From a virus, in IMG/VR virus record IMGVR_UViG_3300037755_001058, positions 1-64,000 of that record: a DNA stretch of 64,000 nt; one strand, 5' to 3'. The translations under genes and the position numbers were made by a program. This document shows positions 1 to 64,000 of this stretch, piece after piece (position 1 is the first letter of the stretch; each line of letters begins with the position of its first letter). Under the pieces are notes generated by a model, which worked only from the letters and a program-made list of their open reading frames with translations, was not told the DNA's origin and searched no databases.

Positions 1-43
1 TAGGAACCAGCCTAATCCCCGGTGCAATACCGGGGGTCCCTAT
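1..43 (+). repeat. 43-bp direct repeat copy 1 (structured leader element, cut by the window edge)
   Basis: TAGGAACCAGCCTAATCCCCGGTGCAATACCGGGGGTCCCTAT is identical at 1-43 and 463-505; each copy is followed by GGAGG and an ATG. Confidence 0.95.
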
Positions 44-58
44 CAGGAGGAAACACCC

Positions 59-457
59 ATGAAATGGGGAAAAGGCACGGGTAAGCCCCCGGAATTTCCG
101 GGAGCTTTCTTCGGTCATTGTGTCATCTGGACCGAACGGGTTCGGAAGGGTCAAGGTCGGTTCGATAAGCTGAATTCCCCGGTCTATACGGACCGTGGAC
201 AGTACCCGGAGGTTCCTATCGGATGGGAATCCGGACGGTTCGCTATCAGTGAAATTCAGGACCGTGTAACCTGGATTTGGGATGGGTCCTTTTGGGTGGA
301 TACGTTCACCTGGAATCGCCGCCATACCAGCGCAGGTCGGATTTTGGCCAGGAAGGGGGCTTACTCTCTCCCTAGCCACGATTCCCCGACCGTGGCCCGC
401 AGCAAGGGGGCTACCCTCCCCAGTCCTCCTAGTAGGAAGGGAAAGAGACGGAAGTAA
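59..457 (+). CDS. hypothetical protein
   Basis: AGGAGG RBS 8 nt upstream; ORF lies between the two 43-bp repeats. Confidence 0.6.
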   Translation: MKWGKGTGKPPEFPGAFFGHCVIWTERVRKGQGRFDKLNSPVYTDRGQYPEVPIGWESGRFAISEIQDRVTWIWDGSFWVDTFTWNRRHTSAGRILARKGAYSLPSHDSPTVARSKGATLPSPPSRKGKRRK

Positions 458-505
458 GGGATTAGGAACCAGCCTAATCCCCGGTGCAATACCGGGGGTC
501 CCTAT
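457..505 (+). repeat. 43-bp direct repeat copy 2; tRNA-like three-way junction
   Basis: AGGGAT(457-462)/GTCCCT(498-503) stem encloses a TAGG-AACCAG-CCTA hairpin and a CCCCGG-TGCAATA-CCGGGG hairpin. Confidence 0.85.
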
Positions 506-515
506 GGAGGTAGAG

Positions 516-671
516 ATGACCAAGGTCGATGTGACCTGGGGGATGATCGTGGCAGTCATGATCATCGCCCTGGTCTGGGCCCTGAGCCCGAGCCCGAGTG
601 TCGAGGACCATACCATGCTCGAGATGATCGAGTCGGGATGTTCGGTGAGTCGCCCGTGCGTGCTGCCATGA
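516..671 (+). CDS. small membrane protein
   Basis: GGAGG RBS; hydrophobic stretch WGMIVAVMIIALVWAL. Confidence 0.6.
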   Translation: MTKVDVTWGMIVAVMIIALVWALSPSPSVEDHTMLEMIESGCSVSRPCVLP

Positions 672-844
672 TCTGCCTGGGGGCCCTGCCCTTCGTCCCC
701 CTCGTGGTGGGGATCGTGGCCTTCGCAGCCATGAGGGCAGAGGGGGCCAGGTCGATCAGGCCCAGCTCCAAGGCCAACAGGGTGACTCGAGCGCTGGACC
801 GGTACAACCGGGAGCGAGGGAGGTACGACTGTTCGAACTGGTGA
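668..844 (+). CDS. small membrane protein
   Basis: ATGA overlap with upstream ORF; N-terminal hydrophobic helix. Confidence 0.55.
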   Translation: MICLGALPFVPLVVGIVAFAAMRAEGARSIRPSSKANRVTRALDRYNRERGRYDCSNW

Positions 845-919
845 GGGCCTCTGCCCTCACCGATCTATGAGCGACCATGTCGGTCGATGTGACAATGTCA
901 GTCAGGTCAGGAGGACGAG

Positions 920-1249
920 ATGTTCAGGGTGAAGTTCAAAATGTTCGACGTCGAGATCGACCTCAAGGTCGAGGACAGTGTCTCGAGGGGGTCCGACCCC
1001 ACGGCCATCCGAAAGGTGTGGGGCCGCGTCGGTCCCCACGAGGTCAACCTCAGCGAGTGCTGGGGGATCGTGATGGGCAAATACGGTGAGGCCTCGGTCA
1101 ACGTCGACCTGCACAACCGGGACGAGCAGGTCGAGCAGGACTCGACCGAGTACTCCGCCCGCGAGCTGTTCCGCATGATCGACCGGATGGAGTCGTTCAT
1201 GCGCGAGGTCCCGACCGACGAGTGCACGATGCCCCACCCCAGCGCGTAG
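920..1249 (+). CDS. hypothetical protein
   Basis: GGAGGACGAGATG RBS; GC3-biased codons. Confidence 0.75.
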   Translation: MFRVKFKMFDVEIDLKVEDSVSRGSDPTAIRKVWGRVGPHEVNLSECWGIVMGKYGEASVNVDLHNRDEQVEQDSTEYSARELFRMIDRMESFMREVPTDECTMPHPSA

Positions 1250-1278
1250 CTAATGTGATCACACCGAAGGAGGACGAG

Positions 1279-1503
1279 ATGATCGATCAGCTGAGGCTCG
1301 CCTGGGCGGGCATCCTGGGTGCTCTGAGCATCCTGAACTGGCCCCTGTTCCTGGGCCTGACCGTCGCCACCCTGGTGTTCGGCCTGGCCATCCGGCTGGT
1401 GGTGCGCCTGATCGCGCGCCGTCGGCGGGCCCGCCTCGAGCAGGCCGTGGCGAACTACTTCCAGAACGAGTACGTGTTCGAACTGCCCGGAGATGGACGA
1501 TGA
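1279..1503 (+). CDS. membrane protein
   Basis: Same GGAGGACGAGATG RBS; hydrophobic segments followed by an Arg-rich stretch. Confidence 0.7.
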   Translation: MIDQLRLAWAGILGALSILNWPLFLGLTVATLVFGLAIRLVVRLIARRRRARLEQAVANYFQNEYVFELPGDGR

Positions 1504-1889
1504 ACATCGACCGAGAGCTCGATGCCGGCACCACCAGCCGGATCCGCGAGGGGATCGATCGGGGGCTGTACCCCCCGGTACAGCTCCAGAAGGAGGCCTG
1601 GCTCCTCTGTGGAGGCGACGACCTGTGCCGCGAGTACTGGTTCACCCTGTACCGGGTGGACCACACGAACATGGGTGGCACCGTGTACCGGGCCGAGGCC
1701 TGGTCGGGCAAGGCCTGCACAACCGACACGAGCACGGGCGCGAACCTGCACCTGAGCGTGCTCCTACTGGTCCGAGCGAACGGGACCACCCGGTACAGGG
1801 TGCGCGTGCTGCCACCCGGAACGGTCGTGCACTACGATCGTGAGCAGGACCTGTTCGACGCGCCGGGACCGGCATGGTTCACCCTGTGA
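1500..1889 (+). CDS. hypothetical protein
   Basis: ATGA coupling; GC3 bias. Confidence 0.7.
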   Translation: MNIDRELDAGTTSRIREGIDRGLYPPVQLQKEAWLLCGGDDLCREYWFTLYRVDHTNMGGTVYRAEAWSGKACTTDTSTGANLHLSVLLLVRANGTTRYRVRVLPPGTVVHYDREQDLFDAPGPAWFTL

Positions 1890-2039
1890 CACCCGACCAG
1901 CTGGCCCTCGCGTGGGCGTCAGCCCACGTCCTGGGCTGGCGTCGGACCCCCCCTCGTGCTGAAGAAACCCCTCGTGCTGAAGAAACCTCGTCCCACGGTC
2001 GGTTTCCCGATCCGTGGGACCTAGCCCTGGAGAGCGTCG

Positions 2040-2348
2040 ATGACCACGACCACCCCCTACCTCCAGCTCATGGAGCTGGTCAACGGCTTTTGCGACCTGA
2101 TCATGGACCACGGTAGCCTGCCAGAGGGTGGGTTCACCATCCGATCGGTGACCGTCGGACGCTCCGAGCGTGGACTGCCACCCTGGCAGGACAGCCTCGT
2201 GCCAGTCGACGTGACGTTCGTCGGCATGGACGAGAACGACAACGCATACACCGGCACCGCCGTGATCGTCCACGGGCGGGTGGCCAACCTGGAGTGGGAG
2301 TACGATCGACCCGACGCCTTCGGCGATGAGTACATCGACACCCTGTGA
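2040..2348 (+). CDS. hypothetical protein
   Basis: GGAGAG RBS; GC3 bias. Confidence 0.7.
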   Translation: MTTTTPYLQLMELVNGFCDLIMDHGSLPEGGFTIRSVTVGRSERGLPPWQDSLVPVDVTFVGMDENDNAYTGTAVIVHGRVANLEWEYDRPDAFGDEYIDTL

Positions 2349-2372
2349 ACCTGTGGAGGACCGACATGACCG

Positions 2373-2567
2373 ATGGAATACACCCGCGCCCAGCAGGGCG
2401 CCATGAAGCGGGCAGTCGCGGGCATCGATGATGCCCGTACCGAGATCGAGGTGGCCGCGCGGCTGCTCGAGTCGCTCGGACTCGACCGCGATGGTCGGGC
2501 GCTCCGCGCCGTATCGGCTCGACTGGCGTCGACCAAGTCCGTACTGACCACGATGGTCGTGCGCTGA
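2373..2567 (+). CDS. hypothetical protein
   Basis: GGAGG RBS; TGATG coupling to the next ORF. Confidence 0.6.
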   Translation: MEYTRAQQGAMKRAVAGIDDARTEIEVAARLLESLGLDRDGRALRAVSARLASTKSVLTTMVVR

Positions 2568-2830
2568 TGGCCGCCATGACCGACCTCACCACCACGATCC
2601 GCGACTTCCTGGCCCTCCCCCACGAGGCGCTCCCCTCCGCGATCGTCGACGGGTACGTCGACAACGACGTGGACACCGACCCTTGGTCGGACCTGCGGGC
2701 AGCCGCCCGCGGGCGCCTCCCGATCTACTCGCCCGGCGAGGTGGTCCTCCTCCGCGCCGACCGGGACGGCTGGCGGGAGGGCGTCCGGATCCGGCTGCCG
2801 TGCCTGGACCAGCCCGGCGCGGTGCTCTGA
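2567..2830 (+). CDS. hypothetical protein
   Basis: TGATG coupling; GC3 bias. Confidence 0.65.
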   Translation: MAAMTDLTTTIRDFLALPHEALPSAIVDGYVDNDVDTDPWSDLRAAARGRLPIYSPGEVVLLRADRDGWREGVRIRLPCLDQPGAVL

Positions 2831-3566
2831 CCTCGACTACCGACCTCGATGTTCGTGTGGTGAACCTCGATGTTCGTGCTTTGCCGCCACGGTGATCACC
2901 GTGGCGGCCAAATCGTTGTGTGTCGCACAGACGAACCATGGTTTTGGGCACATCGAGCGTGATTCGAGGGCTTTACCGCGCGTGACGAAGCGCAGTTCCC
3001 GCGCCACGATTTGCCGATAGATAACGAAACCGTACAACCCCCTGATGTGCCCCAATGAGGCCCCAATGAGGCTTCCGGCTATGTTTTCGGGCACCCCGAC
3101 CTCCTCGTGCCCACGACGCTTCAAGCACCGACGCTTCGAGCTCCAACTGGCCAGGCACCGACTGAAGGCACCGACTGCAGGCACCGACTGCAGGCGTCAA
3201 CGGTTCAACGGCACAGTCCTACGAGCCGAACATGTGATACTATCCAACCCTATCCAACCCTATACACGCGCGCGCGTCAGGCCGACACGCGCGTCAGGCC
3301 GACCCGCCGGTCGGCCTGACGTCAGGCGCGCGCGATATATACGCGCGCGCCTGACGCGCATAGCGTAGTGATGCACATTTCCAGGGCAAGCTAAGAAACT
3401 AAAACTACCCTACTCATGTACTCGGTCTCTCTAGTGGACGATTTTTTGAGTCTTCTAAGATAACCTATATAAGGGGGCCAGAACCAAACTTCCTTAGCTC
3501 CCCCTACAAAAGTGCATCACTACGCTATGCGCGTCACGCGTGGTATAAGGTAGTTTTGGAACAACC
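2831..3566. other. non-coding palindrome/repeat block (candidate replication origin or genome-end/packaging region)
   Basis: Perfect stems at 3292-3321 (13 bp) and 3320-3356 (15 bp); 25-bp inverted repeat 3352-3376/3512-3536 around an AT-rich core; several short tandem duplications. Confidence 0.6.
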
Positions 3567-4079
3567 ATGACACAGGTGCCCATGACACAGGTGAAAGCGA
3601 AGCGAACTCCGCGATACGCGGTCTACTACAGCCCACCACATGTCGAACTGACGGACGCGGTGTGCGATGCCCTCGGCTCCAGGGGGGTTGGAGCCGTCAT
3701 CGACAGCCCCCATCAGGCGACGGACCACGACCTCCTGAACGAGGTGATTCCCTGGAAGCGGGCCGTGTTCATTCGCAAGCTCGACGCCCCACACCTGGTC
3801 GGAGCAATGCGGGCCGTACGTCGCCCTGCACACGTCATGCTGAACACGGTGTTCCATGACACGCCTCAGGCCGTGTGGCAGGCGCTTGCCACCGGCGAGG
3901 AGCACCCCGGAGCCGACGCCTTCAGGAAGATCGTGGCGGAGGAGCTCTCCACCATGCCATGGAGCCGGGTGGCGGACCGCGATCCGACGACCATCACAGA
4001 GGGGGTGAACATCACCCTCCTCGTGCGGGACATCAGCATCAAGGCAGCGGCAACTGTCCACCGTTGGGGCCGCCAATGA
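3567..4079 (+). CDS. hypothetical protein
   Basis: 170-aa ORF downstream of a TGGTATAAG -10-like element. Confidence 0.7.
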   Translation: MTQVPMTQVKAKRTPRYAVYYSPPHVELTDAVCDALGSRGVGAVIDSPHQATDHDLLNEVIPWKRAVFIRKLDAPHLVGAMRAVRRPAHVMLNTVFHDTPQAVWQALATGEEHPGADAFRKIVAEELSTMPWSRVADRDPTTITEGVNITLLVRDISIKAAATVHRWGRQ

Positions 4080-4142
4080 TGCACGCCCCCGCGTAAGCCC
4101 CACCCCCTCCACGCGCACCATTTCCGCAGGCCTAGGAAGGAG

Positions 4143-4243
4143 CTAGGCCCTACGAACCATGCTCTACACTAGAAACATTAACCCACCATGCTTCGTAAGC
4201 CCCTGCAAGCTCACTCAGCCTACGCAACAACCAAGGAGAAGTC
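4143..4243 (+). promoter_or_regulatory. conserved intergenic element A (shared with 9486-9620)
   Basis: CTAGGCCCTACGA at 4143-4155 and 9486-9498, followed in both regions by CCCACC, CTTCGTRAGCCCC and GCTCAC blocks. Confidence 0.6.
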
Positions 4244-4528
4244 ATGGGCTTCGCCTTCAGGACCCTCCTCGACGAGGAGGGCAGCTGGTTCGTCCGTGAG
4301 GATGGCAGTGCAGGCTCCGTCCAACGCGACGACACCGTGTACACCACCCTGTACCGGTCGCTCATCCCGACCGACGTGACATGGTACGACTGGCCGTCCG
4401 ATCGCACGGATCTCGACGAGCCGGCGATCATGCGTGTCCGTGGGATGGATGATGCCTCCAGGGCCAGGCGAGAGATCGCCCGGCGGTGGGGTGAGATGAT
4501 GCTGTCGTTCGTGAAGAACGGCCGCTGA
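4244..4528 (+). CDS. hypothetical protein
   Basis: AAGGAG RBS. Confidence 0.7.
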   Translation: MGFAFRTLLDEEGSWFVREDGSAGSVQRDDTVYTTLYRSLIPTDVTWYDWPSDRTDLDEPAIMRVRGMDDASRARREIARRWGEMMLSFVKNGR

Positions 4529-4554
4529 CCACACCTGGTAAGGGGAGAGACCCA

Positions 4555-5487
4555 GTGAGTGCAACATCGACCCTCGAGTCGCTGACCCGCGACCTGTCCA
4601 ACCGACTGGTTGCCAGTCTAATGTCCGTCGACTACGGCGTGCACTGGACTGCCAACACGAGCACCGTCTACCTGTACATCGCACCGACAGGTCGACTCGG
4701 AAAGGCCGACATCGGCTTCATCAGAGAGAGGATCCTCTCGGGCCTTCCGCCCGAGGCCAGCCTGTACAGGTACAGAACGGTCAAGTTGATACACGGTGGC
4801 TACCACCCTGCCAGGTTCGAGGAGGCTGGCATCGAACAGTGGGTGGAGGCCACCATCAGCATGGGTCTCCCACTGCAGGACCTGCAGCGGCCCCGGCCGC
4901 GCACCAACCTATCGCAGGCACTCCGGCGAATCTGTCTGGTGCTGGCAGAATCGCTGGTAGAGTTACCCGACCGTGAGCTGATGGCTCGCGCCACGGCCGA
5001 CCTGCCCACCCTGCCAAGCCCGACAGACGCCGACTGGAGGGCGATCTACACCGCTGGTCGAGGAGCTCTGGCACCGGGTTCCAGGTACACCGGCGGCCTG
5101 GTCACCATCCGAAAGGCGCGGTCCAAGGAACCCATCCCAGATGGCGTCTTGTCCGCGTACGCCTCACGGCGTGTCTACCGCGGCGGGACGAAGCTGTACA
5201 GTCTGTCCCAGCACGCCCTGCCAACCCTCACCGGCTGGAACTGGCTTCGTCCCGTCCAGCCTGCAGCATTCGTGCTGCAGGACTACCTCCTCTCTCGAGA
5301 GCATGCCACCCCCCACCCTGACAGGTCAGGTCTCCTGATCCTGCCCAACGACCAAGGCCTGCTGCTCCAAGCACCATCCACCCAGGCGCTGAATGCCTGT
5401 AGGCTGCTCGACCCGGCGGACACCAGGCTCGTCGACTTGATCAACAACATAGACGAAGACGTCAACGTCAACAACGAAGGAGAGTGA
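4555..5487 (+). CDS. hypothetical protein
   Basis: 310-aa ORF, GTG start after GGGGAG. Confidence 0.7.
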   Translation: MSATSTLESLTRDLSNRLVASLMSVDYGVHWTANTSTVYLYIAPTGRLGKADIGFIRERILSGLPPEASLYRYRTVKLIHGGYHPARFEEAGIEQWVEATISMGLPLQDLQRPRPRTNLSQALRRICLVLAESLVELPDRELMARATADLPTLPSPTDADWRAIYTAGRGALAPGSRYTGGLVTIRKARSKEPIPDGVLSAYASRRVYRGGTKLYSLSQHALPTLTGWNWLRPVQPAAFVLQDYLLSREHATPHPDRSGLLILPNDQGLLLQAPSTQALNACRLLDPADTRLVDLINNIDEDVNVNNEGE

Positions 5488-5819
5488 CATGGATACCAAC
5501 AACACCCATCTCGAGGAGGAGATCGCCACCGCCGTGAAGCAGGTAGTCGCGGCGTTCACCCGCCTCGGTGACATCATGTGCCACCGCGCCCTGGCGGACT
5601 GTGAGGAGATCGCCGCCGCCGATGAGACCATCGTCGACCTGCTCACCAAGGGAGAACTCATCCGTCCGCCCGAGAGCGTGCTGCACGCACGCCTGGTGCG
5701 TGGCGCGATGGATGACTTCATCAAGACCCTGCGCACCCTGTGCATGTACGGTGATACCAACGTCAACATCGACGACAACATCAACGACATCAACGTCAAC
5801 AACGAAGGAGAGTGACATG
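5462..5819 (+). repeat. 30-bp direct repeats (5462-5491, 5790-5819) bracketing one gene
   Basis: TCAACGTCAACAACGAAGGAGAGTGACATG occurs twice and contains RBS, stop and start. Confidence 0.95.
5489..5815 (+). CDS. hypothetical protein
   Basis: RBS lies in the repeat; ends NVNNEGE like the upstream gene. Confidence 0.7.
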   Translation: MDTNNTHLEEEIATAVKQVVAAFTRLGDIMCHRALADCEEIAAADETIVDLLTKGELIRPPESVLHARLVRGAMDDFIKTLRTLCMYGDTNVNIDDNINDINVNNEGE

Positions 5820-6032
5820 TCCAACATCAAGCGTGGCCCCAACCGCGAGGACGACGGCCTCCCCGAGTACGTCGAGTGGAGCCACGAGCGCTACGAGACG
5901 CCGCCGTACGAGCAGGTCGAGGAGTGGGTCAGCGACTCGGTGTGCGAGAGCCTGACCGGAGACATGGTCGAGCCCGACGGGCACGGCCCCGACGGCGCGC
6001 CCAGCTGGCTGATCGCGCTCGGCCTCATCTGA
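5817..6032 (+). CDS. small phage protein (VEPDG...SWL..LGLI type)
   Basis: RBS lies in the repeat; C-terminal VEPDGHGPDGAPSWLIALGLI recalls a common small phage family. Confidence 0.7.
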   Translation: MSNIKRGPNREDDGLPEYVEWSHERYETPPYEQVEEWVSDSVCESLTGDMVEPDGHGPDGAPSWLIALGLI

Positions 6033-6078
6033 TGCTGTACACCGCGCGTGCCGTGTTGGCACGCTGTCAGGAGGCAAC

Positions 6079-6423
6079 ATGAGCGACAGGATCGTCGTCC
6101 ATGCGAGTGACGACGACGGCAACGACATCGAGATCGAATTCCCCACCAGGTGGGAGGTGTGCGACGACTGCGGTGGTGAGGGCAGTCACATCCACGAGTC
6201 CATGCGCATCCTGACGTGCGCGGGCACGGAGGACTGGGATCACGAGGACTGGGACAACTTCCGGAGTGGCGTGTACGACGTCACCTGCGACACCTGTGGC
6301 GGCCGGCTCGTCGTCCGGGTGGTGGACGACCTGGCCGCCTGCCGCCGGGAGCAGGAGGCCGAACTGCGGGCCGAGCACTTCGCCGCGTGCAGGTTCATGG
6401 GGGTGGACCCGTGGCGGGCGTGA
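6079..6423 (+). CDS. CxxCxGxG zinc-finger protein
   Basis: WEVCDDCGGEG and YDVTCDTCGG motifs; GGAGG RBS. Confidence 0.75.
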   Translation: MSDRIVVHASDDDGNDIEIEFPTRWEVCDDCGGEGSHIHESMRILTCAGTEDWDHEDWDNFRSGVYDVTCDTCGGRLVVRVVDDLAACRREQEAELRAEHFAACRFMGVDPWRA

Positions 6424-7211
6424 CCCTGAGGGACCGTATCAGGGTGGCCCTCGAGCCGACGTACGAGGTGCACGTCTGGATGCGCGGGCCGCACGCCGAC
6501 GTGGTGGTACGGTTCGCCAACCCGGCGTTCACCGCCACGGTGAACGCCGGCGCCGGCGCCGACGTCCTCTGCAAGCTTGAGGCGGCCGGCCTGTCGGCGA
6601 GCCTTGCCACCGGGCCCCACCCCGGCAGGTGGCCCGGCCGGGTAGCTCTCACCAGCGATGAGGACTACTACACCCGCATGCGCTCCCTGAGGGAGGAGCA
6701 CCAGCGCCGAGGGTACACCTGCGTCAGCGTGCAGGTCCCGCCCAATGAGGCCAAGGCGCCCAAGCCCACCACGAAGGGTGGTGCCACGCTCAGGTGTCTG
6801 ACTGCCATCCTGCGCGACCATGACCCTCAGTCGGGGCATGCCATCGAATCGTACCTCAGGCGTCGTGTCGAGGCGCTGCTGCCTGTCGGCCTGGTGATCT
6901 ACACCCAGGACGGGCAGCTCGCTCCGTTGATGCCGAGTGCCGGGTGGATCGGGACGTTGTTCGACCGCTCGCGCAGCAAGAGCACCTGGCACACGCCCGA
7001 CGGCAAGACCGTGCGTCGCAACACGTGCGTCTGGCGCCTGGCTGAGAGCTGGCAGGACGTGGCCGTGGCCAACGGCTGGGTGGAGTTCTTCCCCTCCGTC
7101 ATCGAAGCCGTGGCCTCGGCCATGGCCATGGGTCTCACTGCAGGTGATGACCAGTCCAGGGCCGTGCTCCGGGACTTCGTGTACGAGCGTACCGGGGAGG
7201 TGCTGCCATGA
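6420..7211 (+). CDS. hypothetical protein
   Basis: GTGA overlap start; GC3 bias. Confidence 0.7.
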   Translation: MTLRDRIRVALEPTYEVHVWMRGPHADVVVRFANPAFTATVNAGAGADVLCKLEAAGLSASLATGPHPGRWPGRVALTSDEDYYTRMRSLREEHQRRGYTCVSVQVPPNEAKAPKPTTKGGATLRCLTAILRDHDPQSGHAIESYLRRRVEALLPVGLVIYTQDGQLAPLMPSAGWIGTLFDRSRSKSTWHTPDGKTVRRNTCVWRLAESWQDVAVANGWVEFFPSVIEAVASAMAMGLTAGDDQSRAVLRDFVYERTGEVLP

Positions 7212-7355
7212 CCATCAATGGCACGCCGCGGTTCAGCCCACCACCGTCGAACGCGGGAACGGCAGGATCGTGATGCGCATCCCCCTGCCAGAGCTCGAGG
7301 ACGAGAACGCCAAGCTGAGGGCCACCATCATCAACCTCCTGCTGAGGAGTACGCC

Positions 7356-8012
7356 ATGAGCGACTACCGACCCGTCTGGATCCTCGACCCGCGCTCCATG
7401 AAGCGCCTGGTCTTCGCCCTCCGCCACGTCAACGGCGGCCTGCTCTACGCCGGCAGCACGCACGCCGTGATGGAGGCGTACCCCGATACGGCGACGAACG
7501 ACGTGGACCAGGCTGACGTCGACCCGACGAACGACCTGTTCGACTACCTCCACCTGCCCGAGGGTGTGCCCATCCGCCAGACCGGTGGCGGCGTCATCAC
7601 CGAGGACGTGGATGCCAAGCTCACGGGCTACCTGCCCGATGGCTATGGCTCGTCCGTGGAGCTCGAGCTCATCGACTGCGTCTGCGCGGGGGAGGTGTGG
7701 TTCGTCTTCCGCGTCGTCGGCCCCACCGGCCACCGGGAGATCGCCGTCTGTGAGGACTCGCCCATCATGACGTACCACGCAATGAACGAGTGGAGCGACG
7801 GCTACGTCAGCAACGTCCCGACCGACGCCACCAACCTGCCGTACCGTCGAGGTGGGGCGCTCGACGGCTCCGGAACCGGCATGGGTGGCGACGTCCATCC
7901 TGACTTGGACGGGCTGTGGATGACGGACGATGCGGTGCGCGCCGCCGAGTCGTACCTCAGGTACCGCCTCCACGCTGAGGGGTACGAGGTGGACCTCGGG
8001 GCTGTCGACTAA
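7356..8012 (+). CDS. hypothetical protein
   Basis: GAGGAG RBS. Confidence 0.7.
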   Translation: MSDYRPVWILDPRSMKRLVFALRHVNGGLLYAGSTHAVMEAYPDTATNDVDQADVDPTNDLFDYLHLPEGVPIRQTGGGVITEDVDAKLTGYLPDGYGSSVELELIDCVCAGEVWFVFRVVGPTGHREIAVCEDSPIMTYHAMNEWSDGYVSNVPTDATNLPYRRGGALDGSGTGMGGDVHPDLDGLWMTDDAVRAAESYLRYRLHAEGYEVDLGAVD

Positions 8013-8122
8013 CCGCCGAGTGGTATCCACTTGGCTGGTGTGTTATATCAAATAGACCACCCGGTTGGGGGTAAGCTCCCTCCCCACCGGTCACCACACC
8101 TGGGGAGCAATGAGAGGGAACC

Positions 8123-8719
8123 ATGTCCAAGCAGACCGCGCCCGCCGCTCCCGAGACCGGCAAGCGCTTCTTCGCCATCCAGGCCGCTGCCATCGCGCTG
8201 GCCCGGATGGCCACCGATGAGGCCATCGACAAGGCGCTCGTCGACGCCAAGGTGGAGCTGGCCGGTGAGCAGCCGGCCGAGGAGCGGGTCGCCCACCTGC
8301 TGCGGGGCGTCACCAGCCAGTCGGCGTTCGCCGCCGTGGTGCTCAACCTGACGATCGAGCAGGGCCAGGCCTTGACCGACGCCGAGCTGACCCGCGCCCT
8401 GGCGGAGGCGTTCCCCAACGCCAGCGTCGGGAACCGGCACGGGAAGCACTACATGTCGCTCGCCCGAAAGGGGCGGCTCCCGGGGCTGGAGCGCAAGCTG
8501 GCCATCCCGTACGCCAAGCGCGCCACCAAGGCCGAGACGGAGACCGAGACCGAGGTCGCCCCGCCCAAGCCGATCACCCCGGAGGTCCTCTGCGAGGAGA
8601 ACAGCATCGATGTGCTGCGCGAGATGGCGACCTCCCTGGAGGTGCCGTTCGGCAAGGGCACCAAGCCCCTGACCATCGCCAAGCGCATCGTCGAGGCGTG
8701 GGCCGCGAAGGCGGCCTGA
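8123..8719 (+). CDS. putative DNA-binding protein (helical domain shared with 44731-45480, plus HeH/Rho-N-like C-terminus)
   Basis: Internal paralogy ELT.A...AFP...V..RHG.HY.SL.R.GRLP; strong GC3; promoter-like TGTTATATC at 8041. Confidence 0.7.
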   Translation: MSKQTAPAAPETGKRFFAIQAAAIALARMATDEAIDKALVDAKVELAGEQPAEERVAHLLRGVTSQSAFAAVVLNLTIEQGQALTDAELTRALAEAFPNASVGNRHGKHYMSLARKGRLPGLERKLAIPYAKRATKAETETETEVAPPKPITPEVLCEENSIDVLREMATSLEVPFGKGTKPLTIAKRIVEAWAAKAA

Positions 8720-8847
8720 CACCAGTGGCACCTACCTGGTGGGTGCCACCACCCCTTCGAGTACGGCGCCTCATCAGCCCCGCAGGTTCTTCCTCCTGAC
8801 CAGGCACCAGTCAGGTTGGTGGGGCGCCTTCCCATCCGGAGTCAATC

Positions 8848-9489
8848 ATGTCGAACAACGAGAAGATCGGTGGCATCCCGGCCGCCGACGTGTGGAACCT
8901 GTTCACGGTGGACGCCGTCCATGGCGAGACCTTCCATGGTCAGGTCAGGACGATCCAGTGCTTCCTGGACGACGGACCCAACCCCGGCCGGTACGTCCTG
9001 ACCAACCACCTGGACGACCGGGTGATCGTCACCTTGGAAGAGCGGCCGCCCCTGCCGTGGAACGCGGTGTTCGTCGACGGCCCGGTCGGTGATGAGGCCA
9101 AGCACGGTGGGAGCTGTGGTGAGTGGAGCTCGGTCGACGTCTTCGTCGAGATGGGGCTCATGCCCGGTGTGTACGAGCTGCACCACGGCTCGTTCAGCAT
9201 GACGATCGAGCTCGAGGAGTCGAACAACGACCTCCTCCTCGATCGCGTCGAGACGCACGACTTCGATGACTGCCAGGTGCGGCACCTGTTCTACAAGAAC
9301 GGGCAGCACTGCCTGGGGATCGATGTCGACGGCGAGGAGGTGGCTGCCTCCGAGATCTTCGCTGGCGAGGAGCTGGCCGTGGTGAAGGCGCCGATGGTGC
9401 CGGGCCTCAGATTCGTCGGCGTTAGCCCCGACGGCCATCGGGTGGTCGAGCTGCTCGGCGTCGGTGTGCACCGGGTGTACCCCACCTAG
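8848..9489 (+). CDS. hypothetical protein
   Basis: 213-aa acidic ORF, GC3 bias. Confidence 0.75.
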   Translation: MSNNEKIGGIPAADVWNLFTVDAVHGETFHGQVRTIQCFLDDGPNPGRYVLTNHLDDRVIVTLEERPPLPWNAVFVDGPVGDEAKHGGSCGEWSSVDVFVEMGLMPGVYELHHGSFSMTIELEESNNDLLLDRVETHDFDDCQVRHLFYKNGQHCLGIDVDGEEVAASEIFAGEELAVVKAPMVPGLRFVGVSPDGHRVVELLGVGVHRVYPT

Positions 9490-9537
9490 GCCCTACGACA
9501 GGGACGGGGGTAGCCATTGCCCCACCTTCCTACCTTC

Positions 9538-9589
9538 GTGAGCCCCAGAGGCTAGCTAGCCCTACGAGACTAGCGCCTCTGGGGCTCAC
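9538..9589. repeat. 15-bp perfect inverted repeat hairpin in a leader
   Basis: GTGAGCCCCAGAGGC / GCCTCTGGGGCTCAC; loop contains CTAGCCCTACGA. Confidence 0.85.
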
Positions 9590-9620
9590 CAGCTTCAACA
9601 CCAACGATGAGAGGGACTGA

Positions 9621-10046
9621 ATGAATGATGACCTCGCGCACTGTGCGCGTCGGGCCTGCGACGATGTCGGTCTGGACCCTGTCCAGTTCATGGACGTCGT
9701 CGTGCTCTGTGCGCAGAGGCCGGAGTTCTGCTCGGCGGCGGCCAGGGGCGTGCTCATCTGCGCGGCTACCGGTCTCACCGATCCGGTCATGGAAGATCCC
9801 GGCGTGGTGGTCAAGATCGGCGATCTTGACATCGTGAAGGAGGCCGTCGACATCGTGATGATGTCGACCTCCCCTCAGCCGGTCCGTGAGCTCTTCCTCA
9901 TCATCACGATGATGATGTACAACCACAGCGGAGGCGCCGTCTCAGCTGAGGAGCGCAACTCCTGGTTGGCGCTCACCACCGCTGCAGGACGGGCGCTGAA
10001 CAGGCTCATGTTCCCCGATGGAGTTCCCGTCACGATGGATACGTGA
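9621..10046 (+). CDS. hypothetical protein
   Basis: GAGAGGGA RBS. Confidence 0.7.
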   Translation: MNDDLAHCARRACDDVGLDPVQFMDVVVLCAQRPEFCSAAARGVLICAATGLTDPVMEDPGVVVKIGDLDIVKEAVDIVMMSTSPQPVRELFLIITMMMYNHSGGAVSAEERNSWLALTTAAGRALNRLMFPDGVPVTMDT

Positions 10047-10456
10047 GAGGCCCTATCGACTGGAAGCGGCGGTGCGCGACAGGCTCCTCTGACGCCGGGC
10101 GGCGCACCTCTCTAGAATTGTATCTAGAAGCATCAATTCTAGAGAGGTGCGTCGTGTCCGTCATCGAGATTTCCGTCATGATCATGGTCTCGTTTCTCAC
10201 CGCCATGGTGGTGGTGACGGCCCTGCTGGTGGTGCACTGTGCTGCCGGGTCCTGATCGTGATGTAGTCATGATAAGAATGCTGTTGGCCGCACTGGGCGT
10301 GTTCACGTACGCCGCCATCGCCACGCGCTACTCTAGCGCCGTGGCCGCGGTCCTGACGGCAATGTTCGTAATCGCAATGCTCGTCGAATGGAGGGAGATG
10401 TGATCAGCATGAACCGCAACTGGCCCACTGGAACTCGATCATTCATGGAGGGCGAT

Positions 10457-10831
10457 ATGCCTGTTCAACGTGTGTGTTGCCTTGGGCTGATCGCCTGCGG
10501 GCAGGAGTACGTGGTAGAGATGCCGTGCCTGGAGGCCAACGGCATCATGGTCTGCGAGACCAAGGTCACCTGGGGTGAGGCCGATGCGATCTGCACCGAG
10601 ATGGGCGGGGCGCTGCTGGATGTGATGGTCGATGATACCCACGTCGATGCCTCGAAGCACTTCGTTGCCGAGACTCTTATCCACGACCTTGATGACCCCA
10701 AGGCCGTGTGGGTCGGGTTCCCTTGGGACTTCGTCTGCCCGGCCATGGATACGTTGGGAGCTGTGGTAGATCAGCCGTGTGGCGGCCTGCGTGGGTATGC
10801 CTGCTCCATCGAGAACATCGATGCTTGGTAG
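10457..10831 (+). CDS. lipoprotein with C-type lectin-like domain
   Basis: Lipobox LIAC; CTLD pattern TWGEADAIC..MGGAL / WVG / C / D.PC.....YAC. Confidence 0.65.
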   Translation: MPVQRVCCLGLIACGQEYVVEMPCLEANGIMVCETKVTWGEADAICTEMGGALLDVMVDDTHVDASKHFVAETLIHDLDDPKAVWVGFPWDFVCPAMDTLGAVVDQPCGGLRGYACSIENIDAW

Positions 10832-11324
10832 GGCCAAGCGTGATGTCCTCAAGCTTCTGACCACCAGGCGCATGACTGCGGCTGCGTTGGCGGCCGATGT
10901 AGGGTTGCGGCCGAACCACGTTCGGGTCGTGATCCACCGCCTCTTGCAGGATGGGCTGGTCGAACCGGTGGGTAGGCTGAATGACAACTGCACTCGGGTG
11001 TACGCGGCCACCATGGCCGGCCACGACGTGCTGTCGACACCGTCGGAAGACGGCCAGACCAGGAACCCTACCCTCGGCCAGGTTCACATCGATATTCTGG
11101 ATTCTCTCGATGGTACGAGAGATTCGCGTGCCCTCGGTATGACCATCAAGCAGGTGGCGCGGGATACGCGATACATGGTTGGCGCGGTCAACAGGACCAT
11201 CGGCACTCTAATCCGCTGGGATCTCGTCGAGCCTACCGGCAACAGAAGCTACACCCCAGCTGAGAGACGTTGGCGAATAACGCAAGCTGGGCGCGCCTCG
11301 CTCGTTAGGTTCTATAATTCATGA
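10821..11324 (+). CDS. tandem winged-helix DNA-binding protein
   Basis: Two repeats of the MT...(L/V)A..........I..L....LVEP.G pattern (MarR/ArsR-like). Confidence 0.7.
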   Translation: MLGRAKRDVLKLLTTRRMTAAALAADVGLRPNHVRVVIHRLLQDGLVEPVGRLNDNCTRVYAATMAGHDVLSTPSEDGQTRNPTLGQVHIDILDSLDGTRDSRALGMTIKQVARDTRYMVGAVNRTIGTLIRWDLVEPTGNRSYTPAERRWRITQAGRASLVRFYNS

Positions 11325-11830
11325 AGCCTGTCGACCAAGTACGAATTGGGTTCGGCCGTGGTCAATGTACCGAGGCTGCCATCGCCTCTTTACTCGGCGT
11401 ACCGCTAGACGCGGTGCCTGACCTCTGGGCAGGTCCAGATGCTGGCCCTACGGCGGAAGAGCAGCAGCCGATAGTCAATCTCATCAGGATGTGGGAATGG
11501 CTTAAGACAAATCACGGAGTGCAGCTGTGCGGCGTTAGGTTGGCTACGCCGATGCCACTCTACGAGGCGTGGATGAGGGCGCGCGACGTGCTACCTGGCG
11601 TCGCCGTACTCGACGATTGGGCCAGGTGGAACCTGGCCGTAGGGCCCAACCCGGATGGTGTCGGCCACTACGTGGTGTGTCGAGACGGGACCATGGTGCA
11701 CGATCCAAACCCGCGACGACGAGGCATCGTTGAGTGTACTCACGTCCAATGGCTCGTGCCTCTGGGCCTGCTGGACGGTGATGTTCTAGCGCTTCCGAGC
11801 GCCGAGTGGGTGGCCCACGAGATAGAGTAA
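11321..11830 (+). CDS. papain-fold (C39-like) peptidase-like protein
   Basis: Q...GQCTEAAIASLL, GHYVV and VHDP give a Cys-His-Asp triad in papain order. Confidence 0.55.
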   Translation: MKPVDQVRIGFGRGQCTEAAIASLLGVPLDAVPDLWAGPDAGPTAEEQQPIVNLIRMWEWLKTNHGVQLCGVRLATPMPLYEAWMRARDVLPGVAVLDDWARWNLAVGPNPDGVGHYVVCRDGTMVHDPNPRRRGIVECTHVQWLVPLGLLDGDVLALPSAEWVAHEIE

Positions 11831-11832
11831 TG

Positions 11833-11841
11833 TGCTAAAAT
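11833..11841 (+). promoter_or_regulatory. extended -10 promoter
   Basis: TGcTAAAAT upstream of a CACCACA-loop hairpin and RBS. Confidence 0.55.
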
Positions 11842-11889
11842 AGTCCTTGGCCCCACCACCACATTTGGGGTCACAACCGAGAGGGAATC

Positions 11890-12114
11890 ATGACCATCAT
11901 CAGTGCGTGGGACTCGCTCCTCCTCGAGGAGGGTGAGGGACCCCACCTGTGTCATGACTGCGATACCGAGCTCTGGCCGGACAACTGCTACTGCTACGGC
12001 GACACCGAGTACCAGTGCGCCGAATGCTACGGCGCGGACGATCGTCCTGTGTACCGCGAGGAGCACCACCTTCAGGCGTACGACGTGGGCGACCGCGCGT
12101 ACTGGGACATGTGA
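11890..12114 (+). CDS. small Cys-rich protein
   Basis: CHDC and CAEC motifs; GAGAGGGAATCATG leader. Confidence 0.65.
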   Translation: MTIISAWDSLLLEEGEGPHLCHDCDTELWPDNCYCYGDTEYQCAECYGADDRPVYREEHHLQAYDVGDRAYWDM

Positions 12115-12440
12115 TGAGTGGCTACTACTGCTACGGATGTGGGCTGGAGACGTCCTCGCACGATCCGTTCGTCGGTGCTCTCGGCACTCGGGTGCACTCT
12201 CTGTGCAAGGGTCTGGCCCGCCAGGTGTACAACCTCCGAGAGTTCGTGAGGTTCCAGGCCGACTCGGCGTCGGTCCGTGAGTCCGTGCCGTGCCCTCACT
12301 GCCTGGCAGAGATCGGGCAGTCGTGCATCACCCCTAAGGGTGCTGCCGTGGCCAACCACAAGATCCGGCTCCAGCTCCACCGGATGGTGATGTCTGGGGC
12401 TGACCTCGGGCCTGCCTTCGAGGCGGCCTTCGGTCGGTAG
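12114..12440 (+). CDS. zinc-finger protein
   Basis: CYGC and CPHCLAEIGQSC...H motifs; TGATG coupling. Confidence 0.65.
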   Translation: MSGYYCYGCGLETSSHDPFVGALGTRVHSLCKGLARQVYNLREFVRFQADSASVRESVPCPHCLAEIGQSCITPKGAAVANHKIRLQLHRMVMSGADLGPAFEAAFGR

Positions 12441-12473
12441 TCAATAACAGTCAACAACTGCAGGAGGTGAGAG

Positions 12474-12962
12474 ATGGGACTCAAGGCGGAAGAGATCGTC
12501 GGGGTGAGCAGCCTCAAGGTGGGAGAGGTCGGCGGACAGGTCGTCGAGCTCGGCACCAGCTCCGACCCGAACAAGTTCGTCCTCTCTTTCGGGGGGCGCA
12601 CGCTGGGGCACTTCGGTGCCAACGAGCTGGCGATCCTCGGTGAAATCATCCTCGAGGGGGTCACGAGGTTCGAGGAGAGGATGGCCTTCGCGCCGCTGAG
12701 CGACCGACAGCTCCGGTGGTACCTGGCATCGTGTCAACTGATGTCGCTCCGGGACAATTTCAACGAAGAAGTGTTCGATGTGACCGCCCGGCTGGTCGAC
12801 GGGCATGTCGAGATGACCCGCGACGAGCTCATCGCCGAGGTGATGAGCTGGAACGACGACCTCACTCCCATGGAGATGGTCGAGACGCGAGTCAAGCCCA
12901 GCCTCAACGGTGAGGCCGACGGCATGGCGATGTACCGACGGCTTCGAGGCCGAGCACCCTGA
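12474..12962 (+). CDS. hypothetical protein
   Basis: AGGAGGTG RBS. Confidence 0.75.
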   Translation: MGLKAEEIVGVSSLKVGEVGGQVVELGTSSDPNKFVLSFGGRTLGHFGANELAILGEIILEGVTRFEERMAFAPLSDRQLRWYLASCQLMSLRDNFNEEVFDVTARLVDGHVEMTRDELIAEVMSWNDDLTPMEMVETRVKPSLNGEADGMAMYRRLRGRAP

Positions 12963-13121
12963 GGAGTTGACTGCTCGACAGGCTGAACACCTGCTGCTTG
13001 TCACCATGCGAATCGTGCAGCTGGGTGGCCATGACCCACTCGAGGTTCTCGAGTCACTGAAACGACAGAAGGAGGCACACTGATGGGACTCGATGTCAGT
13101 CACGACGCCTGGTACGGCAAG

Positions 13122-13770
13122 TGCCGGCGAGCCGCTCGTATTCATGTGACCAACAACAGAGGAGGATGAGATGATGATCGATGACCAGAAGGACCGCCAC
13201 ATCGGAGGTGCGGCATGACCGGCCTCTTTCTGGGTGGTCTGCTGCTGATCATCGCTGGAGGCCTGGCCATGCTCGTCGCAGCAGCGGTCAGCCGCGCCAC
13301 CCGCGGCATCGGTCGCCAGATGGCTGCGTCGATCCCGATGCGCCCGGGCCCGGTGGTCCGCCCGCCCGAGTCGGCGAACTCGATCGCCACCCGCCTGTGC
13401 CACACGCTCGCGGTGCAGGCGGCGGAGATGCGCGAAGGCGCAGTCACCTACACCGAGTGGATCTCGCTGGCCGAGACCCGTCGCATCGAGGTGCGGCAGC
13501 GCGAGGTGTACGGGGAGACTGCCTACGTCGTGCTGGTGATGGGCGCCGTGCGCCACGTCGTGCCCGACTTGCACGCTGTGGAGCTGGCGCTTGTCGTGGA
13601 GATCCAGCGCTGGCGCCGGATCGGGTCCGTCGACGGACGGACTGGTGTGGTGATGGGGTGGCCATGAAGTTCGCCGAGGGATGCGAGCGTGCAGCCACTG
13701 CCGGCGAGCCGCTCGTATTCATGTGACCAACAACAGAGGAGGATGAGATGATCGATGACCAGAAGGACCG
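13122..13770 (+). repeat. 72/75-bp direct repeats (13122-13196, 13699-13770) flanking an inserted gene
   Basis: Copies are identical apart from one extra ATG triplet; the repeat spans a gene end, RBS and the start of the next gene. Confidence 0.95.
13215..13667 (+). CDS. membrane-anchored hypothetical protein
   Basis: GGAGGTG RBS; N-terminal TM helix. Confidence 0.7.
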   Translation: MTGLFLGGLLLIIAGGLAMLVAAAVSRATRGIGRQMAASIPMRPGPVVRPPESANSIATRLCHTLAVQAAEMREGAVTYTEWISLAETRRIEVRQREVYGETAYVVLVMGAVRHVVPDLHAVELALVVEIQRWRRIGSVDGRTGVVMGWP

Positions 13771-14002
13771 TGTGGTGCGCCTGATGGGTGCCACGTGGGA
13801 GGAGATGGCTGGCGACGCTGAGGATCTTGGCGGCACCACCAAGGCCGACGCGATTGAGCTCGTGCTAGACGCCGACCGGCTCGAGTCCATGGCGTCCAGG
13901 ACCGGCGACCCGGCCGACGCCGAGGCGCTGGCCGAGCTGCGCAAGCTCTCGTACGACGACCAGAAGACGCTGGCCCGGCGGACCAGTAAGAGCTGGTACT
14001 GA
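13748..14002 (+). CDS. hypothetical protein
   Basis: RBS lies in the repeat. Confidence 0.7.
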   Translation: MIDDQKDRVVRLMGATWEEMAGDAEDLGGTTKADAIELVLDADRLESMASRTGDPADAEALAELRKLSYDDQKTLARRTSKSWY

Positions 14003-14196
14003 TGGGACTGGTCAAGCCTGACATCCGGATGAGGTTCAAGGCCATGGGTGGGCACATCCACGTAAGGGTGTTCACCTCCCACGACGGCCACAACTTCGCG
14101 AAGAACGGCGACCTCGTGTTCGACGAGGACGAGTGGCGGGTGGTGTCGGAGCGGTTCCGCCACATCAACGTCGAGATCCTCGAGGAGGACGAGTGA
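14002..14196 (+). CDS. hypothetical protein
   Basis: TGATG coupling. Confidence 0.65.
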   Translation: MGLVKPDIRMRFKAMGGHIHVRVFTSHDGHNFAKNGDLVFDEDEWRVVSERFRHINVEILEEDE

Positions 14197-14432
14197 CCAA
14201 ACATCAGCGCATCAACATGCTCGTGAGACGCATCGTGCGCTCACGCGCCGAGATCGCCAGGGTGATCGAGCGCGTCGGCATGGAGCGCACGATCCATGGC
14301 CAGATGATGAACCTGTCGAGCCTGATCGGCGATCAAACCGAGCTGCTTCTCCTTCTGGAAGACGAACCACAGTCCGTCGTGTGCCGGGTGGAAGACGAGC
14401 TGGACGCGGTGTGTCCTCCCAGGGGGAGGTGA
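14193..14432 (+). CDS. hypothetical protein
   Basis: GTGA coupling. Confidence 0.6.
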   Translation: MTKHQRINMLVRRIVRSRAEIARVIERVGMERTIHGQMMNLSSLIGDQTELLLLLEDEPQSVVCRVEDELDAVCPPRGR

Positions 14433-14435
14433 CAG

Positions 14436-15077
14436 GTGTCGATGACCGACCCGCGCCCCACCCTGCGCCAGCTCGCGCGGGACGACCGCCCGGGCGCCGT
14501 GTGGTGCGCCTCGCTCTGCGCGCTGACCGTGGCGCACCGCTGGACTGATCCGCGCCCCCGCCGCACCGTCCGCCTCACGCTGGCCTGGGCTGTGGGCGTG
14601 CCAGTGCCGCGGGAGAGGCTGCGGGCCGCCGCCTACGCCGCCGACGCCGCCGCCGCCTACGCCGCCGACGCCGCCGCCAACGCCGCCGCCTACGCCGCCT
14701 ACGCCGCCGCCGCCTACGCCGCCGACGCCGCCGCCTACGCCGCCAACGCCGCCGCCAACGCCGCCGCCTACGCCGCCAACGCCGCCGCCTACGCCGCCGC
14801 CTACGCCGCCGCACTCGCCCAACTGGCCGCCCTGGTCGACTACCAGGTCCGCCCCGTGGACCCCCGTATCACCGACCACCGCAGCGCTCGTCCTGGCGCG
14901 CTGGTGGCCTGGGACGCCGCGGCAGCGGAGCTGGGGCCCGTCCGGCAGGGCACGCTCGGTGACGCGCTGCGGCGTGCCCGGGTGCTGCGACTGCGCTGGA
15001 CCGAGCCGGTGGAGCGGGCTGTGGCGGAGCGGCTGCCACTCGATCACCCGGCCCTGGCGGCCATCAGGAGGAAGTGA
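14436..15077 (+). CDS. Ala-rich low-complexity repeat protein
   Basis: (GCC)n interspersed with TAC/GAC/AAC at 14625-14813, encoding AAAYAADAAAN... Confidence 0.75.
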   Translation: MSMTDPRPTLRQLARDDRPGAVWCASLCALTVAHRWTDPRPRRTVRLTLAWAVGVPVPRERLRAAAYAADAAAAYAADAAANAAAYAAYAAAAYAADAAAYAANAAANAAAYAANAAAYAAAYAAALAQLAALVDYQVRPVDPRITDHRSARPGALVAWDAAAAELGPVRQGTLGDALRRARVLRLRWTEPVERAVAERLPLDHPALAAIRRK

Positions 15078-15114
15078 TGGACCAGGGCTTCATTCTCATG
15101 CGAAGGAGACAGTG

Positions 15115-15729
15115 ATGAAGAAGCACGAGTACGAGGTGTACGCCACCGTTACCTTCACCACCCAGGTGAAGGTGCGGGCGGTGGATGAGGATTCCGCCCA
15201 GTTGCTGGCCTATGACATGATGGAGCGCAGCAAGCTCCTGCTCGATCCCAAGGACGAAGATGCCGTGCATGTCGGCCACCAGGATGTCGAGATCGACGAC
15301 TGTGACATCATCGACGGCGATCCGGAGAGCGTGCGCATCAGGTACGTGGATGCCCTCGGGAACGTGAACGACAAGACGCTTCCCATCGTCGAGGGGGATC
15401 CGAATGATGGGGTCTTCGACGTTGAAGGAGGACTTCACGTTCGATGTGAGCGCGGAGCCTGGATGATCGGCTACAACGTGGCGTTGGTAGGGAGGCCGGA
15501 CTCGACCTTCGTCGAGATCAAGTACCGGGACGGATCTCCCACGGTCGCTGGTGTCGTGGTAGGACCGTTCACCGTAGACGGACCGTTCACCGTCGTGGAC
15601 CTGGCCGGCGTCATCCGACGGTTCACCACGCTCACCGACCTGTACAGCAGCATTTCCTCGCTCTACGAGGTCACCGAGTCAGGTGACCTCGGGCCCATCG
15701 ACACCGAGGTCCTCACTCCCCCTGCGTGA
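15115..15729 (+). CDS. hypothetical protein
   Basis: AAGGAG RBS; acidic. Confidence 0.7.
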   Translation: MKKHEYEVYATVTFTTQVKVRAVDEDSAQLLAYDMMERSKLLLDPKDEDAVHVGHQDVEIDDCDIIDGDPESVRIRYVDALGNVNDKTLPIVEGDPNDGVFDVEGGLHVRCERGAWMIGYNVALVGRPDSTFVEIKYRDGSPTVAGVVVGPFTVDGPFTVVDLAGVIRRFTTLTDLYSSISSLYEVTESGDLGPIDTEVLTPPA

Positions 15730-15743
15730 ACCGCCAAGGTCGA

Positions 15744-16880
15744 TCACGGCACCTCCGTCAGAGGCCACGTCCACGCGGTGCGGGCGCCCGTGGTCAGCGT
15801 CGGTCGGACGTGCCACGCGTTGTGCGGCTCGGTCAGCACCTCGACCGAGCCGATTAGGACAGTTCGGTGGATGGACAGCCCGCCCACGAGCACGTCGGTC
15901 ACGGTGACCTCGCCGTGCAGCCCGCGTATGGTCGCGCCGAACAGCGCCGAGGACCGGGCGCCCAGCGTCAAGCCGCTCCCGCACACCTCGCACATCACGG
16001 CGGTCGCGTGGCACCCGTACAGCGAGGCTATCTGCAGCCCGTGCCCGGCGTACTGGGCATAGACCGAGCCCACCACCACCTGCGTGGTGTTGCCTCCGGT
16101 GAGCTTCAGCGCGCCGCCGATGATGCCCTCGATCGGCCAGGGCCCCTCGCCCTGCATCTCGCCCGGCCACGGGTACACGAGCAGCCCGTCCGGCTCGACC
16201 GACACCACCTCGGCCAGCCACCCGCCGTTCTTGGGCAGGTCGCCGATCCGCAGGTAGTCGCCTGGCTCGACGGGCAGGGCGGTCGAGACGAGTCGGGCGC
16301 GCTGCACCGGTGAGCCGGCCAGACCCTCGCGGGTGATTGAGGCCGCGGTGCCCATCACCCGGGTGTGGGGTGGGCCTGCGGTCCCGGGCGCGCCGCAGAA
16401 GCTGCACCGCACGCGTCCGATCTGCATGCCGATCGTGTTGCCGCCCGTGGTCCGGGCGCCATACCGCCGGACGTACTCGACCGAGATCGCGTCGATCGCG
16501 CAGCCGTTCGCGTTCGTGAGGTGGACCCCGTCGCCGAGGTTACGGCCCGCCAGGTGCGAGGTCACCTGCCCGGCCACCCGCAGCGTGCCGCGGATCGTGC
16601 AGTCCCGGCCGGTATCTACCACCACCGCGACCTGGAGGTCGGCGTCGTCGTGCACCCGGATGGTGCCGGCCTCCACCGTCAGGTAGGGCTGCCCGGTCAT
16701 GGTCACCGTCTCGCGGACCCACCAGGTACCGCGAAGGTCGACCACCGCGGCCGGGTCCTGCGCGGCGGCGGAGAACGCGGCATTGATTCCAGGCCCGTCG
16801 TCGTGGTTGCCGTCGCCCACAGCGCCGTAGTCGGCAGGTTTGTAGGTAGCGGCGAGGGCGGTGGCTAGCCAGGCGATCAC
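15744..16880 (-). CDS. pectate-lyase-like beta-helix protein (tailspike/depolymerase-like)
   Basis: YKPADYGAVGDGNHDDGPGINAAF is a Pectate_lyase_3-type N-terminal motif; GTG start overlaps the upstream stop. Confidence 0.7.
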   Translation of the reverse strand: MIAWLATALAATYKPADYGAVGDGNHDDGPGINAAFSAAAQDPAAVVDLRGTWWVRETVTMTGQPYLTVEAGTIRVHDDADLQVAVVVDTGRDCTIRGTLRVAGQVTSHLAGRNLGDGVHLTNANGCAIDAISVEYVRRYGARTTGGNTIGMQIGRVRCSFCGAPGTAGPPHTRVMGTAASITREGLAGSPVQRARLVSTALPVEPGDYLRIGDLPKNGGWLAEVVSVEPDGLLVYPWPGEMQGEGPWPIEGIIGGALKLTGGNTTQVVVGSVYAQYAGHGLQIASLYGCHATAVMCEVCGSGLTLGARSSALFGATIRGLHGEVTVTDVLVGGLSIHRTVLIGSVEVLTEPHNAWHVRPTLTTGARTAWTWPLTEVP

Positions 16881-17617
16881 GACGCCCCCAGCGCCGCCCA
16901 GAGCCGGTCTACGACGTCGTCGTAGCCTCCGCCGGTGCCGCTCGAGTAGTGCACGACACTGGCCGCCTCGAGCTCGATCGGCGTCGGGAGCAGCGTGTCC
17001 ACCAGCCGGCGGGACCCACGGCGGGCCGCCACCACCCGCTGGGCGTCGCGGATCGTCGCGTAGTACGCGCCGTAGTCGTCGTCTGAGCGCAGGAGCGAGA
17101 TCGCGACGAGCGCGTGTTCGAACAGCGACTCGCAAATCCTCACATTGCGCTCCAGCTTGTCGGCGGCGTAGTCGACGGCCTGGTCCTCGACCAGGGACGG
17201 GCTCTCGCCGTGGACCAGCCACACCAGCCCCACGTCCTCGGGCGTCAGCTCGAGCGCCGCCAGGTCGGTGAGGACGCCCGGCAGCTGGGTCAGCCGCATC
17301 GACGACTCCGGCGAGGCGCTGACCGCTCGGCGGATCACGACCGGGCTCGAGTCCTCGGCACCCATCAGCTCGATCAGCCGCGGTAGGGGGCCCACCTCGG
17401 TGGCGTCGTACGTCGTCACCTCGACGCCCGCGTCGTAGAACGTCGGGGTCAGCGTCGGGTGCACGGTGGCCAGGTCCTCGCCGCTGACGCCGGTGTACGT
17501 CGACGCCCCGCGGGCGTTGGACTGCCCGACCAGGACCGCGACGCCGATCGGCGTCTGCCGGGTGGCGACGCCCTGCGCCCAGCTGTCGCCGTACAGGTGG
17601 GTCCCACGGACGCTCAC
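16877..17617 (-). CDS. SGNH hydrolase, SASA/DUF303 carbohydrate O-acetylesterase-like
   Basis: VLVGQSNA (block I), WLVHGES (QGES-like), C-terminal VVH. Confidence 0.7.
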   Translation of the reverse strand: MSVRGTHLYGDSWAQGVATRQTPIGVAVLVGQSNARGASTYTGVSGEDLATVHPTLTPTFYDAGVEVTTYDATEVGPLPRLIELMGAEDSSPVVIRRAVSASPESSMRLTQLPGVLTDLAALELTPEDVGLVWLVHGESPSLVEDQAVDYAADKLERNVRICESLFEHALVAISLLRSDDDYGAYYATIRDAQRVVAARRGSRRLVDTLLPTPIELEAASVVHYSSGTGGGYDDVVDRLWAALGAS

Positions 17618-18324
17618 GCGGCCAGCCCCTGCAGGGCGGCCTGGGGGACCAGGACGAGCCGCGGCGACAGACGCGCCACCGCTCCAGCGGACCCACCGCT
17701 CCCAGTCGCCCAGCCGGCGCCCCAGCTAATCGTGTCCAGCGGATCGCCGTAGGTGTTGTGGGCCCCGGTGAGCGTGTTGGCGTTCACGCCCGTCACCTTG
17801 AGGCCGCCCGCGTCGACACCGTAGGCGGAGACGCGCCCATTGGTGTGGGACACGCCGACCACCACCTGGAGCACGCCTCCCCGCGTGCTCGCGTCCACCG
17901 CCGACGCGTTCGTTATGGACCAGCTCGTGGCGTTGTTCGTGGCGTGCTGGACCCTCCAGTTGCCAGCGACGGCCTCGAGCATCACGGCAGCGCCGAAGGA
18001 GTCGGTTGCGAGTGCGCCGCGCGTCAGCGCGGCCCAGAGTACCACGTCGGCGGGAGGCTCTGCGTCCTCGGACCAGAGCCACAACTGCAACGTGTCGCCC
18101 AGGGTGAACGCTGCACCTGGAGCGCCTAGCGCGTCGACCAGAGGGGCCGAGAAGGACGCGCCCAGGTGCGGGATGCGCGACACCTCGGTCTCGTTCTCGA
18201 CGGTGAGGCGGGTGTACAGGCCCGCCGCCTCGTAGCTGGTTAGGATCGAGCTCGGGTCGGCTGCCGTGCCCGAGCCGACGGGCTGCTGGGCGCGCAACCT
18301 ATTGGTGAGTCCGATGATTCTCAT
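17614..18324 (-). CDS. hypothetical protein (virion/beta-rich)
   Basis: Overlapping stop/start within the operon; Ala/Gly/Thr rich. Confidence 0.65.
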   Translation of the reverse strand: MRIIGLTNRLRAQQPVGSGTAADPSSILTSYEAAGLYTRLTVENETEVSRIPHLGASFSAPLVDALGAPGAAFTLGDTLQLWLWSEDAEPPADVVLWAALTRGALATDSFGAAVMLEAVAGNWRVQHATNNATSWSITNASAVDASTRGGVLQVVVGVSHTNGRVSAYGVDAGGLKVTGVNANTLTGAHNTYGDPLDTISWGAGWATGSGGSAGAVARLSPRLVLVPQAALQGLAA

Positions 18325-18812
18325 ACCAGCCCCGGGACTAGTGCCGTATCGTTTTTGATTGAATCGGCAGTGGCCTGAATCGCCGCGATGTCAGTGTCCA
18401 CGCCGCCTATGTCTGTAACGGCCTGCGCGGCGTCGGCGGCAATGTTGGCGATCCTCTCGCCGTAGGTCCCTGCCGTCTCGTCACCAGCATCGTCGTTGGC
18501 AGTGGGATCTACCGTGTCCACCACCGCGCCGCCACCCTGCTGACCTACAACGTAGGTCATGATGGAGAACGGGGTGTTATCGTACAGGTCCGGGTCACAG
18601 CCGGCCTCTTGGTCTTCGGGATCGGCGGCACCACCGTGCCACGCCGATCCGACCAGAAGCTCCAACCCACTGATGGTAACGGTATCGTACGGGGCTGAGG
18701 CCCCCGGATCTCCGAGAGCTACCCGCAGAGGGGCGTACGTGGTACTGTCAGACGCGTACAACGCCTCCACAACACCAACGATGGTGGCCTTGATGTTCGC
18801 GTCTGCTGGCAC
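18321..18812 (-). CDS. hypothetical protein
   Basis: First gene of the minus-strand operon; acidic, coiled-coil-like C-terminus. Confidence 0.6.
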   Translation of the reverse strand: MPADANIKATIVGVVEALYASDSTTYAPLRVALGDPGASAPYDTVTISGLELLVGSAWHGGAADPEDQEAGCDPDLYDNTPFSIMTYVVGQQGGGAVVDTVDPTANDDAGDETAGTYGERIANIAADAAQAVTDIGGVDTDIAAIQATADSIKNDTALVPGLV

Positions 18813-19012
18813 GGAATTTACCTATCGTGGGTGGTATTCCCGTATCATTGCGAGGACATCGAATATAGTCGAACAGGGATGTCACACACGGCCGATCGGG
18901 AGAGGGACCCAACCGATCGACCGTGCGTGACCGGCCCCCACCACAGGGCCGCCCTTATCATAAAGCAGCGTAACACCTGGGTCCTATTCAGTCCAATTCG
19001 TGAGGAACCGAG

Positions 19013-19244
19013 ATGACCATCGATGACTTGATCGCGCAACTCGAAGAACTCAGGGAGGCAGCGCCTTAGTGGTGGCGACACCGAGGTGCTCGTCGCTACT
19101 CAACGGGAATGGCCGTTGGCACTCGTCGTGGAGCGGCTGTCCGTGGTGACGGAGGACTGCGATGAGCCGGCGGTGTGGATCGCCACCGGAGGCCATCCAT
19201 CGTGGCGGCGTCCGTACGCTCCGAAGGAGGCGTGGGATGAGTAG
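19013..19244 (+). pseudogene. small phage gene split by a +1 frameshift at CCT-TAG-T
   Basis: MTIDDLIAQLEELREAAP* continues in the +1 frame as SGGDTEVLVATQREWPL...PYAPKEAWDE*, ending across the next ATG. Confidence 0.6.
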
Positions 19245-19782
19245 GGATCCGTTCCGGTTGGCTCATGGGATCGATCCGTCGTCCGAGTACGAGTGGGCCG
19301 ATCTCAGGGCTAAGGTGGTTCGTGAGGTTATCGACGGACTGTCTCCTCTGCTCCTGGCGCAGGAGATGGTGGGTTCGACTGGATCGCACGAAGCGGCTCA
19401 ATTTGAGCACCGGTGGCGTGTGACCCTCGCGTCCATGTTCCACGTCAGGACCAGACGCGAGCAGGGCCATCCCACTCTGTGGAGATTCCTCTACAGGTGG
19501 CCGTCTGTGGTCCAGGTGGCCGATGCATCGGTTCAGGAGATTCAAGGTGTCGTCAGACCCCTGGGACTTCAGGTGCGTCGCGGCCGTCTCATCAAGACCG
19601 CTGCGAGGCAGCACATCATGGGTGTTCGTCCGTGGCCGGCCGACCCTGATGTTCCCATGGCGGGGGTCGGCCAGTACGTCATGGACGCGTACAGGATCTT
19701 CGCACTGAAGGAGAACATCTCTACTGACGACAGAGAGCTGAGGGCGTTCGTAGCATGGAGGCTACGAAACAGGTCGGGGTGA
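19237..19782 (+). CDS. MBD4-like HhH-GPD DNA glycosylase (T:G/U:G mismatch)
   Basis: SPLLLAQE...WRVTLASMFHVRT...LWRFLYRWPS...RPLGL..RR...GVGQYVMDAYRIF...DDREL closely parallels the MBD4 glycosylase domain. Confidence 0.85.
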   Translation: MSRDPFRLAHGIDPSSEYEWADLRAKVVREVIDGLSPLLLAQEMVGSTGSHEAAQFEHRWRVTLASMFHVRTRREQGHPTLWRFLYRWPSVVQVADASVQEIQGVVRPLGLQVRRGRLIKTAARQHIMGVRPWPADPDVPMAGVGQYVMDAYRIFALKENISTDDRELRAFVAWRLRNRSG

Positions 19783-19803
19783 CACCCTGGACGAGGGTGT
19801 CAC
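19779..19803. repeat. 10-bp hairpin preceding an extended -10 element TGGTAAGGT (19809-19817)
   Basis: GTGACACCCT-GGACG-AGGGTGTCAC. Confidence 0.7.
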
Positions 19804-19823
19804 CTACGTGGTAAGGTTAGCGT

Positions 19824-20510
19824 ATGGATCTCTCGGAAGAGCAGCTGTCCGTGATCGAACGAGTGTCTCGGTGTGAGTCGCCGCTGACTACGCTCAGGCT
19901 CGTGTTCGCCGACCCGGCCGAGGCGTTCGTGTGCTCCCCGGTGCCGTTCACGATCCGTGAACTTGCGAAGCTCTACGAGGATACGGTCCCGAACGCCGTG
20001 GCCAGGACCAGGTTCATCACCGATCTACGCCGCCGGTCGTCTCTCGAGCGCTGGACCGAGCAGCGCGCGCAGTTTCAGACCGCGCGAAACATGGCCCGTA
20101 GACAGGCGCTACTCAAGGCTGAAGCCGACGTGTGGGCGATCCTCGGTCTCGAGTTCCACTCGAAGCGCATCCGCGGCCTGATGGATAGGTACGAGATGCT
20201 CCTGGACTACGTGGTTCGGAAGCTCGAGGAGATCGAGTCCTCCAGTCCTGATGTGGAGGGAGGACGACTCGATTTCGACGATCCCTTGCGCGATGCGTGC
20301 AAGGCACTCGACCAGGTCGAATCTCGGCTCGTGGAGATCATGCCAGAGTTGAACCTTCGTACGAAGGCCCTGGATGCATGGATGTCGGGGTCGGAGGGGC
20401 GTGACAAGCTCCTCGACGATTGCGAGGTAAAGCTGGTTAGCTTGCGCTCGGGAGAGAGGGCGATGGCCACCTTCGACCTCATCGAGGGTGGCTTCAACAA
20501 GGAGGAATGA
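19824..20510 (+). CDS. helical protein, possibly terminase small subunit
   Basis: TIRELAKLY HTH-like segment then RRSSLERWTEQRAQF and a coiled coil, as in many TerS proteins; weak. Confidence 0.4.
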   Translation: MDLSEEQLSVIERVSRCESPLTTLRLVFADPAEAFVCSPVPFTIRELAKLYEDTVPNAVARTRFITDLRRRSSLERWTEQRAQFQTARNMARRQALLKAEADVWAILGLEFHSKRIRGLMDRYEMLLDYVVRKLEEIESSSPDVEGGRLDFDDPLRDACKALDQVESRLVEIMPELNLRTKALDAWMSGSEGRDKLLDDCEVKLVSLRSGERAMATFDLIEGGFNKEE

Positions 20511-20971
20511 TGTCGGACGGTTCCTTAATCGACCGCGTGGCCTCCATCGAGCGGGCCGTTCTCGGGATGGATGGGCTCCTGGTCCGTCAGGCCGTCTCCG
20601 ACACGAAACTCGAGAAGGTCGGTGATGAGGTCGGACAGATTCGAGGAATGCTCGAGAAGCTCGTCGCAAAGAGCGACGAGGGCAGTCGTCCGAAGAAGGT
20701 GAACGGCGAGCCAGAGAAGTCCGGGCCAGCTGCGTCGCTGACGATCAACCTGGCCCCCAAGGGAGCCAAGGACATCGGAATCATCGGTGGGGTGTTCACC
20801 ACCCTCGTTGGCGGGCCTCTGATGCTGTGGCTGTACATGGCGCAGTCGCTTCCAGCTGAGATCAAGGCGGCCGTGAATCGAACCTTCGTGGTGCACCAGC
20901 TCGAGTCTCCGTCTGGGTCAACGAATGGTCGTCAGAGCTACTCTCCGGGAAAGGACGAACCCACGGAGTGA
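20507..20971 (+). CDS. coiled-coil plus single-TM membrane protein (holin-like?)
   Basis: N-terminal heptads; TM IGIIGGVFTTLVGGPLMLWLYM. Confidence 0.55.
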   Translation: MMSDGSLIDRVASIERAVLGMDGLLVRQAVSDTKLEKVGDEVGQIRGMLEKLVAKSDEGSRPKKVNGEPEKSGPAASLTINLAPKGAKDIGIIGGVFTTLVGGPLMLWLYMAQSLPAEIKAAVNRTFVVHQLESPSGSTNGRQSYSPGKDEPTE

Positions 20972-21020
20972 CACGGCTTCAAGTTGAGAGATATTCTTAG
21001 CTTGGAGGTAGATCACGCCG

Positions 21021-21347
21021 ATGATCAGACACGATACGATCGTCGATTGTGGTGTTCGTAGAGTACGCGAGGTACGGACGGATTGGCCCAGGGGGGGTCA
21101 GACCATGCACGTTCTCGTGGTACGAGGTCCGAACGCACTGACACGTCCAGACCGATCCATACCGGTTCTCGAGGAGCTTCAAGGTTCCATCGTCGAGATC
21201 AACTCCTACGAATGGGGGGATCTTCGTGTGATCACAGCGTTCACTGGATCACCACCGGACGGATGGGTGTGGGCTCCGATCGTCGATATTCAATGGGAAT
21301 CGCCGTTCGGGGATTCCATGGGGGAGGCACTTCTCTGTGGAGGATGA
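21021..21347 (+). CDS. hypothetical protein
   Basis: GGAGG upstream. Confidence 0.55.
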   Translation: MIRHDTIVDCGVRRVREVRTDWPRGGQTMHVLVVRGPNALTRPDRSIPVLEELQGSIVEINSYEWGDLRVITAFTGSPPDGWVWAPIVDIQWESPFGDSMGEALLCGG

Positions 21348-21588
21348 ACCAATCAACTTTCCAGGCTGTGACAGCGTGCCATGGTGGTCTGGGGCGGCGC
21401 TGCTGGCGGCCGTGGCCATGTTCTACGTTGACAGCCAGTCGTGGCTTCCTTGGCTGGCATTCCTGTTCTCAGCCGTGGGTGCGGCCGTGACGGCCCTCCA
21501 CGTTCAGCACATGAACAGGAGAGTCGCTGAGTCGTTCATCGATTCGATCTCGGCTGCCATCGTCATCAAAGAAGGTGGGGACGACTAA
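21337..21588 (+). CDS. two-TM membrane protein
   Basis: Two hydrophobic helices. Confidence 0.55.
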   Translation: MEDEPINFPGCDSVPWWSGAALLAAVAMFYVDSQSWLPWLAFLFSAVGAAVTALHVQHMNRRVAESFIDSISAAIVIKEGGDD

Positions 21589-23226
21589 GTGTTCGTCGGT
21601 GATGTAGTTCCTATGTCCCATCAGCGTGAGGACGTCGAACGGTTGTCGGCATTCTCACGAATTCATGTGTGGAACGGGCTAGGTACCGGGAAGACGTTCA
21701 CCGTGGTGTGGTGGTTAGCATCTCTCTGGATGCGTGGTGTAGTGGACGAGGTGGTACTGCTAGCCCCAGGCATGTGCCTTGCGGACTGGCGCAGTTCGTT
21801 CGAGCGCGCGATGCCAGATGGATTGGTCGACTTCACCGACTGTCGGCCTCCTGATGCCGGTCTGGTTCGTGAGGCGTTAGAATCCCGGCTAAGACCTCCA
21901 CAGCACGCGTTGAGCGTCTACTCCACCACGTACGGTGGCCTCAGGGATCTGTTAGCCCTCAAGACTAGGGGGTGGGCGGTCGACGAAGCGGACAGGATGT
22001 TGGTGGGTGCCAGAGGTAGACGCACAGCATTCGTAGTTGATGAGGCTCAGGGCGTGGCCCTGTCGAATTCCGCACAGGGAGTCGCGGCCAGGGGGCTCGC
22101 GGCGTGCTGCAGGGCCGTATGTGGGATTACGGCCACTCCGGTGGGTAGACCGGAGCACCTGCGACTCTGGGGGTTGACCGGCCTAGTACGTCCTGACATT
22201 CTCACCAGGCTTCCGGTCGATATGTACAAGCCGAGGCCCAACGCGCCTCCAACGCCGGCAGGTAGGCCAGGTTCGTTCGACGCGTTCAAGTACCGGTTCG
22301 CGTTCCTGCGAGACCCGATGGAATCAAAGTGTAGGGGATTCCGGGTATCTCGGGCATTTCCGGTCGACGTGTACGTGGACAGGATCGAACACGAGATCCT
22401 AAGGCCGCAGGCTCCGTTCACGGTGCGCCGACGAAAGGAGGACTGTCTCGACCTTCCACCGAAGGTAAGGTTGATGCGGGCTATGCGATTGTCAGCTAAC
22501 GCACAACGGGCGATGATCGGTTTGGTGGAAGATGACCGGGCTATCCTAGAGGACGGTCATGCCGTCGTACCAGCAAATGTTCTAGAGGAGCGTCTTCGTA
22601 CGATCGAGCTATGCGGGGGATGGCTCGAGGGGCGACCTGTGCATGATGGGAAGCTTCGTCTTCTCAGAGATACCCTGCTGGAGGTGGAAGAAGCCGTTGG
22701 AGCCAACGCTCCGATCCACGTTTGGGCCTCTCGTAGCAGGGAGGTGTTCGCAGCCGCAATGGTGTGTGGCTCGGCCAAGCCTGAGGATGCGATGAGGATC
22801 GCATCCGAGGTCTACCCGCCGGATGGTACGGTGGTGGATCGTACTCGGTACCGAATGGAAGTACAGTCGTTGGAACGACGGGGTGTTGGGGTCATTCACG
22901 GGCCAACGGAGTCCAGAGATCGAGAACGTATCCAGACCGAATGGAAGAGCGGATCGATCAAGCGAGTAGTAGCCCATCCAGGCGTTGCTGGAGCCGGCTT
23001 GAACTGGCAGCACTCCAAGGCCGCGCTGTACTATTCGCAGCCGCTCGGCACCATCGCTAGACAGCAGAGCGAGGACAGGGTCCACAGGAAGGGCCTAACC
23101 CACGAGGCGCTAATCTACGACATGGTCGTGGAGAATGGGCCGGACTTCGAAGTTGCACGGGCCCATGCGCAACAGCGGAATGCAGCCGCAGCCATGCTCG
23201 ACTGGTTGTCCAGTATGATGGGGTAA
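21589..23226 (+). CDS. SNF2-like SF2 helicase/ATPase
   Basis: GLGTGKT, VVDEAQ, ITATP, RRRKEDCLDLPPK, GAGLN, QSEDRVHRKG. Confidence 0.9.
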   Translation: MFVGDVVPMSHQREDVERLSAFSRIHVWNGLGTGKTFTVVWWLASLWMRGVVDEVVLLAPGMCLADWRSSFERAMPDGLVDFTDCRPPDAGLVREALESRLRPPQHALSVYSTTYGGLRDLLALKTRGWAVDEADRMLVGARGRRTAFVVDEAQGVALSNSAQGVAARGLAACCRAVCGITATPVGRPEHLRLWGLTGLVRPDILTRLPVDMYKPRPNAPPTPAGRPGSFDAFKYRFAFLRDPMESKCRGFRVSRAFPVDVYVDRIEHEILRPQAPFTVRRRKEDCLDLPPKVRLMRAMRLSANAQRAMIGLVEDDRAILEDGHAVVPANVLEERLRTIELCGGWLEGRPVHDGKLRLLRDTLLEVEEAVGANAPIHVWASRSREVFAAAMVCGSAKPEDAMRIASEVYPPDGTVVDRTRYRMEVQSLERRGVGVIHGPTESRDRERIQTEWKSGSIKRVVAHPGVAGAGLNWQHSKAALYYSQPLGTIARQQSEDRVHRKGLTHEALIYDMVVENGPDFEVARAHAQQRNAAAAMLDWLSSMMG

Positions 23227-23239
23227 TGGGGGTTACCCA

Positions 23240-24103
23240 ATGGCCAGCGTTCCGCGCCCGCCCAGCAACAAGAGGAAAGCCGAGATCGACAAGGAGAGCC
23301 TCGCCACTCTGATAGAGGCGAGGCGGCTAGAGGATGAGGTCTTGAGGGATGTGGTCCCACAAGGCCCACGACCGAGACGTGCCATTATCCGCGACAAGCT
23401 CATCAGGTCATCAGACGCGGCTGATGACCAACGGTTTGTGGAATCCCAACGGTTGTGCTGGCACGCTGCCCATCTCATCGAGTACACCGTCTATACGGTT
23501 GCCCGTAAATGGGCGGCCCATAATGATAGCGTGTGTGATGAGGAGAGGGCCTGGGGTATGTGGGGCGCGTTCGAGGCCGCCAGGAGGTTCGATCCGGATA
23601 TGGGCGTCCTGTTCAGGACGTACGCGCGATGGTGGATCAGGGCGAAGATCACCAGGTCCATGCCCAATTCGAACCTTCCGGCTGGAAAGATCGAACAGGT
23701 GAGAAACCTACAGATCCTCAGAGATGAAGGAATCACCGATACTGACACGGTATGCCGGCGGATGGGCATAGACCGAGAGAGTCTGGAGAGGCTCAAGGTC
23801 TACGCGATGTCGAAATACTCCGTGTCTCTGGATTCTGGGCAGACCGACGAATATGACGATGTCCCGTTGGTTCTTGCATCTCCTGAGCCGGACTACCATG
23901 GTAGAGACATCGAGAAGCTGGTAGAGGCGCTGGACTCCCTCAGCGAACGTGAGAGGCACGTGGTGATCTGGAGGTACGGCATCGGTCAGTTAGAGCCAGT
24001 TCCTCTGTCTGAGGTCGGTCGTCGGCTGGATCTCTCGCGCGAGCGGGCCAGGCAGATCGAGGCCAAAGCCATCGAAGAGCTGAGACTCGCCCTCGCGGGT
24101 TAA
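23240..24103 (+). CDS. RNA polymerase sigma-70 family factor
   Basis: Region 2 AARRFDPDMGVLFRTYARWWIR; region 4 LSERERHVV..RYG...LSEVGRRLDLSRERARQIEAKA. Confidence 0.92.
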   Translation: MASVPRPPSNKRKAEIDKESLATLIEARRLEDEVLRDVVPQGPRPRRAIIRDKLIRSSDAADDQRFVESQRLCWHAAHLIEYTVYTVARKWAAHNDSVCDEERAWGMWGAFEAARRFDPDMGVLFRTYARWWIRAKITRSMPNSNLPAGKIEQVRNLQILRDEGITDTDTVCRRMGIDRESLERLKVYAMSKYSVSLDSGQTDEYDDVPLVLASPEPDYHGRDIEKLVEALDSLSERERHVVIWRYGIGQLEPVPLSEVGRRLDLSRERARQIEAKAIEELRLALAG

Positions 24104-24152
24104 GACACGCACTTCCGATAGTCACCCACGATGAGTATGGTGGATACACCCT

Positions 24153-24437
24153 ATGGGTGTATCCACCCACCAAGGAGGGCAGTTGCCGAGGATGATTACT
24201 GTCAGCAAGGGTACCCTTGCGAAGGTTGAGATCACTGTAGGAGGTGACGCTCAGCTCGATGTCAAGTACTGGCCTCATGAGAACGCAGCCGTTCATCTGC
24301 TGGTCCTGGCGCTCGACGCCCTGGGGTACGAGGCCTCCCTCATTAAGAGGACCGACGGGGATACCAGTAGTGCTGTGGTACTCACCGATGTTCAAGACGC
24401 AGATTTTGCGTCTCTCGGAGAACCGGCCGTCGGATAG
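24153..24437 (+). CDS. hypothetical protein
   Basis: Short ORF between sigma and the SSB-like gene; start uncertain. Confidence 0.45.
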   Translation: MGVSTHQGGQLPRMITVSKGTLAKVEITVGGDAQLDVKYWPHENAAVHLLVLALDALGYEASLIKRTDGDTSSAVVLTDVQDADFASLGEPAVG

Positions 24438-24519
24438 TAACGACCATCGGTTCTGGCCCTACTGCCGCAAACGCGGTATGGGTGTAGAACCATCAGACCA
24501 TCACAAAAGAGAGGGAAGG

Positions 24520-25578
24520 ATGGCACGAAAGAAGGAAGAGGAGACGGAGACGGGACTCGCTGTCGTGGAAGAAGACGACATGATGGTTCCCGTGATCGCC
24601 CCGACCTACGGGGAGGATGACGCAGGTCTCGGGTCGGAGGACGTCGGCGCGGGGGACGTGATCCTCCCGCGCGTCAGCCTGCTTCAGGGGTTGTCCACCG
24701 CCGTCGCCGAGGACCTTCCCGGTGCCAAGGCCGGCGTGTACTGGCTCACCCCCGCCAACAGGCCGCTCGGGAAGCCCGGAGACCCGATTCGGTTCACCGT
24801 GGTTCGCATCTACCCCACACAGCGGCTGTGGACCCCCCTGAACGAGGGAGGTGGGATCATCTGTGAGGCACCGGACGGGAAGCTCATCGCTAGCAACCCG
24901 TTCGGCCTGACCGACGCCGAACTCGACATCTCCATCGAGAATGGAGTGGCCACGGGGATCGAGTGGCGGGGTGGCGAGCCGACCGATCGGTGCGCCGAGT
25001 GTGTGTACGGACCAGGCGCTTCGGCCGCTCTCAGTGGCCGCAAGAACGCTCGGGGTGGTGGCAGCGGATGGCTGCCGAAGGTCATCGAGCGTGACGGTCA
25101 GCACATCCGTCTCTCGGACGAGCTCCGTGCACCACGCTGCACCCAGGGTCTCGACGCCCTGGTCCTGGTGGCCGTTCCCGAGTTCAACGATCCGGACTCC
25201 GGCATCTCCCTCCCCAGGGACATCATGCCGGCGTTCATCACCTTCACCCGCACGAGCTTCTCTGCCGGACGAAGCTTGGCGGGTCAGATCAAGACCGCCG
25301 CCCGTGAGCCGGCGTGGTCCCGCGTCTTCGCTCTCGGGGCGAAGAAGGTGACCAACGACAAGGGCACGTTCTTCGTGTCGACCGTTCAGCAGCTCGGGTT
25401 CAGCAGTCAGCGGCTCTTGCAGTCTGCCCGTGAGCTGTACGATGCGACCAGCGATCGGGCGTACCGCCCGGCGATGGACGGGGTCCAGGAGGAGACCTCC
25501 TCCGGCCACTCGCACGCCGAGGATTCCATCGCGAAGCCTCCCTCCGATGATGAGCCCGCCCCGGACGACTCGTTCTGA
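24520..25578 (+). CDS. putative ssDNA-binding/annealing protein
   Basis: DVILPRVSLLQGLS motif, NDKGTFFV, acidic tail ending in F; lies upstream of the primase. Confidence 0.6.
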   Translation: MARKKEEETETGLAVVEEDDMMVPVIAPTYGEDDAGLGSEDVGAGDVILPRVSLLQGLSTAVAEDLPGAKAGVYWLTPANRPLGKPGDPIRFTVVRIYPTQRLWTPLNEGGGIICEAPDGKLIASNPFGLTDAELDISIENGVATGIEWRGGEPTDRCAECVYGPGASAALSGRKNARGGGSGWLPKVIERDGQHIRLSDELRAPRCTQGLDALVLVAVPEFNDPDSGISLPRDIMPAFITFTRTSFSAGRSLAGQIKTAAREPAWSRVFALGAKKVTNDKGTFFVSTVQQLGFSSQRLLQSARELYDATSDRAYRPAMDGVQEETSSGHSHAEDSIAKPPSDDEPAPDDSF

Positions 25579-25595
25579 CAACGGGCTGACATCGC

Positions 25596-28460
25596 ATGAA
25601 GCTAACGGTCCAGGCACTCAGCACCAGCCTAATGGCGTTGGGTCTGGACCCGTCGGAGGGCAACTCTCAGGGATGGGCCACCACCGTGTGCCCAGCGTGT
25701 GGCGCGGAATCGGACCGGCCATCGCTGAGAGTCCAGGTCGATACCGGTAACTACAAGTGCTGGCGATGCGGCGCCTCCTCCAGTGGAGATGCCAGCGTTC
25801 CGCTGGATGTATTCGTAGGCAACCCGGTAGCTCCAGGCGCTAGCTCCAAGACGGGTTCAGACCTACCTAAGTTGACCGAAGAGCTGGTTCTCACGTACGC
25901 AAGACTCCTGATGGAGTCTCCCGCCGTCGTGTCTGACCTGGAACGACGCCGGGGTTGGAACAGCACGACTACAGAGCGTATCAGCCTGGGATGGGATGGT
26001 AGCCATCTGTGGATTCCGGTACGCTCGGCCGATGGGGCGCTACAGAACGCGCGAATGTACGACCCGTTCAAGCGTCATAGGGTCAAGTCGTTCCATTACG
26101 CCAACGATGATGGCCTCAAGAGGACGGTGGCTTGGGTACCGTTCGGTCTGGAGTCGCTGGATGGTAGCGATGAGATCTGGATGTTCGAAGGTGAACCTGA
26201 CGCCATTCTTGCAGCCCAGATGGGCTTTCCGACGCTGGTAATCACGGGTGGGGCTGGAACTTGGACCGACGAGGTCTTGTCGATAGTGGCAGATCGCCGT
26301 GTAGTCCTGTGCTACGATATGGATGGGCCTGGCATCAACGGCGCCAAGGCCGTCAGGTCTAGATTAATCGCGGCAGGGAAGGACGTCGTCCATCTGAGCT
26401 TTCCGCTCAGTGATCCGTCGTACAAGGACTTCACCGATGCTGTGATGCATGACAGCAGGAATGCTGCGTGGTTTCGGCAGTTGGCCGATGATATGCGCGA
26501 GGGGGCTTCAGCCGGTGGAAGCGGAAAGGTACCGACCCCGCCTATGCCGGTAAAGTTCGGTGGAGGGACGCCGGGAGAGCCTATCATCGTCAAGGCCCAC
26601 GTCATGGGTTCGCATACAACTCCAGTGCTAGCGCCTCAAGTGGTAGAGGCCACCTGCACGATGAACTGGGGTGACGCGTGCGAGCGGTGTCCAGCGAGAC
26701 GGGCCGAGGGTCGTCTCACCGTCAGGGTAGACCCTGAGTCCAAGGCACTGATGAGTCTATGTGCCATGCCGGCTAGGACTCAGTCGGGTGAGCTGAAGAG
26801 GCTCGTAAGAGTTCCGTCCAGATGTCCCATCGTAGAGTTGACCACTCCAGCCATGTGGCAAGTGCAGCACTTGAAGCTGATAGCTCCGATGGCAGAGAGG
26901 GTGGGGGGCGACGATATCATCAGGGCTGCCATGTTCGTATCTCCTGCCGATGGAAGGCCACTCCCAATCAGGGCCAACCAGCTGTACAATTTCATTGGCA
27001 AGATCGAACCAGACGTCCTAACAAACGAGTGGACGTTAGTGTCTGGTGAGGCGCGTGCCGCCGAAGATGACGTGGAGTCGTTCAGACTGGATGCAGGTCT
27101 GGCGGAGGCCATGGCATCGATGGCTAGCCCGCCTGAATGGACGGTAGAGGCGATAGATGCGATCCTTCAGGACGAAGAAGACTCGATGGCTCGGCACACG
27201 ACGCATGTGTACGGACGGAGGTCGCTGCTGAGGGCTATCGACCTTGTGTATCACAGCGTGGTACAGTTTCCGTTCAAGGGCCGACCAACGACGCGTGGAT
27301 GGCTGTCTCTGGCCATCGTCGGAGATACGCGGACTGGTAAATCGGAGACCATGTCTGCTTACCAACGACATGTTGGAATGGGTCGATACGTTATGGACCC
27401 AGCCAACACGACATACGCCGGTCTGGTAGGAGGACTTCAGCAGGTAGGCAAGGGCGACAAGGCCTGGGTCATCACGTGGGGGCTCATCCCGACGAACGAT
27501 CGTGGTCTAGTAATCGTGGATGAGATCTCATCGTTGGACGTGGCCGATATCGGCAAGATGTCTGGCATGCGGTCATCTGGTGTGGCAGAGATCACTAAGA
27601 TCAGAGGTGCATCGACCCCCGCAAGGACCAGACTCATCATGGCGGGGAACCCACGAGGCCTGGGAAGGATGCTGTCGTCGTTCGGCACTCCTATCGAAGC
27701 TCTCATGGAGTTGATCGGAGCACCAGAGGACGTGGCACGGTTCGATCTTGCTCTGGCCGTTCCTCAGGGTTTGGACAAGGAACGGGCCGACAGGGATCTG
27801 GGAAGTCGGCCTCAACCGATGCCTGTTGAGCTACGTCGCGCGTTGATCAAGTTCGCTTGGTCCAGGGCGTCTGACCAGGTGGTCTGGGAGGATGGTGCTC
27901 AGGAGCTGTGCACATCGGAGGGATCTAGGCTAGCCTCCAAGTACTCTCACAGGATTCCACTGGTTGAGCCGTCAGAACAAGATTTGAAGATTGCCAGGAC
28001 GGCCGTAGCCTCTGCCTGTCGAACATTTTCAGTGGCCAACGACGATTTCAACACGGTATTTGTGCGATGCTGTCACGTACAGTTCGCCGTGACAACGCTC
28101 GAGCGACTGTTCGACGGTGAGCTGCAATATCGAGACTACTCGGAGTTCATGGATCGTCAGCGCATCGATAGAGGCGAGGTTACCAAGGTAGTCGTAGGAC
28201 TTCAACCACGCGCTGTACCAGCAACGTGTAGAGCCCTTCTGGGCCTGAGGAAGGTGAACCCCAATTCGATTGGAATGGTGCTAGGTCTGGACGGTGGAGA
28301 GGCGCGCCTGTTCATGTCCAAGCTGGCACAGAATGGCGCTGCGATCTTCGACACCGAGAACGGTCGAAACACTTCGATGGTGTGGACCTCAGACTTCGTA
28401 GGGTTGCTGCGAGACATGGAGACGAACCCTCCTGAGGTAGATGGGGAGGACCTCTTCTAA
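25596..28460 (+). CDS. primase (Zn-ribbon + TOPRIM) fused to an MCM-type AAA+ helicase
   Basis: CPAC..CWRC; MFEGEPD and CYDMDGPG TOPRIM; IVGDTRTGKS, IVDEI, IMAGNP, ARFDL (MCM SRFD arginine finger). Confidence 0.88.
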   Translation: MKLTVQALSTSLMALGLDPSEGNSQGWATTVCPACGAESDRPSLRVQVDTGNYKCWRCGASSSGDASVPLDVFVGNPVAPGASSKTGSDLPKLTEELVLTYARLLMESPAVVSDLERRRGWNSTTTERISLGWDGSHLWIPVRSADGALQNARMYDPFKRHRVKSFHYANDDGLKRTVAWVPFGLESLDGSDEIWMFEGEPDAILAAQMGFPTLVITGGAGTWTDEVLSIVADRRVVLCYDMDGPGINGAKAVRSRLIAAGKDVVHLSFPLSDPSYKDFTDAVMHDSRNAAWFRQLADDMREGASAGGSGKVPTPPMPVKFGGGTPGEPIIVKAHVMGSHTTPVLAPQVVEATCTMNWGDACERCPARRAEGRLTVRVDPESKALMSLCAMPARTQSGELKRLVRVPSRCPIVELTTPAMWQVQHLKLIAPMAERVGGDDIIRAAMFVSPADGRPLPIRANQLYNFIGKIEPDVLTNEWTLVSGEARAAEDDVESFRLDAGLAEAMASMASPPEWTVEAIDAILQDEEDSMARHTTHVYGRRSLLRAIDLVYHSVVQFPFKGRPTTRGWLSLAIVGDTRTGKSETMSAYQRHVGMGRYVMDPANTTYAGLVGGLQQVGKGDKAWVITWGLIPTNDRGLVIVDEISSLDVADIGKMSGMRSSGVAEITKIRGASTPARTRLIMAGNPRGLGRMLSSFGTPIEALMELIGAPEDVARFDLALAVPQGLDKERADRDLGSRPQPMPVELRRALIKFAWSRASDQVVWEDGAQELCTSEGSRLASKYSHRIPLVEPSEQDLKIARTAVASACRTFSVANDDFNTVFVRCCHVQFAVTTLERLFDGELQYRDYSEFMDRQRIDRGEVTKVVVGLQPRAVPATCRALLGLRKVNPNSIGMVLGLDGGEARLFMSKLAQNGAAIFDTENGRNTSMVWTSDFVGLLRDMETNPPEVDGEDLF

Positions 28461-28564
28461 TCATGAACGGTAGTGATCGATCATCGAGAGTGATTTAGTT
28501 ATGGATCATGATATGTACTAAGATACATATCATGCACGTGAAGAAACCACCACGGAGGATGAGA

Positions 28565-29770
28565 ATGGCACTCGCGCTCACACTGGCCGCCACACAGGCG
28601 GCCCTCGTCTACCTCGGAGAAGAGCCCGACGAGAAGGACCCCGGTGACCAGCTGGCCGGTGTCCTCGCCGACTACAACCTGGACCCCGCCGAGTTCATGA
28701 CCGAGCAGACCCTGTTCGCCTGCGGCTATCACCGCGGCCTGACGGGTGGCACCTTCAGCAAGGAGCAGCAGGTTCCGAGCAACGGCTCGGGGCCCGACGA
28801 GGTGCTCGGCAACGCGCTCGACACCGGCTTCTCGTTCGGACTCGAGGCCCGCGACCTGAAGACCCCGCCGCCGCCGAGCCTCGTGTTCGAGGCGGTCAAG
28901 TCCGGCGATCTCACCTGGGGTCGCCTCGGCGAGTGGGTCGCCACGGCGAAGCCCGACCTCGCCACCACCCATCGCCTCGCGTCTGCCATCGAGGTGGGCT
29001 CCGGCAAGGCAGCCGTCGTGGTCCCGGCCGGCACCCCGGTGGACGTCATCGCCGATGACATCGAGAAGGATGGCCAGCCGCACGTCATCGTCCTGTGGGA
29101 CGGCCTGGCCCTGATGGTTCCGAACCCGTCGGACAGCCCGAGGATCGTCTCTGGCGACACCGACGTGGTCCCCGAGCGGAAGCGGAGGTCGAGCACCGCC
29201 GGTGGGGGTACCAGGAAGGCCTCTGGGCCGACCAAGCCGAAGGGTCCCTCCTTGAAGGATGCGATCCTGCGCGTCGCCATGGGCGAGGATGGTGGTCCGG
29301 GTCCGCTCCAGACCAACGGCGCGTTCGCGTCGCGGGTGATGGGTGAGGCCCGCCGGATGGGGATCGAGGAAAAGGCGCAGAAGTTCGTCCAGAAGGCCGA
29401 CAAGCACGTGCCGTACTACCTGAACGCGATCAAGCCGGACAGCAAGACCGGCGCCCCGGGGCGGATGAGCGTCACCGATCCGCCGGACCACCTGATCGCC
29501 GCGATCGAGGCGCGGAAGTTCTACCTGAACGCCGACGGTACCCACGACGAGAAGATGGCGGCGATTCCCACCGAGCTGGCCGATCGCATCGCCGACAAGA
29601 CCACCGTCGTGAAGACCGCACCACCGGTCGAGCGGCCGAAGAAGAAGGCCGCCGACGAGGCCGCCGACGAGGCCGCCGACGAGGCCGCCGACGAGGCTGC
29701 CGGGCTCGTCACCGACGAGCCCGCCGAGCCCAAGAAGGGCAAGGGCAAGAAGGACAAGGCCGAGGGATAG
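28565..29770 (+). CDS. highly expressed hypothetical protein with Lys-rich tail and AADE repeats
   Basis: Very strong GC3; (GCCGCCGACGAG)x4 at 29648-29695. Confidence 0.75.
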   Translation: MALALTLAATQAALVYLGEEPDEKDPGDQLAGVLADYNLDPAEFMTEQTLFACGYHRGLTGGTFSKEQQVPSNGSGPDEVLGNALDTGFSFGLEARDLKTPPPPSLVFEAVKSGDLTWGRLGEWVATAKPDLATTHRLASAIEVGSGKAAVVVPAGTPVDVIADDIEKDGQPHVIVLWDGLALMVPNPSDSPRIVSGDTDVVPERKRRSSTAGGGTRKASGPTKPKGPSLKDAILRVAMGEDGGPGPLQTNGAFASRVMGEARRMGIEEKAQKFVQKADKHVPYYLNAIKPDSKTGAPGRMSVTDPPDHLIAAIEARKFYLNADGTHDEKMAAIPTELADRIADKTTVVKTAPPVERPKKKAADEAADEAADEAADEAAGLVTDEPAEPKKGKGKKDKAEG

Positions 29771-30090
29771 TGGCCGACCCTTCCGAGGGGGTGAGGCGTT
29801 TTTTCGTGAACGCCGCCCAGCGCATATCGAGGCGACCCGTCGCCAAGGCAGCCTACGCGGCTACCTTGGTCGTCGGGCCGTTCAGTTTCAGTGTGGCAAC
29901 CAAAGGTACCGGGTCATCCTCATTGATTCCGAAGATCGGAATGCCAACAGCGACCAGATCAGACTCGTGGACGTCAGCCGTACTAGCGCGGCCCGAAGAA
30001 CAACGACGTACGAGGCTGTCTCGAGAAGAACGTAGGGATAAGAAGAGGCGTAGAAAGGTTACCCGCGCCGCCAAACGGAGGAACCGTTGA
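29770..30090 (+). CDS. basic hypothetical protein
   Basis: Coupled to neighbours on both sides; Arg/Lys-rich C-terminus. Confidence 0.5.
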   Translation: MADPSEGVRRFFVNAAQRISRRPVAKAAYAATLVVGPFSFSVATKGTGSSSLIPKIGMPTATRSDSWTSAVLARPEEQRRTRLSREERRDKKRRRKVTRAAKRRNR

Positions 30091-30866
30091 ACGTTCAGGC
30101 CTGCGCCCCAAATGGTATCGATCTCGTCGACCTGCCTTCGGACCCTCAGGCCGATATGATCTCTCGCCAGAGGCGCTTCCAGGCTCGGGTATACGGAGAA
30201 GCCAAGCTGGCAGAGTTGCGCGATTTCGGCTCATCACGGCGCTGTGACGTACGGGCCGTGTTGCATCACCTAGACATGGGTGGTCAGGAGTGCTCCGAGG
30301 CCTGGGACATGGTCGAGGGTGGATGGAAACACCACAAGACCAATCCGCACGATCCTGACAAGCTCGAACTCATGATGGAGCTCGTCGATATCATGTGTTT
30401 CGCGCTGAACACGTACATCTACATGGGGGGTCAGCCTGAATCGGAACTCGTGGCGGCGGCCGTTGCCAGGAGCAAGGAACAGATGCGATACCCGAAGATT
30501 GGCCTCGACGAGGCATGGGTCATCGGGGCATCGAGCTGGGAGAGGAACGGCCCGAAGATGCGAGCCCTGTACGATCATGGCCGCGGTAGCCATGGGCGGG
30601 AGTGGACCAAGGAAGCCGCGACGCGCATCAACTTCCTCAGGGCACAGTTCTTCGACTCAGCAGCAACCATCAGGTACGGTCTGTCGAGGATGACCAAGGC
30701 CGAGCGCGAGACGTTTCCGCCGGCGTCCGGTTATGTCTACATCCAACTCGTTCCGTGGATCTGCGGTGCGGTTCAGGCGATCCCTGGAATGGGACTACAG
30801 GACCTGTACTCTGCCTTCGTGAAGAAGGACCAGATCAACAATGAGAGGCAAGATGCAGGCTATTAG
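30087..30866 (+). CDS. all-alpha NTP pyrophosphatase (dimeric dUTPase / T4 gp56 dCTPase-like)
   Basis: QECSEAWD..WKHHK, MELVDIMCF, C-terminal KKDQINNERQDAGY. Confidence 0.8.
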   Translation: MNVQACAPNGIDLVDLPSDPQADMISRQRRFQARVYGEAKLAELRDFGSSRRCDVRAVLHHLDMGGQECSEAWDMVEGGWKHHKTNPHDPDKLELMMELVDIMCFALNTYIYMGGQPESELVAAAVARSKEQMRYPKIGLDEAWVIGASSWERNGPKMRALYDHGRGSHGREWTKEAATRINFLRAQFFDSAATIRYGLSRMTKAERETFPPASGYVYIQLVPWICGAVQAIPGMGLQDLYSAFVKKDQINNERQDAGY

Positions 30867-32064
30867 CCTGGGGTACCAATCGCATCCGTTGGACGACCAG
30901 TTCTCTGCGATCACGGTTCGTTTGAACGAGGCGTCCGATGAGCACACAGCTCTCGGGACATGCATCTTCGCCGGAGGATTTTCCTTCGGAATGGAAGAGG
31001 CCGGGTTCACGGTGGCCGGTCATCTCGAACTTCCGGACCTGGCCCTCGGGTCTCACACCTCCAAGCAGAGGTGGCCGGTTGCCGTAGCCAGTCTCGATCT
31101 ATGGAAGGAGTACATCGATCAGCTGCGGGATAAGGACATCGTTCCAGATGTATTCTACGCCAATCCACCTTGCGTTGCTTACGCCGGTACTGGGAAGCAC
31201 GATGGAACGATGGATAGTCGTATGTGCTATACCAGGTACTGCGCGTACGATGCAGCCATGAGACTTCAGCCTGACGTCTGGATGTGGGAGCTGGTCGACG
31301 GAGTCATGCGAGACCGAGGATTTCTCGATGCGATGGCGTTCCGAGCGAAGTCCCTCGGGTACAGGTGCTACGCATTCCTTACATCATCGGCTATCCATGG
31401 TGGATACCAGGACAGGCGTAGATTCCACTTCGTTGCTAGCCGGTTCGAGCTAGACTTCGAGGATGTGTGGGCCAACGAGCCCGTTCCTCGTAGGACCGTG
31501 CACACCCTCTCAGAGGCGTTGGCGTCGGTGCCTGCAGGTTCTACCAACCACGAGACCGTGTATAGGGGAGCATTCCGATCGATCTTCCCGTTCTGCCCCC
31601 CGGGAATGCACCTTCGGGATGTGTCTGATGATGTCATGCGTGAGCACTACCGTCCACGTGGTACTGCGTGGACAGGCACGGGGAGACCTGGGTTCTCACA
31701 CACGCGTGCGAGGATGGACCGGCCATCCCCTAATGTCCTCGGAGGCCATACGATAATCCACCCCATCGAGAACAGGTACCTCACACCTCGTGAGTGCGCC
31801 GCTATCATGGGGTTTCCCCATGACTACGCCTTCAGCCACGGTGCTATGGCGTACGCTGAGATAGGCAGGGGGTTGTGCACCCACAACGCCGCGTTCCTGG
31901 GGAGGGTAGTCAAGAACGCTCTTGAGAGGCGCGTGCGTACGGTGCCGACCAGGGTTGACGACTCCTGGATGACAGTGGTAGACTGGCGCCGGAGGGCCAA
32001 GCCCCTTCGGCTGAAGATGACCGAAGCCGAAATCGAGGCTTGGTGGAGTGAGCGAGTTTCGTAA
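30853..32064 (+). CDS. atypical C5-cytosine DNA methyltransferase homologue (candidate carboxymethyltransferase)
   Basis: IFAGGF (I), NPPC (IV), ELV (VI), QDRRRF (VIII), RYLTPRECAAIMGFP (IX), AYAEIGRG (X, N replaced by R). Confidence 0.85.
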   Translation: MQAISLGYQSHPLDDQFSAITVRLNEASDEHTALGTCIFAGGFSFGMEEAGFTVAGHLELPDLALGSHTSKQRWPVAVASLDLWKEYIDQLRDKDIVPDVFYANPPCVAYAGTGKHDGTMDSRMCYTRYCAYDAAMRLQPDVWMWELVDGVMRDRGFLDAMAFRAKSLGYRCYAFLTSSAIHGGYQDRRRFHFVASRFELDFEDVWANEPVPRRTVHTLSEALASVPAGSTNHETVYRGAFRSIFPFCPPGMHLRDVSDDVMREHYRPRGTAWTGTGRPGFSHTRARMDRPSPNVLGGHTIIHPIENRYLTPRECAAIMGFPHDYAFSHGAMAYAEIGRGLCTHNAAFLGRVVKNALERRVRTVPTRVDDSWMTVVDWRRRAKPLRLKMTEAEIEAWWSERVS

Positions 32065-33043
32065 CACAATAACGTACTCCACCAGCCGCGATCGCATCCT
32101 TAGATCGTGTCCCAGGAAGTACTGGTACCACGTGTACGCATCTTGGCGCGGATGGTGGAGGCGTGGCAAGCCTCCGACTGATAGACGCGCAGAGGATACG
32201 TACCAGGCCAGGTTCTTCGACAATATCCCTGCCTTAACTGGTAGGATTGTGCACGACCAAGCGGCTAGGATGTTGAGAGGTGCTCAAGAGGGACGTCGGT
32301 GGGTGGACGCAAATGGCGTTGGACAGACGCTTCTGAGAAACACTCGATCTGATGCAGAGCACCGACTAAATGTGGCCAGGGGGCGTCGCTACGTCAACCC
32401 TAAGGTCAATACCAGACTCCTGGAGTTCGAGCTGGGGGGCGAGGTAGACGACTTCGATTTTTTTGATCGGGTACGAACGAAGACTCTGTCCATCGTTTCT
32501 CCGGATGAGTGCTGGAACGGAATGGAGGAACGAAGGAATCTGTTCCTCCATGCCATCACCAATGGGAAGAGCATCGTCCTAGTGGAGGACCTCGTAACAT
32601 ATCACGTCAACGGCGTGCAGGTCTGGTTGCAGGTGGACATGATGATGAGGTCTGACCACGATCCAGTGCATGACTGTGTGATCGTGGACTGGAAGACTGG
32701 TCGCCCAAAGCCTGAAGATGTCCATCAGGCAGAACTGTACGGTCACTGGGCGTGGATGAAGGGTTGGACCGGAGCTCAGGTGATCATGGCGTACCTAAAG
32801 AACGTTGACTCGGTGGAGCTCAGAGCCATCGAGATGAATCGTCACAGAGTGGTAAGTGCCGAAGCCAGAATCGCCAGGTTCATAGACGATATCCGGTCTC
32901 GCATCGTTGATGGCGATATTTTGAGGAACGAGCCGATAGAAGAGAGGTTCGAAGCCATTGGCAGCCCGGTTGGATGCGCTGTATGCGAGTTCCAGGCGAT
33001 CTGCGGGGCTGACGGAACGAAGCCGAGCTGGGTGGACCGTTGA
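32048..33043 (+). CDS. PD-(D/E)XK nuclease (RecB/Cas4-like)
   Basis: SCPRKY, VD...IVDWKTG, Q..LY, C-terminal CAVCEFQAIC. Confidence 0.8.
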   Translation: MSEFRNTITYSTSRDRILRSCPRKYWYHVYASWRGWWRRGKPPTDRRAEDTYQARFFDNIPALTGRIVHDQAARMLRGAQEGRRWVDANGVGQTLLRNTRSDAEHRLNVARGRRYVNPKVNTRLLEFELGGEVDDFDFFDRVRTKTLSIVSPDECWNGMEERRNLFLHAITNGKSIVLVEDLVTYHVNGVQVWLQVDMMMRSDHDPVHDCVIVDWKTGRPKPEDVHQAELYGHWAWMKGWTGAQVIMAYLKNVDSVELRAIEMNRHRVVSAEARIARFIDDIRSRIVDGDILRNEPIEERFEAIGSPVGCAVCEFQAICGADGTKPSWVDR

Positions 33044-33075
33044 TGGAAGTCGTGGTAAGTTAGGCTGTCGGAGGT

Positions 33076-34335
33076 TTGATGTACCCATCCGAGACACTCA
33101 AGCGGAACTGGTTCGCCCGGGAAGAGATCCAGGAGGTCCTGCGAGGTCTGGGACTTCCAGTGGCGATGGACAGCACACACGTCGTAGTGGCCGGCGTTGG
33201 TGATCTCACCAACTGGCTCGCCGCGTGTAGCGACGATCATGTCGCCGGTCTCCTTGGGATGACGGAGAGGTGGACTACCGCATTCAGGAATGCGTCCGCT
33301 CCGTTCTCTGTGCGACACCTCTCCTCTCCGGGTGTGTCGTTCAGGCACGGGGGACGGGCCGCGCTTCTCGATGGCGCGTGCATGTCGGTGACGTTCCCGA
33401 GCAGCGGTGCGGCATCGGATGGACCCATCGCATACGTCGTCCCGGTGCGGAAGCAGATGTTGAACACCCGCGCCGAGTGGGTGGAGCACGTGGCTCTGGT
33501 GCCGAAGAGTGCGTTCGGCCAGTGGACAGCGCTCTCGGGCGCCGTGGACATCGTCCAGCGCGAGATGAACGCGAGCTCACTCACGCTGCGCTGCTTCAAC
33601 GGCCCGGATGAGCGCATCCAGCCCATGAAGCTCGACTCCATCATCATGGAGTCCGGCCTCAAGGCTTCGGTCGTCGATGATGTGCTTGGGTTTCTCGGCA
33701 GGCGAGATGCGTTCGTATCTCGTGGACTTCCGTGGACCAGGAAGTACCTGTTCAACGGACCCCCGGGTACGGGCAAGACGAGTCTGGCCAGGTGGATGGC
33801 GACCGAGCTCGGCCTGCCGGCGTACACGTTCGACTTCACGGATCGGTTGGCCGACGGTCGTGATCTGAAGTACTTCATCGGCTGGGTGTCCAGGCAGGCT
33901 CCGGCTTTGGTCATCCTCGACGACTTCGAGAAGGTGTTCGGCGGGGACAACGCTACCGGCATCACCAGGCACGCACTTCTGACGATGATGTCTGGGATGG
34001 GTAGCCTGGACGGGCTGGTGTTCTCGGTCACCTGCAACTCCACCACCCCGTTCGACGGACCGATGAGGCGCAGGTTCGACGCCATCTTCGACGTCCCCCT
34101 TCCCGCTACGGAGGAGCGCCGAGTGTACCTCCACAGGATGCTCGATTCCGAGGGGATCTCGGGAGACTCCGTGGTGCGCCTGGCCGGACAGACCGATGGG
34201 TGGTCGTTCGACGACCTGCGAGGATTGGTCGCCACGGCACTCGGCCTGTCGGTGACGGCAGGTACGATCGCCGAACGAGACCTCTCCAGGGCGATGCGGG
34301 TCATGGAGCAGCGCCGGATGCAGCCGCTCGAGTGA
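33076..34335 (+). CDS. AAA+ ATPase (BCS1/FtsH-like AAA core)
   Basis: YLFNGPPGTGKTSLA, LVILDDFE, TCN, MRRRFD. Confidence 0.85.
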   Translation: MMYPSETLKRNWFAREEIQEVLRGLGLPVAMDSTHVVVAGVGDLTNWLAACSDDHVAGLLGMTERWTTAFRNASAPFSVRHLSSPGVSFRHGGRAALLDGACMSVTFPSSGAASDGPIAYVVPVRKQMLNTRAEWVEHVALVPKSAFGQWTALSGAVDIVQREMNASSLTLRCFNGPDERIQPMKLDSIIMESGLKASVVDDVLGFLGRRDAFVSRGLPWTRKYLFNGPPGTGKTSLARWMATELGLPAYTFDFTDRLADGRDLKYFIGWVSRQAPALVILDDFEKVFGGDNATGITRHALLTMMSGMGSLDGLVFSVTCNSTTPFDGPMRRRFDAIFDVPLPATEERRVYLHRMLDSEGISGDSVVRLAGQTDGWSFDDLRGLVATALGLSVTAGTIAERDLSRAMRVMEQRRMQPLE

Positions 34336-34343
34336 GGTGAGCA

Positions 34344-36083
34344 GTGGCAGACGAGTATGCTCGCGAGGATGTTGCCATCATCCTCGAGAAGACGAACCTA
34401 CAAATCGGGTACATGGAGGGCGAGGTTCCTGGGTCTCCACCCCAGGAGGACCCGTTCGTCGTCGGAGCTGGTCAGATCGTCGAGCCACCGGTGAATCCTA
34501 CGCGCGCAATGCGCGCGGTCAAGTCGAACGGCCATCTTGCTGCGGTGTGTGCAGTAGTGGCGGAGGGGTGTGCCGGAGTCCGGTACGAGATGGTTCCCAG
34601 GTTCAGATCGAAGTTCGTTCCAGGGATGGAGAACTTCGACGCGGCCAGGCCGGATACGTGGCCCCCTGAGGCTCGAGAGCAACGGCGGAAGCTCCAGGTA
34701 CTCGTGCAGGCGGGCTTCATTGGAAGAGGCGCGGAGTCCATCCGGTCCGGGTTCAAGGACCAGGAGCTCGATAGGATCATCCTGGGGTGGGGTGGAGTCC
34801 AGGTCCGGCGAGAACCGACGGTGCGCGGTGGTCCATCGGTTCCGCCACCGCGAGGTCTATCACGGTTCGAGGCCTGCAACGCTCGGTTCACACATCCAGA
34901 TAGAACTGCCACCATGACACCGGTGCCGGTGGCGTTGGAAGATGGTACGATCTGGTGGGTAGAGGAACCACGATTCTTCAGGAAGCTGCGAGTGCAGCTG
35001 GCCAACGGCCGCTACACCTGGTTCAAGGAATACGGTGATTGGCGGTCGATGTCGTCTCGTACGGGCAATCGTTCTACGGGAGCAAGGCGCAAGCCTTCCA
35101 TGGTTCCTGGCCAGCCAGGAACGTACACCCCCGGACAGGTTCCGGACGGACATCCGGCTGCGATCGAGGTGATGCACTGGAGGACCTCGTTTCCAGGAGT
35201 GTACCCGTACGGATGGTCGGCGTGGCATAGCGAGATGCGAGCGGCCGATGCGGCCGATGAGCACATCGGCCTCGTTCTTCAGTACCTCAAGTCTGGATTG
35301 CACTCGCTGGTGTTGGCTGCTAGCACCAGACCGTTCGACCAGGCTGCAGCACAGGCTGCCATCCAAAAGGTCGATGAGCTCGGTCGTGGTCGGAAGGGGT
35401 TAGGTTCCTTGGTCACTCTGGCCTTGGTGCCATCAGACAGCGACGCCAGGTCGCCGGCTGCGATGTTCGACAATGGGACTGCCGATACTGGGAAGCTGGT
35501 CCTCCATGAGATCAGTACGAAGCTTCCCGATGCGCTCCTCAGCAAGGACGGCCTTCAGGAATCCACATCAGTACGGTTCAGCAACGCAGAGCGGATCCCT
35601 GGGCTGTTGCTGGGACGGTCAGAGACGTACAACTTCGCCACGGCGTCAGCAGCATGGGCGGTGGTAAACCGACTGAGGTTTGGCCCTAGTCACGAGGAGC
35701 GCGAGTCGTTCCTCGATAGGTTCCTGATCGAGATGGGGATCACCTTCTGGCGCCTGGACGTAGTCTCACCTGAATGGGATGACAAGGAGCCATTGTCTGG
35801 CATTGCCTCCGTGGCCGGTCAGTACGGTGGTATGTCGGCCAACGATGCCATGATGATGTTGAGCGATGTCCTCAACACCGAGTTCAAGCCGTCGAAGGAC
35901 TGGTGGGGCGACGTTCCATTCGCGCTCGTCAACGCCATCATCAACGCAACGGACCCTTCGGGGCTGGCCAAGCTGATGGGAGTTGATCTTCCTGAAGACT
36001 TCAAGAACGTCGTTCCGCAGGTGGCCACACTGGCTGCCATGGTAGAGGAGCGTCTTACGGCGCTCGAGGCTCAGGTTCCGTAG
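34344..36083 (+). CDS. phage portal protein
   Basis: WFKEYGD, IEVMHWR...PYG, IPGLLLGRSETYNFATA resemble PBSX-type portals; 579 aa. Confidence 0.7.
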   Translation: MADEYAREDVAIILEKTNLQIGYMEGEVPGSPPQEDPFVVGAGQIVEPPVNPTRAMRAVKSNGHLAAVCAVVAEGCAGVRYEMVPRFRSKFVPGMENFDAARPDTWPPEAREQRRKLQVLVQAGFIGRGAESIRSGFKDQELDRIILGWGGVQVRREPTVRGGPSVPPPRGLSRFEACNARFTHPDRTATMTPVPVALEDGTIWWVEEPRFFRKLRVQLANGRYTWFKEYGDWRSMSSRTGNRSTGARRKPSMVPGQPGTYTPGQVPDGHPAAIEVMHWRTSFPGVYPYGWSAWHSEMRAADAADEHIGLVLQYLKSGLHSLVLAASTRPFDQAAAQAAIQKVDELGRGRKGLGSLVTLALVPSDSDARSPAAMFDNGTADTGKLVLHEISTKLPDALLSKDGLQESTSVRFSNAERIPGLLLGRSETYNFATASAAWAVVNRLRFGPSHEERESFLDRFLIEMGITFWRLDVVSPEWDDKEPLSGIASVAGQYGGMSANDAMMMLSDVLNTEFKPSKDWWGDVPFALVNAIINATDPSGLAKLMGVDLPEDFKNVVPQVATLAAMVEERLTALEAQVP

Positions 36084-36109
36084 TCCCGAATTGAGCGGAG
36101 CTACGAGAC

Positions 36110-36138
36110 TTGATGCAACCTACCATGAGTGTTATAAC
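36110..36138 (+). promoter_or_regulatory. sigma-70-type promoter for the MTase-NDT-kinase-TS-PolA operon
   Basis: TTGATG-17 bp-TATAAC with TG extended -10. Confidence 0.65.
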
Positions 36139-36157
36139 TCTTGTGGGAGGAGCAAGG

Positions 36158-37105
36158 ATGGAAGGATTGATCTGTCTACGAACTGGACAGCTCCGCAGAG
36201 GTTCTGACGGACAGTCAGAGCCAGTCGATCCCGATGGAATCGAGCACATGTGGGTGCCCATCATCGAGGGTGAGCCAATGTTCGTTCAGAACGTGGGCTC
36301 TACCTCTAACCCGCACGACCGAACCGACGATGGAAGGTTCGACAGATCGCACCTCTCCCCAGAGAGGGCATACAGGATCGGTCGCGATTACTTGGCGCAC
36401 TGTATTCGGTACGGTTTCCCGATGAAGGTGATCAAGGAGCACTTCGGGGCTGGGGTTCGCATCCTGGAGATGGGGTGCGGGAAGGAGATCCCGTTGTTCA
36501 GGACGCTCACCTGCGACCATTCCGCCACGAAGTACTACAAGCCGAGTCAGTACTGCGGAGTCGACCTGAATCCCATCAAGTACCATCCTCGAGTGACAGG
36601 CATCGAGAGCAAGGTTCTCTCGCGCGTCAACTGCGTGACCGAACCGGAGAAGGTGCCAGATTGGACGTTCGATCTGGTCTTGTCCTTCGAGGTCGTCGAG
36701 CACATGGACAAGCCCGACGGTGACAGGTTCCTCGATGCCATGGTGACCTTCGCCAAGCGCAAGGTCGATCGTGAGGGCAAGCCAGGAATGATCCTCCTGT
36801 CGACACCCGTGAACAACGGAACCATCGCCAAGAACCACATCTACGAGTGGCGGCGCTCGGAGCTGGAACGAGCCTGGACCAGGCGTGGGTGCAGAGTGCT
36901 CGAGCAGTACGGTACGTTCAGCAACCTCAGGGACCTGTTCGCGGCTATGGACGACACCGAGATCGAGGTGTGGAATCGCATGGCGGCCTACCACAGTCCG
37001 AACACGCTGTCATGCGTGTTCAGCGCCATGCATCCTGAGGCCGCTAGGAACGTGGCCTGGAAGATCGAGGTTGGTGAGGATTCACACCCTCTGGATGGAC
37101 GATGA
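36158..37105 (+). CDS. class I SAM-dependent methyltransferase
   Basis: RILEMGCG, YCGVD, FDLVLSFEVVEHM, LLSTP; GGAGG RBS. Confidence 0.85.
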   Translation: MEGLICLRTGQLRRGSDGQSEPVDPDGIEHMWVPIIEGEPMFVQNVGSTSNPHDRTDDGRFDRSHLSPERAYRIGRDYLAHCIRYGFPMKVIKEHFGAGVRILEMGCGKEIPLFRTLTCDHSATKYYKPSQYCGVDLNPIKYHPRVTGIESKVLSRVNCVTEPEKVPDWTFDLVLSFEVVEHMDKPDGDRFLDAMVTFAKRKVDREGKPGMILLSTPVNNGTIAKNHIYEWRRSELERAWTRRGCRVLEQYGTFSNLRDLFAAMDDTEIEVWNRMAAYHSPNTLSCVFSAMHPEAARNVAWKIEVGEDSHPLDGR

Positions 37106-37317
37106 GCAAAGGTACGACGTGTCTGGCGTGCCGGCACTGTTTCATGGAGCCGGACGATGACTTCTGCTGCGGGCATCCAGATGCCGGAGAGGTGGGGACG
37201 TACGTCAAACGCGCAGCGGTGGAGGGGGGACACTGCGGCCCAGAGCGGCCGAAGTTCGAGCAGCACCCGCTCCGCACCGCCGACGGCTACATGAAGCCGA
37301 TCGAGCGTACCACATGA
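37102..37317 (+). CDS. small Cys-rich protein
   Basis: CLACRHC...CCGH...HCG; ATGA coupling. Confidence 0.6.
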   Translation: MSKGTTCLACRHCFMEPDDDFCCGHPDAGEVGTYVKRAAVEGGHCGPERPKFEQHPLRTADGYMKPIERTT

Positions 37318-37733
37318 ATTACTACCTCGCAACCAAGCTCGAACGTGCCGAAGAAGCACGCGCAGTGCACTTCAACCTGGTTTCTCTCGATGTAGGCTTC
37401 AAGTGTACCTACGACTGGACAACCCATGGTTCGGTCAAGAACACCTCCAGGATCCGTCTGGCAGAGGTTGGACTGAACGAGACCAAGGGTGTCCTCAGTG
37501 CTGACGTGGTGATCGTTCTTCTTCCTGGAGGGCGAGGCACCCACGCCGAGCTCGGAATCGCGATCGGCGCTGGCAAACGAGTGATCCTTCATTCGAAGAC
37601 CGGCAATGAGTTCGAGGTCAACGACGGGACCTGTGCGTTCTACTGGCAGCCGCTGTGCGAGAGGGTCGTGGGAGACCTAACCGCGCTCGTCAAGTACCTC
37701 GCCGAGCCGGCCGTCGGGATGATCGTCAGGTGA
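37314..37733 (+). CDS. nucleoside 2-deoxyribosyltransferase-family N-glycosidase (NDT/DNPH1/MilB-like)
   Basis: YYLA...GVLSADVVIVLLPGGRGTHAELGIA. Confidence 0.75.
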   Translation: MNYYLATKLERAEEARAVHFNLVSLDVGFKCTYDWTTHGSVKNTSRIRLAEVGLNETKGVLSADVVIVLLPGGRGTHAELGIAIGAGKRVILHSKTGNEFEVNDGTCAFYWQPLCERVVGDLTALVKYLAEPAVGMIVR

Positions 37734-38611
37734 ACCCAGTCATCATCATCGAGGGTCCGGACGGGGTGGGCAAGACCACCCTGTGCGATGCCCTCGCACA
37801 GAGGTTTTTGGGCTCGTGTACGATTGTTCATTCCGTTCACTATGGCCCACCACCCGGTGATGAACCAACCGCCCTGTACTACTGGGACGAGGTGGACAAC
37901 ATCCTGGGCCTGGCGAAGTCCGGTCCAGTGATCGTCGACAGATTCCATGTTGGTGAGATGGTCTACGGCCCGATCCTCCGGGGTGATGCTGGGATGAGCC
38001 TCGACGAGGCTTGTGTCATCGACATGCGACTGCAGGCCATCGGCGCCATGATGTGTCATTGTAGGCTATCATCCACAGACCTATCGTCCAGATTGCTGTC
38101 CAGGGACGGCGGCCTTCCGGATTCTGCTAGCGGCGCCGCGCTGGGCCACAGCGAAGCCGTTCGGGCAGCGTTCTTTGGGATGACCAACGGAGTGCTTCCG
38201 TCGTCTTGGGAGCAGCTCGATATGACCTGGTACCCAGCACAGCTGGTTCCACTGGTGGCGCTGTCGTCGATCTCCCTGAGCACATTCGGTGCGGAGGTTG
38301 GGGTCATCGGCAATGTCAGGTCTCCACAAGTGCTCATCAAGGTGCCGAACTCTGACATGGATACCCTCTCGAGGGTAGTTCGAGGTTTGAGGTTGGCGGG
38401 GATGGTACGGGTCTCTGCCATCGAATATGATGACACCGATCTGAACTACACAACCGTATCTCGATCAGTAGCCATGGGGTTGTCACTGCATCGTACCCTC
38501 ATGGAAAGGGGGTTCAAGCTCCCGTCTGTCGTGTCCACCGACGCGACTCCGGAAGATATCGCCGAGGCAGTACGAACCGCCGTGGTGGCACAGCCCAGTC
38601 CGGAAGGATAG
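37730..38611 (+). CDS. dNMP/thymidylate kinase-like P-loop kinase
   Basis: IIIEGPDGVGKTT, IVDRFHVGEMVYGPILRG. Confidence 0.85.
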   Translation: MNPVIIIEGPDGVGKTTLCDALAQRFLGSCTIVHSVHYGPPPGDEPTALYYWDEVDNILGLAKSGPVIVDRFHVGEMVYGPILRGDAGMSLDEACVIDMRLQAIGAMMCHCRLSSTDLSSRLLSRDGGLPDSASGAALGHSEAVRAAFFGMTNGVLPSSWEQLDMTWYPAQLVPLVALSSISLSTFGAEVGVIGNVRSPQVLIKVPNSDMDTLSRVVRGLRLAGMVRVSAIEYDDTDLNYTTVSRSVAMGLSLHRTLMERGFKLPSVVSTDATPEDIAEAVRTAVVAQPSPEG

Positions 38612-38631
38612 ACACATGGGTGAGGTGAACG

Positions 38632-38886
38632 ATGAAGTTCAACGAGACGGCCATCAAGGCGCTCCCGGAGCGAAACCAGAGAACGATCATGAACCTCCTC
38701 AAGGAGTTGGAGGTCTCCCCGGAGCGGGGGACCTTCGTGATCAGTCGGGAGATCCTCGACCGGATGACCCCCCGGCAGCTCAGGACGCTCAGGCTGATGC
38801 GGCGCGTCCACGACGCGATGGACGTTCCGGTGGTGACACGAGGCCGTTCATCAATCAAGCGGAAGGAGTCGACCGCGACGGAGTGA
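38632..38886 (+). CDS. hypothetical protein
   Basis: GAGGTG RBS; TGATG coupling to the TS homologue. Confidence 0.6.
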   Translation: MKFNETAIKALPERNQRTIMNLLKELEVSPERGTFVISREILDRMTPRQLRTLRLMRRVHDAMDVPVVTRGRSSIKRKESTATE

Positions 38887-39842
38887 TGTCATTCGGCTCG
38901 ATGGATGAGCTCTTCAGGTTCGCCGTCTGGAAGTGCATCGAGCATGGACGGATGACCAAGCCGAGGGGCTTTTCGGTTCTGGAGATCGCCACTCCCACCG
39001 TGCTCACCTTGCGGGACGTCCACAGGCCGTTCATCCACTCGCCTCTGCGACGGCCCAACTACCGATTCGGCCTGGTAGAGGCCGCATGGATCGCAGCCGG
39101 ATCCGATCGTCTGGCCCACCTTTCCGCCGTGAACTCGCGGATGGCACGGTTCAGCGATGATGACTCCACGATGTGGGGTGGGTATGGGCCGCGCGTGATC
39201 GGTCAACTCGACCATGTCATCGAGACACTGCGGCGGGACAACGACAGTCGCCAGGCGGTCGTGACGACATGGCGACCCATGGTTCCACCGGTGGTGGGCA
39301 AGTCTCAAGGCCCGATTCGATCGGCTGGCCTGATGGCCACAGGTTCTGAGACGGTCAGTCCTACATGGGATGGCTACTCCTGGCGATCAAAGGACGTCCC
39401 GTGCACCGTAGCATGGCACTTCCAGTTGCGGAACGGCGGACTGGCTCTGACCGTATTCATGCGGTCTAACGACGTGTGGCTGGGGTTGCCGTACGACGTG
39501 CTGAGCTTCACCACCATCCAGCGTGTGGTTGCTTCTGCACTTGGTGTGAGACTCGGTGCGTACCACCATGTGGTCAGCAACCTTCATCTGTACCAGAAGA
39601 ACTACGAGGCTGCTGTCAGTCTCATGGGGGAGACCGTCTCCAACGAGACTGTGGTGATGCCACCATTCGATGACCTGTTCCTCGGTGGCAGTAGTGATTC
39701 GATGTCGACGATCTTCAACACGACTCTCAACGGCTCTCTCATCTTGATGTCCAAGCCCGGGATGCAGCCGTTCATCTCGGCGGTGATTGGATCCGATGAA
39801 TGGGACGACTTCCGAAAGCTCATGGCTGCTAACGGAAGGTGA
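38886..39842 (+). CDS. thymidylate-synthase homologue, Asp-type (dCMP methylase/hydroxymethylase-like)
   Basis: YGPR, DSRQAV, KDVPCT, MRSNDVWLGLPYD (Asp at the EcTS N177 position), NLHLY. Confidence 0.85.
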   Translation: MSFGSMDELFRFAVWKCIEHGRMTKPRGFSVLEIATPTVLTLRDVHRPFIHSPLRRPNYRFGLVEAAWIAAGSDRLAHLSAVNSRMARFSDDDSTMWGGYGPRVIGQLDHVIETLRRDNDSRQAVVTTWRPMVPPVVGKSQGPIRSAGLMATGSETVSPTWDGYSWRSKDVPCTVAWHFQLRNGGLALTVFMRSNDVWLGLPYDVLSFTTIQRVVASALGVRLGAYHHVVSNLHLYQKNYEAAVSLMGETVSNETVVMPPFDDLFLGGSSDSMSTIFNTTLNGSLILMSKPGMQPFISAVIGSDEWDDFRKLMAANGR

Positions 39843-39854
39843 TAGGATCTCAGT

Positions 39855-42242
39855 ATGCTCGACGCCTCCTACAGGATCTGTTGGTCTATCGACTCTTGGG
39901 TATCAACCCTTCGAGAGGCTCAGGATTCGTGGATAGTTGGGTATGACTTCGAAACCTGTCCTGACAGGTTCCATGCCGACTACCACCCGAAGAAGGGTCG
40001 CGATGGCAAGCCGAGTAAGTGCATCCCCAGCGCTCTTCGTCCTGAGGATGGAGCAAGAATCGCGGGCATAGCCATTTCATGGCTCGACACCAATGACCGA
40101 ATCAGGTCCGCGTACGCCCCCATCAGGCACGATCCACGGTTCGCGGGTGGTGATCAGCTTGACCCATTGCAGGTCTGTAAGGCATTCAGCGACTTCATCG
40201 CCGACAGGCCTGCTGATAGGTATCTGGTTGTTCACAATCTCATGATGGAGCTTAGTTGTCAGCTGGCCGAGAATATCGTGTGGCCGAAGGAGGGGCAACT
40301 TCACGACATTCAGATCGCGGCCAGGGTTCTCAACCGGGGAGTAGGATTCCAGGAGCTGATCGGCCTCAAGCCACTCCAGGCCGAGGTGTTGAAGCGAGAC
40401 ATGGGGTCCAAGAACGACTTGGATCGTTGGCTGAAGGCCCATAGGTTCAAGCCTGGTCGTGACATCTGGAGAGCCCCTGCACCATTGGCCGGTTGGTACG
40501 CTCAGGATGATGCCCGTGACACTCTCGAGATCTGTCTGAAGTGGTGGAAGCTGATTCATCAGCCACCTACCAGATGGTGGTGGCACAGGGCACCAGATAG
40601 GTCTCAGCGCCTGGACCTGTACGAACTCGAGATTCGTGCGGCTATTGAAGCCACAATCTCATGCATGCGTGGGACACGGTACGATGCACCCTTCTGCCGG
40701 CGTCAAGGACGCGCGGCCGAGGTACTGCAGTCCATCGCTCGCGACTGGATCCGAGGATACCTGGGAATGCCGGCCCTCAATCCAGGAAGCCAAACCCAGC
40801 TCAGAGGTGTTCTGTTCGGAACTCGGTTCAACTTCGAAGTCTCGCTCGAGCACACGACGGAGAGCTTCAAGAAGCTACCAGAGCGTGAACAGGCATCGAC
40901 AATAGCTGGGCATGGCAAGGCACCTCTGGTGAGTTACGCCTCTCTCGATGTTGATGCCCTCAAGTACTACGAGTCCAAGTACATAGAACACGCGGACCTG
41001 CTGTTCATGCTGGCTGTGTACCGTAAGTGCTCCACAGCCATATCGTGGTTCGATGACAGGGTCCTGCAGTTCGGCGTTCGTGGATCTCCAGATCCATGGT
41101 GGAATTCAGACGCTGGTTCGTACCTGAACTTGATGTTCCATCGTCTGAGGACGGTAGGGACCGGCCCGGGCCGGATGAGCAGTTCAGACTACAACGCTCA
41201 GCAGGTGCCGAAGCGACTGAAGATGCTGCTGAACGCAGCTCGGCTATTCCGTATCCTGGAGGAGGTCATGCACCCGTCCAGGCTAAACGGAATCATGTCG
41301 ATTCTGATTAGAGTACCGTGTAAGGAGGGCGACGAGGCGAAGGTCCTTGGACTGCAGCCTGGTGACGAGGTGGTGGACTTCTCCATCAGGAGAATGTTTA
41401 TCTCCAGGCCGGAGTTCAACCTCAGGACGTTCGACCTCTCACAGGTCGAGATGCGTGGGTTTGCCCATTACACGGGTAATCGCCTACTGTGTAACGGGTA
41501 CGGGCCACCGTTGGCTAACGTCGCGGCCTTAGCAGAGTTAGACGCCGTCCAAGCTCTCATGGAGGAACGTGAGCCTGATTGGTCGAATGTCGATGTTGAA
41601 CGCCATGTTAGGATGGAGGAGAACGAGTTCGACATTCATGGATTCGTCAGTGACGAGCTGAGCATCTCACGCAAGGGTGGAAAGGGGATCAACTTTGGGC
41701 TCGTCTACGGAATGGGTGAAAAGAAGCTGGCTCGAGGTCTAGGGTGGTCACCTGGCGACGGAAAGCTGTACCTAGCCAGATACCATGCCAAGTTTCCAGA
41801 GATCAGGCAGATGCAGGGAAAGATCGTCATCGCCCTGAGGAGCAGGGGATACGTCTTCGATCCATTCGGCAGACGTTACTACCTACCGGTGGCCAGAGCG
41901 TACGTAGGCTTGAACCGCCTGATCCAAGGGTGGGCTGCCACTGCGTTCAAGGTGGGATTCGTCAGGACCTCCGAGGTGTTCAGGTCACCAGGGTTCGGTG
42001 GTGGGTCTATCGATTCTGTCACTGGACTCCGTCGTAGTGATGGAGCCAGAATCCTCACCTGTATCCATGACGAGCAGATGGGTGAGATCCACAGGTCGCT
42101 CGATAATGTCAGGACTGACTGGGTGGTCAGGTCGTGCATGACGAACCTGTTCGGATTGAACGTACCGCTAGCATCGTCATCTGAACGTTCCGACGGCCCG
42201 TGGGACAATGCTACCGGTGTCTCGGCTAAACTACCAGTATGA
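39855..42242 (+). CDS. polA: family A DNA polymerase with 3'-5' exonuclease
   Basis: YDFET, HN, YAQDDA exonuclease; TGPGRMSS, FDLSQVEMR (A), RKGGKGINFGLVYG (B), IHDE (C). Confidence 0.95.
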   Translation: MLDASYRICWSIDSWVSTLREAQDSWIVGYDFETCPDRFHADYHPKKGRDGKPSKCIPSALRPEDGARIAGIAISWLDTNDRIRSAYAPIRHDPRFAGGDQLDPLQVCKAFSDFIADRPADRYLVVHNLMMELSCQLAENIVWPKEGQLHDIQIAARVLNRGVGFQELIGLKPLQAEVLKRDMGSKNDLDRWLKAHRFKPGRDIWRAPAPLAGWYAQDDARDTLEICLKWWKLIHQPPTRWWWHRAPDRSQRLDLYELEIRAAIEATISCMRGTRYDAPFCRRQGRAAEVLQSIARDWIRGYLGMPALNPGSQTQLRGVLFGTRFNFEVSLEHTTESFKKLPEREQASTIAGHGKAPLVSYASLDVDALKYYESKYIEHADLLFMLAVYRKCSTAISWFDDRVLQFGVRGSPDPWWNSDAGSYLNLMFHRLRTVGTGPGRMSSSDYNAQQVPKRLKMLLNAARLFRILEEVMHPSRLNGIMSILIRVPCKEGDEAKVLGLQPGDEVVDFSIRRMFISRPEFNLRTFDLSQVEMRGFAHYTGNRLLCNGYGPPLANVAALAELDAVQALMEEREPDWSNVDVERHVRMEENEFDIHGFVSDELSISRKGGKGINFGLVYGMGEKKLARGLGWSPGDGKLYLARYHAKFPEIRQMQGKIVIALRSRGYVFDPFGRRYYLPVARAYVGLNRLIQGWAATAFKVGFVRTSEVFRSPGFGGGSIDSVTGLRRSDGARILTCIHDEQMGEIHRSLDNVRTDWVVRSCMTNLFGLNVPLASSSERSDGPWDNATGVSAKLPV

Positions 42243-42252
42243 GGAGGACGCA

Positions 42253-42648
42253 GTGGCAGAAGGATCTGAGGATCTGGAGCGGAACAAGGAAGGCAAGAAG
42301 TGGAAGAACGACAAGCAGAGCCGCCGCGAGAACCATGTCATCATCGAGGAGAGGACGCTGCTGACCTTGGTGAAGTCGGGTAACGTCGACATCAGGGTCG
42401 AAGTCAAGCGTCACATGACCAAGAAGAATCAGATCCCGCAGAACTTCATCGACATTCGTGAGTGGTGGTACGCTCAAGGCCCGGACGAACCGCCCGTCCC
42501 GAAGAGGGCCGGGGTGATGCTACACCGTGAGCACATGGGCCGCATCATCGAGGCCATCTTGAAAGAGTTGGCCGTAGGTGAGATCAGCGAGGAGCACCTC
42601 GAGAGCATCTCGGTCGAGATAGAGAGGATCGGTGCCACCGAACCCTGA
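42253..42648 (+). CDS. PC4/p15-like ssDNA-binding protein
   Basis: FIDIREWWY...PKRAGVML matches the PC4 signature DIR.w...P.kkGi.l. Confidence 0.7.
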   Translation: MAEGSEDLERNKEGKKWKNDKQSRRENHVIIEERTLLTLVKSGNVDIRVEVKRHMTKKNQIPQNFIDIREWWYAQGPDEPPVPKRAGVMLHREHMGRIIEAILKELAVGEISEEHLESISVEIERIGATEP

Positions 42649-43033
42649 AACCAAGATCACGGTGACCATAAGGAAGCACCTCGAGACTCGAGGTGCACAC
42701 TTCGTGAAGCTGAGCGACAGTTTCACCCGTGGAGTTCCTGACGCCCTGGTCGTTACCAACCGACCTGTCATGGTAGAATTCAAGGTCGACAGGCTTGTTG
42801 GTACCGATATGATGAGGACGTATCGATCTCTAGGGTTGTCAGGCGCTCAGGACCACCACATCAAGGCCCTGCATCGACGGTGTCTGAACTCGGCGGCTGT
42901 TGTCACCAACACCGCCCGTGAGAATCGACTTCGGGTGTGGGTCCCACTCAACCCGCACGACGAGAAAAACGAGACGTACATCTGCATCGCCGAAGGATGG
43001 AGGGAGTTCGATCTGTTCATGGGAGTCGCATGA
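42632..43033 (+). CDS. VRR-NUC/Holliday-junction resolvase-like nuclease
   Basis: E.KI..., GVPDALV, MVEFK, LSGAQ. Confidence 0.8.
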   Translation: MPPNPETKITVTIRKHLETRGAHFVKLSDSFTRGVPDALVVTNRPVMVEFKVDRLVGTDMMRTYRSLGLSGAQDHHIKALHRRCLNSAAVVTNTARENRLRVWVPLNPHDEKNETYICIAEGWREFDLFMGVA

Positions 43034-43506
43034 TGGACAGCCCACCAGACCTTAGGGTGCTGTTGGTGGAGCTCGCCCGGGAGCTCAATCGGATTCGTCC
43101 TGAATCCGTTCTGGGTGCGGAGCTGGAGCGAGTATCCACGGCCAAGAACACGTTGTTAGTGCTCAGTCGTGTTCTAACGGCCATGGCCGTTCGGGCCGGC
43201 GTATCGAAGGATGCGGTTGACAGGGCCGTGGCCAAGGCCCGTCGGGCTAACGAACCCAAGCAGGGTGACATGTTCGTTCCTGTTGTGGTCAGCCCGGTTG
43301 CTGAGACGTTGACGACTACCACGGATTGGTACATCATCGCTGAGGTTGACCTGGTGCTTCTCAAGCACCGAACGGAACTTCCAGACTGGTTCGTTAACGA
43401 TTTCTGGCCAGGCTGCATACGGCGCGCGGCTCAGGGCCTGAGGTTGACTGATCGAGAGCGAGCAATTGCCGAGTACCAAGCCAGTAAGGCCAGGGGGGAA
43501 CGGTGA
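43030..43506 (+). CDS. hypothetical protein
   Basis: ATGA coupling. Confidence 0.65.
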   Translation: MMDSPPDLRVLLVELARELNRIRPESVLGAELERVSTAKNTLLVLSRVLTAMAVRAGVSKDAVDRAVAKARRANEPKQGDMFVPVVVSPVAETLTTTTDWYIIAEVDLVLLKHRTELPDWFVNDFWPGCIRRAAQGLRLTDRERAIAEYQASKARGER

Positions 43507-43967
43507 TGAGGCCATCTTGGGACGAGTACTTCATGCACATGGCGGTGATGATCTCCACCAGATCGACGTGTGACCGTCGCAGGGTGGGGTGCGTACTGGT
43601 GTCGCCTCAGTGGAATGTGGTGAGCACCGGGTACAATGGCTCGGCTCCTGGAACTGAACACTGTGACGATACGGGTCACATCATGCACGATGGGCACTGC
43701 GTTCGTACCATCCATGCCGAACGCAACGCCATCGCCCATGCTGCCAAGCGCGGAGTGGCTACCGACAGGACTACGGCGTACATCACCACGATGCCGTGTC
43801 CCACGTGCATCACCGATCTTGTTGCAGCAGGGATCAAGTCGGTGGTCTTCCTAGAAGGCTACCACGACGAGGAGGATCAGGTCACTCGTCGCTTGGCCGC
43901 GGCGAGCGGTGTCGTGCTGTACGAATACGACGGGAGAAAGACATGGGAAAGTCCGATCGACCGGTGA
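43503..43967 (+). CDS. dCMP deaminase
   Basis: RPSWDEYFM, RSTC.RRRVG, GYNG, HAERNAI, PCPTC. Confidence 0.92.
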   Translation: MMRPSWDEYFMHMAVMISTRSTCDRRRVGCVLVSPQWNVVSTGYNGSAPGTEHCDDTGHIMHDGHCVRTIHAERNAIAHAAKRGVATDRTTAYITTMPCPTCITDLVAAGIKSVVFLEGYHDEEDQVTRRLAAASGVVLYEYDGRKTWESPIDR

Positions 43968-44611
43968 GAATAGCTCTCATCGGAGCATCAGGTACTGGCA
44001 AGACCACGCTGGCAACCCACATCTCCACCACGTTCGGGATTCCCATGAACCCACACGGTTCCAGGTCCACAGCCGCCGCCATGGGTTTCGGTAGCCCGTA
44101 CGACGTGGATAGGGCATCGAAGCAGGCGTACAAGGCAGCCCTCATGGAGGGGTACGACCCCAAGTCGGCTGCACAAATCTCCATGATAGATTGGGCCACC
44201 TACGGCCGTGGTGGTACGGTACGACCGCTGTTCCAGACCGGTCTTCAGAAGACGAAGATAGAATGGGAACGTGCCAACCTCCCCTTCGTCACGGATAGAA
44301 CCACTATCGACGACCTGTGCTACGCCCTGCTACACTGCGTCGAGGTCGTGAACTATGAGTTTCTAGAGGCGGCTCGTGCGCACATGGCCATCTACGATCT
44401 GGTGGTGTACTGTCCCGCCTACGCATTCATCAACCTGGGTGACGACCCTGCGAGGCTGTCCAGTCGAGCGTACCATACCACATTCGACATCATGCTGTCT
44501 GGGTTCATGCACTCGTGGGACATCATGCGAAATGCGTTGGTGCTGGACACTTCAGACCTGAACTGGCGGTGTGAGGCTACTGAACTGGCTGTACGTGCCA
44601 TCGCGTCCTGA
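43964..44611 (+). CDS. P-loop nucleotide kinase (AAA_28-like)
   Basis: IALIGASGTGKTTLA, FVTDRTTID. Confidence 0.8.
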   Translation: MRIALIGASGTGKTTLATHISTTFGIPMNPHGSRSTAAAMGFGSPYDVDRASKQAYKAALMEGYDPKSAAQISMIDWATYGRGGTVRPLFQTGLQKTKIEWERANLPFVTDRTTIDDLCYALLHCVEVVNYEFLEAARAHMAIYDLVVYCPAYAFINLGDDPARLSSRAYHTTFDIMLSGFMHSWDIMRNALVLDTSDLNWRCEATELAVRAIAS

Positions 44612-44644
44612 GCGGAATAGCGAAGTAACCCCGCTGATACCATA

Positions 44645-44677
44645 TTGACACCATACGACGTGTTGATGTGGTATAGA
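44645..44677 (+). promoter_or_regulatory. promoter-like region
   Basis: TTGACA (44645) and TGgTATAGA (44669-44677); spacing is non-canonical. Confidence 0.45.
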
Positions 44678-44730
44678 TGTGAGAAGCTCACCATACCCCC
44701 CCTCTCCACCACAAGACAGAGAAACGAACC

Positions 44731-45480
44731 ATGGCTACCAAAAACGAGATGAGGGACGAAATCTGTCGGGCGGAGCCCGACAACGTGGTAGCCACCAACA
44801 AGAAGGCATCGCACGCGGAGCTCAAGGCAGAGCTCTCAAAAATTCATGACCGACTCAACTCCGTGGCAGATCGTCCTGCTCCTGTCGAGCCCGTGTCTGT
44901 GGCACTGCACTTCCGGATCGATGGCGAGAACGTCACCTGGAAGTACGCAGATGCAGACGGCAACATGTCTGTCCTGAAGGTCGGCGAATCGATGCCAGGT
45001 ATCGGTCACACCGTACTTCTCGATGATGGAAGGCCGGCGACCATCACGAGTCGGTCCGGTGGCCTGCCCATCACCGCAGGAGACCTCGTCACCATCGAGG
45101 TGTTCGACCCACGACGAGTGTACGAGACCCCGAACAGAACCAAGGTGGTCTTCAAGCGTGCGGATCGAGGCAGAACGGTGCTATGGTCCTACACCGCTCA
45201 GGGTGAGATCGCGATCGGAGGCCATGTGGTGCTATCGCGCACAGACAGCACCGCCAAGCCGACATCCCAGCGAAAGAAGCGGATGAGCCAAAAGGCGTTG
45301 GCAGCCTGGCTCATCGCCAACGATCCGACCATCACCGGCAAAGAGCTGACGGCGGCGATTCGCGATGCGTTCCCGTCCAGTAACGTCAGTGACCGACACG
45401 GCCCCCACTACCTCTCGTTGTCGCGACACGGTAGGCTCCCGGAGCCTACCGACGATGATCCAAGGACCTGGGAGGAATGA
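44731..45480 (+). CDS. putative DNA-binding protein, paralogue of 8123-8719
   Basis: C-terminal SQKALAAWL...ELTAAIRDAFPSSNVSDRHGPHYLSLSRHGRLP. Confidence 0.75.
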   Translation: MATKNEMRDEICRAEPDNVVATNKKASHAELKAELSKIHDRLNSVADRPAPVEPVSVALHFRIDGENVTWKYADADGNMSVLKVGESMPGIGHTVLLDDGRPATITSRSGGLPITAGDLVTIEVFDPRRVYETPNRTKVVFKRADRGRTVLWSYTAQGEIAIGGHVVLSRTDSTAKPTSQRKKRMSQKALAAWLIANDPTITGKELTAAIRDAFPSSNVSDRHGPHYLSLSRHGRLPEPTDDDPRTWEE

Positions 45481-45560
45481 CGAAACCCACTTTTAATTGG
45501 CACGGGGAGGTTGGCTAAACTACCTGGACTATACCACCACACCAACCAGGAGAGTGGCGC

Positions 45561-46673
45561 ATGGATAGCAGCATGACGATGGAAGATCTCGCTCGTACCG
45601 TGGAGGCCCTCCCTCAGCCTACCGATGTCCCGGTGTCCCTCGATTGGGACTGGGACATCGACGACGACTTCCGTATCCGCTTCGGCGGGCGAATCGCCCC
45701 TGCTCTGGCCATGTACCAGGGCAAGAGCATGTTCGACGCCAAGGTCGATCTCACCGGAACGCGGTGCCTTCAGCTCGAGGCCCGTTGGGCCAAGGTCCAG
45801 AACGTCGACGCCGCAACACTGGCCAAAGCGGAGCGTGCCGCTGTGGCCCTTCGCCATCAGGTGGCGAGTCTGAACGCTGCCATGGCCGCCACGGATGACA
45901 TCGACGCCACCGCCCGAACCTACATCGACGAGTCCGGCAACGAAGTGGTCGGAGGCCTGGTGAGCCGTCGGTACGCTCCGATCAGCCACCTTCGCCTCGT
46001 CGAGCTGATGATGGACAACGTCCAGTTCGACTCGGCAGTCGTTCAGAAGGCTCGGGTGAGCCCTTCCAGGCTCGACGCTGTCATCATGCTCGATGGGTCG
46101 AGCTGGAAGGTCGACGGGGGGATCAAGAGCGGGATGCGGTTCCGCAACGGCCAGTTCGGCGACTACTCCTACGGGTGGGAGGGCATGCTGTTCTGGTTGC
46201 TCTGTACGAACGGGATGATGGACGTCGTGGCCTCCGAGGAGATGCTGCACCGTCACGTGAAGCGGGAGGGGATCGATCTCGGCGCAGACCTCGCCGCGGC
46301 AATGCAGCGTGGCGACGAGATGTTCGACCGTAGCCGATTGGCTACCGAGGTCAAGATCGACGTTCCCCACCTGATGGTGGAGCTGTTCCGTCGTGGATTC
46401 TTGACCAGGGGCTCGCTGCGCGAGACTGCCAAGCAGCTCGAGTCCATGGGCGGAGTGGCTGGCCACCAGCGCGACTCGACGCTCTGGGGTGCCAGCCAGG
46501 TCGTCACCGCCGCAGCCCGGAAGTACAGCTTCGGCCAGTACGACTCCATGGGACGCCTCGCTGGGCGTCTCGTGTTCAAGGGTGTCGACCCGGTACTCGC
46601 CAGCAAGCCTCTTCCGAACGACGCCCCGAACTCCGATGAGATCTACGAGGAGTTCTTCGCGGCAGCCGCGTGA
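45561..46673 (+). CDS. DUF932-family protein
   Basis: VSRRYAPISH, LLCTNGM, STLWG..QVVT motifs. Confidence 0.7.
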   Translation: MDSSMTMEDLARTVEALPQPTDVPVSLDWDWDIDDDFRIRFGGRIAPALAMYQGKSMFDAKVDLTGTRCLQLEARWAKVQNVDAATLAKAERAAVALRHQVASLNAAMAATDDIDATARTYIDESGNEVVGGLVSRRYAPISHLRLVELMMDNVQFDSAVVQKARVSPSRLDAVIMLDGSSWKVDGGIKSGMRFRNGQFGDYSYGWEGMLFWLLCTNGMMDVVASEEMLHRHVKREGIDLGADLAAAMQRGDEMFDRSRLATEVKIDVPHLMVELFRRGFLTRGSLRETAKQLESMGGVAGHQRDSTLWGASQVVTAAARKYSFGQYDSMGRLAGRLVFKGVDPVLASKPLPNDAPNSDEIYEEFFAAAA

Positions 46674-46709
46674 TATCCCCAGCAGGGGGCCATCCACCAC
46701 ACCAACACT

Positions 46710-46752
46710 CACTTCCGCTTACCCCTAGGATGGTCCTAGGGTAGCGGAAGTG
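46710..46752. terminator. long imperfect hairpin (terminator or RNase III-type site)
   Basis: CACTTCCGCT-TACCCCTAGGA-TGG-TCCTAGGG-TAGCGGAAGTG; no poly-T tail. Confidence 0.5.
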
Positions 46753-46811
46753 GCTATCGAAGAGGGACACATGACCAACTATGCGGAAGACGTCCGAGCC
46801 TGGATGCCCCT

Positions 46812-49466
46812 GTGACGGCGGGCCGCGCGTTCCATACCGATAGTCGCACGTGGAGCAACTTCCAGCCGAACGAACTGGTCAAGCTCTGCGGCGTCCCGAT
46901 GGGCCGGTGGCCCGTGTACGTCGTCAAGGAGCTCCTCGACAACGCCGTGGCGGCGCTTGAGGAACACGCTCTTCGGGTGCCGATGATTCGTGTGACGGTG
47001 ACCAAGGACTACGTTGAGGTCATGGACAACGGTCCTGGCATCTCAGACGTCGTTCTCGAGAAGGTCCTGGACTTCGAGCGGTTCGGTGGTAGCAACCGTC
47101 ATCACAAGCTGCCAACCAGGGGGGCCCAAGGCAACGCGATCATGACCATCGTCGGGATCGCCTCCGCCTGGGCACCGGACCGAAGCATCGAGGTCTCGCG
47201 GCCCTCTGGACCCCGAGTCGCACTGGATGTGAAGCTCGACAAGGTCCTGCAAGAGGTCAAGGTCGAGACCATCACTGTAGGCGAGCCAGGGCCGTCTGCC
47301 ATCAGGGTGCCGTGGCCGGTCGAGGTCCCGTGGAAGCGGGGTGGCTCTTCGTTCGAGGATGTTGTCTCCACGATCAGAGACTTCTCCTGGATGAACCCCC
47401 ACGTACAGTTCATGATGACGGACTCCACTGGGAAGTCCACGGCGACCAGGTCGGTCCTGATGGAGCCCGGGGCCACAGCCGCAATGCGCGGATCGTTCTC
47501 ATGTGGTGCCGCATCCTGGTTCACCAGAGACGAGTTCTACGAGAGGATGGCTGCAGACGTTCGTGCCAGACCCGACATCATGATGTCGGACTGGTGCAAG
47601 GAGTTTGCCTTCTCGAAGGTGGGCCCGGCCGTGCTGTCCCTCTCCGGAGAGCCCGATGGGACGCTGTCCGCCAAGGTAACGGTGGACAGCGGGCACAAGG
47701 TGTCGTCATTCCTTCAGGGCCTCGTCCTCGGATGCAGCAACCTGAAGCTGGCGGAGAATCCACAGTTCGTACCGCTGGGCAAGGATCGGATGGCAGGGTT
47801 TCTGACCTCGGAGCGTGGGTCAGATCGTGACTGTGATGCCCAGTACCATTCGCTCACCGGGTCATTCGGCGACGGCGATACCAAGGTCCCATTCCTGGTG
47901 GAGGTCTGCCTTCAGCAGATGCCTGACAGGGTCAGGTACTCGCCAGAGCCAACACTGGCGATGAACCGTACCGTGCTGTACGGCTCTCCGTCGTTCCGGC
48001 GGAAGGACGGCTTCCAGTGGCGCGAGAAGGTCCGTGGCAACTGGCATGGCCTGGATGGGGACTTGGGGGCCCTGGCCAGGGCGTACCAAATCGACCACGG
48101 GAAGACGCCGGCGGCTATCCTGGTCCATGTGACCTGTCCATCGCCGGGGTACGCCGGCTATGGCAAGCAGCAGTTCGACACCTCATGGCTGGCCGGACCA
48201 CTCAGCCAGTGCTTCGAGCGCGTGACGCTCGAGGTCAGGAGACAGCGGGCTGGAGAGGCTCGACGTAAGAACGCGAACCGCCCGAAACGGGATACCATCC
48301 GTGAGGAGATGTTCCGACTCGTTCCAGGTGTACTGGACGAGGTCACCGATAGCGGAAAGTACGAGCCGCTCATCAGGCAGTTCTACTACTCCTTCAGGAA
48401 GGAGTGGTACACTCAGGACGATCGAGAGCTTCACTACGGAACGTTCTGTGCGTACGTCGACGAGTACGAGCGCAGCATCGGAAGGTTGGTCTGTCTGAGA
48501 GACCCCCGTGGAACCCTGTACGAGCCACATAGCAACAAGGTGGTCCGCCTCGGTACGAGCGATGTGCGGGACTACAAGCCGAAGAAGTGGGAGGGCCACA
48601 CCATCATCTTCGTCGAGAAGGAGAACCTCGCCTCTCAGATGAGGGCGATGAACATCCACAAGCGGTGGGATGCCATCATCGTCGGGTCCAAGGGGTTCGC
48701 CGTCGAGGCCATCCGGGAGGTACTCCAAAAGTACCGACGGCTGCTCGGAGATCTGGTGAAGATCGTCGTCCTGCACGACGCCGACCCGGCAGGGTACATG
48801 ATCGGATACGATCTGGCCACCAACCTCCCGAGGTTCGGTGATACGGTCGACGTCCAGGTCATCGACGTCGGTCTCACGATCAGAGATGCTGTCACCATGG
48901 GGCTTCAGGACGAACCATTCGACCTGTCCAAGCAGGTCTGGTCGATGATCACGAAGACCATGATGACCAAGACCCTCAAGGACCCTGACGGAACCACTCG
49001 GCCCCTGCTAGAACCGGAGGCGCGTGACTCCTTCGTTCCGAGCATCTGGCAGGGCGCCGAGTATCCATCCTGGGCTGACAAGCCTCGCGGTCGACGAGTG
49101 GAGCTCAACGCGATGCCTCCACGAGAATTCGAGGCTTGGGTCGAAAGGAATCTGGAGATACATGGCTGCAGGAAGGTCAGGCCACCGGATGAGGTCGTGA
49201 GCGAGCAGATGGTGAACGCTCGAACGAACGCCATCACGAACCAGACCGGCGAACTGTTCATGCGCCTGATGGGTCAGGAAGTGGTTGATGAGGTGCTGCG
49301 CGAGATCGGCGTGCCATCGTACGATCTGGACTCTGTTCTGGAGAGCCGGCCTGAACAGCACTGGCACTACCTGGTCACCAGAGCTGCCCAGTCCGGACAG
49401 GACATCGGCCAGGCAGTGGAACGGGTGATGAAGCGGCGGTTCCCCCAAATGTTCGGAGGTGGGTGA
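46812..49466 (+). CDS. single-chain type IIB topoisomerase (TopoVI-B GHKL fused to TopoVI-A/Spo11; Topo VIII-like)
   Basis: VKELLDNA, DNGPGI, TRGAQGNA (GHKL); IRQFYY (catalytic Tyr), IFVEKE, SKGF, LHDADPAG, VELNAM (TOPRIM). Confidence 0.85.
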   Translation: MTAGRAFHTDSRTWSNFQPNELVKLCGVPMGRWPVYVVKELLDNAVAALEEHALRVPMIRVTVTKDYVEVMDNGPGISDVVLEKVLDFERFGGSNRHHKLPTRGAQGNAIMTIVGIASAWAPDRSIEVSRPSGPRVALDVKLDKVLQEVKVETITVGEPGPSAIRVPWPVEVPWKRGGSSFEDVVSTIRDFSWMNPHVQFMMTDSTGKSTATRSVLMEPGATAAMRGSFSCGAASWFTRDEFYERMAADVRARPDIMMSDWCKEFAFSKVGPAVLSLSGEPDGTLSAKVTVDSGHKVSSFLQGLVLGCSNLKLAENPQFVPLGKDRMAGFLTSERGSDRDCDAQYHSLTGSFGDGDTKVPFLVEVCLQQMPDRVRYSPEPTLAMNRTVLYGSPSFRRKDGFQWREKVRGNWHGLDGDLGALARAYQIDHGKTPAAILVHVTCPSPGYAGYGKQQFDTSWLAGPLSQCFERVTLEVRRQRAGEARRKNANRPKRDTIREEMFRLVPGVLDEVTDSGKYEPLIRQFYYSFRKEWYTQDDRELHYGTFCAYVDEYERSIGRLVCLRDPRGTLYEPHSNKVVRLGTSDVRDYKPKKWEGHTIIFVEKENLASQMRAMNIHKRWDAIIVGSKGFAVEAIREVLQKYRRLLGDLVKIVVLHDADPAGYMIGYDLATNLPRFGDTVDVQVIDVGLTIRDAVTMGLQDEPFDLSKQVWSMITKTMMTKTLKDPDGTTRPLLEPEARDSFVPSIWQGAEYPSWADKPRGRRVELNAMPPREFEAWVERNLEIHGCRKVRPPDEVVSEQMVNARTNAITNQTGELFMRLMGQEVVDEVLREIGVPSYDLDSVLESRPEQHWHYLVTRAAQSGQDIGQAVERVMKRRFPQMFGGG

Positions 49467-49837
49467 TGGAACCCTGCGACGGTTGCGGTGCCACCGGCAC
49501 CTACGACTCTGAGCTCCCAGGATACCGCATCAAGGTCTGCAACTGTGAGACCGTCAGGAGCGTGGTCCAACACCCGCAGCGTCCCATGCCCCCGAAGAGG
49601 TGGGCCAACCGTCGGGGCAAGCTCAACGGGCTCGTGGCGCTGCGCCGCGTCCTCGACAGCTCCTGGCTCCGCAGGTATGCCAGGGAGGCCCTCACGGACG
49701 AGGAGCTGCGTCTGGAGATCGAGCGTCGAACCATGGTCGAGGCCAGGGCAGAGTCTGTGCGGAAGGTCGATCGACGGAAGGCAATGGCCAGTTTGGTAAG
49801 GGCAGTCGGTGAGTTCGTCAGGGGAGGTCACGAATGA
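49463..49837 (+). CDS. hypothetical protein
   Basis: Coupled start; CDGC..CNC. Confidence 0.6.
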   Translation: MMEPCDGCGATGTYDSELPGYRIKVCNCETVRSVVQHPQRPMPPKRWANRRGKLNGLVALRRVLDSSWLRRYAREALTDEELRLEIERRTMVEARAESVRKVDRRKAMASLVRAVGEFVRGGHE

Positions 49838-50607
49838 TCATGGATACCCGACTGATGCTTCAGGTGCGAGAGGTACCTAGCATCGATCTGTACGGGCTCT
49901 GGCTGTACATCGAAGCAGCTCTTCCGATGGATGGGTATCGACGTTGGATGATTCCAACTGGTGGGACCCACGGCTTCGATGGGGCCAAGACTTGGCTATC
50001 GATGGTCGATTCATCCACGCGCGACCGAGTGCTCCGACTACTCGCCGACATGAAGGGATTAGAGCCTGAGTGCGGATCTCCTGGGTGGTGCTACTGGGAT
50101 TCCGACTGGTGCGTCGGTGGGCCTGTGAAGGGATGGGTGCTAGGCTTCCGGGCACAGATGCCTGTGTGGTGGTCAGTCCATCATCTTGACCCCAGAGATG
50201 ATACCCGTCTCCAGGATGGTTCTCGCCGTGTGGCGGCGCTGGCTCTGGCCGATGTCGCACGACGCGAGTGTGCGCCATACCAACAAAACCTAGTTCACTC
50301 ACACGGGGAGCGGGCGATGAGCAAGAAGCGAGTGATCCTCATCATCACCGAGGACCCGGACAGCGTCGAGGTTCGGATGGTCAGGCCTGAAACGTTGCTC
50401 CGTGGTCATCGGTACGATGCCGTCATCACCGCCGATACGCTTCCGAGCATCGTCGTGGACGACCTGGGGCCGCCGCGGGAGGTGAGCTCGGCTGATATCG
50501 AGAAGATGAAGCGGTGGTGGGAACGCGACGTGCTACCGGCGCAGCGTCGGTTCGTTCAGGAGTACCAGCAGGAACCGTTCATTCAGAAGGAGGGCGACGA
50601 TGGGTGA
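49834..50607 (+). CDS. hypothetical protein
   Basis: Coupled start; possible internal start at MSKKRV. Confidence 0.55.
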   Translation: MIMDTRLMLQVREVPSIDLYGLWLYIEAALPMDGYRRWMIPTGGTHGFDGAKTWLSMVDSSTRDRVLRLLADMKGLEPECGSPGWCYWDSDWCVGGPVKGWVLGFRAQMPVWWSVHHLDPRDDTRLQDGSRRVAALALADVARRECAPYQQNLVHSHGERAMSKKRVILIITEDPDSVEVRMVRPETLLRGHRYDAVITADTLPSIVVDDLGPPREVSSADIEKMKRWWERDVLPAQRRFVQEYQQEPFIQKEGDDG

Positions 50608-51007
50608 CCACTGCTGGGATCTTCCCTGGGCGGAAGAGGCCAAGTTCGGTGAGCCACCAATGGGCGAATTCAACTGGGCGTTGGACCAGATAGGTCCAGA
50701 ACTCAAGCCTGGAGATTCGCAGATCCTGGGCATTTGCGAAGGACACGGATCTACCGTCTACCTCAAGAGGAAGGACGACGGCACGCTGTGGTTCACCCAT
50801 GGGCGCGTGTTCGTTCCCAATCTGGGAAGTGTCTGCCCCAGGCCAAGGCTGGTGCACAGACCCAAGCGGTGGTTCGACGGTCTCGCACTCTTGCGTGGCC
50901 TCTGGTGTCAGATGAGACGCCACTTCATCGTCATCGAGACGTTCGACATCGACCAGGAGTGCTGGCGGTGCGAGGACTGCGGCATTCATTGGTGGGACCG
51001 GAAATGA
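50600..51007 (+). CDS. hypothetical protein
   Basis: GGAGG RBS; C-terminal CWRCEDC. Confidence 0.6.
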   Translation: MGDHCWDLPWAEEAKFGEPPMGEFNWALDQIGPELKPGDSQILGICEGHGSTVYLKRKDDGTLWFTHGRVFVPNLGSVCPRPRLVHRPKRWFDGLALLRGLWCQMRRHFIVIETFDIDQECWRCEDCGIHWWDRK

Positions 51008-52653
51008 GTACAGAGCCTGACTGGCAGTCCTACATTCCGGAAGTCAGCCTCCGGCCACAACAGTTCGACGCCCTGTCTCAGATCTGGGATGTCCTGTACG
51101 TTCAGGACAGAAGGGTTTGCATCCTCGAGGCACCGACCGGTGTTGGCAAGAGCCTGATCCAGCTTGCACTCTGCAGGCACAACGCCGCGCACGGCAAGAG
51201 ATCGTACATCGTGACACCTCAGAGGGTTCTCCAAGATCAGATGCGGTCCTGGGATGAGGTGGCCGTCATGAAGGGCAAGTCGTCGTATGACTGTAGACTT
51301 GTGGCATCATGTAGCGCCGCCACCGCCCCGTGTACCCTAGACTCGGATGTTCGCAACCAGAATGCTGGCGATTGTTCCGTGGGACGGTGTCCGTACTTCA
51401 CGGCACTGGACACGGCGCAGAACTCCTCGGTAGTGGTTCACAACTACGCCAGCCTTCTGTCTCAGGCACACATCGGCCGTCATTTCACCACGCGCGGTCT
51501 GCTGTGCTTGGACGAGGGTCATACAGCTGTGGACTGGATTCGCAACTACATGACGGTTGAGATGACGCCTGGTGACGTGCGAGAGCTGACGTCGCTATCA
51601 CCACCAGAGAAGATCGAGCTGTTCATGCCGTGGCTTCGCTGGATCCTCTCGAACGTGGACGAGGTACCGAAGGGTCTCAGTGACCAGCTGAAGGTTACAC
51701 TCATGCGTCTGTTGGCTTGGCGTAAGCCGTTCGGTTTGTTGACCAAGCTGCAGCTCGAGGCGATGTTCGAAGAAGACCCCAAGTTCGCCTCGTACGAGGC
51801 CGACGCCAAGAACCGGTTGTTGGACTCCGGTGACGTACCGTTTGCCACGGTATGGAACGAACCGACCAAGTGGCGTGATGAGGGATGGTGGACTACGATA
51901 CCACTTCGGGTGGCCCCCATGGCTGGGGCGCTGACGGAGTTGGGTGACAAGGTGCTCGTAGTGACGGCCACAGTACTCAATCGGCCGCTGCTGGCGGCTG
52001 AATTGGGACTCAACGCCGAAGAAGCCGGCCTTGTGATGATCGATTCCGCCTTCGAACCTGGCAACCGCCCAATCGTTCGAAGGTACAGCGGGAAGATGAG
52101 CCAGCGACACCAGAGGTCGACGTTTCCCAAGCTCATCGACGAGCTCTGTCGGATCGCTGCCCGGCACCACGACGAGCCTGGGATGGTACATACCGTCAGC
52201 CATCGGCTTTCAGCAGAGATCTGCTACGAGCTGAGAAACCGTCTGGGAGGACGAACGGTGGAACAGCTCCCCACCGGTGGCGCTCGAGAGCTGATCATCC
52301 ATAGGTTCCTGTCTGGAGGCCTCGGACCGAATGCCATCCTGGTGGGTCCATCGCTCATCGAAGGGGTAGACGGAGAGGGAGACTCCTGCCGGTGGCAGGC
52401 CATGTGCAAGGTGCCGTGGCCATTCATGGGTGACCCAGTGGTGAAGTACATCAGGTCCAGGCCGGGGCAAACGGCGAAGTCTTGGGCCGAGGCATGGTAC
52501 ACCTGGAAGGCAGCTCAGGCAACGGTCCAGGGCATCGGTAGGGTCTGCCGGACCCCCCACGACTTCGGCACCACGTATCTGCTGGATTCAGGGTTCGACA
52601 CGATCCTGAAGTCCAAGTACGTTCCAGACTACGTCAAGGCAGCCATCACCTGA
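51004..52653 (+). CDS. DinG/XPD-family SF2 helicase
   Basis: LRPQQ, EAPTGVGKS, Cys cluster (FeS-like), LDEGH, TAT, EGVD, KVPWP, QGIGRVCR...YLLD. Confidence 0.9.
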   Translation: MSTEPDWQSYIPEVSLRPQQFDALSQIWDVLYVQDRRVCILEAPTGVGKSLIQLALCRHNAAHGKRSYIVTPQRVLQDQMRSWDEVAVMKGKSSYDCRLVASCSAATAPCTLDSDVRNQNAGDCSVGRCPYFTALDTAQNSSVVVHNYASLLSQAHIGRHFTTRGLLCLDEGHTAVDWIRNYMTVEMTPGDVRELTSLSPPEKIELFMPWLRWILSNVDEVPKGLSDQLKVTLMRLLAWRKPFGLLTKLQLEAMFEEDPKFASYEADAKNRLLDSGDVPFATVWNEPTKWRDEGWWTTIPLRVAPMAGALTELGDKVLVVTATVLNRPLLAAELGLNAEEAGLVMIDSAFEPGNRPIVRRYSGKMSQRHQRSTFPKLIDELCRIAARHHDEPGMVHTVSHRLSAEICYELRNRLGGRTVEQLPTGGARELIIHRFLSGGLGPNAILVGPSLIEGVDGEGDSCRWQAMCKVPWPFMGDPVVKYIRSRPGQTAKSWAEAWYTWKAAQATVQGIGRVCRTPHDFGTTYLLDSGFDTILKSKYVPDYVKAAIT

Positions 52654-52665
52654 AGGAGAACGCGC

Positions 52666-53544
52666 ATGTTCTACATCGACAAGGACACACAACGTGTTCG
52701 ACGGATCGTGACGGTGGAGACCGAAGCTCCAGACTTCATCCACGCTACCGTCGTGGCTGGGTTCCGTGAGATGCGATCCACCGCCGGACGACGCCCTGGA
52801 CCGGAGTGGAGGCCGGACCCCAAGTTTCAGGGGGACTCGAGGAAGTGGCTCTCGTACAAGGCGGTCATCAAGGAGGGGGTGATGATCCGTCGCGAGGATA
52901 TCACTCCAGAGTACCCGAGGGGCGCCGAGAAGTACCAGTTCGGCCGAGAGACTTACGACGGGATCGTCAGGCCCATCGTCAAGAGTGCGATCGATGCACG
53001 TCCTGCGCGTCGTCGGAAGGTCCCGCTGTCGATCCGTGAGGCGGTCGTGGACAACGAGTGCGAGCGCGCCGGGGTACCGAAGCTCGAACCCGAGGAACTC
53101 GAGTCGATCGTCGCTTCCATCCAGAAGGAGATCACCGAGCCCAATGCCGAGAAGCGCGAGAAGGCCCGACGGGCCATCGTGGCGGATGGGAGGACGATCG
53201 TACCGGCTCAGAAGGAGCCCCCTGTGGAGGAGCCCCCTGTGGAGGAGCCCCCTGTGGAGGAGCCCCCTGTGGAGGACAGCGGAAGTGCCGTCGAGAAGCG
53301 CGAGAAGGAGAACTCTCGATGGTCGGACAGTCTCTCGATGGTCGTCAACAACAACGAGGATGGAGACCTCTTCGAAGAGGCGGTGGCCGTGAGAGGATGG
53401 CCGATCCCTCTGGTCGCCGATGCCAAGCGTCGGGTGAAGGGAGCGGCTGGTGTCACTCTCGCCTTCGCGGCGAAGACCAACTACAACCCGGACAAGCACG
53501 GAACCGTGAAGAGCCACGAGATCGAGACTGGTACCAGCGAGTAA
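52666..53544 (+). CDS. hypothetical protein with EEPPV repeats
   Basis: (GAGCCCCCTGTGGAG)x4 at 53215-53274. Confidence 0.75.
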   Translation: MFYIDKDTQRVRRIVTVETEAPDFIHATVVAGFREMRSTAGRRPGPEWRPDPKFQGDSRKWLSYKAVIKEGVMIRREDITPEYPRGAEKYQFGRETYDGIVRPIVKSAIDARPARRRKVPLSIREAVVDNECERAGVPKLEPEELESIVASIQKEITEPNAEKREKARRAIVADGRTIVPAQKEPPVEEPPVEEPPVEEPPVEDSGSAVEKREKENSRWSDSLSMVVNNNEDGDLFEEAVAVRGWPIPLVADAKRRVKGAAGVTLAFAAKTNYNPDKHGTVKSHEIETGTSE

Positions 53545-53603
53545 TCGCGAACCAGCTCTCTGGCACTGATCGATCAACCAGGTTACCCTGAACCTGGGTA
53601 GGT

Positions 53604-54431
53604 GTGATGAAATTGTACGAGGCAGTCGTACTTGATGGGGTTCCTGAGCCCGACCTGCCTGGCCACGTCAAGGCTCAGATCCCTGAGTTGTACGCCGACG
53701 CCGAGTACCCGTACCTCATCCCACCATTGTACCCCGGTCCGTCTCTAGGCGGATGGCAGAGTGTCCCCTCGGCTGGTGAGGGGATTGCCGTCATCGACCT
53801 CGGAGGTGGATCGTTCAGATGGATCGGCACCCTCGACACGGCGGCCGCGATCGGTGCCAATCCAGCTGGAAGGGTTGGAGCTCGATCGAAGGACGGTCGG
53901 CATAGCATCATCATCGATGATACCTACGGAGTGCAGTTCGCGGTGCAAGATGATGCAGCCGACGAGATGCAGTTCGTTCGTATCGATCCTGATGGGACCA
54001 TCCAAATCAACACGGCCCTCGGTCACACGTTCCTGATGCAGACCGATGACGAACTGGTCCATCTGCAGACTCCTGGTGGAAACATCCTCCAAATGAGCAC
54101 CGATGGCATCATGATGGTCCACTCCGACGGGGTGGCCAGCATGGAGCTGAAGTCCGGTGACATCGCCACTCTCGGCGGAACGGTGGTACAGATCAGCGGT
54201 GGTAGTATCGAACTCGGAGATGGTTCGATTCCACCGACGAACCCATACATACTGTCACTCAGCTTCATGGCAGACCTCGCTCTCCTGTGTGCTGACGTGA
54301 TCGCCATCGGTGCTGCCATTCCCACCATGTCACCGTACGTAGCGACGAATGCTGCGTCAATGTCTGGTAAGATCGGTTCATCACTAGGTGCAGGTGCGCC
54401 GTACCTCTCGACGAGGATCTACGGAGACTAG
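53604..54431 (+). CDS. baseplate spike / gpV-like protein
   Basis: OB-like N-terminus (GHVKAQIP, W.SVP..GE.I.V) then beta-strand repeats; position before gp25 and J. Confidence 0.65.
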   Translation: MMKLYEAVVLDGVPEPDLPGHVKAQIPELYADAEYPYLIPPLYPGPSLGGWQSVPSAGEGIAVIDLGGGSFRWIGTLDTAAAIGANPAGRVGARSKDGRHSIIIDDTYGVQFAVQDDAADEMQFVRIDPDGTIQINTALGHTFLMQTDDELVHLQTPGGNILQMSTDGIMMVHSDGVASMELKSGDIATLGGTVVQISGGSIELGDGSIPPTNPYILSLSFMADLALLCADVIAIGAAIPTMSPYVATNAASMSGKIGSSLGAGAPYLSTRIYGD

Positions 54432-54433
54432 AT

Positions 54434-54583
54434 ATGGCTACGCGCTGCAAATTCCCCGCGCTGCCAATCCCTGCCATCCCAAGCTTCACGTTTCCACCAC
54501 CACTGCCGGCGCTACCGATTCCCAAGATACCATCGTTCAAGTGCATCCTCGACGAAGTACTGGGGCCACCCCCGGAGAAGTGA
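54434..54583 (+). CDS. 49-aa Pro-rich Cys-flanked baseplate-region protein (absent from the ORF track)
   Basis: MATRCKFPALPIPAIPSFTFPPPLPALPIPKIPSFKCILDEVLGPPPEK*; GGAG RBS; fills the gap exactly. Confidence 0.6.
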   Translation: MATRCKFPALPIPAIPSFTFPPPLPALPIPKIPSFKCILDEVLGPPPEK

Positions 54584-54586
54584 CGA

Positions 54587-54916
54587 ATGGCCAGAACCAT
54601 GAAGTGGCCCCCGGTTCCGATCAACGGTCGGATCGGAATGGTAGAGGGGGTCGACGCGACCAACATCCTGCTGCTACAGACTCTCGGGGATCTGCGGGCC
54701 AACCCTTTCAACGACGACAACATCTCGCTCGGCAACATCACCTACAAGCCAGTGGGTGTAGCCAAGGGACGAATTCAAGGAGCGCTAGAACGACTCCGAA
54801 GGATCGTGTCGGTAGAGTCGGTGGTGGAATCGGGTGATGTCGAGGATCGTACGTACACCATTCGGTTCACTGATCGCGAGACCAGGGTACGGTCAGAGGT
54901 AACGATCGATGGCTGA
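54587..54916 (+). CDS. gp25/GpW-like baseplate protein
   Basis: 109 aa, position upstream of baseplate J, RIQGALERL..IVSVESV...YTIRF. Confidence 0.6.
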   Translation: MARTMKWPPVPINGRIGMVEGVDATNILLLQTLGDLRANPFNDDNISLGNITYKPVGVAKGRIQGALERLRRIVSVESVVESGDVEDRTYTIRFTDRETRVRSEVTIDG

Positions 54917-57107
54917 CAGGCCCAGCGACGTCAGGTGGCCACCGTCGAACGACATCTCGTTCGATTCCATCTTCGACCGCCTCATCGATCTCAAGGTGCA
55001 GCACTTTCCAGAGCACACCGTCCGTGACATTGCCGATCCGTACGTACAAATCATGGCTTTGACTGCAGCTCTTGGGCAACACGCGTTCGGGCGAGCGAAC
55101 CACGCCCTGAAGCAGCTCGCCCCGAAGACTGCCACATCACGCCGTGCACTCGTCTCGCTACTGGAGATCGTCAACCGACCGCTCGCACCGATACAACCCG
55201 CCCGAGGGAAGGTGTACGCTCGGCTGAAGGCAGCCTCCGTGGCTGACACGGTCATGATCGAAGAGGGTCAACGCATCGCGCCGACCAACACCGTCGACCC
55301 TGTGTTCACGATTGATAGCGATGTGTCCATCGGTTCTGTGGCCGGGATCTCGACATGGTCAGTTCTAGCAGGATCGGTCACCCTGGAGTCCGTGTACCCG
55401 GCTACGTTGTCCGCCATGGAGGTGGACGACTACATCATCTTTGGGTCTGACGGCTCATTCTTCGATGAACTGACGATCGACGTTGGAACTACCGCGCTTC
55501 CAGCGATCACAGCATCGTGGGAGTACTACAACGACGAGACCGGTGAGGTGACATCTGCATCGATCGTGGGATCTAACCTCGAGTTCGACATCAGCGACTA
55601 CCTGAACGGATCGGTCCCTGAGGGGTTGGAGGTGACTATCACCCACACCCCTACGAACGTATCGGAGACCGTTGACACGGCCTCGGGTGTCGCGACCACA
55701 TCGTTCCTCGGCCAATCATCTCCAAGCGAATCGGCAACGGACTACTCGGTCTTCGCCGAATGGAGACCCGTTCCTGGAGTCACCGATGGCACGGTTGGGA
55801 TGACCCAGGACGGAGTGGTATCTTGGGACGTGACCGGAGTCAAGGATTCCGATAACGACTGGGTGCCCCATGACACGTACGGGTTTGCAGTCAGGATGCG
55901 CATTGCTGACGACCCGTCCGTACTCCTGCCCTCGGACCTTGATCTCGACTCGGCTCCAGACAATCCCGATGGGGATTGGTTCGTCGAGGGGTACATCACC
56001 CAAGGTGTGCGAAGGACGATTTCGCTCGGACAGACGGATGGGTCTGCATTTCAAGCCCTTCCGATCAGTTCGGTGTTGATCGACGAGCCGGTGGCCGATC
56101 CAATGTGGGAAATCTCGATCGGTACAGAGACCGATTGGGCCGTGGTGGCAGACTTCAGCAACTCCGGCCCTGCATCGAAGCACGCAGTCCTCAAGGAGGA
56201 CCCTGACGACGGCTGGACGGTCGTACTCGGCAACGGTACGGTCGGCGTGCTGCCAACCTCGGGGCTCGGAGTGTCCGTCACGATCCGAACCGACTCACAG
56301 AGTCCAGGGGATCTCGATCCCAACGCCGGGATCAGAGCTCTCAGTGGTTTGGGTCTGGTGACAGGTTTCGTTCTGTTCCGCGGAACCACAGGATTTGCCG
56401 AGGCCGAGGCGTCTGATGCGAATGCCGTGATGGAATTTCGAAACAGCATCCTGCCTCAGCTTGCCCTCAGGGCAGAGAGTGCCATCACAGCACCAGAGAT
56501 CGTCACAGCCCTCACTGGTGGAGCACCAAACAGAGCCACGTTCACTACCGCAGATGGAAGGACGCCATTCAGTCGAGCCCTCTTCTCCCTGGAAGGCGCT
56601 GGTGATCGTCAGTACCGAGTGATGGTCGTGGGCGCTGAGTCTGACCCGTACGGTACGGTTGACTCGAACGATCTGGATGAGGCGGAGACCTGGTTGAACG
56701 GAACCCCCGTGGGGGTAGAGATCGTCGGCGGGCACGGGCCGAACAATACCGAGGCGATCGTTGGTTCATTCGTCTCCAGGCCCATGCGTCCAACCATCGT
56801 CCTCACGGTGAAATCGGCCCAGGGTGTACTGGCTCAAGCTGACCAAATTGTGCGGCAGTTCTTCAAGCCGCATAGCAAGGATGAAGATCTCGTCTACCGT
56901 TGGTCGTTCGGAGGGAAGGTGCCCGTGCCCATCCTATTCGGCCTCTTATGGGAAGGAGTTCCCAACAGGACATTTCTGACGCTCACCGTCAGTGATGGGG
57001 TCCTCGCCTACACGGCTGGCGACAGCATTCAGCTCGAGTCGTTCGAACTGCCCACACTTGATCCGGCCTACAGCGCAGCGGCAGACATCTCCATCGTGGT
57101 GGGATGA
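54909..57107 (+). CDS. baseplate wedge / J-like protein
   Basis: FDSI...L...FPE....D.ADP, LAPIQPARG, DGSAFQ, VLGNG..G..P, GFAEAE, RAESAIT. Confidence 0.75.
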   Translation: MADRPSDVRWPPSNDISFDSIFDRLIDLKVQHFPEHTVRDIADPYVQIMALTAALGQHAFGRANHALKQLAPKTATSRRALVSLLEIVNRPLAPIQPARGKVYARLKAASVADTVMIEEGQRIAPTNTVDPVFTIDSDVSIGSVAGISTWSVLAGSVTLESVYPATLSAMEVDDYIIFGSDGSFFDELTIDVGTTALPAITASWEYYNDETGEVTSASIVGSNLEFDISDYLNGSVPEGLEVTITHTPTNVSETVDTASGVATTSFLGQSSPSESATDYSVFAEWRPVPGVTDGTVGMTQDGVVSWDVTGVKDSDNDWVPHDTYGFAVRMRIADDPSVLLPSDLDLDSAPDNPDGDWFVEGYITQGVRRTISLGQTDGSAFQALPISSVLIDEPVADPMWEISIGTETDWAVVADFSNSGPASKHAVLKEDPDDGWTVVLGNGTVGVLPTSGLGVSVTIRTDSQSPGDLDPNAGIRALSGLGLVTGFVLFRGTTGFAEAEASDANAVMEFRNSILPQLALRAESAITAPEIVTALTGGAPNRATFTTADGRTPFSRALFSLEGAGDRQYRVMVVGAESDPYGTVDSNDLDEAETWLNGTPVGVEIVGGHGPNNTEAIVGSFVSRPMRPTIVLTVKSAQGVLAQADQIVRQFFKPHSKDEDLVYRWSFGGKVPVPILFGLLWEGVPNRTFLTLTVSDGVLAYTAGDSIQLESFELPTLDPAYSAAADISIVVG

Positions 57108-59068
57108 TGGGATCGTCATTCGGAGACTCTGACAAGTTTGGCCTGTCGACGCTAGCGCGGCGTTGGACTCCGTCGTCCATGGTTCAAGACCCCAGCGCTC
57201 AGCAGATGATGGACGCCATCGCTGACCAGCTGGCCGACGCACTGAATATTCTGCTGGAGCTCGAAAACTACATCCCGATCATCTGGTCTCCGACACGGTG
57301 TTTGAACGCGGATCTGATCAGGCTCCTGCAACTCAACGGCATCGACGGATCTTTGGGGACTGTAACGGTAGAAAAGGCCAGGAGGCTCGCTGCCATCACC
57401 ACCACCGATCTGAGAGCATGGCGGGGTGCGTTTCGAGCGCATCGGGCCGTGGCTGGCGCCCTCACTGGTGGTCAGGTCATTATCCAATCCTGGCTTGTAG
57501 ATAGGTTCGTGGTAGACGAGTCCACCATGAACTTCGTCCTCTTGGAGGATGATCGAGAGAGCCTGTCGTTCGTGTACGTCATGGGTCAAGGTCCTTCCGG
57601 CACCGAGTACGATGCAGGCGAGCTTGCCACGCGCCTGGACGATCTTGCAAAGCCGGTTCTCGATGAGTTGGATTTCATATCGTGCTTTGCGCTGACGGCC
57701 TGGCGTGACGGTCTGGCCGGCTGGGGACTGGACGGTGCCAGCGTAATCCTCACTGATGTTCCTGGCGAGTACGAGGCCGTGGAGATGGGCCCTGATGTGG
57801 CACTCGATGCCGTACAGGGAGTGCGGTCGGCGTCCGATAAGGATGATCTGGTAGGTGACGAGGTCATGCTCGTCACGGCTTGGTTCAAGACTGATGGGGC
57901 GGCCTCGGGAGACTACTGGGAGGTGATGGCATACGCCACAGAGGACGCCCACCTGGCGGCATCTCCCGGAGATGACGCATTCGTCGCCAGAGTGAACGTT
58001 GGAAACGGCATCGCGGATATCGGTCGCATGACTGACGGGGTGTACACATCGATCGGAACGGATGCATTCTACATCCCAGATGGCACCGACGGACAATACC
58101 ACCGTGTCGACTTCTTCATCGATCGTCGGTTGTTCAAATCTCGAGTGAAGCTGGCAGTCGATGGTAACGAAGGATACTGGCACGAGGAGGCGTTTTACGG
58201 GCCTGATGCGCCGTCCGGAGTCAAGGCCGCCGTGGTGTGTAGAACGTCGGCATTCACCCAAGGCCGAATCCAGGTCGCTGCCATCGTGGCACGGATGCTG
58301 CGCACGTCCATCGCTGAGTGGGACCTATCTGGCCCGCTAAGCGTACCAGACCTCAGGTCTTGGTGGAACGCGCTGGATTCGGATAACCTGTCGCTAGACG
58401 GTGGGAACAACGTACTGTCCTTGACTGATGTTGGCCCGATGGGTGTTGACGTTGTTCCCATTGCCACCCCCTTGGCTACCACACTGCTAACGGTTGGTAC
58501 TAGTGCGGCCAGACTTCCAGGACCGTTCCTCGGAGCCAACAACAACAGGCTGAGCGGATCTTGGACCGCCGTTGACACGACAGGTGGGTGGTCCGTGATG
58601 GCGATCATTCCGTTGACCGTAGAGTCTGTATACACACGCACATTCGCCACGCTTCGTGGTGGCAACAGCGTTCTCATACGCCGAGCTAGCGCGGCAGGGC
58701 AGCTCGAAGTACTCGTCGCTGCAGCAGCTGGTACAGCATTCGACGCTGGATTGGGGGCTGCCAACGGGGCCGGTGCATTCGCCGTGGTGTTCGTCCGGCG
58801 TGACATCACCGGCGGCGTCATCAAGGTGGACTGCTGGTACGATCAGAAGCTCGGAGGAGGACTGCAGAGCAACTCAACATCGTACGCCGACGCCGCAGGA
58901 CCTACGTCTACCCTGTCCTCGGTGTACATTGGCGGTCGAAATTTGGTTGGTCTCGAATGGGAAACAGGCCACGCAGCATCTGTGGCGTGGTGGGATCGCT
59001 CACTGTCGGATGACGAAATCACGCAATTGGCACAATGGGCCGGCTCAGTGCTAGGGTACCCCATCTAA
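57104..59068 (+). CDS. baseplate wedge/tail protein with C-terminal LamG/ConA-like domain
   Basis: P2 gpI-like N-terminus; SWWNALD and WWDRSLSDDEITQL. Confidence 0.65.
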   Translation: MMGSSFGDSDKFGLSTLARRWTPSSMVQDPSAQQMMDAIADQLADALNILLELENYIPIIWSPTRCLNADLIRLLQLNGIDGSLGTVTVEKARRLAAITTTDLRAWRGAFRAHRAVAGALTGGQVIIQSWLVDRFVVDESTMNFVLLEDDRESLSFVYVMGQGPSGTEYDAGELATRLDDLAKPVLDELDFISCFALTAWRDGLAGWGLDGASVILTDVPGEYEAVEMGPDVALDAVQGVRSASDKDDLVGDEVMLVTAWFKTDGAASGDYWEVMAYATEDAHLAASPGDDAFVARVNVGNGIADIGRMTDGVYTSIGTDAFYIPDGTDGQYHRVDFFIDRRLFKSRVKLAVDGNEGYWHEEAFYGPDAPSGVKAAVVCRTSAFTQGRIQVAAIVARMLRTSIAEWDLSGPLSVPDLRSWWNALDSDNLSLDGGNNVLSLTDVGPMGVDVVPIATPLATTLLTVGTSAARLPGPFLGANNNRLSGSWTAVDTTGGWSVMAIIPLTVESVYTRTFATLRGGNSVLIRRASAAGQLEVLVAAAAGTAFDAGLGAANGAGAFAVVFVRRDITGGVIKVDCWYDQKLGGGLQSNSTSYADAAGPTSTLSSVYIGGRNLVGLEWETGHAASVAWWDRSLSDDEITQLAQWAGSVLGYPI

Positions 59069-59078
59069 CGGAGCCTCG

Positions 59079-62000
59079 ATGAGCACCGGAGTCATTCACG
59101 CCGGATTCTTCCCGAACCAGATCATGGGTTCGACCAGACTCCGTGAAGACATGTTCGAGGCGGCCAGGCAGTACGCCAAGGACCTCGGCGGGCGAGTCAT
59201 TGGGGAATGCGTCATCGACGCCACGCTCGCTGGCCTCGTCGTCACCGATGACGCGGCAGCCATCAACGAGCGCAAGCTGACCGTTGCTGGGGCATTGGCG
59301 GCTCTAGCAGAGTCCGGCGACATGTTCAACGACATGGGTGACACGTCAACCCTGCTCCAGCAGGTGGAGGGATCGCGCACCATCACTCTTCATGATCCAG
59401 ACTGGTTCGTCGACATTCCGTACGAGAATGCGAACGGATCATCGTACTCGGTGTACCTGCACCTCACCGAGTACCCCATCGATGTGGGCGTCGGCAAGCC
59501 TGGCGGACGCGGATACTCCAGGTGGGTGGAGGTTCCGGGGATCACCATCAATCCCGACTCGGTGTCGGACGCGAGTGACCACTTAGAGTTGGTCGTCCTG
59601 ACAGGCCTGACCGTTCTCGGGGTCCAGCCATGGCTGACCTCGAATGAAGAAGATGCTGACTGGTCCATGGACTGCGTCGTCTACCTCGACACGGATGTTA
59701 CCGGGGTGGAGATCGCCATCGATGATCCTGACGTGGCAATCGCCTTCACGGCGAAACTCACGAAACGGGTGGGAAACCCAGACTGGATCGTCGACCTCAC
59801 AGGGATCGGAGACGGATACCTCGGACAGGAGACCCCCAGTACTACTGCGGCAGAGTACAAGATCGTCGTGTTGGGTCCGGTCGTCACGACTACCGACTTC
59901 GACTCTGACCCAGACTACGTTCACATCGCGCAGGTCGACTCGGCTACCGGATCTGAGACCATCAGCCATTCCGGTCAGGTGATCGTCGATTCCCTTGCCA
60001 GCGGAATCATCAGCATGCCAGACGGGCTGCTCGATGGTGGCTGTCTGACAGTTCCAGGTGTCACGAACGGTACTACCACGGCTGACATCGACGGAACTGG
60101 AGTGATCCATACCCGAGGCCAGCTCTGGCAACCCGGGGCCGAGAGCGTCGGTGGCATTCCAACGTCCGATGAGTTCTTCGTCTCGTTCGATCCCGACACT
60201 ATGTCGTACGACCTGTACACCACCATGGCGGATGCTCTACTCGACGATCGAGTGCCAGTGGCGTACGGAATCACCGATGGGACTCCAAACATCACGTTCC
60301 TGATCGGAATCGGGAAGAGTGTTAGGCACGTCTCGCGCGTGGTCGAGCTGACTCTGAGCTCAGATGCCGAGGCGCGCACAGCTTTCACGAACCTGAAGGA
60401 GGCTCTGGGCTACTGCGCGGCTCTGAGTAACCTCGCTGATGTACGAGGGTTCCGCATCAACGTTCAGGGCACCGTTAACGTTGGAACGGATGTGGTGAAC
60501 GAAACGGAACTGCTGTCCGTTCCCGGAGTGCACTTCGTCGGTGCACGGATGCTCAACTCTAGCGCCGCTGCTGGAGTGTCCAGTGGATTCGAGTGGACTG
60601 GGGTGTCGAACTCCCTATTCTCGATTCCATCAGGTACCACCCTGGAGTCATGGACCTTCGAGAACATCAGGTTCAGCTACGTCACAACGGTGGCTACTGA
60701 CATGACCGTGGCGGCATTCAGCAACGCTCACATCACTAGCAACCTGACGTTCATCGGGTGCCTGTTCGACGCCCCCAGCACCCAGATCTTCACGGCGTAC
60801 TACAGTACCGGCAACAGCGTCAACCTGAAGTTCGTCGACTGTATCAATGCCAATAACGGTGTGTGGATCTACAACACAGGTTCCAACTCACTCGGTCCTC
60901 TCACGATGCGGAACTGTCGTCAAGACGGTTCCGCATCGGCAAGCGTCGGTCCAGCGTACGGAGTAGTGTGGGATGCCTCAACTTCCCCAGGAGCTTCCTG
61001 GAGGATTCAGGACTGCGACTTCACGAATCTGGATGGTCCAGCGCTCTACTCAGCGTCTGGTCTGGTCAACGGTTGGATCAAGGACAACCGGATTCACTTC
61101 CAATCTGGAGCTCAGTCCGGAGCCGGGATCGATCTGGGGAATGGTACGGCTACGGCGGACTGTGAGAATCTCTTCATCCACGACAATCACGTAGACCTGA
61201 CGGCGTACTCTTCCGCTACAGATGGGATCAGAGTGTACTCCGATCGTGGAGTTCCGCCAAACATGTGTGGAATCTTCATCCATGACAACTACGTGGAGAT
61301 GGCGTCCTATCCATCGGGCAGCGTGGGAATCGAGGTAGGCGGGAACGCCAACGATGGGGTAATCGTCCATTCCAACGTCGTTGGTGGATCGGAATTCGGT
61401 ATCTTCATGACGGGTACCGGTACCCAAAACGTGGTTTCCAGCAACTGTGTGTTCAGCGAGCAACAGGCGTTGAACATCGGTGCCGATCAGTACGCACTCG
61501 TTGCTAGCAGCAATTCGCTGCTGATCGGGACTGGATCAGTTCCGTGTGTCCTGTGGAGTGGTGACCACGGAGTGCTGACGGGTAACTACGTTGATGGCTC
61601 TGGAGGAGCGGGGGCTATCGGTCTCATCACCGGTTCCTCCGCGACCAACCTCGTGGTCACCGGTAACTTCATCGAGGGGTTGGACTATTCCATCGACATT
61701 GATGCGTCCACGGTGGTGGTGTCCGGTAACAGGTTGTCGGGCGATCTGAGAAGCCAGGACAACACCCATCTCATCATCGGCAACGTGATGACTGGCGACC
61801 TCGACAACGTCACCTCCACCCAGGTGACTGTGATCGGGAACCATTGGACCGGTAACATGGACCTCAACTCCGGTACTGGTTGTATTGTCGGTGCTAACAG
61901 GGTAACCGGGTACGTCAACGAGATCGGCAATGGCTCGATGCTGGTCTGCAACAGGGTTGATGGTGCCACCGGAACTGCAACGTCCGTCGGGATGGTGGTC

Positions 62001-62324
62001 ACCGGAAATCTGTTCGAGGACACCACCGCGCCTACCACCACGTTCGATGAGATTGGGGACCTCGTGATTACTGGGAACATCTTCCGTCACGACCCGAACA
62101 TCGATACAAACACGAACAATGACATCGTCATGACCGGCAACGCATTTCTCGATTCGTCTGCATGGACCATCGAGGCCGTCGATGGCGCTGTTACTGGAAA
62201 CTACGTGGAAGGGGCCTTGACTCTTGGAGCGGGAAGCGCCAACCTCGCCGTGGTAGGCAACAGGTTCAACGCCGGGGCTCCCACCGATAGCGGCTCTGGC
62301 AACGCTGTGGCCAGCAATACCTGA
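59079..62324 (+). CDS. tail fibre/tailspike with right-handed beta-helix
   Basis: 1081 aa; repeated (I/V)xGN and HDN beta-helix rungs. Confidence 0.8.
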   Translation: MSTGVIHAGFFPNQIMGSTRLREDMFEAARQYAKDLGGRVIGECVIDATLAGLVVTDDAAAINERKLTVAGALAALAESGDMFNDMGDTSTLLQQVEGSRTITLHDPDWFVDIPYENANGSSYSVYLHLTEYPIDVGVGKPGGRGYSRWVEVPGITINPDSVSDASDHLELVVLTGLTVLGVQPWLTSNEEDADWSMDCVVYLDTDVTGVEIAIDDPDVAIAFTAKLTKRVGNPDWIVDLTGIGDGYLGQETPSTTAAEYKIVVLGPVVTTTDFDSDPDYVHIAQVDSATGSETISHSGQVIVDSLASGIISMPDGLLDGGCLTVPGVTNGTTTADIDGTGVIHTRGQLWQPGAESVGGIPTSDEFFVSFDPDTMSYDLYTTMADALLDDRVPVAYGITDGTPNITFLIGIGKSVRHVSRVVELTLSSDAEARTAFTNLKEALGYCAALSNLADVRGFRINVQGTVNVGTDVVNETELLSVPGVHFVGARMLNSSAAAGVSSGFEWTGVSNSLFSIPSGTTLESWTFENIRFSYVTTVATDMTVAAFSNAHITSNLTFIGCLFDAPSTQIFTAYYSTGNSVNLKFVDCINANNGVWIYNTGSNSLGPLTMRNCRQDGSASASVGPAYGVVWDASTSPGASWRIQDCDFTNLDGPALYSASGLVNGWIKDNRIHFQSGAQSGAGIDLGNGTATADCENLFIHDNHVDLTAYSSATDGIRVYSDRGVPPNMCGIFIHDNYVEMASYPSGSVGIEVGGNANDGVIVHSNVVGGSEFGIFMTGTGTQNVVSSNCVFSEQQALNIGADQYALVASSNSLLIGTGSVPCVLWSGDHGVLTGNYVDGSGGAGAIGLITGSSATNLVVTGNFIEGLDYSIDIDASTVVVSGNRLSGDLRSQDNTHLIIGNVMTGDLDNVTSTQVTVIGNHWTGNMDLNSGTGCIVGANRVTGYVNEIGNGSMLVCNRVDGATGTATSVGMVVTGNLFEDTTAPTTTFDEIGDLVITGNIFRHDPNIDTNTNNDIVMTGNAFLDSSAWTIEAVDGAVTGNYVEGALTLGAGSANLAVVGNRFNAGAPTDSGSGNAVASNT

Positions 62325-64000
62325 TGCCTGGAATGGACGGTGTCAGCGGGATCCGCCGACGGGTAATGGCTGACATCGCAGAGCGAATCGGGGCCAACGA
62401 CGTGGATGACGTCGGAGAGCTCCTCCTTGAGATGGTCAACCGCGGACGGCGTAGGAACCTGACAGACGAGGAGGTCATGGAGCTCGATCAATTGATCGAC
62501 ATGCTCCAAAGGCTTGAGGCCCTAGACAGCGCGTGGGTGTTCGGACACCGGTATATGGGTCACAAGTTCGTGTCCACAGACCCAGTATGCCCCAAGTGCA
62601 ATAACGAGGTCCCACATCGTACGATTTTAGTGTGCCCATCGTGTGGGGAGATGGGCCCATGGGTACAGCTCGAACGTCATATCCAGAGCTCGTATTTGCA
62701 CTACTACTTGGTGGAGCAAGCTACCAGGCTCGTCAACAACTCACTCCTCATGCCTGATGGGGCGTACAGAGCCGACGGCACAGTAACGGCCGTGCCTCGA
62801 GGTGGTGCGAAGAGCACATGGTTGTGTGAGATCATGGGTACGTGGCTGGTGCTCACGGACAGAAGTCGGTGTCTTCTGCTCCTCTCCAATACCATCGAGC
62901 AGGTGACGGAAAGGTGTAACGAGATCAAGACGGAGCTGGAGGAGAACGAGTCTATTATTCGTGATTTCGGCCAGCTGTCCGCATCGCGAATGGAGAACAG
63001 AACGTGGACGAAGTCAGACTTCGTCCTGCCGAATGGAAACAGAGTGGTATCCAGGGGCGCCATGCAGTCCATGCGTGGCGTCAAGAACCGTGAGAATCGA
63101 CCCGACGTGGTCATCGCCGACGACTCGGACGATGAGAAGTTCCTCACTACTCCAGAGCAGGCGAGGAAGGTACACGAATGGTGGGACTCTCGTGTAGTTC
63201 CAGCCTGCCATCCAAACGCGTTGTTCATGTTCCATGGAACCGTCATCTCAGAGATGGGTCTCCTATGGCAGATGTTGTCAGGACACCGTGGGCGCACGTT
63301 CAGACAGCACGTTTTCAGGGCCGTTGAAGACAGGGCTGGATGCGCCAGCTGTGGAATGCCCGCACCTACCGTGGGTAGGTTCGACTGTCCAGTGTGCGCT
63401 AAGAAGACGAGGGCGGTCAGACCGAGCTCGTACTGGGGAGCTCGATTCACGGCCGAAGCCTTGGAAGTGACTAAGGCACGCGTAGGCCACTGGGCCTGGC
63501 AGACCGAGTTCCAACAGGAACCGCACGATGATTCCGCATCGTGGTTTCAACGTGAGTGGCTGGATCGGGCTCGTCGCGATGATCTTGCGCCGTTGCCACG
63601 GTCGTCACGACGTATCATTCCATGGTCGGCCATCGCGTGTACACTTACGGGATCAGAGGCGGTAGAATTGGCCACCATGGCCGACTCGAAGTACGCGAAG
63701 GTTCCTGGCGATCTAGGTCCGTACCAGGTGATCGTTCAGAGTTGGGACCCGGCATGGGCCAGGGCAAAGAAGAAGGGTCAGGAGAGGGACCACGCCACCG
63801 CGTACATGGCCGGTGTGGGCATTGGGCTCACGTGGGATGACACGTTCGACGTATTCTGGCTCGATCGTGGGCGTAACCTGCCGGGAAATTCGGCGTACCG
63901 CGAGTGGATGTACGAAGAATGGGTTCGGTCGATCCTCCCGTCAGGATCCATCGAGCGCCCTGGCCAACTCGGGATGATCGTAGAAAGAAACAGTGCCGGT
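62324..64000 (+). CDS. terL: terminase large subunit (partial; runs off the window, so absent from the ORF track)
   Basis: Reading frame from ATG 62324: AVPRGGAKST, IKTELEENESIIRDFG, MRG.KNRENRPDVVIADD, FHGT, WQTEFQQEP, WDPA, IVERNSAG. Confidence 0.88.
   Translation, partial: MPGMDGVSGIRRRVMADIAERIGANDVDDVGELLLEMVNRGRRRNLTDEEVMELDQLIDMLQRLEALDSAWVFGHRYMGHKFVSTDPVCPKCNNEVPHRTILVCPSCGEMGPWVQLERHIQSSYLHYYLVEQATRLVNNSLLMPDGAYRADGTVTAVPRGGAKSTWLCEIMGTWLVLTDRSRCLLLLSNTIEQVTERCNEIKTELEENESIIRDFGQLSASRMENRTWTKSDFVLPNGNRVVSRGAMQSMRGVKNRENRPDVVIADDSDDEKFLTTPEQARKVHEWWDSRVVPACHPNALFMFHGTVISEMGLLWQMLSGHRGRTFRQHVFRAVEDRAGCASCGMPAPTVGRFDCPVCAKKTRAVRPSSYWGARFTAEALEVTKARVGHWAWQTEFQQEPHDDSASWFQREWLDRARRDDLAPLPRSSRRIIPWSAIACTLTGSEAVELATMADSKYAKVPGDLGPYQVIVQSWDPAWARAKKKGQERDHATAYMAGVGIGLTWDDTFDVFWLDRGRNLPGNSAYREWMYEEWVRSILPSGSIERPGQLGMIVERNSAG

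Follow-up and report, generated by a model that had tools for sequence, protein, structure and literature searches.

The gene cluster at positions 36110-42242 of an uncultured phage (~92 kb) raises the question of which modified pyrimidine it might produce, and by which enzymes. The window, i.e. the whole analysed stretch of 64,000 nucleotides, had been given an initial annotation, in which the cluster was an operon with its own promoter, encoding an orphan methyltransferase (MTase), a Cys-rich peptide, a glycosidase, a kinase, a thymidylate synthase (ThyA) homologue, and a DNA polymerase.

Gene organization of the module

All of these genes are present on the + strand: those for a class I MTase, a Cys-rich peptide of 71 aa, an NDT-like protein, a P-loop kinase, the ThyA homologue, and PolA. 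The genes are tightly coupled as annotated, with overlapping start/stop junctions (ATGA, ATGA, GTGA, and TGATG). The module is wider than these limits: a pyrophosphatase, a dCMP deaminase, and a second kinase lie beyond them, and ThyX is encoded in the same genome outside the window. The phage genome has one ThyA homologue only. The features are as follows.

30087..30866, +, all-alpha NTP pyrophosphatase, dUTPase_2 family (PF08761, 1.4e-8, above cut-off; phrog_173 NTP pyrophosphohydrolase, 2.8e-12)
30841-32064, conserved C5-cytosine DNA methyltransferase of the same module
36110..36138, +, promoter-like TTGATG-17-TATAAC, in the 74-nt gap 5' of the MTase gene
36158..37105, +, class I SAM methyltransferase, Hen1/UbiG-like, putatively metal-dependent, 315 aa (PF13489, 3e-8)
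37102..37317, +, Cys/His-rich protein, 71 aa, probably zinc-binding, accessory
37314..37733, +, NDT-superfamily protein, 139 aa, accessory (PF05014, 7e-5; phrog_12607, 2.5e-7)
37730..38611, +, Tmk-like dNMP kinase, 293 aa, C-terminal domain degenerate (phrog_761, 9e-14; PF02223, 2e-5)
38632..38886, +, 84-aa gene, no function assigned (GC3 and a weak L005 homologue)
38886..39842, +, ThyA homologue, 318 aa, predicted dCMP 5-hydroxymethylase (PF00303, 7.8e-18)
39855..42242, +, family A DNA polymerase (PolA), 795 aa (PF00476, 7.3e-27; phrog_17, 5.9e-52)
43503..43967, +, dCMP deaminase (PF00383, 1.2e-25)
43940..44611, +, second P-loop kinase, AAA_28/thymidylate-kinase-like (phrog_2107, 1.2e-13; PF13521, 3.2e-9)

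Two gene borders were redrawn. For the MTase gene, ATG 36158, preceded by GGGAGGAG, is the most probable start, not TTG 36110. The single 408-aa "TS" ORF was split into the 84-aa gene, overlooked in the initial annotation, and the ThyA homologue, because GC3 is 0.89 in the former against 0.46 in the overlapping TS-extension frame, and because the relative L005 has a weak homologue of the 84-aa gene in the corresponding place (E 5.6e-7).

The letters of the proposed promoter are present, but the match is no better than chance. The consensus promoter scan did not list this site because its TATAAC is without the final T. Three promoter-like sites were observed at 33-45 kb against 3.7 expected, and the motif with up to two mismatches occurred once against 0.85 expected. 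It showed no recognisable conservation in a 73%-identical relative. The phage has its own sigma factor gene.

The ThyA homologue as a predicted dCMP hydroxymethylase

The ThyA homologue reads MRSNDVWLGLPYD, whose final GAC at 39495 does place Asp at the position of EcTS N177. Its closest solved relative is MilA (1.8e-24; true TS 1.9e-14). Alignments gave the residues D143, C146, S167, D169, D177, and R126 (Ec numbering). The published signature of 5hm-dCMP synthases, with experimentally validated residue determinants, consists of D at the L143 position, C146, retained D169, and D177 (PMC13326640); for the ribose, the deoxy type has Ser167 and Arg126', whereas Ala and Lys take their places in MilA and BcmA (PMC5175136). 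Thus the ThyA homologue carries the full set of dCMP-hydroxymethylase diagnostic residues; the residues marking thymidylate synthase, 5-hydroxy-dCMP synthase, or the ribo-specific MilA/BcmA were all absent from it in these alignments. The enzyme is therefore predicted to be a dCMP 5-hydroxymethylase. Asp at position 177 disfavours dUMP as the substrate. Of the two products initially proposed, 5hm-dCMP fits the signature, but 5-methyl-dCMP is disfavoured, since D143 replaces a bulky hydrophobic residue and argues for water attack. Because dTMP could be supplied by the dCMP deaminase and ThyX, the ThyA homologue would be free for cytosine.

The methyltransferase family and its linkage to the ThyA homologues

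The MTase is no orphan but a member of a large, virus-restricted family with representatives on at least 262 IMG/VR contigs. In 65/79 fetched loci, a same-strand ThyA homologue lies no more than 7 kb away, and the usual cassette order is MTase, pyrophosphatase, kinase, TS, deaminase, and PolA. Together with AXL3, a PW916-type phage, and two spring phages, these loci gave 69 neighbouring ThyA homologues; all 69 have C146, D169, and D177, and 66 also have D143. The other 14 of the 79 loci have no TS within 7 kb, and some of them are on truncated contigs; among four searched, a TS was found elsewhere on the contig in two (signatures DCDD and NCDD). In the reverse survey, which took the 80 nearest ThyA relatives, 51 had the MTase upstream, and other genes occupy its slot in the MTase-negative cassettes. 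The dCMP deaminase occurs in 47/79 MTase-centred and 76/80 ThyA-centred cassettes. The virus-restricted MTase family is thus locked to dCMP-hydroxymethylase-type ThyA homologues; the functional link is strongly backed by this synteny, conserved across many unrelated phage contigs.

Comparison of the family profile with the PDB identified bacterial Hen1 (9e-5) and human HENMT1 (2e-4). The family has Hen1-like GCG and GVD motifs, together with the E-x-x-E-H and H metal ligands known from Hen1 (PMC10781085); among 73 distinct members, each of E178, E181, H182, and H227 is retained by 69-73. The AXL3 homologue matches the UbiG and bacterial Hen1 models. Structural comparison of the AF2 model (pLDDT 86.6) gave CmoM (Z 18.2), HEN1 (Z 15.1), and many others (Z 15-17), and places the modelled MTase among generic class I MTases; the Hen1 kinship is based on the profile E of 9e-5 and the shared motifs. 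Since the core resembles Hen1/UbiG and a metal-dependent O-methyltransferase, O-methylation is the best guess for the "further methylation" initially proposed. We infer a metal-assisted O-methyltransferase that would convert 5hmC to 5-methoxymethylcytosine. A point against this is that the metal of Hen1 binds a ribose 2',3'-diol, from which a lone hydroxymethyl differs as a ligand.

Accessory and flanking genes

The PF05014 match of the NDT-like protein (7e-5, 23.4 bits) is below the cut-off of 28.8, and nearly all of its at least 495 homologues have PF05014. Its family profile identified BcmB (0.007), NDTs (0.02), and MilB (0.04) in the PDB, and the catalytic Glu of GTHAELG is invariant. By sequence, it is likely a pyrimidine (deoxy)nucleotide N-glycosidase or deoxyribosyltransferase. 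The Cys-rich protein has no Pfam or PHROG match; C7, C10, C23, H25, H44, and C45 are conserved in 14 homologous clusters (62-82% identity). Both genes are absent from the two close relatives (L005 and L091) and from all 79 + 80 related cassettes, and form an accessory insertion. One possible role of this insertion is pool sanitation, such as clearing hm-dUMP made by the deaminase; human DNPH1 removes hm-dUMP.

The Tmk-like kinase was modelled with a pLDDT of 94; its N-domain resembles 2axp (Z 19.0) and dTMP kinases (Z 14-16), and homology to the cassette kinases extends over the N-terminal ~125 aa. The pyrophosphatase, with 48% identity and conserved order in the relative L011, is a candidate for the pathway dCTPase/dUTPase. 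The PolA motif A, read directly as DLSQVEMR, keeps the steric-gate Glu. The second kinase is conserved in L005 and L091.

Proposed pathway and alternative explanations

The region may hold the central genes of a pathway for pre-replicative cytosine replacement, along with a tailoring MTase that would make 5-methoxymethylcytosine; we give this reading a probability of about 0.5. The gene set (Tmk-like kinase, dUTPase_2-type pyrophosphatase, dCMP deaminase, PolA, ThyX, and ThyA homologue) is consistent with cytosine replacement of the T4 style. The pyrophosphatase would remove dCTP, and the ThyA homologue would convert dCMP to 5-hydroxymethyl-dCMP with methylene-THF as donor. The Tmk-like kinase might phosphorylate this product, the host NDP kinase would complete the triphosphate, and the phage PolA would incorporate it, while the deaminase and ThyX would supply dTMP. 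The Hen1-like Glu-Glu-His-His metal site of the MTase would deprotonate the hydroxyl, and the SAM methyl would be transferred to the 5-CH2OH of 5hmC at the DNA or nucleotide level. The methyl cap might take the role of glucosylation or carbamoylation in other hmC phages. If so, 5-methoxymethylcytosine would add a hitherto undescribed base to those known from DNA. A counterpoint to full replacement is the conserved C5-cytosine DNA methyltransferase (30841-32064), whose substrate would be gone if all C were replaced.

The MTase might instead methylate another atom once 5hmC is made, such as N4, N3, or O2 of (hydroxymethyl)cytosine, or another nucleotide's hydroxyl; in that case the pathway would end in an isomeric methylated hmC, not in the methyl ether. 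The synteny fits this equally well, and the structural neighbours mix N-, O-, and C-methyltransferases with no clear winner. BcmC methylates O2 of hydroxymethylcytosine in bacimethrin synthesis. However, the metal site is typical of Hen1-type hydroxyl-activating O-methyltransferases, and N-methylation needs none; we regard this alternative as rather unlikely. It is plainly unlikely that the MTase is a true Hen1-type RNA 3'-terminal ribose 2'-O-methyltransferase, for example shielding tRNAs or primers from host ribotoxins or exonucleases, and sits in the nucleotide module only through shared early/middle expression. Its best solved sequence relatives are Hen1 enzymes with the same four metal ligands and SAM motifs, and one homologue record is annotated as "capping protein". 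But the FXPP RNA-binding motif occurs in 3/73 family members (chance level), and no Pnkp, ligase, or phosphatase partner was found in the operon. The NCBIfam bacter_Hen1 model scored 28 bits against a cut-off of 340 for the AXL3 homologue and had no match in the window protein. Co-expression alone hardly explains the uniform residues of the neighbouring ThyA homologues.

The ThyA homologue would have another meaning if it were a dCMP methyltransferase (XP12-like 5-methylcytosine DNA) or an ordinary thymidylate synthase, with the MTase unrelated. Database records mostly label the homologues as thymidylate synthase, and the hosts of XP12 and AXL3-type phages are both Xanthomonadaceae; yet D177 speaks against dUMP, D143 points to a hydroxymethyl product, and ThyX meets the need for dTMP, so that this seems improbable. 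A small-molecule pathway like those of mildiomycin and bacimethrin, in which a CMP hydroxymethylase, an N-glycosidase, and a methyltransferase release a modified free pyrimidine as an antimetabolite, would agree with MilA as the nearest solved relative of the ThyA homologue, and with BcmB and MilB as those, marginal, of the NDT-like family. It is highly improbable given the deoxyribose-type Ser167 and Arg126', the glycosidase gene missing from every other cassette fetched, and the dCMP deaminase and DNA polymerase that flank the cassette.

Comparison with known systems

The analogy with MilA/MilB and BcmA/B/C in the initial annotation proved superficial. A cytosine-specific hydroxymethylating ThyA homologue (Asp at 143 and 177), an NDT-superfamily glycosidase, and a SAM methyltransferase are likewise present in one genome; however, the ribose determinants are of the deoxy type, the glycosidase is outside the conserved cassette, and the surroundings are a phage DNA replication module. 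The MTase shares with Hen1/HENMT1 the class I fold, the GCG and GVD(I/L) SAM motifs, and the metal ligands in the same order, but has no FXPP, Pnkp partner, or ligase-activating or dsRNA-binding domains. RDYxAHxxR and RNxxW are conserved motifs peculiar to its family, which, unlike Hen1/HENMT1, is virus-restricted and tied to dCMP hydroxymethylase genes.

The T4 5hmC pathway consists of gp56 dCTPase, gp42 dCMP hydroxymethylase, gp1 dNMP kinase, cd dCMP deaminase, and glucosyltransferases. Common to both are an NTP pyrophosphatase, a dNMP kinase, a dCMP deaminase, an own DNA polymerase, a separate tailoring enzyme, and a ThyA homologue with the Asp177/Asp-or-Glu143 signature. Where T4 has glucosyltransferases, the tailoring enzyme here is a SAM methyltransferase; dTMP is made via ThyX, and the genes are gathered in one cassette. 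A Tmk-like enzyme serves as the kinase, and most cassettes encode it as a fusion with a family-4 UDG-like domain. MetaGPA found a 5hmC carbamoyltransferase in analogous TS/pyrophosphatase/deaminase cassettes of cytosine-modified contigs from metagenomic phages (PMC8670742). There too, a variable tailoring gene lies beside a TS homologue, a PRA-PH/MazG-type pyrophosphatase, and a dCMP deaminase, although the enzyme family differs and a methyl from SAM (product predicted) would replace the carbamoyl.

Stenotrophomonas phage AXL3 (gp27-gp31) and Pseudoxanthomonas phage PW916 share the MTase (29% identity), NTP pyrophosphatase, kinase, DCDD ThyA homologue, dCMP deaminase, and ThyX. AXL3 is a ~47-kb siphovirus of another lineage, without the NDT gene, the Cys-rich peptide, and the 84-aa gene, and its kinase has an intact UDG-like domain. 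Its DNA is resistant to 35/37 restriction enzymes; only AATT and TTAA cutters cleave it, and every tested enzyme with G/C in its site fails to cut (PMC7504290). Since the cultured AXL3 combines the cassette with restriction-resistant DNA, the capping idea is directly testable.

Gene organization of the phage

The window covers the initial 64 kb of an IMG/VR virus record of 91,853 bp, which has about 60% G+C and an estimated completeness of 85%. No DNA-level match to the window region was found by megablast among 50,697 phage records. The stretch from 21 to 62 kb is a plus-strand replication and nucleotide-metabolism module, whose genes include those for helicases, a sigma factor, a primase-helicase, PolA, and a topoisomerase-like protein. 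The genes considered here are as follows.

23240-24103: phage-encoded sigma factor (phrog_351, 2.7e-26)
30087-30866, + strand: pyrophosphatase of the dUTPase_2 family, a candidate dCTPase
36158-37105, + strand: class I SAM methyltransferase (MTase), 315 aa
37102-37317, + strand: Cys-rich peptide, 71 aa
37314-37733, + strand: NDT-like protein
37730-38611, + strand: Tmk-like kinase
38632-38886: 84-aa gene
38886-39842, + strand: ThyA homologue, 318 aa
39855-42242, + strand: PolA
43503-43967, + strand: dCMP deaminase
68021-69205 of the genome, outside the window: ThyX

The genes named in the initial annotation, from the MTase to PolA, all exist. The 408-aa 'TS' frame is actually two genes, the 84-aa gene and the ThyA homologue that starts at 38886. 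For the 84-aa gene, GC3 is 0.89, compared with 0.46 for the alternative frame, and the relative L005 has a weak homologue at the same position. The 84-aa gene follows that of the kinase and precedes that of the ThyA homologue, where it is masked by the longer N-terminal extension of the ThyA reading frame, which runs out of frame with it. The genes are tightly joined: ATGA at both the MTase/Cys-rich peptide and the Cys-rich peptide/NDT junctions, GTGA at NDT/kinase, and TGATG at the 84-aa frame/ThyA junction, with gaps of 20 nt before the 84-aa frame and 12 nt before PolA.

The operon had also been assigned its own promoter. The motif TTGATG-17-TATAAC is present at 36110-36138, within a 74-nt gap, and is followed by GGGAGGAG and the ATG at 36158; but its frequency is indistinguishable from chance, and the closest relative has no recognisable counterpart of it. 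The phage encodes a sigma factor, and therefore its middle or late promoters may differ from the sigma-70 consensus by which this one was called. An own promoter for the operon is possible. Directly upstream of the MTase, at 34344-36083, is a gene for a 579-aa protein with no Pfam or PHROG match. Its language-model features liken it to phage portal proteins (176 shared, score 0.97); finding a portal inside a replication module would be odd, and the similarity is kept as a lead.

Methyltransferase family and gene neighbourhood

The MTase, once described as an orphan, has relatives in many contigs and in cultured phages. Its 47 close relatives (52-76% identity) are found on metagenomic contigs of up to about 100 kb, and distant relatives (25-29% identity) are encoded by the Stenotrophomonas phage AXL3, the Pseudoxanthomonas phage PW916, and two Manatee Spring phages. 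A pattern scan identified at least 262 IMG/VR contigs encoding a relative, and a metagenome scan for cassette neighbourhoods gave only three loci. The protein-language-model neighbours of the MTase belong to clusters that are 95-100% viral. In AXL3, PW916, and the Manatee Spring phages, the annotated gene order is MTase, NTP-PPase, (kinase), ThyA homologue, dCMP deaminase, and (DNA polymerase), which is referred to here as the cassette.

In a survey of MTase neighbourhoods, which had been proposed as a check, 65 of the 79 loci fetched were seen to encode a ThyA homologue on the strand of the MTase and no more than 7 kb away. The same loci contain the pyrophosphatase (50), the deaminase (47), the kinase (44), and the polymerase (48). 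Of four loci without a nearby ThyA homologue that were searched further, two lie on contigs that encode one in another place, and two on contigs less than 45% complete. Conversely, the MTase lies upstream in 51 of the 80 nearest relatives of the ThyA homologue. The ThyA cassettes without the MTase have other genes in its slot, some with weak similarity to PLP enzymes (PALP). In some of these cassettes the weakly PALP-like gene stands upstream of the pyrophosphatase gene, as in the related loci L125 (5885-6820) and L101 (4582-6120). The PALP-like protein is a possible alternative hmC tailoring enzyme.

Predicted specificity of the ThyA homologue

The ThyA homologue matches PF00303 with 65 bits (cut-off 24.3) and phrog_5131 at 5.4e-48, and it is the only one in the genome. 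The closest solved structure is the CMP hydroxymethylase MilA (1.8e-24), ahead of the best true thymidylate synthase (1.9e-14). In E. coli numbering, experimental work has identified C146 as the catalytic residue and N177D as the change that selects cytosine; a hydroxymethyl rather than a methyl product goes with L143D/E, and D169N marks the 5-hydroxy-dCMP synthases (Lee et al. 2026, PMC13326640). The ribonucleotide preference of MilA and BcmA comes from Ala and Lys in place of Ser167 and Arg126' (Zhao et al. 2016, PMC5175136).

All of these positions could be read in the window protein. The Cys of KDVPCT is aligned with the catalytic Cys of the thymidylate synthases and MilA, and the Asp of KDVPC, at position 143, is aligned with that of the MilA DVAC. 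Position 177 is the Asp of GLPYD, and the GAC codon at 39495 does encode it, as first reported. The deoxyribose determinants Ser167 (RSND) and Arg126' (DSRQ) are both found. A CMP-specific enzyme of the MilA/BcmA type can thus be rejected, because Ser and Arg are present instead of Ala and Lys. A 5-hydroxy-dCMP synthase like RB69 gp48 is rejected as well, since that type is marked by Asn at position 169 and RSND retains Asp. On the basis of D143, C146, S167, D169, D177, and Arg126', the ThyA homologue is predicted to be a dCMP hydroxymethylase of the T4 gp42 type, converting dCMP to 5hm-dCMP with CH2-THF. Among the MTase-adjacent ThyA homologues, C146, D169, and D177 are present in 69 of 69, and residue 143 is D in 66, Y in two, and N in one.

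A clade-specific insertion of about 40-55 residues (39282-39392, ThyA residues ~133-169) is located immediately N-terminal to the catalytic Cys. It is shared with the relatives L005 and L091 and is missing from the AXL3-type enzymes.

Partner enzymes

The genome encodes both ThyX and a dCMP deaminase, which indicates a dTMP supply independent of the ThyA homologue. The ThyX gene gives two PF02511 matches in a single 497-aa open frame, which would be a ThyX with tandem domains or a fusion of two copies. The kinase contains the P-loop EGPDGVGKTT (pattern EGxDGxGKTT) and the DRF motif (pattern DR(F/Y)) of Tmk-like enzymes. Its AF2 model (pLDDT 94) has Z scores of 14-16 to dTMP kinases and of 19.0 to 2axp (rmsd 2.3 Å, 167 aligned). 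Its phage relatives, found by tblastn in the 50,697 records, are 'thymidylate kinases' adjoining ThyA homologues. Among these tblastn matches there were no 5-hmU DNA kinases and none from the phages M6 (gp54), ViI (gp67), or PhiW-14 (gp37). A second kinase gave no tblastn match with a query taken from a poorly chosen start (43964). PolA matches the family A polymerase Pfam model with 94.7 bits (cut-off 34.3). Its steric-gate Glu is kept (DLSQVEMR), so that ordinary 2'-deoxy substrates are expected; for the same reason, incorporation of 2'-O-methyl nucleotides was rejected.

In most cassettes the Tmk-like kinase is longer, at about 330 aa, and ends in a domain with homology to family-4 uracil-DNA glycosylases (UDG), with profile matches to 1l9g/1vk2 at 9e-5 and the motifs GE/GD, PF, ALG, and HPxxxxRF. 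Examples are found in the related loci L002 (7928-8377) and L057 (8757-9206), among others. In the window kinase, this domain (38285-38611) has lost the UDG motifs, and in L005 it is missing altogether. To our knowledge, a dNMP kinase-UDG fusion has not been described.

Accessory genes

With 23.4 bits, the NDT-like protein stays below the PF05014 cut-off of 28.8; its homologues at 45-64% identity carry a precomputed PF05014 assignment, as do nearly all of the at least 495 homologues. The catalytic Glu nucleophile (G-x-x-x-E-(L/I)-G) is present in GTHAELG, which aligns with GTHVEIG of MilB and BcmB, and this motif is invariant in 26 homologues. By family profile, it is marginally nearest to the CMP N-glycosidases BcmB (0.007) and MilB (0.04) and to NDTs (0.02). 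The Cys-rich peptide is a genuine conserved small protein with a C/C/C/H/H/C pattern. Both genes are missing from the 73% and 65% MTase relatives, in which the kinase directly follows the MTase or an unrelated 72-aa frame, and neither is found in any of the other 159 cassettes. The pair is therefore regarded as an insertion outside the conserved system. The resemblance of this enzyme set to the mildiomycin and bacimethrin pathways, on which the initial annotation had drawn, is coincidental at the pathway level. By analogy, it is a reasonable idea that the NDT-like protein may serve in pool sanitation, for example by hydrolysing hm-dUMP formed by the deaminase. In human cells, DNPH1 hydrolyses hm-dUMP.

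Putative chemistry of the methyltransferase

The best solved relatives of the MTase family profile are the bacterial Hen1 (3jwi/3jwg, 9e-5) and the human HENMT1 (2e-4). The alignment covers FEVVEHMDK versus IEVIEHLDE and KNHIYEW versus DHRFEW, and the GCG and GVDI motifs of Hen1 are matched by GCG and GVDL. In Hen1, two Glu and two His residues bind Mg2+/Mn2+, which holds and activates the terminal ribose hydroxyls (PMC10781085). All four ligands, the E-x-x-E-H motif and the downstream His, are present in the MTase as E178, E181, H182, and H227, and they are kept in 69-73 of the 73 distinct family members, the AXL3 type included.

Further features of the Hen1 enzymes were also examined. The FXPP motif for substrate and RNA binding is absent from the window MTase (no F.PP) and occurs in only 3 of the 73 members. 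The curated bacterial Hen1 model TIGR04074 gave no match to the window MTase at E <= 0.1, and the AXL3 homologue reached 28 bits (7.6e-7) against a cut-off of 340. No Pnkp (kinase-phosphatase-ligase) partner was found among the annotated neighbours. The NCBIfam models gave no useful assignment; the AXL3 homologue matched the UbiG O-methyltransferase model at 4.6e-8, far under its cut-off. The fold comparison by Foldseek and VIA identified generic class I MTases (CmoM Z 18.2, many at Z 15-17, HEN1 Z 15.1) and no decisive structural neighbour. In our reading of the sequence, the MTase would perform a Hen1-like, metal-assisted O-methylation of a hydroxyl, yet is not a Hen1.

The predicted product follows from the genomic partner, since the 5-CH2OH of hmC is the sole hydroxyl that it creates. 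The Hen1-like, metal-dependent MTase would O-methylate this group, either in DNA or in nucleotides, to form 5-methoxymethylcytosine. We tentatively propose, with a probability of about 0.3, that the phages with the cassette (AXL3, PW916, the window phage, and those represented by hundreds of metagenomic contigs) might carry 5-methoxymethylcytosine in place of cytosine, with 5hmC as the substrate of a metal-dependent O-methyltransferase derived from Hen1. Methoxymethylcytosine was not mentioned in the full-text papers of the collection searched. Of 37 enzymes tried on AXL3 DNA, only those that recognise AATT or TTAA cut it (PMC7504290).

The window also encodes a C5-cytosine DNA methyltransferase (30841-32064; PF00145, 3.8e-19), with PPC, WELV, and QDRRR motifs. 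Its gene overlaps the end of the pyrophosphatase gene and keeps 60% identity in the relative, and 7 of the 79 other loci likewise have such an enzyme close to the MTase. A full replacement of cytosine would leave this enzyme without a substrate in the phage DNA, which is a paradox.

Comparison with known hypermodification systems

The size of the MTase family and its exclusive tie to the hydroxymethylase signature are new in this analysis, as are the metal-site similarity to Hen1, the availability of cultured test organisms (AXL3 and PW916 are both cultured phages), and the reassignment of the NDT gene to an accessory role. If the proposal is true, 5-methoxymethylcytosine would join the natural DNA bases as one not previously described, and it would account for the resistance to restriction seen in candidate therapeutic phages, AXL3 among them. 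A widespread SAM-dependent tailoring would add both a new DNA base and a new activity, a 5hmC O-methyltransferase, which could serve epigenomics by labelling or blocking 5hmC.

The 5hmC pathway as such belongs to a type already known. Several hypermodifications of phage DNA, such as glucosyl and carbamoyl, have 5hmC as their hub and defeat restriction and CRISPR nucleases. The MTase slot at the head of the cassette fits a variable 'tailoring' position before a conserved core, and the same architecture has been reported for a 5hmC carbamoyltransferase on cytosine-modified contigs (PMC8670742). Compared with these systems, the conserved and uncharacterised Hen1-like companion MTase points to a putative new variant of hmC hypermodification.
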